From Eledone cirrhosa (taxonomy: Eukaryota): a DNA stretch of 64,000 bases. The DNA lies in assembly GCA_964016885.1 (NCBI GenBank), contig OZ024741.1, positions 70,804,001 to 70,868,000 on the forward strand. The letters run 5' to 3'. Of this stretch, positions 1 to 64,000 are shown in pieces. The notes under the pieces were generated by a model. The model worked only from the letters and a program-made list of their open reading frames with translations, was not told the DNA's origin and ran no database searches. A program made the position numbers and the translations under genes. The stretch's first letter is position 1. Each line of letters begins with the position of its first letter.

Positions 1-264
1 ATATACATATATACATATACATATATATATATACATATACATATATACATATACATATATATATATACATATACATATATACGTATACATATATATATAT
101 ACATATACATATATACATACATATACATATATATATATACATATACATATATACATACATATACATATATATACATACATATACATATATACATACATAT
201 ACATACATATACATATATATACATACATATACATATATACATACATATACATATATACATATAC

Positions 265-333
<69 letters not shown>

Positions 334-420
334 CATATATATATATACATACATATATATATACATATATACATATATATATATATACATATATATATAT
401 ACATATATATATATACATAC

Positions 421-458
<38 letters not shown>

Positions 459-595
459 ATATATATGCATATATATATATGCATATATATATATTCATAT
501 ATATATATACATATATATATATACATATATATATACATATATATATATACATATATATATACATATATATATATATACATATATATATATACAAT

Positions 596-647
<52 letters not shown>

Positions 648-816
648 TATATGTATATATATATATGTATATATATATATGTATATATATATACATATAT
701 ATTTATATATACATATATGTATATATATACATCTATATATACATATATATATATATATACATCTATATATATATACATATATATATACATATATATATAC
801 ATATATACATATATAC

Positions 817-883
<67 letters not shown>

Positions 884-1140
884 CCTATATACATATACAT
901 ATACATATACATATATATATATATATACATATATATATACATATACATATATATACATATACATATATATACATATATATATACATATACATATATATAT
1001 ATACATATACATATATATATACACATATATATATATATACATATACATATATATATACATATATATACACATATATATACATATACATACATATACATAT
1101 ATATAGATATACATATATATAGATATACATATACATATAC

Positions 1141-1177
<37 letters not shown>

Positions 1178-1194
1178 CATATATATACATATAC

Positions 1195-1226
<32 letters not shown>

Positions 1227-1313
1227 ATATACATATATGTATATATATATATACATATATATATACATATATGTATATATATATATATTTATATATACAT
1301 ATATATATACATA
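1..1313. repeat. (TA)n microsatellite tract with TACATA variants
   Basis: Continuous TA dinucleotide repeat interrupted by C; abuts the truncated 5' end of a PLE at 1314. Confidence 0.98.
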
Positions 1314-3629
1314 CATTATCCCGGCGGATAAGACTAAGAATCTATACTCTATGGATTACAGTGCTTATCGTGACTTTATTTATAAGGAGCTGCATCGAAA
1401 TTATAAAAAGACTACGCTAGATAATTTGAACCATATTAATAGTGAGGGTCTTAAAATAGTCTCGGACCTCGGCCTTGATAAATATACCCAGCCATATTAC
1501 CCTAGAGAACCGAGATTCACTCTTAAGGATCATAAGGTAGACTTCATTAGTAACCCCTCTGTTAGACTCATCTGTCCTTCTAAGTCCGATATAGCCATAA
1601 TCAGTAAAAAAATCCTTGACCTTATTATACCAGATGTTAGGGATAAAGTTAATTTTAACCTATGGGGGAACACTAAGGAAGTTATAGATTGGTTCTCTGG
1701 GATTAATAAACTTGAATCTAATAAGTTTATCCAGTTCGATATTGATGCCTACTACACATCGATTTCACCCATCCTCCTCAATAAAGCCTTAATGTTGGCC
1801 ATGAGAGTGACCAGCCTTACACGATCACAGGTAGATATTATACTAGCAGCCCGTAGAACTATTATTAATTTTCAGGACACATTTTGGACCCGTAAAAACA
1901 CGCCTAACAATTTCGACGTTACAATGGGTTCGAGTGATTCGGCCCAGGTAACTGATCTTGTTGGGTTGTTCCTCCTTAATGAACTATATGTTACCTTTCC
2001 GCACCTTAATGACAGACTATATCGTGATGATGCATTGTTTGTTATTAACTCTAGCACCAACAATGTCGAGCATAATAAGAAGAAGCTTTATAAATTTTTT
2101 AAAAGCTATAACCTTTCGATCACGATAGATAGAAACGATAGAGCGGTCAACTTTTTAGATGTGACTTTGGACTTGGTCACTAATAGTTTTAAACCCTTCC
2201 ATAAGCCTAATGAAATACTTTCTTATGTTAGTCCCAATTCTAACCACCCCAAATCTATGATAAGCTCTATAATTAAGGGTGTATCTAATAGGATTTCCAC
2301 ACTCTCTAAGGACGTAGGAACATTTAATGAACATGCGGAGTACTATAATAATGCCCTAGCTAATTCCTGTTACTCTAGTAAAATACATTATAATGATAGT
2401 AACCTTAGAAAGTCTCCACTTACTTATAATAATAATAACATAATATCCCATAACATGGCCATGAATGGGAATAGGAAGCATAATAATCGTGGAAATTACA
2501 TAGGTGTATCTGAACCCATCCATAAGTTAACCCACCGGACTCGTAATAGGGAATATAATACCTCTAGGAATCAAGTCGAACCCTCTGAGCGCTCACTCAT
2601 TGGTGATAATTTTGCTAGATCTTATTCTAATAATGTTGCTTCTAGTGATCCTATTATTGGTCCTAATCCTTTTGATGGGATTCCAGACAGCAGCAGATCT
2701 ACTAGAGGTAGAAACAGTAAGAGACTTAATAGAATTTTGGCTGATTCTAATAATGCGGTTTTAACTAATCCTTGTAATAACCCTAGTCTTAATAATGGGA
2801 TATTAGATAATGGTAGAGTCGGAAAGGATAAAAATAGAAGGAGACTAAATACTTATTTTAACCCGCCATATAATCAGGAAGTATTAACTAATATCCCTAG
2901 GTCTTTCTTTTCTATCTTAGAGAAAAATTTCCCCCCTTCTCATAAATACCATAGTATTTTTAATAAAAATGTTATTAAACTTTCATTCTCTACCACCCCT
3001 AATATTAGTTCTCATTTAGCTAGCACTAACAATAGGAAAATTAGGGATGGATACTCCTCTCTACATACTACTAGTCTGAACAGATCTGCAAATACCGTAC
3101 CACGAGAGCAGACCTTATCTAATAGTAATCCTACGTGTAATGCATCACTACTTCAGCCAATCAATAGCATCCGGAAGTGTACTGTAGAGTGAGTGCTAAC
3201 TGCCCTTTAAACGGTAACTGCCTCTCTAAGAACATCGTCTATGCTTGCGTAGTTATAACTAATTCCTCTAATAGAACTTATATAGGCTCTACATCTAACA
3301 CTTTTAAGACTAGGTTTAATTCTCATATCTCTAATTTCAAACATGTTAAGTTTAAGAATTCTACTTCTTTAGCACACTATATCTGGGATCTTAAGGGGGC
3401 TAATATACCATATAACCTTAATTGGCGTTTAGTAGCACGCTCTAATAACCTTTCTACACATACTAAATTTTGTAATCTCTGTATCCTCGAGACACACTCT
3501 ATAATTTTCTCTAGTGAATCCTTACTTAATAGAAAGTCTGAGATATTCTCTTCTTGCCCCCACGCTATTTCTAATTCTTACTTTTATTATAAACCTAAAG
3601 GTTCTAGTAGTGTAAATTGTATCCATTAG
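1314..3629 (+). pseudogene. PLE reverse transcriptase + C-terminal GIY-YIG endonuclease, frameshifted near 3181
   Basis: [37 protein letters not shown] and YFNPPYN in ORF 1237-3192; NIVY...TYIG, FKTRF and FCNLC in ORF 3177-3629. A 1-nt deletion converts KCNCRV into a frameshift. Confidence 0.9.
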
Positions 3630-5273
3630 CTGATATATTCCATTACTTATTTTTTTAGTTTAGGTTCTTTTTGTTTACCACCATTATTATCATCATTATT
3701 ATCATTGGTTTTTGACAACTTTTTATTCTAGCTCTTATAATCTTTTGGCTACTATACCATATCTATCTTCTTACACATTAAATTTTCACTATTAACACCT
3801 TATGAGTATATATCTGATTATATATTTTATATTATTTTATTTTATTTCATTTTATTTTATTTGGATAACCCCCCCCCCCCCCATGTACACATAAACTTAT
3901 TGCCAACCCCTTCAAATATATTATGATTATATTTAATCCCCCCCCCCTCTTTTATGCTCCTTTCTATTATATAATACAGTATATTGATTATGATTTTATG
4001 CTCCTTTGTATCCTGCATACATTTCTTTTTTTCTGTCCCTATTAGCCTACCATAATTCTCCTTAAGTCAGTTTTTTAGATATCGTTATGTAAATGATAGT
4101 AGAATATTTCATTCCTTTATATATATATATTTATAGTGAAATATTAATGTTTAGGAATTTTGATTACTTAAACCATAGCTAATATTGTATAGCCTTATTA
4201 GGTATTTTAAATATTTTCAATATTAATTTATCAAATAGGGTTTTCTAGTCATTTATCTGGGTTGTTTCCTAAGTTTTTACTTAACTGCATGTGAGACCTA
4301 AGTAAATACTTTTGTTTTTGTTTTTTAATTTCCGGTTGATTTTATTTATTTATTTATTAATACTACTGTGCATAGTATTTTCTGTCTGACCCTTATTCAC
4401 TCATTCACATATGTGTCTGTTTACCAACCTTGTAATTATAAGTAATTATATATTATATTATGTTTATTATTTTATATTGAAGTTGTTATTGTACTATTGA
4501 TCCTTATTACTTACCGATGATTTTATGTACCATTATGATATGTTAAATTTTATATATCATGTAAGATGTTTATATTTTTGTACCATCATAATTTTGGGTA
4601 TTGTACAATTTATATTTTTTTCTCACCTACTCTGTAACTCTATATGAATTGATTTGTTAACTTACATGCCATTATATATTATATATTATTATATTATTAT
4701 TATAGTATTATTGACATCTATATTGTTTGTGTAAAATAACCGGAGATTATCTATTATATTATATTATATAGTATATAATTATATAGTTTATTATATATTA
4801 TATGTGTTACTTTTAATCATTTCATTACTTCATGTTATACTGTATATTAGATATACGTATTATTATTATTTTTATTCCTATTATGCTTATTTATATTTAA
4901 ACACTTAATAAGGTTTATTTGTGCTGTTAATGATGGATATGTGTATTGATGTATATGTATATGTGCGTACGTGTGCGTACATATATACATATGTATATTG
5001 TGCCTTTTAATTTTAATATTAATATTGTTACAAGTATATTATATTATATTATATTGTATTATATATAGTACTATAATTCCCTGCTCTATATAACCACCTT
5101 TAGTTTTTTTGCTTTGGACTATATTTGTAATATGGTTCAAAATGTTATCCACCTCCTTAGTGATTTTTATTGTATATTTTTACCCATAATCTTGCAATAC
5201 TTTAGTGTATGTACACTCCATATTCTTTCGAGTTTTCGGCTTGTATTGGCCGATAGTACTTCTTGTGGTTTTG

Positions 5274-5318
5274 ATTGCCCTGATGAGTCCTTAATAGGAC
5301 GAAACATTGTTGGCTAAT
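5274..5318 (+). ncRNA. Type I hammerhead ribozyme (minimal stem III) in the PLE-1 terminal repeat
   Basis: attgcc CTGATGA gtcct-taat-aggac GAAA c-att-g TT ggc(t)aat; canonical core, GUU cleavage triplet. Confidence 0.88.
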
Positions 5319-5662
5319 AAAGACTTTTGATGTATTGAAGGCTTCTTTGTTTTATTTTCATAATTCTTCGGCTCTGTTTAATTACATTGAGCTATACCTT
5401 TTACTGACATTTCTATAATACGAAGAGGGTGTTTAACTCCAACATGATCCAGTATTTTAATCCATATATATATATATATACATATATATATACATATATA
5501 TATATACATATTGTTATATTTGGGGAGGGTCATATTTGCGTAATATTGCCAGAATTAATAACAGAACACACTCACTGTTTGGTTGGTTTTCGCTTCTCGC
5601 ATATACATATATCTATATAAACATATACATATACATATATCTATATATACATATATATATAC

Positions 5663-5777
<115 letters not shown>

Positions 5778-5914
5778 CATAAATATATATACATATATAT
5801 ATACATACATATATATACACATATATATATATACATATATATACATACATATATATATATACATATATATATACATACATATATATACACATATATATAC
5901 ACACATATATACAT

Positions 5915-6360
5915 AAATATAGTATTAAGGATACTATTTATGGTTATGTATACAATAAAACCTTTTATGGTTATATATATTTTAAACCCTAAATAGTGAA
6001 AGACAGTAATTCATTACTATCTTATTACCAGTAAGATAAATAGCTCAATGTAATAACATCAGTTGTTTTACAGAGCAGTTATATAGAAATTACATTAATC
6101 AAAGTTCAGTTTAAATCATTTATTTGCTTACAATTGTTTCCTCCAAACCGAGGTTTGGATTCTTCGGAGCAACTATTTAGTGATTTATAACATACTTGAC
6201 CTCCTTTTCAACACAAGAGACATATAAAAACATATGTATATATTGACCCACAGTGGGTTGACATCACTCATAATGATATAGCATGGCAATTTACATATAA
6301 GGGTTAAAGGACAAAATTAAAGTTAAAATTAAAATAAAAATTAAAATAAAACATTGGCAG
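5915..6360 (-). mobile_element. PLE 3'-end (pseudo-LTR) fragment, tail-to-tail with PLE-1
   Basis: Minus-strand hammerhead plus AATAAA plus ACATTGAGCTA (6041-6051), identical to the motif in PLE-1; ends in (TA)n. Confidence 0.7.
6124..6172 (-). ncRNA. Type I hammerhead ribozyme, U4C core variant
   Basis: Minus strand: ttgct CCGAAGA a-tccaaac-ctcg-gtttgga-g GAAA caattg TA agcaa; perfect stems I and II, palindromic stem III. Confidence 0.85.
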
Positions 6361-6498
6361 TTTATGAAGATAAAGCAGGACATGGGGACAGAGACCGCTG
6401 GAGAGAACTCGTCCATGGATCTCGGGAATTTTACCCGCCTTAGATATATATATATATATATGTATATATATGTATATATATATATGTATATATATATA

Positions 6499-6847
6499 TC
6501 ATCATCATCATCATCATCATTTCATTTTACGTCCGTTTTTCCCTGCTTGCAAGGGTGGGACGGGAACTGATTCTGGCTTAATTTCTACAGCCGGATGCCC
6601 TTCCTAACACCAACCTCATTTACAGTGAGTGCTGGGTGCTTTTTTGCTGTGGCACCTCCACGACCACTTTGCAGTGGAATGATAGGGACCCCAGTCCCTA
6701 TCATCTCATTTCTACAGCTGAGTAAACTGGAGCAATGTGAAATAAAGTGTCTTGCTCAAGGAAACAACACATCACCCGGTCTGAGAATTGAACTCACAAC
6801 CTTTCGATTACAAGGCCAATGCTCTAACCACTAAGCCATGTGCCTCC
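6499..6847 (-). mobile_element. tRNA-derived CORE-type SINE with RTE-derived 3' tail
   Basis: A box TGGCTTAGTGG, B box GAGTTCAATTC, CORE-like CCTTGAGCAAGACACTT..CAGTTTACTCAGCTGTAGAAATG, (GAT)n tail; second copy at 62729-63172. Confidence 0.88.
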
Positions 6848-6907
6848 ATTAATATATATGTATATATATACATATATATATATATACATATACATATATA
6901 TATATAC

Positions 6908-6972
<65 letters not shown>

Positions 6973-6977
6973 CATAC

Positions 6978-7010
<33 letters not shown>

Positions 7011-7124
7011 CATACATATACATATATATATATACATATATATATATATACATATATATATATATGTATATATATATATGTTTCTATATGTAAATATATG
7101 TATCATCATCATCATTCATCATCC

Positions 7125-9984
<2,860 letters not shown>

Positions 9985-9985
<1 letters not shown>

Positions 9986-10585
9986 GTATGAAAAATATGG
10001 GAAGAAGGATACTGCGGGTTGCACATGGGTTACATATTATAAAATTAGTCCCTCATCAGTGATTTGCCAACCGTCATTGCTATTTCATCGCATTAAAAAT
10101 CATATACCTCAGGTTGGTGCGAGCAATAACTAAAATAAGCTATTGGGTCAAGTGAGTCGCGTAAAGCGAGTGAGACAAGTAAACAACATAGAAGGAAAAG
10201 CAAACCAAAGATGGGAAAAAAAAACAAGCAACATGGTTATCCGATCAGCATAAGCTGGGTGAATTTCATGATCATTCAGAATACAGACCTTTCGCCGTGA
10301 ATGGGATGTGAGAAAGAAAGAATCCCACTCCTAATGAACGGGAGGAAGTGAGAAGGGGACAAACAGAGAGTGGGTGAGTGGAAGTGCGAGGAAGAGGTCA
10401 GTCGAGAGAAAGTGTAACTGACAGAGGGAGCGAAAGAAGGTGAGAGAAACAGAGAGAGAAACAGACAAACGCAGCCGAGGTAAATATATATAAAAAACAC
10501 GAGAAGAAAGAAGAATACTGCGTGGTTTGCACATGGGTTACATATGATAAAAATAGTCCTTTGTCAGTGATTTTCCAACCATCAT

Positions 10586-10586
<1 letters not shown>
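9985..10586. mobile_element. Unclassified ~600-bp element bounded by ~85-bp direct repeats, inserted in (TA)n
   Basis: gaagaaggatactgcgggttgcacatgggttacatattataaaattagtccctcatcagtgatttgccaaccgtcatt (~10001-10078) recurs diverged at ~10503-10586. Confidence 0.5.
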
Positions 10587-10617
<31 letters not shown>

Positions 10618-10762
10618 CATATATATATACATACATATATATATATATATACATACATATATATATATATACATACATATATATATACATACATATATAT
10701 ATATATACATATATATATATACATACATATATATATATATACATACATATATATATACATAC

Positions 10763-10799
<37 letters not shown>

Positions 10800-10996
10800 C
10801 ATACATATATATATACAAACATATATATACATACATATATATATACATACATATATATATACATCCATATATATATATACATACATATAAATACATACAT
10901 ATATATATATACATACATATAAATACATACATATATATATATACATACATATATATATACATATATATATATACATACATATATATATATACATAC

Positions 10997-11045
<49 letters not shown>

Positions 11046-11394
11046 CATACATATATATATACATATATATATATACATACATATATATATATATACATAC
11101 ATATATACATACATATATATATATACATACACATATACATACATATATATATATACATACACATATATATACATATATATATATACATATATATATACAT
11201 ATATATATATACATACATACATACATATACATATATATATATACATATATATATACATATATATATATACATATATATATATACATATATATATACATAT
11301 ATATATATACATATATATATACATATATACATACATACATATATATATACATATATATATATACATATATATATACATATATATATATATATAC

Positions 11395-11429
<35 letters not shown>

Positions 11430-11514
11430 CATATATATATACATATATATATATATATACATATATACATACATATATATATACATATATATATATATAT
11501 ACATATATACATAC

Positions 11515-11547
<33 letters not shown>

Positions 11548-11618
11548 CATATATACATACATATATATATATACATATATACATACATATATATATATAT
11601 ACATACATACATATATAT

Positions 11619-11687
<69 letters not shown>

Positions 11688-11764
11688 TACATATATATAT
11701 ATATACATATATATATATACATACATATATACATACATATATACATACATATATATATATACAT
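10587..11764. repeat. (TA)n/TACA microsatellite tract
   Basis: Seen directly. Confidence 0.97.
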
Positions 11765-13645
11765 ACACAAAAGTGTTCTTTTCATTTGCAAAAAAACACA
11801 AAATCACTGGCTCTACTGTTGGCCCTCTAATTGATGAAAATGGCACTCTTCAAGACAATGCTAAAACCATGGGTGAGATACTGCAGAAACAATACTGCTC
11901 TGTTTTCAGCAATCCTGATATGGCCGATCTGGGCTGTATCGGCGATGTTACTCCCCATTACACCTTATCGGACATAACGTTTGGCGCCCCTGATGTCTTG
12001 GCGGCAATAAAGGAAATCAAACATAATTCAGCAGTAGGTCCCGATAGGTTCCCTGCTTGTGTCTTGAAGGCGTGTCAACACCAACTTGCTTCTCCTCTTG
12101 CCAATCTGTGGCGGAACTCACTGGATGCTGGATATGTGCCAGAAAACCTTCTATCCCAGTCTGTTGTCCCAGTTTTCAAAAAGGGAAACAAATCCCTTGC
12201 CGTGAATTACCGTCCAATCTCACTCACCTCTCATATCATTAAGGTATTTGAGCGAGTGGTGAGATCGCGAATGACCCACTTCCTTGAGAGTAACAATATG
12301 CTGAACTCCAACCAGCATGGATTCCGTAATGGAAGGGATTGCCTGACGCAACTACTGCATCACTTTGATGACATTTTGAGAGCCTTGGGAGAGGGTTCCA
12401 ACACTGATGTTATCTACCTTGATTTCAGCAAGGCCTTTGACAGGGTTGATCATAACATTCTACTGAGAAAGCTGTCCAATATTGGTGTCACTGGAAAGCT
12501 GCTGCAGTGGATCAAGAGCTTCCTGTCAAACAGAACCCAACATGTTGTAGTTGAGGGAGTCAAATCAAGCCCAGCCAAAGTCAGTAGTGGAGTCCCACAA
12601 GGCACTGTGTTGGGCCCACTTCTCTTCATCATCTATATTAATGACATCACTGACATCATCAAACACAGCAACATTAAAATTTTCGCTGATGATTCCAAGC
12701 TCCAAAAGGTCATCAATGGCGTGGATGACCGGATAAGCCTTCAGTCAGACCTACTGGCTGTTACCCAATGGGCAGAAAAGAACAACATGTTACTGAACGA
12801 AGACAAATTCGAACTGATCCACTTTGGAAAAGAGGATGCTCTGAAACTCCCGTACTCCCTTCCCTCCGGGGAAACTCTCGTGGCATCTAACAACATCAGA
12901 GACTTGGGAGTAACCGTGGACAGCAACATAAGCTGGACCACGCATATAAGCAGCAAAGTTGACATGGCCCGCAGAATGTGTTCCTGGATCCTCAGAACCT
13001 TCCAGTCGAGAGATTCCCGCACCATTATCCTTCTCTTCTCTACTTTCGCCCGACCACACCTTGAATACTGTTGTCCACTGTGGTCTCCCCACACGAAACA
13101 AAGTATCATGAAACTTGAAGCTCCTCAAAGGGCAATCACGAAAAAGATAGATGGCATGTCAGACCTTGACTACTGGGGTCGATTGGAAAACCTGAAACTT
13201 TACTCACTCCAACGTCGCCGTGAGCGTTATATTATCTGCATGATGTGGAAAATGTTCCATCATCACTGCCCAAATGATGTTGGCATCGCCTTCAAGATAC
13301 ACCCAAGGCTTGGGCCCCGTGCTATCCGTCCCATTCAAAAATCTAAATCGCAACTCATAACAACAATACGGCACAATTATTTCACCTCAATCGGCCCTGC
13401 TCTCTTCAACATCACACCAGGACACGTCAAAACAGAAACTGACCACACAAGATTCAAGAAGTCTTTGGACAAATTCCTCCAAGTAATCCCGGACAAACCA
13501 CCCACACCCGGATATGTCTCCGCAAACAGTAATTCTCTTCTCGAATGGGCCATGGTGCCCAAATCCTGAATTGAAAGACTTCGCCAGGTGGTGCTATTAA
13601 GTTAGACATGGCCTGGGCCAATACTGGCCAAAACATTTCAAAGTT
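11765..13645 (+). mobile_element. CR1-type non-LTR retrotransposon, 5'-truncated, inserted in (TA)n
   Basis: Uninterrupted RT frame plus short 3' UTR; no endonuclease domain in this copy. Confidence 0.88.
11773..13569 (+). CDS. LINE ORF2 reverse transcriptase region (CR1-like), open but lacking the N-terminus
   Basis: [60 protein letters not shown] motifs. Confidence 0.88.
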
Positions 13646-13646
13646 A

Positions 13647-13678
<32 letters not shown>

Positions 13679-13806
13679 CATATATACATATATATATATA
13701 TACATATGCATATATACATATGTATATACATACATATATATATATGTATATATGTATATATATATATATATATGTATATACATACATATATATATATGTA
13801 TATATG

Positions 13807-13841
<35 letters not shown>

Positions 13842-13984
13842 GTATATACATACATATATATATATGTATATATATATATGTATATACATACATATATATA
13901 TGTATATATGTATATATATATATATATATATATACATATATGTATATATATATACATATATCTATATGCATATATATATATGTA

Positions 13985-14019
<35 letters not shown>

Positions 14020-14076
14020 GTATATATATATATGTATGTATATATATATATATGTATGTATATATATATATGTATG

Positions 14077-14108
<32 letters not shown>

Positions 14109-14135
14109 CATATATATACATACATATATATATAC

Positions 14136-14166
<31 letters not shown>

Positions 14167-14364
14167 CATATATATATATGTATATATATATATATGTATG
14201 TATATATATATGTATGTATATATATGTTTGTATATATATATGTATATATATGTTTGTATATATATATATATGTATGTATATATATATGTATGTATATATA
14301 TGTTTATATATATATACATATATATACATACATATATATATATACATATATATATATATGTATG

Positions 14365-14430
<66 letters not shown>

Positions 14431-14436
14431 TATATA
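13646..14436. repeat. (TA)n tract with TG/CA variants
   Basis: Seen directly. Confidence 0.97.
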
Positions 14437-15219
14437 AAATATTAAACAAATAATGAACAAACAATTCCTTATATTAAACAAAAAAAGTTCACTATTTAAC
14501 GATCGTTTCTAGGGTATATATGTGTTATAATTGGTATGCATATTCAACAGATCTATGTACAAAATTATACAAAATTATACAAATTATCAAGATTAAATAT
14601 ACATACCTAACACATATATACGCCGTCTTCAGAAATAATGAAGTATATTTATTGATAATAACAACAATTCAAAATATCAGTTCAAAATTGACCAATGAAA
14701 ACACAAAGGGTTAAAAGCAGTTTGGTGTGTGTATATACATGTAAAATCCTTACACATATTTTACAATAATGTGTGTATAATTTGTATGTGCATACTAAAA
14801 AGATGGATGCAAACACAAAATTTCAAGGTTAATATCTCTGTAAGCTTAATGCGCTGATAAGATGCGCAATGATACTTATGGAGTCAAGCATATAAATATA
14901 TTTTTTTCATACTCACACATATCAGTATAATCACACATACATGCGCGTATATGCATAAATATACACATAACCACGAACATACAAACACACACACACTCCC
15001 CCACTCACATTTATATATGTGGATATAAAATCATAAGCAAATAGAAATTAAGTCACTCACATAAAACACTGGCACACACATTTCAAGATCAAGATACAGA
15101 AATTAGGTGGGAGGGGGGGGAAGGGGTCAGTATTAGATTGTCAGAGCAGACTGCCTAATATAAATGTATCTATAAATTAAGAAAAATAAAAAAATAAAAA
15201 CAATAAAATATAATAAATA

Positions 15220-15465
15220 TAATATAATGTACATACACATACAGATATACATACACATACATACATGTACGCGCACATAGAGATATTTACGCATACACAC
15301 ATACACACATACGTATACAGTCATACACACACATACACTTACACGAACATACACATACACATATAAAAAGATATATATACACACACACACACGCGCAACA
15401 CATACACACATACACATATATATAAAAAATAGATAATAAAGATATATATCCATATATATATATAT

Positions 15466-15522
<57 letters not shown>

Positions 15523-15611
15523 TATACATATACATACCCATACATCTAAATATACATACACATACATCCACACATACGTGCATATACATGTACATACATA
15601 TACGCACATCG

Positions 15612-15663
<52 letters not shown>

Positions 15664-15707
15664 TCACATAGACATAAAGATACATACACACACAACTTAC
15701 ATACACA

Positions 15708-15743
<36 letters not shown>

Positions 15744-16009
15744 TGTACCTTCATACATAGAATTAGATATATAATCATACATACATATGCACCTACCTAT
15801 ACTCATATAAATAAATACATACGCTTCCATATATGTGTATACACATAAAAAACAATACCACCTCACCAAACTCAGACATACAAATGAAAATAATAATAAA
15901 AAAACGCATATGTATATACATACACACACGCATTAATAGAGATATATATATATACACACATACATACACACACATATATATACATACACACACTCATACA
16001 TACACATAC

Positions 16010-16068
<59 letters not shown>

Positions 16069-16075
16069 TAGACTC

Positions 16076-16106
<31 letters not shown>

Positions 16107-16386
16107 AACATATATATCCACACACTCATACCACCATAAATACACATACAAACACCCACATGTATATATATATATATATCCACATACACACACGTATACA
16201 TATATATATATATATATATAGACATACATATATATATATACACACACATAAAAAACAGACATGCACATATATATATATATATATATATTTCATTACTCTT
16301 ATATATACACATAGTATATATACATACACAACCTCACTTATACACATATACACATAAGTTATATTACAATAATAATAAAGAATAAT

Positions 16387-16419
<33 letters not shown>

Positions 16420-16559
16420 CATATATATATATATATACATACATACATACACATACATACATACACATAAATATATACATACATAAATACACACATACGA
16501 ATAAAGACATATATTCACACATAGACACCTATATACATATATATATATATATATATATC

Positions 16560-16593
<34 letters not shown>

Positions 16594-17145
16594 CATATAT
16601 ACACATACACACACACACACACACACAGACACACATACACACTCACATATATATATATATATATGTGTATGTGAGTGTGCGCACATACACATATATACAC
16701 ACACACATACAAACACACACAAACACATACATATGCATACGTGCACACACACACACATATATCACATAGATACGAAGATAAACATATAAATAGAGAGACA
16801 TACAAATATATACACAACACATATACACATACATACATACACGCATATACATATACATACATATATACACATATATATATTCCTATATACAAGCATACAC
16901 ATACATACACATATATACATATACATACACATATACATACCACACATTCACATACACATACATATATAATACATATATATACATATATATACATACATAT
17001 GTATGTACAATCATATATACACACTCAATCTTACATTCATATTTACATGCTCATATATGTATTTTTATATTTAGAAATAAATACCAAAACCTATATAGAC
17101 ACCCACCTACATATATATTCATACATATACGCTTACAAATATAGA
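15220..17145. repeat. Degenerate (CA)n/(TA)n compound microsatellite
   Basis: Mixed CA/TA repeats; possibly part of the PLE-2 3' UTR. Confidence 0.9.
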
Positions 17146-18327
17146 TGATAATAGTATGGGGGAAAGGGGGGGTTTGGAGAAGGGGATCAAAGTAAATATA
17201 TGTTTCAAGAAACATATAATATTTTCCGTATCTTAATTCAATGTATGTTCTTACATATTTTCAGTGCTAGGAAATACGAAATCTATGCATCTCAAAATAA
17301 ATAAGTATACCATTAATCATATGTTAACTAAACCAAAGATAGTCAACATATTGATTTCTAAGGTGTAAATTAGTTAGGTTTATAATATTTGAAGCAGAAT
17401 TATGAAGTCAAACAGTAGTAGATTATTAATTACATTATAACTAAATTAAAGTTAATAACGTTATGGTATCAATATTAGGAGATGAATTTAGTAATAGGGA
17501 AAAGAAACCCAAATAAAAATAAAATAAAGTATTACATCGGTAGTAGCATATAAATTATATGTTAACTAAATTAAAAATTATATATTTATTTCAATAGTAT
17601 ACGTTAATTAGTATATGTTAATTAGGTATACAATACATAAAGCAGATATTGTATTTCATCAATAGCATAATATAATTATATGCAAATAAAAATCAAAATT
17701 AATACGCATACATATACATATACATACACATACACATATACATACATATACACACATATATATATATATATACATATATATACACATATATACATATATA
17801 CTCACATAAACATACATACAGATACACATACACAACACACACATATACATATACATATACATATACATATCTTTTTCAAAAAATTGCACAGAATATATTA
17901 ACTAGGTATATATCTAAAACACATCCCATTCTATGATTACATGACTTTCTGCAATTCGTCTGTACAAGGATACTAATTTTAAGCAAATTAAAATTAAAGT
18001 TTTAGGTTGATTAAAACTAAAACCAAATAATAAATATATTTCCAAAATGTATATTAATTAGGTCTATAATACTAAAAATTCTTTCTCCGTCATTGGATAC
18101 ATGATATTATTTTGTTATATTTTATCTGTAAAAGAATTATAATAAAAAGGTTTAAATAAATTAAAATTAATCTATAAATTAAATTACTGAGTATATATTA
18201 GTAATATTTAAAGGTTTTTCAAAATTTATGATTACATAATATTTTCTCATCTGTAATAAAATATTAATTAAATTAAATTTATAGGTTAACTAACATTTAA
18301 ATTAAATTAATTTCTAGAATAATGTTA

Positions 18328-20769
18328 TTAATTAGGTTTATAATATTTAAATGTTTTTTTTAGTTTATGATTACACGATATAATTAATTCCTGTCGTTTA
18401 TTTAATAAGATATCCCTAGACTTCATTATTTCAAATAGTTCTTGGGAACATAATCTACATTCCTTTCTATTATTTTGATAAGGGGTGGCTCTTTTGAGCA
18501 CACTCCAGGTCAAATCATATTTTATATTTTTATTTTTATAACTATTGATTTTTTCTGCTAGAGATGTTGTATTAGCCAGTGCGGCATTTTTAAAGCTATG
18601 TTTGTGGGTATTATACCTTGTCTTAAAATTGTTAGAGGTAGCTCCTATATATGAGCAAATAGAATCTTTAGTTTTAACATTACATTTATAGACTATGTTG
18701 TTAACAAGACAATTCCCTTTTAATGGGCAGTTTGTTTTGTTTCTACAGTTACATCCTTTCGTTAATTCTGTATTTGAGGAGATATTATTGTTAATTTGAT
18801 GTACTGGTGGTATACTTATGGTTTTCTTACATTTATATGCATTATATGCACTTATATTTTGTTTTATGTTATTTGTTGTAGAGTATGAGAATTTAACTGT
18901 AGACCTATTTAAGATTTGATGGTATTTGTGGTTTGGCGGGAAGTTTTTCTCAAGGATATAAAAAAATTTTTTAGCAATATTATCCTTAACTTGTAAATTA
19001 AAAGGAGCATTATACCAAGTAACTCGTCTATTACGGTTTCTATGTTGTTTATTATTTTTATTATTTTTATATGTTGCATCATGATTTTTACTAGGAGGAT
19101 TAATGTTAATGATCTCACCACAACTATTTTTAGTTATATTTGTAGATTTAGGTGTTTTATCTTTTTTATTAGGAGTTTTATTATTAATATTTATTATAGT
19201 TGTATGATGAGTAGTTTTTTGAGGGTTACTATACTTTATATTAGAAGATTTAGTATTTTGGGGTATATTGTGGGTGGCATTTAGGTGTGTACTTTTCATT
19301 TGGTGTTTGTTGGTAATATTATGCTGTATGCTTTCAGTATTTTTAGTAGAAGGTATATACTCTAATCTATTTTTGTGGCCACTTCTATCTAGAGCTTCAT
19401 TATAAAAGGTCGCATTTTTATCAAATACATCTTGGTTAGAAGAAAGGTTAGAAATTCTAAGTGATATATTATATGCAAGGTTTTTAAGGATAGATTTAGG
19501 GTGATTAGATTGTGAGTGTATGTAATGTAAGTTTTGGTTAGGTTTATGGTAAGGTTGGTATATACCCGTAGCTAAATCTAAAGTTATATCTAGGAAATTT
19601 ACTACTTTACTTGTTTTTTCAAAAGTAATATTAAGATTATAATAGTCTTTAAGGAAAGTTCTAATATGCTTTTTGTTTTTTTTGATTTCTGAAAGGCTAA
19701 GGTTGTTAGAAAGAAGAAGACAGTCATCACGATATAAACCACCTTTGAGGTGGGGAAAAGAGGCATTTATGTTGAAAAGGAGAAAGAGGCCCACAAGATC
19801 AGTAATTTGGGCGGAATCGCTTGAACCCATAGTAATATCAAAAAGATTACTGTATGTGTTTCTGGTCCAGTATTCATTCTGAAATTCAATAAGTGTTTGT
19901 CTAGCATGTGTAATAATGTTAATGTCATCCGAAGTTAAATTAGATCTATTTTTAGCAAATATTAATGCTTTGTTCAGGAGTATGGGTGATATAGAAGAAT
20001 AGTAATTATCTATATCAAATTGTAGGAAAGAAGCAGAAGATTTACACCTAATATTTTTAAACCAATTAATTACCTGGGAGGTGTTTTCCCAGAGTGGTAA
20101 AATAACGTATTTTCTTATTTGTGGGATGACTCTATCTAAAATTTTTTTGCTAATTATTCCAATATCTGATTTGGAGGGACATATAAGTCTAATAGAAGGA
20201 TTAGAGTTAAAGTTAGATTTGTGATCTTTCAGGTTGAAGTGTGGTCTTTTCAATGCCAAAGGTTCAGTTCTATCTTCAATATTTAGTTTTTTTACTATGT
20301 TGTGTGTTTTGTTGTTGATGTTGGTGAGTGACACATTATTAGATTTTTTATAATTTTTTCTGAGTTCTTTATATATGAACTCATTATAATGTTCAATATC
20401 CATATGATACAAGTTACCAGTTTTGTCCGAGTGGACATGGATTTTTTTAGACTTTTTTAGGTCCAATAGGGTAGAATCAAGGTCCTTTTGAAAGACGGAT
20501 TTATACTTTTTAAATTTGAGGTGTTTAATTAAATTAAAAAGGTCTTTCTCGAAGTCTTCAAGTAAAAAGTTGTGTGGTGGATTCTTGTAAGTATTGAAAT
20601 CATACATATATTTCCGATCTTCTTGTTTAGATTTTCTATCGAAGTGGTAGGCTCTCCATCTAACCCTTCTGATAAAATTATTAGTTTTCTGAATCATAAG
20701 GAGTAAGAAGTCGTCCTTAGAAGGTATTGGTATGTTTTTTAAGGAGGTTCCTAAATATTGTTTTTCCAT
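18328..20769 (-). CDS. PLE polyprotein: RT + CxCx5C linker + GIY-YIG endonuclease (~813 aa from ATG 20769)
   Basis: SLKNIPIPS, SDKT, QFDIDNYYSSI, TMGSSDS, GGLYRDD, NFLDITLDL, TWYNAPFN, CNCRNKTNCPLKGNC, NIVY...SYIG, FKTRY, ECRLC; no stops or frameshifts. Confidence 0.93.
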   Translation of the reverse strand: MEKQYLGTSLKNIPIPSKDDFLLLMIQKTNNFIRRVRWRAYHFDRKSKQEDRKYMYDFNTYKNPPHNFLLEDFEKDLFNLIKHLKFKKYKSVFQKDLDSTLLDLKKSKKIHVHSDKTGNLYHMDIEHYNEFIYKELRKNYKKSNNVSLTNINNKTHNIVKKLNIEDRTEPLALKRPHFNLKDHKSNFNSNPSIRLICPSKSDIGIISKKILDRVIPQIRKYVILPLWENTSQVINWFKNIRCKSSASFLQFDIDNYYSSISPILLNKALIFAKNRSNLTSDDINIITHARQTLIEFQNEYWTRNTYSNLFDITMGSSDSAQITDLVGLFLLFNINASFPHLKGGLYRDDCLLLSNNLSLSEIKKNKKHIRTFLKDYYNLNITFEKTSKVVNFLDITLDLATGIYQPYHKPNQNLHYIHSQSNHPKSILKNLAYNISLRISNLSSNQDVFDKNATFYNEALDRSGHKNRLEYIPSTKNTESIQHNITNKHQMKSTHLNATHNIPQNTKSSNIKYSNPQKTTHHTTIININNKTPNKKDKTPKSTNITKNSCGEIININPPSKNHDATYKNNKNNKQHRNRNRRVTWYNAPFNLQVKDNIAKKFFYILEKNFPPNHKYHQILNRSTVKFSYSTTNNIKQNISAYNAYKCKKTISIPPVHQINNNISSNTELTKGCNCRNKTNCPLKGNCLVNNIVYKCNVKTKDSICSYIGATSNNFKTRYNTHKHSFKNAALANTTSLAEKINSYKNKNIKYDLTWSVLKRATPYQNNRKECRLCSQELFEIMKSRDILLNKRQELIISCNHKLKKTFKYYKPN

Positions 20770-20844
20770 TGTGATATGGATGATGGACAATTGAAAGAGC
20801 TCAACTAAATGTATATGGGTTTACAAAATCATACATATATATAT

Positions 20845-20985
20845 GTTTATCTTGACTCTGTATACCGTTTATCTTTCACCGAAAGTAGATTTTCATTACA
20901 TCTCTTCTTTCCATGATATCCGGAATACATTGAGTTCTTCATACGGATTGGACACTACCGTAAACTCTTGGTAGATTTATCTACA
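20845..20985 (+). mobile_element. Short PLE terminal fragment head-to-head with PLE-2
   Basis: Contains ACATTGAGTTCT (20927-20938); flanked by TA runs. Confidence 0.45.
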
Positions 20986-21004
20986 TATATATATATATAT
21001 ATAG

Positions 21005-22224
21005 TTTCTGTGAATGTCATCGAAAGGAATCTTTGTTGACGGGAATTCTATAATTTTCCTAGTGTCGCCAATGTTCAAAACATTGTAAGCGATGACCAAC
21101 TCCAAATTTATACCGCTCACCTCCGTGCGTTACAAGACAACATGAGAGAAAGGTTTGTCGACCTTTTGCCGATGGGCATCCCTATGTGGGTAGCAGATCC
21201 CTTCACAGCTAACGTCGATGATTTGGACGTTATATTTCAGGAAGAATTCATTGAACTTCAAGCAGATGACATGATCAAAATTAGATTTCCCAAAATAGGT
21301 GAACCCCTTTTTTGGATGCAAGAGGAAATTCAGCGTCGATTTCCACACCTACATGCAGAGGCTAAGGGATTTGCTCTGCCTTTTCCAAGCTCATACTTAG
21401 TCGAGAAGAGGTTTGGTGCTGTTTCCAGACTGCACAGTAAGGCTCGCAACCGCTACAATGTAATTACATGTGGAGATCTCCGGCTACATGTTACGAAAAA
21501 TCCAGCCTGACGACGTCAAAGAGTTAGTTAGACTCCATAAAGTTCAAGGGTCCCATTGAAATGAGGTCAAAGTTAAAGTAAGTTGATTTATCTGAAAACT
21601 TAGATATGCTATTGTTACAAAGCAAACTAACAATTTTTTTTATTTGTAGTTGCAGTCTGACTGGACTGGAAACCATCTACTACAATTCACTTACTCATTT
21701 GTTGTATATATTTTACCAGTTACTAATAAATATACCCTCCCGTGTGGTCATGAAAACCCTCTTGCGTGGTCTCTAAGCTCACAAAGCAGAGGGGACATCA
21801 AGTTAGATATCAACATTTATTTTGTCTGTTTCATTAAAGGGAAAATTGGAAAGCTTTGAAATGATATAATTGCCACTTTCTTCCAGATAAGAGCATTCTT
21901 TGAATAGACAGAGTTGCTCTTGTATAAATGTTCAAAATAGTTGGTATCGCCTGGTGGGAATATAACAAATTCAACTGGTCCTTATTCATAAAAAAGAACA
22001 TTTATGTTCCTTTTTTTGAAATTTATATATTTCCTTTCAAGGAATGTATTTATACTCTCAGCTGCCTGCAATGGTATCTTTGGAATATTGTTAATCAATT
22101 TTTTAGTAATCTACAGATATCAAAATCAGTAGTATATTGAAAAATGGAAAAATAGGGTAGGGGGCGTTTCGTGATTTCGAGGGACAAAAGGGGGCGTGTG
22201 GCCTAAATGGGTTGAGAACCTGTG
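21005..22224 (+). mobile_element. hAT (Charlie/Buster, SCAND3/ZBED8-like) DNA transposon 3' remnant
   Basis: ORF 21142-21510 with DPF, EEFIELQAD, FW, LPFPSSYLVEKRFGAV, KARNR, GDLRL; frameshifted end ..VQGSH* at 21559; terminal GGTTGAGAACC-like end at ~22210-22224. Confidence 0.8.
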
Positions 22225-23980
22225 ATCTAGATGAAATGCAGTTTGGGTTTGTGTCAGGTAAAAGTTCCACAGACGCTCTTTTCATTGTATGACAACGACA
22301 AGAGAAGTACCTAGCTAAAAGTAAACCCCTCTACTTAGCTTTTGTAGACCTGGAAAAAACCTTTCACAGAGTTACCCGCTCCATTATCTGGTGTGCTCTT
22401 AGAAAACTAGGTGTAGATGAATGGCTTGTGAGAGCTATACAAGCTATGTATAATGAAACAGTCAGTAAGGTTAGAATTAACAATGAATATTGTGAAGAAT
22501 TTAGTGTAAAATTTGGTGTTCACCAAGGCTCTGTCCTGAGCCCCCTTCTATTTATTATTGCCCTTCAGGCTATAATAGAGGAGTTCAAGACCGGCTGCCC
22601 ATGGGAACTCCTATACGCAGATGATCTAATGCTCATAGCTGAATCAATGGCTGAACTAGAAAAGAAATTCCAAACATGGAAGCATGGCCTAGAATCAAAA
22701 TTAACTTGTCTAAGACTAAAGTCCTAGTTTGTAGAAAGGAAAATAAGGCACAGGTACCCTCAGGGAAATGGCCTTGCTCAGTGTGTAGGAAAGGAGTAGG
22801 CAGAAATTCAATTTTATGTCCCAAATGCAAAGTATGGGTACATAAAAGATGTAGTGGGATCACAGGTAAACTATCTAAGAACGTAGACTTTATATGTGGC
22901 TGATGCTCAGGTGCAATAAGTAGCAAGTGTCCACAGGATACTAGCCCCTTCTATTGCCCAGATGGTTCTATAGAAATAGTAGACACTTTCCGTTACCTGG
23001 GTGACGAAATCAGCAGTGGTGGAGGGTGTTCTGAAAGTACAGTAGCCAGAGTCAGAACGGGATGGAAAAAGTTCAGAGAGCTTATACCGCTGTTGGCCAC
23101 AAAAGGTTTCTCTCTAAAAATGAAAGGCAGATTGTATGATGCTTGTATATGAACAGCAATGCTACATGGCAGTGAGACATGGGAATTGCGTGGAGAGGAC
23201 CTGCGTAGACTGGAAAGGAATGAAGCATGCATGCTCCGTTGGATGTGTAATAGTAATATACGTGAACTGCAAAGCATAAATGAACCAAGTGAGAAATTAG
23301 GAATAAGAGGGATCAGATGCTGTTTACTCGAGAGAAGACTACGTTGGTATGGCCACGTGATGCGCATGAAAGACGACAGCTGTATAAAAAAGTGCAGGGC
23401 GATAAAAATTGATGGTAGTTACGGAGTAGGTAGACCCAGAAAAACCTGGGACGATCTGATAAATTCTGACCTTACACACTTGCACCTCTCTAAGACAATG
23501 TCACTGGACCGAGATCTTTGGTGCTACGCAGTAATACAGAAGACCCGCATTGCCTATGTACAAAGCGAAACCTACAGTAAGTAGGCACCTCTTAACCAAA
23601 TATACACCCCAATCCAATACCCCTACCCTATCCTCCCACTCCCACCAACACCACCCTCTCTCTATAAAGTTGGTACCACAATATCCAGTCCAAATAAATG
23701 AGATAAATGAGATCGATATCGAGATCGTGTAGGTGTCACGAGAAAAAAACACAGTCCACGCTGTAATGTGGCCGTGTAGGTAACACGGTAAAAAGTTCCC
23801 AGTTCCACACTGTAAATGTGGTTGGTGTTAGGAATGACATCCAGCCGTAGAAAACCTGCCAGATAGTCCTATATGAGCGAGACATGGTCACCTGACCAAC
23901 CTTGCCTCAAGTGGGACAACTCCTGTCTAACCCATGCTAGCATGGAAAATGGATGTTAAATGAAGATGATGATGATGATA
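22224..23980 (+). mobile_element. RTE-clade LINE, 5'-truncated, decayed
   Basis: GVHQGSVLSPLLF, YADD, PHD-like CSVC..CPKC..HKRC, LRWYGHVMR, GRPRKTW; stops and frameshifts; (GAT)n tail. Confidence 0.93.
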
Positions 23981-24193
23981 CTGTAGTATAAGTTTGGTAG
24001 AAATATGTCATGCTTATAGAGAAAATAGATATGATGATGACATCACACACAGATATAAATATTAATAGACAGACAGCTAGTGATATATAAAATCTATTCA
24101 AGATATATTGGGTGATAAAGTTAGAGGGTGATGATGGTGGGCTAGGGAAAAAAGTAAATGAAAAAAAGAAAAACAAACCAAAATAACATAAAA

Positions 24194-24595
24194 ATAATAA
24201 TTGTTTGGGCACAGGGCCAGCAATCTGGGGGAACGAGAAAGTCAATTAAATCGGCCCCAGTACATTACTGATATTTTATTTTTATCCCCCCCCACCCATA
24301 AAAATGAAAGGCAAAGCCCATGGTGGGATTTGAACTCAGAACCAAAAAGTTGTAACTAAATACTGCAAAATGTTCTATCAATATTGCCAATTTACCACCT
24401 TGATAATAATATTAATTGTTTCTACTTTTGGCACAAGGCCAGCAATTATCCCAGTGCATTACTGGTACTTTATTTTATCGACCCGTAAGGATGAAAGGCT
24501 AAGTTAACCTTGGGTGGATTTGAACTCAGAACGTAAAGGGCCATAACTCTATGCTGCAAAGCATGGTGTTTGACACGCTACCGATACTGCCAAAT
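24194..24595 (-). mobile_element. Two tandem tRNA-derived SINEs (Meta/MESC-like central domain)
   Basis: Minus strand: TGGCAG..GG A box, GAGTTCAAATCC B box, GCCTTTCATCCTTACGGGTCGATAAAATAAAGTACCAG, GGCCTTGTGCCAAAAGTAGAAAC, (ATT)n tail. Confidence 0.85.
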
Positions 24596-24891
24596 AATAA
24601 TAAGAAGAATTGTAAACTCAGGATCAATCAGAGAATCCTATTAGTAGAGCAAATGAGAAGAAAGAAAAATTTAACTTTCTGCTTGCTACAAGGAATGGTA
24701 AGTGGTGGTGGTAGTGATAGGTAAGTGAGTTGGCTGGGGTTAGAATAAAAGCAAATTGCTGCCCAAATTGCTTTTTTCTGCTACTATTGAATGTACTGAG
24801 TGTGGAGGGGTTGAAATTGGCACTGAATCAGGATTTTGAAGACACTGCAAATGGTAATGAGACATCAACATGCAAAAAAGAAATATATATT

Positions 24892-24995
24892 GCGAGCAAG
24901 ACAATCACTCTTGCCTCAAGTGGGACTACCCCCGTCCAAACCCATGCAAGCGTGGAACACGGACGTTAAACGTTGATGATGATGATGATGATGAT
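24892..24995 (+). mobile_element. RTE 3'-end stub
   Basis: Matches the RTE 3' UTR and (GAT)n tail; near-identical to 37074-37180. Confidence 0.85.
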
Positions 24996-25900
24996 ATATA
25001 TGTATCATAAAAAAAATTGCTTTGGTGTTGTTGTTGTTGGTGGTAGTGTTGTGGAAGAAATGGTGTTTGGGTTTTTATTAGAAAAATTAAAATGTCATTT
25101 CTTCTTTTTTCTGTGGTTTTTTAAACTTTTTTATTTGGTTCTTTGTATTTTTTGTTGTTCAAATAGGTAATTCCTTTTAGATGATTTCAGTTTATTAAAA
25201 AAAATAGTATATTATCACTGTGTCAGTTGAACCACCACAACCACCAGCACTACAACACACACACCACCACAAGCACCACGCACACACACACCACAACCAC
25301 TAGCGCACACACATCATATGCCTCCATCACCACCACTACCACAACCACATAAATCATCATCATCATTTAATGTCTGTTTTCTCAGCTAGCAAAGGTTAGA
25401 TGGACCATCACAGATCAAATCAGTACTTTATCATAGCTACTGACCTCACAGATGGGCCAAGGGACCCACATTTCATTTACATATATTCCCATATTCTGTC
25501 AAGTGTACCAGGTACATTTTATCATGGCACCAACACTAGGTAATTGTAATGACTTTGATATAGGTGAAGAGTTCTCTCAACCATTTGTTTGGCAAGTTTT
25601 CTACAGCTGAGTGTCTTTCCTATCACCAACCACTTTACAGAACATACTGGATGCATTTATCATGTAAGTCACTAGAAAATTTGTCATGAAAATTTGTCTA
25701 GAAAACACTAGAAAATTTGTCATGCCCTTGACACAACCGAAGAGTGCTCTTGACCTGTTTTGGATGCCTTTCCTCGTACCAACCACCTTACACATCCACA
25801 CACACATATATGTAAAAGGTAAACAGAAATAACAAAGCAAATGACACAATACAATGAAAAAATATATTATTAGTTTTACGCTTGATATAGTAAGAAAAGG

Positions 25901-25940
25901 GTCTTAATGTTTCGGACACTAGTCCTTCATCAGAAGATAG
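25901..25940 (-). ncRNA. Minimal hammerhead ribozyme (no stem III) in a short interspersed element
   Basis: Minus strand: tctt CTGATGA a-ggac-tagt-gtcc GAAA ca TT aaga; a decayed paralog with the same flanks lies at ~29770-29960. Confidence 0.75.
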
Positions 25941-26041
25941 AATGAGAAATTAAAGAAGAAATAGAAAGATTGAGGAGACGGGCTGTGGCAGAAAGAAAAA
26001 AAAAAATGTTCATAGAATAAACACAGGTCTATTTATGTCGC

Positions 26042-26107
<66 letters not shown>

Positions 26108-26441
26108 GGAAAAAAATGAAACAAAATTTCATTTCTCACTCTTATATATATATGTGTGCATATATATACACACAAGTATTTCCCAACTTATGACCAGGTT
26201 CCATTTCAATCAACCAGAGTTGTAAATTGATATGGTTATAACTTGAATATGTAAAGATATAATGTGTGGGAAGGGTATTTTATATGCATTACTCATATGT
26301 AACTAATACATTTTATTTTATAAACAAAGCCCTTAAGAAACATAAGGGAAATTTGAAATGTGTGCATCTGAAATGTAAATTACCATAATAACAATTGATC
26401 ACTATAAATAATAGTTGTGAAAATCAAGTCTCTGTCTTTCC

Positions 26442-26682
26442 CATGGCTGGATTTAATGGGGGACAAAGGGGGAAATTGCCGACAACCGTAGCAATTTATT
26501 TGTGCCCTCAGCTGGGCTTTTTAGTTTTAGGCTGGTTAGAACTTTTGAATTTAATACCTGTATGTATAAGTTTTCAATTCCAATTACTTGTGCCAAGCTA
26601 ACTTTGATTCTAATTTTTTGTGTATGAGGAGCCCTCCAAACCTGAAGTGCCCTGGGCCCCACCAAGGTCTAATCCAACCCCG
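26442..26682. mobile_element. Possible PIF/Harbinger-like MITE
   Basis: Imperfect TIRs catggctggattta / ctaatccaaccccg with internal GGGCCCC; similar ends at ~61189-61382. Confidence 0.35.
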
Positions 26683-26974
26683 GTCTCTCCAGAGTACTTT
26701 ACTCGATTTTCTCAAATACTGTTTACAGTGATTGACTCTAGCTATGGTCATTTGTATTAAGACACAAATTTCAAATTCTATTTCATCTTTTTTATGCATT
26801 ATTACATGTAATAACCAAATACATATTTACAGTCATAGATTTTGCTTCTTTGTGTATATTTGTTTGGACATTGGAATATTTGAATTAAACTGCACAACAG
26901 ATGTCAAGAGAAAATGTGTGTGCCCACTTGTTAATATAAAAGGTTGTAACTGTGAGTGGTCATATCTTGAGATG

Positions 26975-27125
26975 TAGTTTTTGTGGTTTTGGCTTCAGTT
27001 CCACTGTGTGGCACCTTGAACCAGTGTATCCTGCGATAGTTTCAGGCCAAAAAAAATGCCCTGTGAGAGAATTTGGTAGATGGAAACACTGTAGAAGTCC
27101 ATTGTTTGTATTTATGTGTGTGTTT
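26975..27125 (+). mobile_element. Decayed SINE (B box + CORE-like + Nin-like segment)
   Basis: ggcttcagttccactgtgtggcaccttgaaccagtgt...gccctgtgagagaatttggtagatggaaac; a related segment lies reversed at ~48845-48885. Confidence 0.6.
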
Positions 27126-27227
27126 GTGTATGTCTTCATCTGTAAAAGACTGTTAAGTTGATGAACCTCTGTCATGCTGAAACGTATATATTTGTATATA
27201 TATTGAGAGAAAGAGAGATGTGTAAAA

Positions 27228-27285
27228 GCCCGACCTTGGCACCAAGTGGTTTCAGGTTGTCTGTTCAGCAAGCCTTTTCAAGGGC
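27228..27285 (-). ncRNA. Type I hammerhead ribozyme, U3-A8 core variant
   Basis: Minus strand: gccc TTGAAAA ggcttgctg-aa-cagacaacct GAAA cc-ac-ttgg-tg-ccaa-gg TC gggc; GUC triplet. Confidence 0.78.
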
Positions 27286-27286
27286 G

Positions 27287-27331
<45 letters not shown>

Positions 27332-27797
27332 CAATATACCTGTAAGGGTTGTAATGTTTTAAGTTCCCATTGTCAAGGTTTGCTCCCTTCCGAACCCCCT
27401 TTGGGGTCTCGGGATATGCAATCTTTGTGCGTCCATTCATCCCCCCCCCCCCGCCCCCCAAGACATGTTACAGGCCCATTGCCAGTTTTTGCAGCATGAA
27501 ATGGAGACTGCAATATATTTTTCAAACAGGCTCCTCTACCTAAAGCCTGAATGCATCCCTTGTTAACCCATGCAAAGGACGATGTAGTATGGTTCTTTTT
27601 CTCACCATTTTGCAGTTTTGGTGGTCTTATTTGCACTAGTCACCAATCTGGTACTTTCTCAAGCCCACGAAGACTATGTTTTTTTAGAAGTAGCCTGTAC
27701 TCGCCTCATTATAGCTACATCACTATATATATATATATATAGGAATGGCTTCGACAGAACTTCAACTGTTTCATTCAAAAGAAATATTACATATATA

Positions 27798-27846
<49 letters not shown>

Positions 27847-28499
27847 TGGATATATTTATTGGTATATTGTTCAACTGAACACGTTTCAGTGTGCCAAATA
27901 AGTAATGTCAGTTTGTATTGAATTGTTCTTGACATTTGCTGAACAATTTTAAGAGTTCTTAAACATTAGTTTAAAGTGAGCATCAACATTTGTTGACATT
28001 TACTAATACTGCAAGGGCCAAGAAGAAGCTTCTATGTGGTTGTTTGACATGTTAGAAATAGAAGCCAAATTTGACTTGAATTCTGAGGGTCAAAGAATTT
28101 AAATTATACATTATTTCGTTCATTATAGGTTGGGTGAATACATTATTTTGTATATTATAGGTTGGGAGAATGCACTGATATATCACTGCCTAGAGTTTAC
28201 ATATTTATGATAGATTTTTTAGTGTATGATCCTTTTGGGTTCATTAAATGTCCAGTCTGGTTATGGTTACCAAGTTTTAAAAAGATGGTAGTTAGAGTTT
28301 CTTGGACAATGTAGTATATTTAGATATCTAAATACAGGGGCATGACTGATCACTTCCTTTTCATGCTTGCTGCAATTGAGACCTCTGATGTCCTCAGTCC
28401 CTGAACTGCTGTTTTCCTCTGAAAAATCAGGAGTGCATTCCACCTGAGGAAGGAACCCAGAGAGGTGGTGTGCCTGATGCAGCAAGTGTCACAGGGTGT

Positions 28500-28660
28500 T
28501 CTCTGTCCAGTGATTCTTTGCTGAAACATTCTAACCACATGCCCATAGTATCAGAACTGTAATCTTTCAAGTCAGAGAAGTAGCAGCTCTACATGGAGTG
28601 ACTCTCTGATCTCCAAGCTATGCACTCTATTGAGTAACGTTACTCCAAAAGCTTTCCATG
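28500..28660 (-). pseudogene. Old LINE (RTE-like) C-terminal remnant
   Basis: Translates SLEIRESLHVELLLL*LERLQF*YYGHVVRM, resembling the LRWYGHVxRM motif. Confidence 0.55.
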
Positions 28661-29246
28661 AAAATTTTATATAAGAACTTTAGTTATGTTCCAAACATAA
28701 ATTTAATAACGAGAAAGTTAGTTATATTACTAAATCCTGCTAAATTCCTGATTATTTAAAAAATTATAGGCAGCATCTTTCATTAGAAATATGGTACAGA
28801 AAGGGTCAAAACTTTCATCCTAATTTTATTTAAGAAATTTGTAATGTTATATTCCAAACACTAACTTGAAGATGAGAAAGTTATTTATTTTACTAAATTC
28901 TTCCAAATTCATGATTATTTTCAAAATTATTTGAAAATTACAGGCAGTGTCTTTCATTAGAAATATGATGAGTTATATTGAATAATTTATAACAAAAGAT
29001 TATATCAAAGAATTAATGTTTTAATCCTGTATTTATAATTAAATACTTTGTATAATGAAACATTTTGAAAAGATTTACTAAAATTAGAACTTCATTAAGA
29101 TGGTATTTGTAACATTAAAAAAATAGTTATAAAAAGTTATGTTGGAATGTTTGAATGCATCATAGAGGAAATGGTGAATTTATATCAAGAGTTGATATCA
29201 GAAATCAATACTGAGACTAGTAAAATCCTAAAAATTGAAATTAAGG

Positions 29247-29277
<31 letters not shown>

Positions 29278-29728
29278 TAGAAATAACACATTTAAGGCAA
29301 ATAAATTGCAGAGTCAGAATAGCACCACACAATGTTTTGTGGTGTTTGATCCAGATTACACATCAATTTGGTCTAATCTGTCGTTTTCCTATGTTTGTTG
29401 ATTTTGGCCATAAAATACATGACTCAGTGTGTGTGTGTGTGCATGTGTATACACGCCACACACTCATATATATATATACACACACAGATACACACATCAT
29501 CCAAACCATGCCAGCTGAAAAAATGGACATTATGTGATAAGGATGATTATGATGCACAACACATCCATAGTACACAAATGCAAGCAAACACACACAGACA
29601 CATACACAAACAAACACACATGTCATAACTGCACTCATCCTGTTAAATTTCCTGTTTCCCATACTGTCATGGGAGGGTTAAAACCTTTTGAGACTGTATA
29701 CTACAACTAAATACCCTTATTAATGCCA

Positions 29729-29778
<50 letters not shown>

Positions 29779-30036
29779 AAAAGTAAATGGATAAACATCA
29801 CAGGAAAATGATGCAGTACAATGAAGCTATGTATTAGTTTAATGCTTGATATAGTAGGAAAAGAATCTTAATATTTTGGACATTTGTCTTTCATTCAAAG
29901 ATAGAATGAGAATTAAAATAGACAAAGAAATAAAATATACAAGAGTGAAAGGAGGAAGAAACAGGAAAAATGTATGTATTCAGTTAACCAATTTGAGGAA
30001 GTGGTGGTCAGAATGTATCTTGAATATATATATATA

Positions 30037-30260
30037 TTCGTAGGAAAATGGAAAAACTCGGTGTATGGAAGCTGTTAAAACAGCAAAATGCCGTGGAAAT
30101 AGTGTTGGATAAAATATTATCTTAAAGGAGAGAATTCAGCAACTCAATGTGAGTTGACTCAAAGAAAAGATAGGAAGGAAGAAATAGAATAGATGAATGA
30201 GAATAGGTCACAAACATTAAAATATGCTCTTCAGATCTCAACCTCCTGCAGTTTCGACAA
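30037..30260 (-). mobile_element. PLE terminal fragment beginning with the 3' half of a hammerhead
   Basis: Minus strand: gtc GAAA ctgcaggagg TT gagatc ... ACATTGAGTTGCT (30138-30150); TA runs on both sides. Confidence 0.5.
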
Positions 30261-30309
30261 TATATATACTGTCCAATTCTTGCTAGAAGGGGAAACATAC
30301 AAACAAGAT

Positions 30310-30344
<35 letters not shown>

Positions 30345-30744
30345 CTTTCCAACCCTTGCTAGCAGAGAAAAATATATACAAGAGAGAGAGAGAGAGAAAA
30401 ATTTACAAATTCGATTTAATTTGATTGAAATAGTCAAATATTAGCGATCCTAGACTGATATGTAATACATATGATGGAACATGTCAGTGTTATGCAATAA
30501 ATGGCATTCCCACTCTTCTGGAATGTGATGTTTTAAATAATTTTTTGTAAATTTCTAGATATATTCTGTAAACTGTTATACTTGGAAACTATAGTGGAAC
30601 TACAACAGGATGTACCAAATGAAATAATTTGACTGTTGTATAAAATACTAATATAAGCAGCTTCAGATTCTTGTTACATAATCAAATTAATTGATTAAAC
30701 TAACGGAAACTGAATAATACTATAAATCAATCTCTCTCTCTCTC

Positions 30745-30786
<42 letters not shown>

Positions 30787-31256
30787 CATGCATACATACA
30801 TACACACACACAGGCTGCCATCAATTTCCATTAATTATTTTTAAAAGTTTGAGAGTTTTATTAAAGCTATCTATTATTTCATTACTAACGTACTAACTTA
30901 ACACATGGTTTTTGCCTTTTAAAACATGTTTTGTTTCATAGAATTAGAGCTGAGTTGGTATCAATAGGGTTAAGACTGATATAACCACCACCCCTCAACT
31001 ACCAAAAAAGCAACAACAACAATATCCAAGCACATAATATATATTATGGTAACAAATTAGAAGATACACAAATGGCAGTTTGTTGATTTGTATTAAAAGT
31101 TCAATCTGTAGAAATAACATCATCTTTGTTAGTGAAACAATAAAATAGTTCATTCTATAGATAAAGAAATATAAAAAAAAATAGAAATGTACATAAGACA
31201 TTTGATTTTTATTATGTTATTTTGTTTAGAATTTTTTTTTCAAAGTTAAATATATT

Positions 31257-31315
<59 letters not shown>

Positions 31316-31316
<1 letters not shown>

Positions 31317-31376
31317 ACCTAACGTTTTGAGTTCTGTTTGAATAGTTGAATAATCAACAAATTAAATAACTCATTG

Positions 31377-31448
<72 letters not shown>

Positions 31449-31509
31449 CAATGAGTTATTTAATTTGTTGATTATTCAACTATTCAAACAGAACTCAAAA
31501 CGTTAGGTT
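31316..31509. repeat. Perfect 194-bp palindrome centred on (TA)n
   Basis: 63-bp unique arms are exact reverse complements around a ~68-bp TA core. Confidence 0.95.
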
Positions 31510-31550
31510 TTAGTTTTGAATATGTCACTATCTGTAAAACAACTTTTGTA

Positions 31551-31609
31551 TTTTATCTGATGAGAGCATACCAAAATTTTGGTACCCTTGAAATATATAT
31601 ATAATAAAA
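31551..31609 (+). ncRNA. Type I hammerhead ribozyme
   Basis: ttttat CTGATGA gagca-taccaaa-at-tttggta-ccctt GAAA tatatata TA ataaaa. Confidence 0.75.
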
Positions 31610-31830
31610 TAAATATGGTTTTATAAAGATAGTTTCCATTTATTAATATCATTGATATATATATATATATATATATAATAAATCCGAGTCTCTTATTTAT
31701 TATACTAAAACTCCGGGTAATACCTTACAGAGAAAATCCTAAGGAATACAAACCGTAGAGTGCTTTACATCTGTTTACAAAAGAGTCGGCAGATTTTTGA
31801 TCAACCAACTTTCATCAACTATATATATAT

Positions 31831-32025
31831 AATAAAATAAAAAAAGGATGAGTGGTCACTCCATCATTACGTTTATAAAAATGTAATGAAGGAGTAACCA
31901 CTCATCCTTGATTTATTTTATTATACTACACTCTGCCTAACTCTACACCTCGATAAAGATGTGAACCTAAACATTGAGTGCTCACTCGGGTGAGCCTACA
32001 GTAACTCTGTGTTACACTCCCTGGA
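31831..32025 (+). mobile_element. Fold-back PLE terminal fragment
   Basis: Imperfect inverted repeat 31831-31922, then ACATTGAGTGCT (31971-31982), ends in (TA)n. Confidence 0.55.
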
Positions 32026-32526
32026 TATATATATATATATTTGAAAAAAGGAAAAGAATCACTTCGCTTGTAGTTGGTATTCTATAACAATTTAATTTTA
32101 TAATTTTACAATTTTATAATTATACTATGTATATCTAATATACACTCACTGTAAATGAGGTTGGTGTTAGGAAGGGCATCCAGCTGTAGAAATAAAGCCA
32201 GAATCAGTTCCCGTCCCACCCTTGCAAGCAGGGAAAAGTAGACGTAAAATGAAATGATGATGATGATGATGATGATGATGATATGTACATAATGAATTAT
32301 CGAAATGGTGAGTGATTTGAAATTTGAAAATGTGGGAATCCCAAATGTAGAAAAAAAAACTCTAACAACAGTCGATTGCTATAATTTCTAGCTTAGAAAA
32401 AAGGAGGAAAACACACATGGAGATGTAAATAGGTGGCTTGTAGCCCCCATGGTTTCCTAAGATATTATTCATAATTATCAACTGTTGTTACAGTTATTTT
32501 CCCACATTTTCCAATATGCATACATA

Positions 32527-32765
32527 TCATCATCGTCATCATCATCGATTAATGTCTATCTTCCACGCTAGCATGGGTTAGATGGATTTGTCCCATTTAG
32601 AGGCAAGTTGGGTCGGGCGACCGTGTCTCACTCATATAAGAGAGTTTCTGACAGGTTTTCTATGACTGGATGCCCTTCCTAATGCCAACCACATTGACAG
32701 TGTGTGCTGAGTTCTTTTACACGTCCACTTTACAGTGTGGACTGGATATTTTGTGGTACCAGTAT
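32527..32765 (-). mobile_element. RTE 3'-UTR fragment
   Basis: Reverse complement of the RTE 3' UTR with (ATC)n; other stubs at 32140-32282, 33495-33595 and 37023-37180. Confidence 0.8.
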
Positions 32766-33128
32766 AATATACATATATATATATATATACATACATGCAC
32801 ACATGATAATGATATACACAAATATAAATATTTGTGTGTGCATACATATACCTTATATGTAATATACATACACATATCAGACATATACAAACACACTTTA
32901 TATATATATATATACACACACATAAATATATCAACCTCATCAAAGAGTGTAATACTAATAATAATATGGACGAGGTGTCAAATTTTCCTTACATTCACTG
33001 TGGTGTGATGTGCGTTTCACAATTGATTAGCTCAAGGTTCGATCTGGCTCGACTATGGAATCAAAAACTCATCAGACTTCTGTTATGGTAATGACATTAT
33101 ATATTTCTATATATATAATCCTTTTATA

Positions 33129-33310
33129 AAGGCTAAATAGAGAGTCTTATTACTCTGGAGTTTTACCTGTTTCTCACAGGCTCATCAGACAAGAACCTGT
33201 GAGAAGCAGGCAAAACTCAAGAGTAACAAAACTCACTATTTAGCCTTAATGAAATGAATATTTAAACTCTACTTCGGTATTGAGTACTCTTCTCAGACGT
33301 CAATTACATA
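33129..33310. mobile_element. Fold-back hammerhead element, copy 1
   Basis: Inverted arms 33129-33180 / 33196-33247; minus-strand hammerhead 33145-33194 with GAAA read as AAAA; GTATTGAGTACT at 33277. Confidence 0.85.
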
Positions 33311-33592
33311 TGGGTATTTACACACAGTGAGATATGTGCTAGCAGCCAAAAAGTGTGATAAAGTTATATCTGTATAAATACAGTGTGTGTAAACAAGACT
33401 GCACCATTGTGTATAAATATATATACATATCTAATACGAATTTCCCTATAAATTGAAAATACATACATAAATATATATATATATATATATATACATATGA
33501 GCGAGACACGGTCACCCGACCCAACTTGCCTCAAATGGGACAAACCCGTCTAACCCATGCTAGTGTGGAAGATAGACATTAAACAATAATGA

Positions 33593-33633
<41 letters not shown>

Positions 33634-33644
33634 TATACATAAAT

Positions 33645-33681
<37 letters not shown>

Positions 33682-33838
33682 GGTGATAACTAACTGCTTC
33701 TAGCAATGAACCTACTTGCCATACGGCCTATCCTTCACAACACTTCTATCTTGACCACTAGCCACGTGATATTTCTCACCCCTTTTGAATTCATTACTAA
33801 CGGTGATCACTTTAGAAACTTTGGTCCTAACTGAGGGA

Positions 33839-33923
33839 GTCTCTTGAAAAGCTTGGAGCTCATGGATAATGCAATGATTAGACATATCCACAAAGTACAA
33901 GCGAAACTATCGATAGTTGGGAC
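33839..33923 (+). ncRNA. Type I hammerhead ribozyme, U3-A8 core variant
   Basis: gtctc TTGAAAA gcttg...tggata...tatcca...caagc GAAA ctat-cg-atag TT gggac. Confidence 0.75.
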
Positions 33924-34809
33924 TGGAGGAATTTTTAGTAATGTTTACCTATATTTTTTTCTTCAAACTTACATTTTAAACTTAGCTCCATTTAAATGAT
34001 TATTTATCTGGTTAATTTCTACGGACTAAGAAGAAAAAATTGGATAAATTTTGTCTGACTATTCTCCAAATTTATAATTTTATATATATAAATATATAGT
34101 TTAATCTTTTTAGATTCTTTGTTTAATATAACTCTATTTAATTATTTAGTTAGTCATTTGAATTATTTTAGGATATTTTCTAGTTAGTACTTTATACTTA
34201 ATCATGTATTCTTTAATGTTTTAACTAGGTTAACTTCAGTAATTTTAGCTTTGAGACTTTCCATTGTTGTTGATTGTTGATTGAATATAGGCGTTTCAGT
34301 TTCCTTATTGTATTTCTTTTCACACATTTTTCTTTGGCTTTCAAATTAAGTTTAAAAAAGTAGGTTATGTTTGATGTATTTAATAAATATATGCAAATAA
34401 ATTGTTCAGGATGGGTTTCTTTAGGATAAATACAATAGCAGTGATGTCAGGTTTTAAACTAGCATTTAAAAAGTTTTAAAAAGTTTTATCTGTTAGTCAT
34501 GGCAGTGGTCTAGTTGGTGTAAACTAATAAGCAATGGGGTCATAGTCCCTGCAGATAATAATAGATAGTGATTAATGTCTATTCTTATACAAAAACTGAC
34601 ATTTTTACATGCCTACATGTAAGATATGTGTATATATTTATACAGTTGATGCAGCCACAGTTACACACTCTGTATTTATACATATTTATACAGATATATT
34701 TTGATATATTTTAATGCATCATCATCATCATCGTTTAATGCTAGCATGAATATAGATATTTGTGTGTGTATGTATATATATATATATATATAAGTTTTAA
34801 TATAGATGA

Positions 34810-34858
34810 GATTCTACAGGACTAGAACTGTTTCATTCTTTAGAAATCATCAGGAATC
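34810..34858 (-). ncRNA. Type I hammerhead ribozyme (mirror copy)
   Basis: Exact reverse complement of 34862-34910. Confidence 0.85.
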
Positions 34859-34861
34859 CCT

Positions 34862-34910
34862 GATTCCTGATGATTTCTAAAGAATGAAACAGTTCTAGTC
34901 CTGTAGAATC
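34862..34910 (+). ncRNA. Type I hammerhead ribozyme
   Basis: gattc CTGATGA t-ttct-aa-agaa-t GAAA cag-ttctagtc-ctg TA gaatc; GUA triplet. Confidence 0.85.
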
Positions 34911-34993
34911 TCATCTATATTAAAACTTTTATACTCTGCAATGTATTGAGTACCTTACTTACTGTGGTTACCTCCGATTCAACCCGGAATAAC

Positions 34994-35085
<92 letters not shown>

Positions 35086-35090
<5 letters not shown>

Positions 35091-35282
35091 AACAAGTAAG
35101 ACCCCGACGGCTGAGCTCAAGCCGTTTCGACGGCTAATTCTGGACTGTCCAGAATTAGCCGTCAAAACGGCTTGAGCTCAGCCGTCGGGGTCTTACTTGT
35201 TCCTATTACCCACTCTACTACCCTAAGTATTGAGTACTTTGGTGCGTTATGGTCCACCTGGTTCCTTACCACATTTCCTTTG

Positions 35283-35284
<2 letters not shown>
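35086..35284. mobile_element. Fold-back element made of hammerhead 3' halves
   Basis: 60-bp arms around T35146 (1 mismatch); gtc GAAA cggct-tgagctc-agccg TC ggggtc; GTATTGAGTACT at 35227. Confidence 0.8.
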
Positions 35285-35319
<35 letters not shown>

Positions 35320-35419
35320 GAGGTGAGTTTTATTGTAGTACAATAAAGCAATGCAGATATCGGATAAGAAGCACTCTACAGTTTGTGGGACTGGAGTATG
35401 CATAATATAAGATCAAAAC

Positions 35420-35803
35420 CTCGATAAAAACTTAATTTATGAATGTAAAATTATAACTAGCACCAATTCCTTCACCTATTTTGGCTCCACTTCCACCTCT
35501 TTTAAAGCTCGTCTCTATAATCATCATTCATCTTTCAAATACAAACTTAAAAGAACTAACACTGCTCTCTCAGAACTCATATGGTCCTTAAAAGACAAAA
35601 ACATTAAATATAACATCTTTTGGAAAAAGATTTCTTCTGCATCCTCATACTTGAACAGCTCTCTATCTAAAATCTGTAATCTCTGCCTAAATGAAAAATT
35701 TACCATTATCTCTAACCTAGATTCTATAATAAATAGACGCTCAGATTTGTTTTCTATCTGCCTGCATAAATTCCATAGAACTTTTCACAAAGTATACAGT
35801 TAA
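35420..35803 (+). pseudogene. PLE GIY-YIG endonuclease domain (no start codon, absent from the ORF track)
   Basis: Manual translation LDKNLIYECKIITSTNSFTYFGSTSTSFKARLYNHHSSFK..TALSELIWSLK..ICNLCLNEKFTI..NRRSDLFSICLH..* aligns by eye with PLE-1 and PLE-2. Confidence 0.9.
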
Positions 35804-36781
35804 TATTCAATTCTTTATCAATTTAGAATCTTTTCTCAAAGGCACATATACATACACCTCTTTAAAATATACCCATCTACCTTACTTTAAAGGGCATTAT
35901 ACACTCTATAATACTCGTTTACTCATTACCCTCATTCTATCTTCTCGTAAAATAATAACATTTGTTTTTGTCATTTTGAATATTCATCCGCAATCATTAT
36001 TATTTTTTCTCTCTATCATAAATCTTTTTAATCTCAATTTCATCCTTAATTTATTATTATTTTTTTCTCCCCATCAACGAACTCATTATTAATACATATC
36101 AATTCAATATACAAACTTTAACTTCACATTATTTTTCTCAAATCCTTCTACACACAAACCTTAACAATTTTTCTCTTCGCTAATTTTGAAATTGCCACAA
36201 TACATACATTTCTTCTTTTGACGTTAGAATATTCACCCACAATTATTATTTTTTTCTCTCTATCTTCATACATAATTTCCCTTCGTTAATTTTCAAATTC
36301 CTTTAATTTATACATTATCTTCCAACGGTTCCCAACCTCTCTATATTAAAACAATATATCTTTTTCTCAGTTATAAAAACTATCTCTTTCTCTCTATCAC
36401 CCATCTCTCCCTCTCCACCTTCACTCTCATCTCCTCCCCCCTTTTTTTCATCCTTTCCACCCCCCCTCCCTAAATAAAATATTTTTTCCTCGCACATATC
36501 CTCCCTTCGTTAATTTTCAAAATTTTTAATTTATACAGTATCTTCAAACGGTTTTCAACCCCTCTATGTAAAAAATATATCTCCTCTCAGTTATAAAAAC
36601 TATCTCTTTCTCTCTATCACCCATCTCTCCCTCTCATCTCCTTCCCTTTTCATCCCCCCCCCCCTCTCTAAATAAAATATTTTTCCCAATATCACACATC
36701 AATCTAAAACCACTTTTCATATGTTGATTTAAAACTGCACTATCAACAAGTGTTTTTTAGCCTTCATATCATGTTCTCCTG

Positions 36782-36848
36782 TTTTATCTGATGAAAACAC
36801 AAATATTATTGCTTGATGATGTTTGTTTTTGAAATGCGCATAATAAAA
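36782..36848 (+). ncRNA. Type I hammerhead ribozyme in the PLE-3 terminus
   Basis: ttttat CTGATGA aaacacaaatattatt-gctt-gatgatgtttgttttt GAAA tgcgca TA ataaaa; palindromic stem III. Confidence 0.88.
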
Positions 36849-37260
36849 TATATGGAACTCCTTTAACCATCTTTTGATCTTATATTATATATATATATAT
36901 ATATATATATTTGTATATATATTTGTATATATATATATATATATATTTGTATATATATAATATATATTTGTATATATATATAATATATATTTGTATATAT
37001 ATATAATATATATTTGTATATGATTGGTGTTAGGAAGGGCATCCAACTGTAGAAAACCTGCCAGACAGTCCTATGCGAGCAAGACAATCACTCTTGCCTC
37101 AAGTGGGACTACCCCCGTCCAAACCCATGCAAGCGTGGAACACGGACGTTAAACGTTGATGATGATGATGATGATGATGATATATATATATATATATATT
37201 TGTATATATATAATATATATTTGTATATATATAATATATATGTGTATATATATATATATA

Positions 37261-37327
<67 letters not shown>

Positions 37328-37501
37328 ATGTATATATATATATATTTGTATGTATATATATATATATTTGTATGTATATATATATATATTTGTATATATA
37401 TAATTGTTTCTACTTTTGGCACAAGGCCAGCAATTACCCAGTGCATCACTGGTACTTTATTTTATTGACCCCGTAAGGATATATTTGTATTCATATATGT
37501 A

Positions 37502-37739
37502 ATATTATAATATTTATGTTCAAACTCAGAACAAAAGCACTACCCAAGGTTTCCAAGCCCAAATTTGACCATACCTCAGAAATACAAGAGACATCAAATT
37601 AGTGGCCTTTCTTCAGGCACTTATACTGAAGAAGGTCACTAATTTTATGCCTCTTGTATTCCGGAGGCATGGTCAAATCTGGGCTTGGAAACCTTGGGTA
37701 GCGCTTTTGTTCTGAGTTTGAACATAAATATTATAATAT
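37502..37739. mobile_element. Fold-back element with two head-to-head hammerhead cores
   Basis: ~115-bp imperfect arms (37502-37616 / 37626-37739), 9-nt loop; CTGAAGA...GAAAccttgggTA on both strands. Confidence 0.85.
37535..37622 (-). ncRNA. Type I hammerhead ribozyme, sense to the host gene
   Basis: Minus strand: aagtgc CTGAAGA aaggcc..aatttga..tcaaatt.gggcttg GAAA cc-ttg-gg TA gtgctt. Confidence 0.75.
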
Positions 37740-37742
37740 AAA

Positions 37743-37781
<39 letters not shown>

Positions 37782-37918
37782 AATATATATTGTAGATACA
37801 TTTGCATGTATATCTGTATGTATGTAATGCACATATGTGTGTATGTAAATGCATGTATTTATGTTTTTGACATCAAAACTAAGGTCATGCTAAGGCATTG
37901 GATTATATATGTAAGTAG

Positions 37919-37969
<51 letters not shown>

Positions 37970-38079
37970 CCAATGTGTATAAGCATGTAAAGGAAAGAGA
38001 AAGGGGAAAAGAAACAATAGCAAGCATGTAATAAAAATAAAAAATATTGAAAAAGAAAGACAAGTAATAATTCTTTGTA

Positions 38080-38300
38080 TCTAACATTGCCTCAAGATCA
38101 ACAATTTCTTTTTTGGGGTTGTGGGTGGGGGGAAGAAAAGTCGACTAAATCAACCCCAGTACTTGGCTGGTACTATATTTTATCAACCCTGAGAGGATGA
38201 AAGGCAATGTTGACCTCAGTGGGATTTAAAATCAGAACATAAAGCACCAAACAAATACAGCTATGCATTTATTTGACACTCTAATGGTTCTGCCAATTAT
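38080..38300 (-). mobile_element. tRNA-derived SINE (Meta/MESC-like), decayed
   Basis: Same family as 24194-24595; further fragments at 38615-38745, 38758-38862, 39005-39063 and 37400-37480. Confidence 0.75.
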
Positions 38301-38493
38301 AAAAACTACAAATATAACAAAAAAAAAACTGTAAAGCACATGCTGAATGGAAGATGCAGTTTAATAGCTAGGGCAGAGATGCACAGCAGGCTGCAACAGC
38401 AACAGCAAAGGACATTGGCCAGGCCTGTATTCCTCAGTTATGGACAGATAAGGTAGGGCTCATGCTGTGGTGTGGAGTGGATAGTATTGTGAT

Positions 38494-38568
38494 TCATACC
38501 CATTGACCCTTTGGATAAACAACTTCCATTTCATAGTTTGGAGTTTTATTACTGCCATCTTGCATAGA
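38494..38568 (-). CDS. PLEKHA1: PLEKHA1/2 (TAPP)-like gene, probable last coding exon (SMQDGSNKTPNYEMEVVYPKGQWV*)
   Basis: Strong acceptor ttttctattttcag, phase 0 matching the previous exon, open to TGA; the sequence itself is not recognisably conserved. Confidence 0.6.
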   Translation of the reverse strand, partial: SMQDGSNKTPNYEMEVVYPKGQWV

Positions 38569-39537
38569 CTGAAAATAGAAAATACAATGAAATTGATTTA
38601 CAACAATATTAAGTAATGGTATCTAATTTAAACACAAGGTCAGCAATTCAGGGAGAGGAGGGAGAGTCGATTATATCACCACCAGTATTCTACTGGTACT
38701 ATATTTTATTGACTGGATTAAAGTTAAAGTTGACCTCAGCGGGATTTTCTAACTGAAGCACAAGGCCAGGGAGAGGTGGTAAGTCAATTATATTGGTCCC
38801 AGTACTGATACTTTATCTTATCAAACGAGGAAAGATGAAAGGCAAAGTTGACCTCAGCGGATATACAAGAATAATAAATAAAGGAACACTGCATTGGAAT
38901 AAATTATTAACATAGAAAGCATGAACAGAAAATATAATCAAACAGATAGGCCTATGAACAAAGACATTCCAGTTCTGACAATTCCAGCTTATTTTCAAGT
39001 AGTAAATAATTGTTTCTACTTTTGGCACAAGGCCAGCAATTACCCAGTACATTACTGGTACTTAATATAATCCTAGATATAGCAAGTGTTGTACTGATTA
39101 TGGTGGCCACAAGGCCAACCCATGCTTTAGCAGGCAAAATGACCTTAAAAAGACTCGCTATACACAATGGTAAATACAATGATGATGATGATAACAAATG
39201 TGAATGTGGTGATGATGAAGATGATGATGAAAATAGTGATACTAGTAGTATTTGAAAGTGTTAAGTAGAATTTGATTTAATGGAAATTTGACTACTGTTT
39301 CTAGCATGTGTGTCTCTATGGTAGGTGTCCATGTTAGTGTTGCAAAATTCTTTTGAATGTCTTCATTAATATTTAAATAATAAAACATCTGGTGAATAAA
39401 TTAAATTAACTAGAAATGAAGATTGAGGTGGGAAAAGGGTGGACTGGATGTTTCAGAGTGAGGAGGGTAAGTTGGATGGGGGGGGGGGGAATAAGTATTG
39501 TCTTGGCTACATTTTACATTGGTTGTTAAATAAATTA

Positions 39538-42500
39538 ACAACAGCAGTAACAACAACAGTTACAAGAACAACAGCAGTAACAACAGTAACAACAACAGTT
39601 ACAAGAACAACAACACTAACAATAACAATAACAGTAACAATAACAATAACAACAGTAACAACAACAGTAACAAGAACAACACTAACAACAACAGTAACAA
39701 CAACAGTAACAAGAACAACACTAACAACAGTAACATTAACAACAACAGTAAGAACAACAGTAACAACAACAGTAACACTAACAACAACAGTAACAAGAAC
39801 AACAACAGTAACAAGAACAACAACACTAACAACAACAGTAACAAGAACAACAACAGTAACAAGAACAACAACACTAACAACAACAGTAACAACAACACTA
39901 ACAACAGTAACAAGAACAACAACACTAACAACAACACTAACAACAACAGTAACAACAACAGTAACAACAACAGTAACAAGAACAACAACACTAACAACAA
40001 CAGTAACAACAACAACAACAACAGTAACAACAACAACAGTAACAATAACAACAACAGTAACAAGAACAACAACACTAACAACAACAGTAACAATAACAAC
40101 AACACTAACAACAACAGTAACAAGAACAACAACACTAACAACAACACTAACAACAACAGTAACAAGAACAACAACACTAACAACAACACTAACAACAACA
40201 GTAACAAGAACAACAACACTAACAACAACAGTAACAAGAACAACAACACTAACAACAACAGTAACAACAACACTAACAACAGTAACAAGAACAACAACAC
40301 TAACAACAACACTAACAACAACAGTAACAACAACACTAACAACAACAGTAACAAGAACAACAACACTAACAACAACAGTAACAACAACAACAACAACAGT
40401 AACAACAACAACAACAGTAACAATAACAACAACAGTAACAAGAACAACAACACTAACAACAACAGTAACAATAACAACAACAGTAACAACAACAGTAACA
40501 AGAACAACAACACTAACAACAACAGTAACAAGAACAACAACACTAACAACAACACTAACAACAACAGTAACAAGAACAACAACACTAACAACAACAGTAA
40601 CAAGAACAACAACACTAACAACAACAGTAACAACAACACTAACAACAGTAACAAGAACAACAACACTAACAACAACACTAACAACAACAGTAACAACAAC
40701 ACTAACAACAACAGTAACAAGAACAACAACACTAACAACAACAGTAACAACAACAACAACAACAGTAACAACAACAACAACAGTAACAATAACAACAACA
40801 GTAACAAGAACAACAACACTAACAACAACAGTAACAATAACAACAACAGTAACAAGAACAACAACACTAACAACAACAGTAACAAGAACAACAACACTAA
40901 CAACAACAGTAACAAGAACAACAACACTAACAACAACAGTAACAACAACACTAACAACAGTAACAAGAACAACAACACTAACAACAACACTAACAACAAC
41001 AGTAACAACAACAGTAACAAGAACAACAACACTAACAACAACAGTAACAACAACACTAACAACAGTAACAAGAACAACAACACTAACAACAACACTAACA
41101 ACAACACTAACAACAACACTAACAACAACAGTAACAACAACACTAACAACAACAGTAACAAGAACAACAACACTAACAACAACAGTAACAACAACAACAA
41201 CAACAGTAACAATAACAACAACACTAACAACAACAGTAACAATAACAACAACAGTAACAACAACAGTAACAAGAACAACAACACTAACAACAACAGTAAC
41301 AAGAACAACAACACTAACAACAACAGTAACAAGAACAACACTAACAACAACAGTAACAAGAACAACAACACTAACAACAACAGTAACAACAACACTAACA
41401 ACAGTAACAAGAACAACAACACTAACAACAACACTAACAACAACAGTAACAACAACACTAACAACAACAGTAACAAGAACAACAACACTAACAACAACAG
41501 TAACAACAACAACAACAACAGTAACAACAACAACAACAGTAACAATAACAACAACAGTAACAAGAACAACAACACTAACAACAACAGTAACAATAACAAC
41601 AACAGTAACAAGAACAACAACACTAACAACAACACTAACAACAACAACAACACTAACAACAACAGTAACAAGAACAACAACACTAACAACAACAGTAACA
41701 ACAACACTAACAACAGTAACAAGAACAACAACACTAACAACAACACTAACAACAACAGTAACAACAACACTAACAACAACAGTAACAACAACAACAACAA
41801 CAGTAACAACAACAACAACAGTAACAATAACAACAACAGTAACAAGAACAACAACACTAACAACAACAGTAACAATAACAACAACAGTAACAACAACAGT
41901 AACAAGAACAACAACAGTAACAACAACACTAACAACAGTAACAAGAACAACAACACTAACAACAACACTAACAACAGTAACAACAACACTAACAACAACA
42001 GTAACAAGAACAACAACACTAACAACAACAGTAACAACAACAACAACAACAGTAACAACAACAACAACAGTAACAATAACAACAACAGTAACAACAGTAA
42101 CAATAACAACAACAGTAACAACAACAACAGTAACAAGAACAACAACACTAACAACAACAGTAACAATAACAACAACAGTAACAACAACAGTAACAAGAAC
42201 AACAACACTAACAACAACACTAACAACAACAGTAACAAGAACAACAACACTAACAACAACACTAACAACAACAGTAACAATAACAACAACAGTAACAAGA
42301 ACAACAACAGTAACAATAACAACAACAGTAACAATAACAACAACAGTAACAAGAACAACAACAGTAACAACAGTAACAATAACAACAACAGTAACAAGAA
42401 CAACAGTAACAATAACAACAACAGTAACAAGAACAACAGTAACAACAACAACAACAGTAACAACAACAACAACAGTAACAATAACAACAGTAACAATAAC

Positions 42501-42646
42501 AACAGCAGTAACAACAGCAGTAACAACAACAGTTACAATAACAATAACAACAACACTAACAACAACAACAGTAACAACAGCAGTAACAATAACAACAACA
42601 GTTACAATAACAATAACAACAACAACAACAGTAACAACAACAACAC
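39538..42646. repeat. 3.1-kb (ACA)n-based satellite with GTA/CTA/AGA/ATA variants and higher-order periodicity
   Basis: Seen directly; intronic to the host gene. Confidence 0.97.
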
Positions 42647-42734
42647 TTGTCATTGTGGGTGAACACTGCACAATTCACCAATCATAACCAGACTGTGTTG
42701 ACAAAATAATCTCAAAACTTTTCCTTTTTCTTAC

Positions 42735-45065
42735 TGATGATGGTAGTGGTGGTGGTGGTGGTATGGTGATGATGGTAGTGAATATGGTGGTGGTGGTGGT
42801 GGTATGGTGATGATGGTAGTGAATATGGTGGTGGTGGTGGTGGTATGGTGATGATGGTAGTGAATATGGTGGTGGTGGTGGTGGTAGTGAATATGGTAGT
42901 GGTGGTGGTGGTGGTATGGTGATGATGGTAGTGAATATGGTGGTGGTGGTGGTGGTATGGTGATGATGGTAGTGAATATGGTGGTGGTGGTGGTGGTAGT
43001 GAATATGGTAGTGGTGGTGGTGGTGGTATGGTGATGATGGTAGTGAATATGGTGGTGGTGGTGGTGGTATGGTGATGATGGTAGTGAATATGGTGGTGGT
43101 GGTGGTGGTAGTGAATATGGTGGTGGTGGTGGTGGTAGTGAATATGGTGGTGGTGGTGGTGGTAGTGAATATGGTGGTGGTGGTGGTGGTAGTGAATATG
43201 GTGGTGGTGGTGGTGGTGGTGGTGGTAGTGAATATGGTGGTGGTGGTGGTGGTGGTATGGTGATGATGATGGTGGTGGTGGTATGGTGATGATGGTGGTG
43301 AATATGGTGGTGGTGGTGGTATGGTGATGATGGTAGTGAATATGGTGGTGGTGGTATGGTGATGATGGTAGTGAATATGGTGGTGGTGGTGGTGGTGGTA
43401 TGGTGATGATGGTAGTGAATATGGTGGTGGTGGTGGTGGTGGTATGGTGATGATGATGGTGGTGGTGGTGGTGGTATGGTGATGATGGTGGTGAATATGG
43501 TGGTGGTGGTGGTATGGTGATGATGGTAGTGAATATGGTGGTGGTGGTATGGTGATGATGGTAGTGAATATGGTGGTGGTGGTATGGTGATGATGGTAGT
43601 GAATATGGTGGTGGTGGTATGGTGATGATGGTAGTGAATATGGTGGTGGTGGTGGTGGTATGGTGATGATGGTAGTGAATGTGGTGGTGGTGGTGGTGGT
43701 GGTGGTATGGTGGTGGTGGTGGTGGTGGTAGTGTTGGTGGTGGTGGTAGTGTTGGTGGTGGTGGTAGTGGTGGTGGTGGTGGTATGGTGATGATGAATGT
43801 GGTGATGGTGGTGGTGATGATGATTATGAATGTGGTGGTGGTGGGGAAGATAATAAAATGGTGGCAGTGATGATGAATGTGGGATGGTGATGGTGAATGT
43901 GGTGGTGGTGAAAATTATAAGATAGTGGTGATGGTGATGACAATGAATATGATGGTGGTGGTGAGGATATGATGGTGGCAGTGGTGGTGATATGATGGTG
44001 GTGGTGGTGGCGATATGATGGTGGCAGTGGTGGTGATATGATGGTGGTGGTGGTGGCGATATGATGGTGGCAGTGGTGGTGATATGATGGTGGTGGTGGT
44101 GGTGATATGATGGTGACAGTGGTGGTGATATGATGGTGGTGGTGGTGAGGATATGATGGTGGCAGTGGTGGTGGTGGTGGCGATATGATGGTGGTAGTGG
44201 TGGTGATATGATGGTGGCAGTGGTGGTGATATGATGGTGACAGTGGTGGTGATGTGGTGGTGGTGAGGATATGATGGTGGCAGTGGTGGTGGTGATGGTG
44301 GTAGTGGTGGCGATATGATAGTGACAGTGGTGGTGATATGATGGTGGTGGCGATATGATGGTGGCGGTGGTGGCGATATGATGGTGGCAGTGGTGGCGAT
44401 ATGATGGTGGCGGTGGTGGCGATATGATGGTGGCGGTGGTGGCGGTGGTGGCGATATGATGGTGGCAGTGGTGGTGATATGATAGTGACAGTGGTGGTGA
44501 TATGATGGTGGCGGTGGTGGCGATATAATGGTGGCGGTGGTGGCGATATGATGGTGGCAGTGGTGGTGATATGATGGTGGTGGTGGTGGCAACATGATAG
44601 TGACAGTGGTGGTGATATGATGGTGGCGGTGGTGGCGATATGATGGTGGCGGTGGTGGCGATATGATGGTGGCAGTGGTGGTGGTGGTGGCAATATGATA
44701 GTGACAGTGGTGGTGATATGATGGTGGCGGTGGTGGCGATATGATGGTGGCGGTGGTGGCGATATGATGGTGGCAGTGGTGGTGATATGATGGTGGTGGT
44801 GGTGGTGATATGATGGTGGCGGTGGTGATATTGATGAACAATATGATGGTGGTCATAACAGTGATGATGAATGTGCTGATGGTGGTGGTGGAGATGATGA
44901 ATGTGGGATGGAGATAGTGAATGTGGTGATGATGATGATGATGATATTAGTAATAGTAGTAGTAAATGTAATGAATACAGTGATGCTAATGGGTGTGAAT
45001 GGGGTAATGATGCTGCTGCTGATGATGATGATGATGATGAGTGTGAATGTGATTGATGATGATGA
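42735..45065. repeat. (GGT)n/(GAT)n compound satellite
   Basis: Units such as ggtagtgaatatgg, ggtatggtgatgat and gatatgatggtggc. Confidence 0.96.
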
Positions 45066-45384
45066 ATATTGTGGAGCTGGTATTGTTTGAAAGTCTTAAA
45101 AAATATGGGAAGAAATTCTTAAGATTAAAATTTAGAAGAAAGAGAGGTGAATGACTTTCTGTAATGACATATTTACGTTTCACTTCAGAACCTAAAACAC
45201 AAATTTTACGCAGTTAATAAAAACAGCAAAATCTATGAAAATTGAAAATTAACCATTTCATGACCATAATTCTAATGAAATACAGTGTCCATGTGTTTTG
45301 ATTATTTTTTTTTTAAATAATCAGATAATTTTTTAAAAATAATCAGATATTTGAAGCAGAGAGTATGGGACAATCTGCATTCAA

Positions 45385-45745
45385 GTGAAACATTCTTGAT
45401 GAGCCCTGCATCTCCATAGCACTAAGAGTGGGAGCTGATATCTGTGGGGGTTCTGAGATGTCGCTGAAGTAGGTCTCTCGACTCCACAGGCCTCCATAGT
45501 TTGTCCTGCCACATGAATGCTGGTCACTTCACCCAGCGCACCAAGCTAAACCTGATCATTAAGCAGGCCCTAGCTCTGGTAAATATCCTCTCAGTTCTGG
45601 AGCCAGCTGTATTATCCAGAATTGATGGGAAGAGACTAGACAGTTTCATCTGGGATGCCACAGTCAGTGACTCTCTTGCTCCCTCCCACATCATGAATGC
45701 TGCAGTAAATGTGAGGGCCACTGCTTCCATGGTCAATAGAAGGGT
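45385..45745 (+). pseudogene. CRE-clade non-LTR retrotransposon, restriction-like endonuclease remnant
   Basis: IALRVGADIC..GLHSLSC..LNLIIKQAL..SVLEP..LSRIDGKRLD..WDATVSDSLAPS resembles the CRE Zn-knuckle/RLE pattern (EP.GL.R.DGKRPD..WD.T..D). Confidence 0.7.
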
Positions 45746-45840
45746 GAGGTTATATCTCTTGTTGTAGACCTACAGCACACTTTGGGGTACAGGTTTTGAC
45801 TGATTCATAAGTTAGAAGTAATGTATAAAAGTTGTTTTAC

Positions 45841-45921
45841 CTTTCGCTCTTCACATTTGATAGTTCTAAGAAGTTTTTGTATAGCATCAATCCAGCTGCT
45901 CATATCTGTTGGTGAATCTGC
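45841..45921 (-). CDS. PLEKHA1: PLEKHA1/2-like exon (ADSPTDMSSWIDAIQKLLRTIKCEERK), PH-domain C-terminal helix
   Basis: tttacag acceptor, gtaaaa donor, 81 bp; resembles TAPP ADSPEEMHSWIKAV. Confidence 0.92.
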
Positions 45922-46018
45922 CTGTAAATGGAAGCAGATGGAGAAGAGAAATCAATCAACATCACATGGAGATACCACAGATATTGTAGGAAAACAAAGT
46001 CAATTAAATCAACTCTTG

Positions 46019-46060
<42 letters not shown>

Positions 46061-46156
46061 TATTGGTGTTTAATGTATAGTTATGCACATATCATGAAAA
46101 TAAATATATTGATGTTATATTGATACTTCGTTCCTGCTCCTCATTATTATATATAT

Positions 46157-48515
46157 CAAGTGGTCAGGAGGGAAGCTAGGAGACAAGTGTACTTCGCAAG
46201 AAGGGAAACAGAGGAAAGAAAGTTTAAGCATGTTCTACAACACGAGGACTAAAAACGTGAGGTGTTCAAGATTGCTAGGCAATGTGTCAGGGAGAACCGT
46301 GATATTGTCGGGGAGAAGTGTGCACGTAATGATGATGGTGTACTTGCCATCACTGACGTTGATAAGAAGGTAGCTTGGAAGTGTCACTAAGAAAGGCTAC
46401 TAAATGAGGAGAATAAATGGGAGGAAGACAGTTTCCCCCACATCGATCCAATGGAGGGACCAGCAGTGCAAGTTGAAGGTAGTATAATAAGTAAGGCAAT
46501 CAAAGATATGAAGACGGGCAAGGCGGCTGGGCCTTCGAAAATAGTTGCTGAAATGCTGAAAGCATCTGGAACGGTGGGACACACTATGGTCACCCGGATA
46601 GTAAACCAAGTTATACAGAATGGAGTCGTACCAAAGGACTGGCATAGCAGCATCATCATTAACTGCTACAAGGGTAAAGGAGATGCCCTAGATAGGGGAA
46701 ACTATAGAGGCATTAAATTAATTGACCAGGTCATGAAGGACACAGAAAAAGAAATAGCGCAACTAATCAGAGAGCAAATTGATCTAGATGAAATGCAGTT
46801 CGCGTTTGTGTCAGTTAAAAGTACCACAGACACTCTTTTCATTGTACGATAACTACAGGAGAAGTACCTAGCTAAAAGTAAACCCCTCTACTTAGCTTTT
46901 GTAGACCTGGAGAAAGCCTTTGACAGAGTCCCCCGCTCCATTATCTGGTGGGCTCTTAGAAAACTAGGTGTAGATGAATGGCTTGTGAGAGCTATACAAG
47001 CCATGTATAAAGAAACAGTCAGCAAGGTTAGAATTAACAACGAATATAGTGAAGAGTTTAGCGTAAAAGTTGGTGTTCATCAGGGCTCAGTCCTTAGCCC
47101 CCTCCTATTTATTACCGCCCTCCAAGCTATAACGGAGGAGTTCAAGACAGGCTGCCCAAGGGAACCCCTATACGCAGATGATCTAACGCTCATAGCCGAA
47201 TCAATGGCTGAACTAGAGAAGAAATTCCAAACATGGAAGCATGGCCTAGAATCAAAAGGCCTTAAAGTTAACTTGTCTAAGACTAAAGTCCTATGTAGGA
47301 AGGAGAATAGGGCACTTGTCCCATCTGGGAAATGACCATGCTCAGTGTGTAGGAAAGGGGTAGGCAGAAACTCCATTTTATGTCCCAAATGCAAAGTATG
47401 GGTGCATAAAAGATGTAGTGGGATCACAGGTAAGCTAACTAAGAATATAGATTTTATATGTGGCTGGTGCTCTGGTGCAATAAGTAGCAGCAAATACCCA
47501 CAGAATACTAGCTCATTCCATTGCCCAGATGGTTCTATAGAAATAGTGGACACCTTCCGTTACCTGGGTGACAAAATCAGCAGGGGTGGAGGGTGCTCCG
47601 AAAGTATTATAGCTAGAGTCCGAACGGGATGGAAAAAGTTCAGAGAGCTTATACCACTATTGGCCGCTAAAGGTTTCTCTCTAAAAATAAAAGGCAGGCT
47701 GTATGATGCCTGCATACGAACAGCGATGTTACATGGCAGTGAGACATGGGCCTTGTGTGCAGAGGATCTACGCAGACTGGAGAGGAACGAAGCTTGCATG
47801 CTCCGTTGGATGTGAAATAGTAATATACATGAACGGCAAAGCATAAATGAACTAAGTGAGAAATTAGGAATAAGAGGGATCAGATGCTGTTTACTCGAGA
47901 GAAGACTACATTGGTATGGTCATGTGATGCGCATGAAAGACGACAGCTGTATAAAAAAGTGCAGGGCGATCAAAATAGACGGTAGCGACGGAGAAGGCAG
48001 ACCCAGAAAAACCTGGGACGACTTGATAAAATCCGACCTCACATATTTCCACCTCTCCAAGACAATGCCACTGGACCGAGATCTTTGGTGCTACACAGTA
48101 ATACAGAAGACCCGCCTTGCCTAAGTACAAAGCGAAACCTACAGTCAGTAGGCACCTCTTAACCAAAATACACCCCCGTCCCACTACCCCTACCGCCATC
48201 TACACCACCCCTTTCAATGTAAAGTTATGTTGGCACCACAACATCCAGTCCTAAATAAATGAGGTTGTGTAGGTGTCACGACAAAAAAAAACACACAGTC
48301 CACGCTGTAATGTGGCCGTGTAGGTAACACTGTAAAAACCTCCCAGTCCACACTGTAAACGTGGTTGGTGTTAGGAAGGGCATCCAGCCGTAGAAAACCC
48401 GCCAGACAGTCCTGAGCAAGACAACCAATCTTGCCTCAAGTGGGACAATTCCCGTCCAGACCGATGCTAGCGTGGAAGATGGACGTTAAATGATGATGAT
48501 GATGATGATGATGAT
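46157..48515 (+). mobile_element. RTE-clade LINE, 5'-truncated, decayed
   Basis: GKAAGP, NYRGIKL, FVDLEKAFDRVP, QGSVLSP, YADD, PHD insert; stops and frameshifts; (GAT)n tail. Confidence 0.94.
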
Positions 48516-48689
48516 AGGCGCCACGGTAAAAAAGCACCCAGTACTCACTGGACACTCAGACTGTATACAATTACTAAGTGTTTCATTAGGATTATAGTGC
48601 CTAGTGTCTAAGACTCCAGTTGACAAGTTCCATGCAGTGAAATGGAATGAAATGTACTTCTATCAATTTCTGCTATCAATGTTCCAGTT

Positions 48690-48890
48690 ATTCAATTAAT
48701 GGAACAGCCTGCTCATGAGATTAAGGTGCAAGTAGCTGAGCATTCCACAGACACATGTAGCCTTAATATAATTCTCAGGGAGATTCAATATGACACAGTG
48801 TATGACAAGGCTGGTCCATTGACGTACAAGTACAGTTCATCTGACAGGCTTCCAAACAGTTTCTGCCTATCCAATTTCACTTACACTATG
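48690..48890 (-). mobile_element. Decayed SINE-like interspersed repeat
   Basis: aatggaacagcctgctcatgagattaaggtgcaagtagctgagcattccacagacac... recalled as an abundant octopus repeat; its end matches the SINE at 26975-27125. Confidence 0.5.
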
Positions 48891-49338
48891 AGATCAAACC
48901 CAGGACCTAATTTAAATGAAGTGAAATTCTTAATTATTTGACCATACAGCATCCATAACAAAATATTATTAGCAGCTGCAACAGCTGCACAGAATCATTC
49001 AAAATTTGTGCAGATATGCAATGTTTTTCGTGACTAAGGAAACAAAAAGGAAAAAATATGAACAAGAAGAAATAAACATACATTTGTTGTTGTTATTTAG
49101 CCCTAGGTGATCCCTGATTCAATAGGACTGTGATCAAAGCCATGAACACATTTTCTTTTCTTTGGGCATAGTTTATCTAGGACCACATTATCTTATACGT
49201 TGTTCTTTTTCTTAATATAGTAAAGTGATGTTTGGGGCAGATTTTAGCAGATCAAATAACCTCAGAGAAGCTACTTTATTGGCTGAGGCCTGCTCATCAT
49301 TAAGAAATGCTTATATACATAGATTTCTGGCCACTTAC

Positions 49339-49402
49339 CTGGACATAAAAGGTTCTCTTTGAGGTAATTATTTCAAATAGGTTATCCCTATCAAGGTGTG
49401 TG
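49339..49402 (-). CDS. PLEKHA1: PLEKHA1/2-like exon (THLDRDNLFEIITSKRTFYVQ)
   Basis: tttcag acceptor, gtaagt donor, 64 bp, phase 2 to 0; resembles TAPP RDNLFEIVTTSRTFYVQ. Confidence 0.95.
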
Positions 49403-49444
49403 CTGAAACAAATTACAAAATAATATTTAATAATGTTCTTTTAA

Positions 49445-49640
49445 TTTAGTCAGACAGTCAGCAATTTTGAAGGTGGGGATTAGAATCTTATTAGATTGAC
49501 TCAATACGTGGCTTTATTTTACTGATTCCGGAAAGGCAAAATTGACCTCAGCCAGATTTGAACTCAAAATGTAAAGAGATGGAACAAATACTACTAAGCA
49601 CTTCTCCAATGCTGTAATGACTACACCAATCCAACACCTT
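49445..49640 (-). mobile_element. tRNA-derived SINE (Meta/MESC-like), decayed
   Basis: gaaaggcaaaattgacctcagccagatttgaactc matches the family. Confidence 0.65.
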
Positions 49641-50373
49641 TAATAATTATAACATCAATAATTAATAGGAATAATTCCTAACAGAAGGACAGACATTTAG
49701 TGGGGAAGAAACAGTCAATTAAATTGATTCCAGCACATGACTTGTACTTAATTTTATTGATCCTAGAAAGATAAGTTGAGACTAATGCCAACAATTTTGC
49801 AGAGTGTACTCAGTGCATTTTATCTTAGCACCAGCACTAGAAAAGTTGTCTTGTTTTTAACATGGCTAAAGACTCCTCATCCTTTTAGGGCATGGGTTCT
49901 ATGACTGGATACCCTTCTTTTGCCAACTTTTTTGCAGAGTATATTTATTTACAACACTGATATTCATATAGACTTAGCTGTGACATGACCAATGCACCAT
50001 ACATTCTCAATTACTTGTTAGTGCATACTTGTTTGAGTACACATATTAAAGAATAAAGAAAAGGAAAGGAGCCAATCCTCAGATTGGACCAAGGAAACAA
50101 AGTTTCAATTGATATTTCTATTACTATTACTATCTGCCAGTCATCAGATCAGACCAAGGAAACAAGGTTTCCATTAATCTTTCCATTGCTGATACTATTT
50201 GCCAGTCACAACTCCTGGCAGAAGTAGGCAGGGTTTGAACTCAGAATGCACAGATCCAGATTAAATACTGTAAATCCTCTTGTTGGATTCTTTAACAATT
50301 CCATGAATAAGAGAAAGACAAAAATGTATTTGAAAATCAATGGAGATGAGATATAAATGAGGAGCCTACTTAC

Positions 50374-50435
50374 GCAATTGACTTTTTAACTTCTAGTAGA
50401 TTATTTTTAGGTATTGTCCGTATTGGAGACAGAGA
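50374..50435 (-). CDS. PLEKHA1: PLEKHA1/2-like exon (SLSPIRTIPKNNLLEVKKSI+)
   Basis: ttttcttttccag acceptor, gtaagt donor, 62 bp, phase 0 to 2, complementing the next 64-bp exon; resembles EPLRVIPLKEV. Confidence 0.9.
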
Positions 50436-50829
50436 CTGGAAAAGAAAATGGTAGACATGAAACAGAGAGAGTGAAAAACAGAGAAGAGTGGGAGTTTCTG
50501 AAAGATATGGTAGCAGGAGAGAGTAAGGGAGATGAATGAGATAGAGTGTGACTGAAAGAAAAGGTAATAGAAGTGAGAGAGAGAAAGAGTAAAACAAATA
50601 AGAAAGAGAGTAAAAGAGACAGAGAGAGGAAAAAATAGTAGCAGAGGTGTGTGTGTGTGTGAGAGAGAGAGAGAGGAAGAGAGAGAGAGAAACAGACAAA
50701 TATAGAGGCAGAGTGACAGTCAGAAATAGAGAGTAAGGAGATATTTATGGAAGTATAACATCAGAAGTAATAAACATAACAAAATGACACATATGTGCAT
50801 GTATGTGTGTATATGTATACATGCATATA

Positions 50830-52380
50830 TCCCGCTCGATTATCTGGTGGGCCCTTAGAAAACTAGGTGTTGATGAATGGATTGTGAGAGCTATACAAGC
50901 CATGTATAAAGAAACAGTCAGCAAGATTAGAATTAACAACGAATACAGTAAGAGTTTAGCATAAAAGTTGGTGTTCATCAGGGCTCCGTCCTTAGCCCCC
51001 CTACTATTTATTATTGCCCTTCAGGCTATAACAGAGGAGTTCAAGACCGGCTGCCCATGGGAACTTCTATACGCAGATGATCTAACGCTCATAGCTGAAT
51101 CAATGGCTGAACTAGAGAAGAAATTCCAAACATGGAAGCATGGCCTAGAATCAAAAGGACTTGAAATTAACCTGTCTAAGATTAAAGTTCTAGTTTGTAG
51201 GAAGGAAAATAGTGCACTGGTCCCATCTGGGAAATGGCCATGCTCAGTGTGTAGGAAAGGAGTAGGCAGAAACTCCATTTTATGTCCCAAATGCAAAGTA
51301 TGGGTGCATAAAAGATGTAGTGGGATCACAGATAAGCTAACTAAGAATATAGATTTTATATGTGGCCGGTGCTCAGGTGCAATAAGTAGCAGCAAATGCC
51401 CACAGATGATTCTATAGAAATAGTGGATAGCTTCCGTTACCTGGGTGACAAAATCAGCAGTGGGGGAGGGTGCTCTGAAAGTACAGTAGCTAGAGTCAGA
51501 ACTGGATGGAAAAAGTTCCGAGAGCTTATACCACTATTGGCCACTAAAGGGTTCTCTCTAAAAATGAAAGGCAGGCTGTATGATGCCTGCATACGAACAG
51601 CAATGTTACATGGCAGTGATACCTGGGCCTTGTGTGCAGAGGATATACGCAGACTGAAAAGGAACGAAGCTTGCATGCTCCGTTGGATGTGAAATAGTAA
51701 TATACGTGAACGGCAAAGCATAAATTAACTATGGGAGAAATTAGGAATAAGAGGAATCAGATGTTGTTTACTCGAGAGAAGACTATGTTGGTATGGTCAT
51801 GTGATGCGCATGAAATACAACAGCTGTATAAAAAAGTGCAGGGCAATCAAAATAGATGGTAGCCACAGAGTAGGCAGACCCAGAAAAACCTGGGACTTGA
51901 TAAATTCCGACCTCACACACTTACACCTCTCCAAGACAATGTCACTGGACCGAGATCTTTGGCGCTACACAGTAATACAGAAGACCCACCTTGCCTAAGT
52001 ACAAAGCGAAACCTACAGTCAGTAGGCACCTCTAACAAAAATACACCCCCGTCCCACCACTCCCACCCCATCCACACCACCCCTTTCGATGAAAAGTTAT
52101 GTTGGTACCACAACATCCAGTCCGAAATAAATGAGGTCGTGTAGGTGTCACGGAAAAAAAAAAAAACACAGTCCACGCTGTAATGTGGCCGTGTAGGTAA
52201 CACGGTAAAAACCTCCCAGTCCACACTGTAAACGTGGTTGGTGATAGGAAGGGCATCCAGCCGTAGAAAACCTGCCAGACAGTCCTACACGAGCAAGACA
52301 ACCAATCTTGCCTCAAGTGGGAAAACTCCCGTCCAAACCCATGCAAACATGGAAGATGGACGTTAAACGATGATGATGAT
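50830..52380 (+). mobile_element. RTE-clade LINE, 5'-truncated, decayed
   Basis: Close paralog of 22224-23980 and 46157-48515; (GAT)n tail. Confidence 0.94.
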
Positions 52381-52386
52381 ATATGC

Positions 52387-52448
<62 letters not shown>

Positions 52449-52561
52449 AGAGAGAAAGAGAGTTGAAGGAGACAACAAACAAGTACAAAAAGTCTTATTA
52501 ATTTCACGCTTTATATTGGAAAGAGGAAAGAAAGTTCGTGTCAGACCTAATATATATAAAT

Positions 52562-52770
52562 ATATTTATTTTATTAAGGCTAAATAGTGAGTCTTGTTAC
52601 TCTGGAGTTTTGCCTGCTTCTCACAGAGTCATCAGACAAGAACCTCTGAGAAGCAGGCAAAACTCCAGAGTAACAAGACTCACTGTTTAGCCTTAATGAA
52701 ATGAATATTTAAACTCCACTTTGGTATTGAGTACTCTTTTTTCTCAGACGTCAACTACATATGGATACAT
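52562..52770. mobile_element. Fold-back hammerhead element, copy 2
   Basis: Paralog of 33129-33310 with the same junction tcatcagacaagaacct; minus-strand hammerhead 52592-52641 (AAAA for GAAA); GTATTGAGTACT at 52724. Confidence 0.85.
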
Positions 52771-53210
52771 ACTCACACACTTATTACCTAATTTTTTTTT
52801 TTGTTATTGTTGTGTACTGTAAATTTGCTTTTATTTCCATGCTTGCATGGGTCCTTTTTAGCATAGCATCTCTCTACCCATTATCCCACTACATCTCTTG
52901 TGTTCTCAAGATTTACATTGTGTACATTGTATAAAGCTTATGCCTACTCCTTTTCTACATATGGAGCAGGACCACTTCCCTTAAGGGATCAGGGTCTTAT
53001 CTTCTTTCCTACTCACTAGTGCTTTAGTTTTGGCTAAGTCTGCTCTCAGACATTTTGATTACAATTTTGTTTCCATAGGCAGAACTTATTTTCTAGTTCT
53101 TTTATGGATTTGGCTATAAGGAACAAATCATCTGCATAGAGAATTTGGGAGGGGGAGAAAAAACGTTTTTTCAGTTAGCTATTTTGGGAAAGTATATATA
53201 TATATATATA

Positions 53211-56200
53211 TCATCATCATCACTGTTTTACGTCCGTTCTTCCACGCTAGCATGGGTTAGACGGGTTGTCCTGTTGTGGGCAGTGTCTGGTCGGCTGACC
53301 ATGCCTTGCTCATACAGGAACTGATTTGGCTTGATTTCTACAGCTGGATGCCCTTCCTAACACCAACCTCATTTACAGTGAGTGCTGGGTGCTTTTTCGT
53401 GGCGCCTACACGTCCACTTTACAGTGTGGGCTGGGTGCTTTTTTGCCGTGGCACCTCCACGATCACCTTGCGGTGGGGGGGTATATTGTCTATATGCTTC
53501 AGCTTGAACCCATGGGAGGTCGGGTACTTTGTATTACTGCGTGACGCCAGAAGTCACGGTCGTGTGTCATTGTCTTTGAGAGGTGTAATTGGGTAAGGTC
53601 GGCTTTTATCACCTCATCCCAGGTCATCTTGGGTCTCCCCACTCCGCGGTTTCCATCAACTTCTAGTACTCTGCACCTTTTTATGCAGCTGTCATCCTTC
53701 ATACGCATCACATGTCCATACCAGCGCAACCGCCTCTCCTGCACACAGCATTTGATTCCTCTTATGCTCAGTCTCTCTCTCAATTCATTTATGCTTTGTC
53801 GTTCACGTATATTATTGTTACACATCCATCGGAGCATGCAGGCTTCGTTTCTCTCTAATCTACGTAAGTCTTCCACCTTCAGCGCCCAGGTCTCACTACC
53901 ATGCAACATCGCTGTTCGGATACACGCATCATACAGTCTGCCTTTCATTCTGAGGGAGAAGCCTTTTGCAGCTAGCAGTGGTAGTAGTTCCCTAAACTTC
54001 TTCCATCCCGTTCTTACCCTAGTTATTGCACTTTCTGAACACCCACCTCCGTTGCTAATTCGGTCACCTAGGTAGCAGAAGCTGTCTACTGTTTCTACAG
54101 GGCCCTCCCAGAGATTGGTGGTACTTGTTTCCTGTGGCTGTTTGCTGTTTGCTGTCTCAGCACAGCTGCTGCATGTGAATCCTACATTCTTAATTAAGCT
54201 TCCTGAGATCCCGCTACATCTCTTGTGTACCCATTGTTTGCATTTGGGGCAGAGAATGGAGTTCCTACCTACACCTTTCCTACATACTGAGCAAGGCCAT
54301 TTCCCTGAGGGGATCTGGGTTCTGTTTTCTCGTCTACTTACAAGGACCTTAGTCTTTGTCATGTTGACTTTGAGACCCTTTCTTTCTAGTCCCTGCTTCC
54401 AGGTTTGGAATTTATTCTCTAGTTCTACCATAGATTCAGCTATGAGTGCGAGGTCATCAGCATACAGGAGTTCCCATGGGCATCCGGTCTTAAACTCCTC
54501 CGTTATTGCCTGCAGGACTATGATGAACAGGAGAGGGCTAAGAACAGAGCCCTGGTGGACCCCAACCTGTACGCTAAATTCCTCGCTATACTCATTGCTA
54601 ATCCTAACTTTGCTGACTGCTCCCCTATACATGGCTTGTACCGCTTTCACAAGCCATTCATCTACTCCTAGTTTTCTAAGAGCCCACCAGATTACAGCAC
54701 GTGGAACTCTGTCAAAGGCTTTCTCAAGGTCGACAAATGCCAGGTAGATTGGCTTACTTTTAGCTAGGTACTTTTCCTGTAATTGCCTCACAAGGAAGAG
54801 GGCATCAGTGGTGCCTCTTCCTGGTACAAACCCAAATTGCATCTCGTCTATTTTCACCCGGTCCCTAATCAGCTGTGCTATAACTCTTTCTGTTACTTTC
54901 ATGACCTGGTCCATCAACTTTATACCTCTATAGTTTCCTCTATCTAGTGCATCGCCTTTACCTTTGTAGCAGTTGACAATGATGCTACTGCACCAATCTT
55001 TTGGTATGGCCCCTTCTAGTATTACCTGGTTAACGATACGTGTGGTTATAGTGTGACCTACAGACCCAGATGCCTTCAGCATCTCGGCAGCTATACCCGA
55101 TGGACCGGTTGCCTTCCCCATCTTCATATCTTTGATTGCCTTACTTACTACGCTGCCGCTGACTTGTACTGCTGGTCCCTCTATAGGGTCTACTTGGGGT
55201 AGGGTCTCTTCTTCCCATGCATTCTCCTCATTTAGTAATCTATCATAATGACTCTTCCATGCATCTTTCTTCTCAGCACTTGTGAGGGCAAGCTCACCTT
55301 TATCATTCCGGATACACTTCTCTCCAATGACATTACAACTATCTCTGACACACTGCCTCGCAATCTTGAATACCTCCCGTTTCTGGTCCTCACGTTGTAA
55401 AACATGCTTGAATTTTCTATCCTCTGCTTCCCTCCTAGCTAACTATACTTGTCGCCTAGCTTCCCTCTTGGTCTCTATGTAATGTACCCTGCTCCCCCCG
55501 TTCTTCCATTCTTTCCATGCCTGTCTCTTGGCCTTGACTGCTTCATCTACCTTATTGTTCCACCACCAAGTCACTCTCCTCCTGCTTGAGGTCTTACTCC
55601 AGCCACAGACCTCATCCGTCGCCTCTAGTAAATTATTTTTTAGGAACTCCCAGTTCTCTTCTACGTTAAATGTCTCTATCTGTTCTTCTTTACTGTCGTA
55701 GGCGTTGAGTAAAATATCTTTAAATCTGTTACTGGTTGAGGGGACTTTCAGCTTCCAGATCTTTCTTCTCCAGGTTGGCCTCTGTTTCCGGGTTCGTCTA
55801 GTTCTGACCGTGAGGTCGCTGACAACTAAGCTATGTTGGGATGTACATTCCTCACTAGGGAAGGCTTTTGTGTTTACGACCGTCCATCTGTCACGTCCTC
55901 TGATGAGGATAAAATCTAACTGACTAGAGTGCTCCCCTGATCTATAGGTGATCAGGTGGTTGTCGGGTTTTTTAAAGTTTGTGTTACATATCGACATGTC
56001 ATTGGCGTCGCAGAATTCTAGAAGTCTGCATCCTTCCTCATTCCTTGTGCCAACCTCATGGCCTCCATGTACTCTATTGAAGCCGTCGCAGTGTTTACCT
56101 ACGTGTCCGTTAAAATCTCCTGCGATGATTAGGAAGTCCTTGTCGTCTGTTAGAGCAGTAGTGTGTATTAGGGACTCGTAAAACCTATCCTTAAGTTCGT

Positions 56201-56212
56201 CTGGCAGCCCCG

Positions 56213-56213
<1 letters not shown>
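53211..56213 (-). mobile_element. RTE-clade LINE, young, 5'-truncated within the APE domain
   Basis: One reading frame from ~56213 to 53499 with a single TAG at 55443-55445; APE GDFN, RT motifs, 3' UTR and (GAT)n tail. Confidence 0.95.
53499..56213 (-). pseudogene. RTE APE-RT polyprotein with a PHD finger inserted in the RT; one premature stop
   Basis: IIAGDFNGHVG, SQLDFIL, SQHSLV, NYRGIKL, FVDLEKAFDRVP, QGSVLSP, YADD, C4HC3 at 54162-54293, YLG, GRPKMTW. Confidence 0.92.
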
Positions 56214-56292
<79 letters not shown>

Positions 56293-56296
56293 AATA

Positions 56297-56887
56297 TACG
56301 TTGGTATGGACACGTGATGCGCATGAAAGTTGATAGCTGTATAACAAAGTGCAGGGCAATAAACATAGACGGTAGCCACGGAATAGGCAGACCTAGAAAA
56401 TCCTGGGACGAGCTGATAAACTCCGACCTCACACACTTACACCTCTCCAAGACAATGTCACTGGACCGAGACCTTTGGCGGTACTCAGTAATAGAGAAGA
56501 CCCGCCTTAACTAAATACATAGTAAAACCTACTACAGCCAGTAGGCATCTCTAACAAAATACACCCCCGTCCCACCACCCACACCCCCATCCACACCACC
56601 CCCTCCTATGTAAAGTTATGTTGGTGCCGCACCATCCAGGCCGAAACAAATGAGATCGTGTAGGTGTCACGACAAAAAAACACACAGTCCACGCTGTAAT
56701 GTGGCCGTGTAGGCAACACGGTAAAAACCTCCCAGTCCCACACTGTAAATGTGGTTGGTGTTAGGAAGGGCATCCAACTGTAGAAAACCTGCCAGACAGT
56801 CCTATGCGAGCAAGACAATCACTCTTGCCTCAAGTGGGAATACCCCCGTCCAAACTCATGCAAGCGTGGAACACGGATGATGATGAT
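56297..56887 (+). mobile_element. RTE 3' fragment
   Basis: RWYGHVMRM..GRPRKSW plus 3' UTR and (GAT)n tail. Confidence 0.9.
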
Positions 56888-57080
56888 ATATATATATTAT
56901 TTCTGTTTGCTTTTTGCATATATTTGCATATATATATATGTATATATATGCAAAAGGCAAACAGAAATAACGAAGCAAACAAATACGTGTTTGTGTGTGT
57001 GTGTGTGTAATCATTCATCATTTAATGTCTGTTATTCCATGTGGGAATGTAATTACTGAAAATGATAAAAAAAAACTTAC

Positions 57081-57149
57081 TTGTTCTGATTGATAATAAG
57101 AAATTCCATGATCTGTGAGTACAAAAAATCTCCGTTTCCAGCTTTTCCG
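57081..57149 (-). CDS. PLEKHA1: PLEKHA1/2-like exon (RKSWKRRFFVLTDHGISYYQSEQ), PH beta2-beta3
   Basis: tcctttag acceptor, gtaagt donor, 69 bp; resembles [22 protein letters not shown]. Confidence 0.95.
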
Positions 57150-57181
57150 CTAAAGGATTAGAAAGATAAGGAATAAAAACA

Positions 57182-57600
57182 ATAATAATGGTTTCTGATT
57201 TAGGCACACAACCAACAATTTTGGGGGAAGGGGAAAGTCTATTAAATCGACTTCAGTGCATTACTGGTACTTTATTTTATTGACCCTGTAAAAATGAAAG
57301 GCAAAACTAACCTCGGTGGGATTTGAACTCGGAACATAAAGAGGCATAACTATATGGCATAAAGCATGTTGTCAGACACTCTACCAATTCTGCCAATCCA
57401 CCCACCTTAAAATAATGGTTTCTGATTTAGGCTCAATGCCAACAATTTTTGGGGAGGGTAAGTCAATTAAATGGACCCCAGTGTGTTACTGGTGCTTTAT
57501 TTTAACAACCACGTAAGGATGAAAGGTAATGTTAACCTTGGTGAGATTTAATTTCAGAAAGTAAAGGGTCGTCACTATATACTGCAAAGCATGGTGTCCT
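57182..57600 (-). mobile_element. Two tandem tRNA-derived SINEs (Meta/MESC-like)
   Basis: Family motifs ggcacac..gcaa/caattt, tactggtactttatttt, gatgaaaggc, gatttgaactc. Confidence 0.85.
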
Positions 57601-57624
57601 ACCATAATAATAATAATAATTATT

Positions 57625-57880
57625 ATGATTTCAAAACTGATAGAGTAATTGAGCATTCCTGACCAGACATTGTCATATTGAACAAGGTAGACAAATACCG
57701 TCAGGTCACTGACATAGCCATATCAAATGACATGAATATTATGAGTAAAGAGGTTGAGAAAATCATCAAATACACAATTTGAAAGTGGAGATGGCAAGAT
57801 TGTTTGGAATGCAAGAGGATAATCTGAAAGTGATACCAGTTGTTATTGAGGCATTAGGGTCAATCCCATTGAACTTTGAA
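57625..57880 (+). pseudogene. R4/Dong-clade retrotransposon, restriction-like endonuclease remnant
   Basis: FKTDRVIEHS*PDIVILNK..TDIAISNDMNIMSKEVEKIIKY../KVEMARLF..KVIPVVIEALGSIP; adjacent to (TAA)n. Confidence 0.75.
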
Positions 57881-57903
57881 TTATTCTTTGCCTTATATGG
57901 TTG

Positions 57904-58075
57904 TATATGAGTTGATAATTGTTTCTACTTTTGGCACAAGGCCAGCAATTATCCCAGTGTATTACTGGTACTTTATTTTATCATCCTTACGGGGTCGATA
58001 AAATAAAGTACCAGTAATACACTGAGATAATTGCTGTCCTTGTGCCAAAAGTAGAAACAATTATCAACTTATATA
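57904..58075. repeat. Inverted duplication of a SINE 3' half plus flank (hairpin)
   Basis: ~79-bp arms with few mismatches around loop 57983-57996. Confidence 0.9.
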
Positions 58076-58107
58076 ATCTACCTTATATATATATATCAAC
58101 AACAACA

Positions 58108-58545
58108 ATAATAATGGTTTCTAAATTAAGCGCAAGTCGTGCAATTTTCTTCTTTTTTGGGGGGTGGGGAAGTTTATATTAACCTCAGTACTTTACTGGT
58201 ACTTTATTTTATCTGCCCTTGGAAGAATGAAAGGCAAAGTTGACCCTGGCTGGATTTGAACACAGAACATAGAAAATCATAACTAATTGCTGCAAAGCAT
58301 TTAGTCCAATGCTCTACCAATTCTGCTAGCCTACCAATCTAACAACAATAATAATAATTGTTTCTACTTTTGGCACAAGGCCAGCAATTACCCAGTGCAT
58401 TACTGGTACTTTATTTTATCGACCCCGTAAGGATGAAAGGCAAAGTTAATCTCGGCAGGATTTGAACTCAGATTGGAAAGGGTCGTAACTCTATGCATCA
58501 AAGCATGGCGTCCGACCCTCTACCGATACTGCCAATCCACCGCAA
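58108..58545 (-). mobile_element. Two tandem tRNA-derived SINEs (Meta/MESC-like)
   Basis: 58352-58542 is a near-complete copy with A/B boxes and (ATT)n tail. Confidence 0.88.
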
Positions 58546-59039
58546 TAATTAATAATAATTTCTCTACAAATTAGCATAGTTGTTAAAGTATAGGACAAAA
58601 TGCCTCCTGCTCCCTGCTTTGAAATCAAATCCTGCTAATGACAACTTTGTTTTCCATCCTTCTGGAGGTGGAGTGGGGGTAATTAAATAAAATACCAGTC
58701 CAGAGTAATGGAATGGTAGATAGAATTGTTAGAACAACAGATAAGACACCTTGTGGTATTTGTTCAGCTCTTTGTATTGAGTTCAAACCCTCTGTGGTCT
58801 ATGTGGATATGAGACTTAATCAGAGCAGACCAGACTAGAATGGTGAATTGGCAGAATCGTGAGAACATCAGAAGAGATGTCTTGTGGTAGTATTTGTTCT
58901 ATGTATCTCTATACATTCTGAATCCCAATCCTGCTGTGGCTTACTTGTATTGTAGATATAATCTATTGCTTGGTTTAACACCACCAGCCTTTGGCCCTTT
59001 AGCAGAGCCCACTTAGTTGCAAGCATTTGAACAACTTCC

Positions 59040-59330
59040 TTCCATCTCACCAATCTAGGAAGCCCTGAAAAGAGTTATGGGTTCTCTCCACCTTCCCTCT
59101 ATTTAACCAGTCATGGAAGCCCTAAAAAGGGTTGAGTACTATGCTTCCCTTCCTCTGTCTCACCAATCTTGGAGGCCCCGAAAAGAGTTATGGGCACTGT
59201 CCCATCTTCACTCCTGCTCAACAATCTTGGAGGCCCTGAAAAAGAGTCATGGGCACTGTCCCTCCTTCACTCTTGCCCACCAGTCTCAAAGGCCCAGAAA
59301 AGGGTTATGAGTATTGTCTTTCCCTCCTTG
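59040..59330. repeat. Minisatellite, ~56-bp unit x5
   Basis: Recurring caccaatcttggaggccctgaaaagagttatgggcactgtcc. Confidence 0.88.
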
Positions 59331-59467
59331 ACTAGACATTTAAAAAAATTATCCATCTATTTACAGTACATCTCTCTCTCCTAGTGTATTCAGCTCTCCA
59401 GCACATACAAAACATGCATTTTAATGCCAGCTGTTTATTCAGCCTTCTCTCATCAACCAATGTCTCT

Positions 59468-59675
59468 CCACTCAACCATTTGACCATACTCAACTAATGT
59501 ATCTACACTCAACCATTTGACCTTACTCAACTCATGTATCTACACTCAATCATTTGACCATACTCAACTCATGTATCTACACATCTACACTCAACCATTT
59601 GACCATACTCAACTCATGTATCTACACATCTACACTCAACCATTTGACCATACTCAACTCATGTATCTACACTCA
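59468..59675. repeat. Minisatellite, 37-45-bp unit x5
   Basis: Recurring actcaaccatttgaccatactcaactcatgtatctac. Confidence 0.9.
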
Positions 59676-60104
59676 TTCAAGACATTTCTTTTCTCAATAG
59701 CATAAGGGACATTTAACTGATAATATAACAGATAGAGAGAGATGGACTGACAAACTGAGATAGACAGAGATATACAAACAGAACGATAGATAGACAAACA
59801 GACTAAAACAGACAAAGAGATAGATTAACAGAAAGAAAGACAAAGACAGACAGAGATAGATTAACAGAGAGAAAGAAAGACGGGCAAAGAGATATATAAA
59901 TTGAGAGAAAGACAGACGGGCAAAGAGATAGATAGACAGAGATAAAGACAGACAGACTCAGTTAGACAAAGAGATAGACAGATAGACAAAGAGATATACA
60001 AACAGAAAGACAGACAAACATACAAACATCCTGTCAAAGTATGGTTTGGAAACTTTGATAACATGAGTTGTTTACAGTTACACCAATGATTAGAATAAAC
60101 TTAC

Positions 60105-60224
60105 CACAGCACCCTGCTTGACAGCATAGCCAGACTTGTGAGCTGCAAGATGGCAAGCTGGGGTACCTCTGCCAGAGACGTTCTCATCACTATCAGCACT
60201 ACCACTTAACTCGTCAGCATTTGT
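60105..60224 (-). CDS. PLEKHA1: PLEKHA1/2-like exon (TNADELSGSADSDENVSGRGTPACHLAAHKSGYAVKQGAV), start of the second PH domain
   Basis: ttacag acceptor, gtaagt donor, 120 bp; KSGYAVKQGAV resembles TAPP1 KAGYCVKQGAV. Confidence 0.95.
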
Positions 60225-60480
60225 CTGTAATTAGATATTACAAATACTATCTAGAAAACAATTTTGTCACTTTTGAAAGTTTACAACAAACAACAATAGT
60301 GTTTTTCTATAAGGAAAGGTCTTGTATATTCCCACATTATTTAGCAAGAAATTAAAAATTATCTAAAACCACTTCTAATAGACGTATCCAAATGGTAATT
60401 TAACACCCAACGTCCTATACAGCATGAAACTGTATTAGCAAGACATTCTTGAAAGATACAAAATAACACTATACATTATA

Positions 60481-60680
60481 TTGATTTCTAATTAAGGCAC
60501 AAGGCCAGCAAATGTGGGGAATGTGCAAGATTGATTAAATCAGCCCAGTACATGACTGGTACTGGGAAGATGAATGGCAAAGTTGCCCTTAGCAGGATTT
60601 GAACTTAGAATGTTAGGAGCCAGAACAAATACCACAATCGAATTTTATTAAATACTTTAATTCTACCAATTTACCACCAC
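60481..60680 (-). mobile_element. tRNA-derived SINE (Meta/MESC-like), decayed
   Basis: ggcacaaggccagcaa...gatgaatggcaaagttg...gatttgaact. Confidence 0.75.
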
Positions 60681-61393
60681 TATGACTACATCATATCAAA
60701 AATTAAATTCTTTATTCCAATACTGTAAATGTTTACAATAATATAATTTTATAAACAAAGATACCATGAACATTTGAAGTAAAACCAATTTTTAAAAAAA
60801 TTATTTAAAACAAGAATCAACAATATTATATCTCTATCTAGGTGGGTTGAAAATGGAATGGAATAGACTTTTATCAAGTTTTAGAAAATATGTGTCTTAA
60901 CTAATTTCTAAATGATTATTAACTTTATTTATTAAACTGGTAGAAACTACGTGTCTAAATTTCTAAATAATTATTAAATTTATTAATAAAAATGTTAAAA
61001 ACTGCATGAGTTTTAAGTTATTTCTAAATAATTACTAACTTTATTTATTTAAATGTTAGAAGTTGTATGTGTCTTAGCTAATTTCTAAATAATTATTATA
61101 ATTACTGTATTTATTTAGATATAAGTCTGTATAATAAAATGTTAGACAATGTATGTTCCTTAGCTGATTTCTAAATAATTGATGCATTCAAAGCCAGATT
61201 AAAACCTTTTGAGACCCAAAGCACATAAAAATTCAGGTCAATCACCCACTTACCCACCAAATATAAATCTGCAATAACATATTTTTTAAATGACAAATAT
61301 ATTTAATTTGAATAAAATGGTGCCCCTCTTTCTTTGATGCCCTAAGTATGTGCTTAGTTTTCTTAATGGTTAATCCATCCTGCATTTAATACA

Positions 61394-61801
61394 TAATAAT
61401 TCTAATATTAGCACCAGGTCAGCGACTTGAGGGAAGGAAAAAGTCAATTATATCAACCTTGGTACTCATCTAGTACTTTATTTTATCAACCACAGAAGGT
61501 TGAAATGGTAATGTTGACCTCAGAACGTAGAAAGTCCTAACTAAATACAGCAGGGTACTTTGTCCAACATTCTAACAACACTGCCAATCCATTGCCCTCA
61601 TTTAATAGATAATAATTGTTTCTACGTTTGGCACAAGACCAGCAATTATCCCAGTGCATTACTGGTACTTTATTTTATCGACCCCGTAAGGATGAAAGGC
61701 AAAGTTAACCTCGGCAGGATTTGAACTCAAACCATAAAGGGCCGTAACTCTATGCTGCAAAGCATGGTGTCCAACCCTCTACTGATACAGCCAATCCACC
61801 G
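61394..61801 (-). mobile_element. Two tandem tRNA-derived SINEs (Meta/MESC-like)
   Basis: 61610-61801 is a near-complete copy. Confidence 0.88.
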
Positions 61802-61842
61802 TTTAATAGATAATAATGCTAAACTTTAAGATAAGAACTGAC

Positions 61843-61959
61843 TTCCTGAGCAATTTTGCAGACCACCCCTCCAGCCACCTGGGTTCGGTAACTTGCTTGC
61901 GACAGGTCCCCATAATGCCACTCCATGGCTTCTTGTTTTTCAGCTTCAGACTTGGGTAC
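61843..61959 (-). CDS. PLEKHA1: PLEKHA1/2-like exon (VPKSEAEKQEAMEWHYGDLSQASYRTQVAGGVVCKIAQE), inter-PH linker
   Basis: tttcag acceptor, gtcagt donor, 117 bp; VPK...SYRTQVAGGV resembles TAPP VPK...SYRTDIVGGV. Upstream exons were not found in the window. Confidence 0.93.
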
Positions 61960-62019
61960 CTGAAATATTAAAAGGGTTAAAATATATTCAGATATTGTAT
62001 AGTCTAAGACACTACAGCT

Positions 62020-62259
62020 ACATAATCATCACTATTATCACCATCAACATCGCCATTATCATCATCACAATTGTTGTCAATATCATTAATATCATCATGA
62101 TTATCATCATTATTATTACTATTACCAGCCTTACCATTATCATCAATATCACTATTATCATCATCATCACCATCATTATTACCATCATTTTCATCATCAC
62201 AATCACTATTATCATTATCATCATTTTCCTTTCTATGAAAGTTGCTCAGAAGTAAAATA

Positions 62260-62348
<89 letters not shown>
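62020..62348. repeat. (ATC)n-like and (GA)n microsatellites
   Basis: Seen directly (ATC-like 62020-62225; GA 62264-62348). Confidence 0.95.
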
Positions 62349-62350
<2 letters not shown>

Positions 62351-62678
62351 GCCTGCATAAGTATCAAGTAAACAGTACTATACTTGTTACATAATAGCCC
62401 TTATATGGTGTAATTGGCATTTATTACTATAATAACCATAGTTAGTAGTGCTATATAATATACACAAGATTGACAACAATTAGGCTGTTGTCTACTTCAG
62501 CTTAATTATGGAAATGTTACTTCGATAATATCGGAATTCAAGAGACAAGAAAAAGGATGAGAATTAGTTTTCCCCACAAATCTTACTGCAAGTCGAAAAC
62601 AGATTTTGTATAAGATCTATTTGAGTTTTTATATATATATACATGTGAAGGCGCATGGCTTAGTGTGTGTGTGTGTGT

Positions 62679-62721
<43 letters not shown>

Positions 62722-62728
62722 AATATAT

Positions 62729-63168
62729 GGAGGCACATGGCTTAGTGGTTAGAGCATTGGCCTTGCAATCAAAAGGTTGTGAGTTCAATTCTCAGACCGG
62801 GTGATGTGTTGTTTCCTTGAGCAAGACACTTTATTTCACATTGCTCCAGTTTACTCAGCTGTAGAAATGAGATGATAGGACTGGGGTCCCTATCATTCTA
62901 CTGCAAAGTAGTCGTGGAGGTGCCACGGCAAAAAAAAAAGCACCCAGCCCACACTGTAAAATGGACGTGTAGGCGCTATGGAAAAAAAGCACCCAGCACT
63001 CACTGTAAATGGGGTTGGTGTTAGGAAGGGCATCCAGCCGTAGAAATCAAGCCAGAATCAGTTCCCATATGAGCAAGAGAAGGTCAGCCGACCGGACACT
63101 GCCCTCAACAGGACAACCCGTCTAACCCATGCTAGCGTGGAAGAATGGACGTAAAACAGTGATGATGA

Positions 63169-63172
<4 letters not shown>
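62729..63172 (+). mobile_element. tRNA-derived CORE-type SINE with full RTE-derived 3' tail
   Basis: A/B boxes, CORE-like segment; the last ~280 bp closely match the 3' UTR of the RTE at 53211-53465. Confidence 0.9.
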
Positions 63173-63211
<39 letters not shown>

Positions 63212-63212
<1 letters not shown>

Positions 63213-64000
63213 CTGAGAGTGAATATAGCTAAGACAAAAGTGTTGATAAGTATAAAAGAGGACAAAACTCTAATTCCATCAGGGAAATGGCCATATTCGA
63301 TATGTAGAAAAGGAACTAGCATAAATTCTAAAATGTACGCAATGCAGATCTTGGGTACACAAGAGATGTAATGGGATAGCAAGCAAACCAACAGGTAGGG
63401 AAAACTATGTATGCAGTAGATGTACAGGGAAATTTGACAGTAGTAATCGCAGTGATAGACACATTTTTCAAATGCAGGTGGGTTCTATAGAAGTGGTTGA
63501 TAGTTTCCGGTACTTAGGTGATCAGATTAGCATGGGAGGGGGCGTATTCCGAGGCCATAGTATCTAGAATAAGGATGAGTTGGAAGAAGTTTAGGGAGCT
63601 GCTTCCTGCGTATGAAAGGACGGTTATATGATGCCTGTGTGAGATGCGCGATGCTGCATGGTAGTGAGACATGGGCAGCAACTACAGAGGTTATGCGACG
63701 ACTGGAGAGAAATGAAGCAAGCATGCTCTGTTTGATGTGAAATGTCAATGTGCGTGAATGACCAAGCATAGATGAGTTGAGAGAGAAACTGTGTATAAGA
63801 GGGATACGTTGTGGGCTGCGGGAGAGAAGACTGAGATAGTATGGACATGTGATGCACATGGAGGATGACCACTGGGTAAAGAAGTGTCAAGAAATCCCAG
63901 AAGAAGGAAGACACAGTAGAGGAAGACCACGCAAAACATGGGCGGGGGTGGTGAAGCTGAAGCTCACGGAGGAGATGACGAAGGACCGTTACAAGTGGAT
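63212..64000 (+). mobile_element. RTE-clade LINE fragment (divergent subfamily), running off the window
   Basis: RVNIAKTKVL, PSGKWP, FRYLGD, AMLHGSETW, GRPRKTW with frameshifts. Confidence 0.88.

What the first reader, a model, noticed from the sequence alone, without database searches (positions are those of the whole stretch)
33129..33310. Two dispersed fold-back hammerhead elements share an identical inversion junction and the same core substitution
Seen: 33129-33310 and 52562-52770 are paralogs in different flanks, both joined at ...tcatcagacaaga|acct... All four arms read AAAA where the core requires GAAA (G12, the general base). Established: G12 is essential for hammerhead catalysis. 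Inference: either the hairpin itself is amplified as a ribozyme-dead non-autonomous element, or snap-back is sequence-determined. Copy 2 lies in an intron of the PLEKHA-like gene with its complete fold on the sense strand, where a dead ribozyme would be tolerated.
Basis: partly seen in the sequence, partly recalled or inferred. Interest (0 to 1): 0.75.

Follow-up and report, generated by a model that had tools for sequence, protein, structure and literature searches.

The report
Penelope hairpin stubs, occasionally re-copied nearby
These two hairpins are sister copies of one old, cut-short insertion of a known jumping gene; the family's many other hairpins have varied joints and mostly keep the ribozyme's key base, so they were likely built anew at each insertion rather than spreading as a ribozyme-dead element.

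Summary
The two fold-backs are real: 89% alike, same joint, AAAA in all four arms, unlike flanks. Only the left arms carry a whole hammerhead. They belong to a large family (2,760 first-look candidates) of head-to-head 3' ends of a Hydra-clade Penelope-like element in (TA)n. There are 80 different joints among 87 copies, G12 is intact in 119 of 143 arms, and AAAA is decay of a CpG. Arms resemble their own partner, not same-side arms elsewhere. Outer ends sit at two fixed points 59 nt apart. No inner end passes one base 9 nt before the core (0 of 176 arms), which matches a TATA/initiator-like start site: likely run-off copies of uncut RNA primed from both DNA ends. The window joint occurs at only 4 loci. 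The pair shares it by descent, through a likely one-off short-range copy between microsatellites; two more such pairs turned up. The hairpin itself blocks the ribozyme fold, so G12 loss is not needed for intron tolerance. The scan reported two-armed run-off stubs before on other DNA.

The parts
33115..33196 (-). Copy 1, untailed arm: positions -8 to +73 of the element's 3' end (C3 = 0); complete type I hammerhead motif with G12A and C11.1U
33196..33316 (+). Copy 1, tailed arm: +8/+9 to +132; lacks CUGAUGA; includes the 59-nt tail (about 33262-33316)
33190..33200 (.). Head-to-head joint of copy 1, with a short overlap between arms; found at 4 loci genome-wide with at most 1 mismatch
33150..33151 (-). 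Predicted hammerhead cut site of copy 1 (after GUA); the arm runs across it, so its template was uncut or rejoined (inference)
   Evidence: sequence
52562..52643 (-). Copy 2, untailed arm: -8 to +73; complete hammerhead motif with G12A, on the host gene's sense strand
52643..52767 (+). Copy 2, tailed arm: +8/+9 to +132, with 59-nt tail
33101..33115 (.). Decayed (TA)n target left of copy 1; a like tract lies at about 52550-52562 left of copy 2, and short TA/(CA)n runs follow both tails
32281..33753 (.). 1.5-kb stretch around copy 1 that is duplicated on contig C1 at about 99.176 Mb (third sister, 88.6% identical)
57081..57149 (-). PH-domain exon 5' of the intron that holds copy 2
50374..50435 (-). 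PH-domain exon 3' of the intron that holds copy 2 (phase fits; predicted). Further exons 49401-49339 and 45921-45841
28270..28443 (-). Candidate last exon of the same gene; if right, copy 1 is also intronic on the same strand (predicted, unconfirmed)
   Evidence: the only candidate passing the filter between 45840 and 21500

Best explanation
The hairpins are head-to-head stubs of the 3' end of a Hydra-clade Penelope-like retrotransposon, likely built anew at each insertion, and the two window copies are sisters of one insertion that was likely copied once over 19 kb. Shown: the family, its parent with a GIY-YIG frame, two fixed outer ends 59 nt apart, varied joints, a hard inner limit at -9, G12 in a CpG, arms pairing by locus. 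Inferred: the element's endonuclease cuts (TA)n; both DNA ends prime reverse transcription, one at +73 and one at +132, on an uncut RNA that starts at -9 behind a TATA/initiator-like promoter; both copies run off the RNA's 5' end and are end-joined with trimming. Inferred: G12A arose by CpG deamination in, or in the template of, the pair's common ancestor. Inferred: soon after insertion the whole stub was copied to, or converted onto, a second microsatellite-flanked site nearby. A DNA repair route is somewhat more likely than an RNA route; the two are not separated here.
For: Parent: copies that go on upstream without folding back; one continuous copy links a broken GIY-YIG frame with CxCX5C, CxxC and CxH motifs, a 1.5-kb untranslated stretch and the hammerhead end (L243). 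Outer ends: +74 in 27 of 50 short arms and +133 in 23 of 50 long arms by alignment end; 26 and 22 of 47 in a second sample. Joints: 80 distinct of 87; 28 overlaps, 19 blunt, 33 with 1-13 extra bases, 7 longer. Inner ends: 0 of 176 arms beyond -9, 43 at -9 to -7. TATTTATA lies at -30 to -23 from that base, with a TTAGTTC initiator-like word on it, each position kept in 24-29 of 31 long copies. G12: dinucleotide CG 61, TG 45, CA 21, TA 2; tail CpGs decay as much or more (CA 24 vs CG 26; CA 17 vs CG 32); in the window copies' own subfamily 45 of 55 arms keep G. Arms: own partner 13.5% divergent vs 17.9% for shuffled pairs, 0 of 2,000 shuffles as low; A-A 17.9, B-B 18.3, A-B 17.9%. Sisters: 17 differences in 186 sites, 9 shared derived (3 of 739 other pairs reach 9). 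Two more pairs with a shared joint and unlike flanks lie 95 kb and 6.2 Mb apart; the joint of the 6.2-Mb pair occurs at exactly 2 loci, the other was not counted genome-wide. Literature: both strands cut and extended, two RT start sites bounding the tail, hammerhead cleavage not needed (PMC11167929).
Against: A nearest-neighbour count leaned to same-side arms (31 vs 15; 121 of 5,000 permutations), falling to 24 vs 16 (836 of 5,000) without the CpG site; the aggregate test showed nothing (160 of 300). Arm pairing by locus could also come from conversion inside each hairpin. Joint variety could partly be later deletion of palindrome centres. The start site is read from motifs only. The anole protein needs RNA beyond the start sites, and no intact coding copy of this family was found. 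Six elements with failed or doubtful arm alignments were dropped before the pooled counts. The samples are the first 50 of 164 and the first 50 of 213 exact-anchor hits, all from C1-C3, so sisters on other contigs would be missed. The same joint class recurs in unrelated copies (L005, L123), so it is mildly favoured by sequence.
Confidence: 0.72

Rival explanations
1. Family as above, but the sisters arose through RNA: host intron RNA carrying the hairpin was primed by a Penelope-type enzyme at the +73 site, copied through the whole hairpin and joined at the TA/CA run behind the tail, close to where it was transcribed.
For: Both copies lie with the +73 site on the host gene's sense strand (copy 1 only if the 28443 exon is right). 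The C1 duplicate begins exactly at the tailed end of another two-armed family and ends inside a repeat that is continuous in the window, so the window is the likely donor. Its untailed arm has 7 A-to-G differences from the family majority, against at most 3 in the other 144 arms. Trans-mobilisation of host sequence by pLTRs is described (PMC3846280 passages).
Against: That arm also carries about as many other changes, three of the A-to-G are adjacent and one is an ancestral variant; the tailed arm shows none. PLE ends always abut (TA)n, so a DNA route gives the same boundary. All three sister pairs are on one chromosome within 6.2 Mb, which is not expected of freely diffusing RNA. In vitro the protein needs RNA 3' of the start sites, which stubs lack.
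Confidence: 0.2
2. The hairpin is a ribozyme-dead non-autonomous element, amplified as a unit.
For: Three sister pairs share joints in unlike flanks; weak same-side neighbour excess.
Against: 80 of 87 joints differ; G12 kept in 119 of 143 arms and A in both arms in only 4 of 87 elements; neither joint counted genome-wide exceeded 4 loci; no arm-specific allele among 69 sites (smallest p 0.028 uncorrected).
Confidence: 0.03
3. Snap-back: one cDNA folds on itself at a sequence-determined point and is copied back, as proposed for palindromic PLE joints (self-priming, PMC3846280).
For: 28 of 87 joints have short overlaps; stem I gives the cDNA a self-complementary end at -9, and two copies join -9/-8 to +37/+38 (L162, L166); arms pair by locus.
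Against: Copy-back from the tailed cDNA needs the tailed arm to reach further 5', but the untailed arm does so in 41 of 75 (20 reverse). Blunt, loop-less joints occur (L128, L150, L078). Copy-back from the untailed cDNA cannot supply the tail.
Confidence: 0.1
4. The -9 limit is not a transcription start but a cut after the upstream GAAACGUU word, a splice acceptor (TTAG), or a stall at the outer edge of stem I. This concerns one step only.
For: GAAACGTT ends exactly at -10 and resembles the helix III and cut site of other minimal hammerheads in the window; stem I extends to -9; in D. virilis Penelope the intron ends at helix I (PMC4209133).
Against: No CUGAUGA or stem II was seen for the upstream word; arms keep the AG, and I saw no common upstream exon at joints (read by eye); TATA-like and initiator-like words have canonical spacing.
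Confidence: 0.3

Closest known systems
Insertion unit of endonuclease-bearing Penelope-like elements: inverted 5'-truncated copy plus one-sided 30-40-bp tail (Craig et al. 2021, PMC8557442; passages read)
   Same: Head-to-head arms, tail on one arm, type I hammerhead in the end repeat, microsatellite targets.
   Different: Most sampled copies are about 200 bp, both arms stop at or inside one fixed base, and the tail is 59 nt.
Hydra clade of PLEs (Craig et al. 2021; passages of section 11 read)
   Same: C-terminal GIY-YIG with CxCX5C linker, CxxC and CxH motifs, hammerhead, (TA)n insertion.
   Different: Parent end includes a 1.5-kb untranslated stretch; only broken coding copies seen; no tree built; not compared with named Hydra families.
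PAc Poseidon element of Anolis (Frangieh et al. 2024, PMC11167929; parts 1-2 of 4 read)
   Same: Two fixed RT start points bounding the tail, AT-rich targets, both strands extended, uncut RNA as template.
   Different: That work does not treat the head-to-head joint or a run-off limit in the parts read; different clade.
Minimal PLE hammerheads, including pairs 100-700 bp apart on opposite strands (Cervera and de la Pena 2014, PMC4209133; parts 1-2 of 4 read)
   Same: Type I motif with short helix III, dispersed truncated copies, opposite-strand pairs.
   Different: The family majority has C.C or C.U where G10.1-C11.1 is conserved, so it may be weak even with G12.
MITEs and non-LTR retrozymes (retrozymes: bioRxiv 10.64898/2026.07.22.740005, part 1 of 5 read; MITE features recalled)
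   Same: Small, non-coding, high copy, hairpin or hammerhead.
   Different: No fixed internal structure, unequal ends, no tandem arrays seen; the parent is a retroelement 3' end.

Membership tests
EN+ Penelope-like element insertion | Linked to an ORF with RT and GIY-YIG | tested here: met
   GIY-YIG remnant continuous with the hammerhead end in L243/L251, also L225, L233; RT remnant adjacent but inverted in L251, so the RT link is likely, not proven
EN+ Penelope-like element insertion | Inverted 5'-truncated copy at the 5' end | tested here: met
   short arms; long-armed cases L048, L050/L057, L065, L068
EN+ Penelope-like element insertion | Tail on one end only | tested here: met
   44 of 50 have one tailed and one untailed arm; a few have two tails (L035, L156)
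EN+ Penelope-like element insertion | Target-site duplication | tested here: inconclusive
   insertions lie in (TA)n, where a duplication cannot be read
Hydra clade | CxCX5C linker, CxxC and CxH around the EN core | tested here: met
   L251 minus-strand frame
Hydra clade | RWK and DKT motifs in the N-terminal part | tested here: inconclusive
   parent copies are too broken there; present only in the unrelated window ORF
Hydra clade | Placement in the clade by RT tree | not tested
   no reference set in session
Hydra clade | (TA)n insertion | tested here: met
Type I hammerhead ribozyme | CUGAUGA, GAAA and NUH in order C-G-S with helices I-III | tested here: met
   family majority folds this way at -9.0 kcal/mol against an MFE of -12.6; window copies have A12
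Type I hammerhead ribozyme | G10.1-C11.1 pair | tested here: not met
   C at +7 in 56 of 76 arms; C or T at +23 in 84 of 92
Type I hammerhead ribozyme | Self-cleavage | not testable with these tools
   only a weak hint: 10 arms end within +36..+40, and both arms of L130 do
Non-autonomous element amplified as a unit (MITE-like) | Fixed internal structure across copies | tested here: not met
   80 joints among 87
Non-autonomous element amplified as a unit (MITE-like) | Left and right arms form separate lineages | tested here: not met
   weak contrary signal
Non-LTR retrozyme | Tandem units each with a hammerhead | tested here: not met
   no head-to-tail unit seen in the sampled loci; no dedicated genome-wide search

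The most novel reading that the evidence does not exclude
Dead Penelope hairpin stubs get a second life: Penelope enzymes prime on stub ends inside nascent host intron RNA and paste whole hairpins, and flanking intron DNA, into nearby or distant TA microsatellites, writing RNA edits into the genome; this would be a local, host-transcript-driven retroposition route.
Probability: 0.2. Interest if true: 0.65.

Novelty: new member of a known kind. Interest (0 to 1): 0.3.

Why it matters
It removes a false lead: there is no ribozyme-dead hairpin element, and G12A is ordinary CpG decay. The family still gives a clean genomic footprint for an open question, how Penelope-like elements make inverted ends: two fixed priming points, a run-off limit at a predicted start site, and templates that cross the ribozyme's cut site. 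The sister pairs show that microsatellite-flanked stubs are now and then copied whole over short distances, which inflates apparent insertion counts and can mimic a mobile hairpin.

Tried and rejected
Rfam: no hammerhead family in the 150 rows shown; microsatellite noise. Repeat finder: swamped by (TA)n. First 30 hits were biased to the query's joint and not used for joint frequencies. Local tandem duplication with flanks: no diagonal. A G12A subfamily: 10 of 55 arms. MITE, retrozyme and snap-back readings: see rivals. An upstream second hammerhead on GAAACGUU: no core or stem II seen. The window's intact ORF (18331-20769) as partner: no link found; its neighbours do not carry this end. An intact coding copy of the family: not found in 30 upstream loci and 5 extended ones. 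Neptune assignment was dropped after reading the Hydra description. Pfam gave no PH hit on short exons and no hit on the PLE ORF. Sequencing runs: no RNA holder listed. Three DNA runs of one sample were laid on copy 2; no contig spans it and depths are not copy numbers. Paper searches listed nothing whose title or abstract start describes short-range copying of PLE stubs between microsatellites; only listings were seen for most, and supplements of Craig 2021 (family sequences) were not opened, so this family may already be named there.

Full report
Observation. The two stretches are real paralogs, 89.5% identical over 209 nt, with no third copy in the window. Each folds as a 55-60-bp hairpin far beyond shuffled controls. 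I number positions from C3 of CUGAUGA as 0. Each copy has an untailed arm on the minus strand (-8 to +73) and a tailed arm on the plus strand (+8/+9 to +132). Only the untailed arms hold a whole hammerhead motif. All four arms have A at the G12 position. G12A slows cleavage 500-fold to about a million-fold (PMC2553840, passages). Flanks are not homologous. Copy 2 lies between predicted minus-strand PH-domain exons 57149-57081 and 50435-50374. Copy 1 may lie in a later intron if the candidate exon at 28443 is real.

The family. The window is C2:70.80-70.87 Mb of a 3.0-Gb genome. Copy 2 drew 2,760 first-look candidates; all 40 scored were fold-backs. Joint-blind patterns gave 164 and 213 exact-anchor loci. 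From per-site change rates I estimate a few thousand copies; this is an inference. I analysed the 50 listed loci of the first pattern, and 47 of the 50 listed of the second (one non-member and one of each sister pair left out). Six elements with failed or doubtful alignments were dropped before pooling.

The parent. Copies exist that go on upstream instead of folding back. Walking upstream reached a continuous copy with a broken C-terminal GIY-YIG frame, about 1.5 kb of untranslated sequence and the hammerhead end (L243/L251). It carries CxCX5C, CxxC and CxH motifs, and an RT remnant lies next to it, inverted. Those motifs, the hammerhead and the (TA)n targets match the Hydra clade as described by Craig et al. 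2021 (passages). The same paper describes the inverted 5'-truncated copy and the one-sided tail as usual for PLEs. Cervera and de la Pena 2014 report hammerhead pairs 100-700 bp apart on opposite strands.

G12. The base sits in a CpG with C11.1. Over 87 elements the dinucleotide is CG 61, TG 45, CA 21, TA 2; G is kept in 119 of 143 arms, and both arms have A in 4 of 87 elements. Two CpGs in the tail decay as much or more. In the window copies' own subfamily 45 of 55 arms keep G. There is no dead subfamily. The majority lacks the G10.1-C11.1 pair, so it may be a weak ribozyme anyway. In either copy the fold-back leaves stem I with pair probability about 0 on the gene's strand, so G12 status does not matter for intron tolerance.

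Joints and arms. There are 80 distinct joints among 87 copies. The window joint occurs at 4 loci with at most one mismatch: the two copies, a duplicate of copy 1 on C1, and one on C7. Arms are closer to their own partner (13.5%) than to arms elsewhere (17.9%; 0 of 2,000 shuffles as low), and tailed-tailed, untailed-untailed and mixed comparisons are alike. Against this, a nearest-neighbour count leaned to same-side arms (31 vs 15, 121 of 5,000 permutations), and lost significance without the CpG site (836 of 5,000). Conversion inside hairpins could add to the pairing.

Mechanism. Outer ends cluster at two points 59 nt apart. For an anole PLE, both target strands are cut and extended, RT starts at two internal sites that bound the tail, and hammerhead mutants insert normally (PMC11167929, parts 1-2). 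Inner ends never pass -9 in 176 arms, and 43 lie at -9 to -7; the second pattern allowed longer arms. Longer-armed copies exist as a smaller class (191 candidates for the upstream part). The base at -9 lies in an initiator-like word with TATTTATA 30 to 23 nt before it; a TATA and initiator in a pLTR were also noted in a rotifer PLE (PMC3846280), while D. virilis Penelope has a TATA-less internal promoter (PMC2377424, passages). I infer two cDNAs that run off the RNA's 5' end and are end-joined. Copy-back from one cDNA fits poorly, since the untailed arm is the longer in 41 of 75. Ten arms end within +36..+40, a weak hint that some templates were cut.

Why the window pair match. They differ at 17 of 186 sites and share 9 derived states; 3 of 739 other pairs reach 9. 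The shared states lie in both arms or in the tail, except one at +63 that the C1 duplicate lacks. They therefore split at about the time of insertion (inference). Among 124 two-armed places, two more pairs share joints and arm-specific changes in unlike flanks: 95 kb apart at 93.6% and 6.2 Mb apart at 90.6%. The latter joint occurs at exactly 2 loci. Homology stops in the flanking microsatellites. Short range suggests repair-type copying or conversion between TA tracts. An RNA route stays open: the 1.5-kb C1 duplicate starts at the tailed end of another two-armed family, ends inside a repeat that is whole in the window, and has 7 A-to-G differences in one arm against at most 3 in 144 others, though with as many other changes.

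Earlier notes. I reached the two-end priming and -9 readings (notes), whose note e1-8665316 already spoke of two ends 59 bases apart, and, which show the scan reported run-off stubs several times on other DNA. These are unchecked AI notes, not support.

Verdict. A real but ordinary PLE insertion scar. The headline inference is refuted. The fixed inner limit and the occasional sister copies are modest extras. The organism was not determined here; earlier notes call it octopus-like.

Noticed in passing
window 18331-20769 (-): Uninterrupted 813-aa ORF with Hydra-type marks (RWR, DKT, YRDD, CxCX5C, CxxC, CxH); no Pfam hit at E 0.05. Possibly a young intact PLE of another family.
   Followed up: partly
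window 32281-33753; L143 (C1 about 99.176 Mb): 1.5-kb duplicate on another chromosome, starting at a PLE-type tailed end, with an A-to-G-rich hairpin arm; possible edited retrocopy of intron RNA.
   Followed up: partly
window 32281-32520: Two-armed stub of another family with outer ends about 40 nt apart; 512 candidates.
   Followed up: partly
window 32945-33105: Another repeat (1,771 candidates) with inverted pairs elsewhere and a CUGAUGA at 33075 on the minus strand, directly abutting copy 1.
   Followed up: no
window about 5280 (+) and 25933 (-): Minimal hammerheads of other families with intact GAAAC and a paired stem II.
   Followed up: no
window 35411-35800 (+): GIY-YIG fragment of another PLE, below the Pfam cut-off.
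   Followed up: no
window 53499-56213 (-), also 22.1-23.6, 46.4-48.1, 51.0-52.0 kb (+): LINE copies with RT and a PHD-like finger inside the ORF.
   Followed up: no
window 39427-45118: About 5.7 kb of degenerate trinucleotide arrays giving stop-free frames over 1,000 codons.
   Followed up: no
window 57921-58061 and 56897-56970: Two further DNA hairpins that score below threshold on miRNA models.
   Followed up: no
L251:908-4107: Long parent copy whose RT part is inverted against its C-terminal part, like a twin-priming inversion.
   Followed up: partly
L130; L035, L156: One copy with both arms ending at the predicted cut site; two copies with a tail on both arms.
   Followed up: no
position +63 in window copies and L124/L125: Two of three sister pairs carry AATGAA for AATAAA in the tailed arm, against 4 of 79 arms overall; could be chance or loss of a poly(A) signal.
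   Followed up: no
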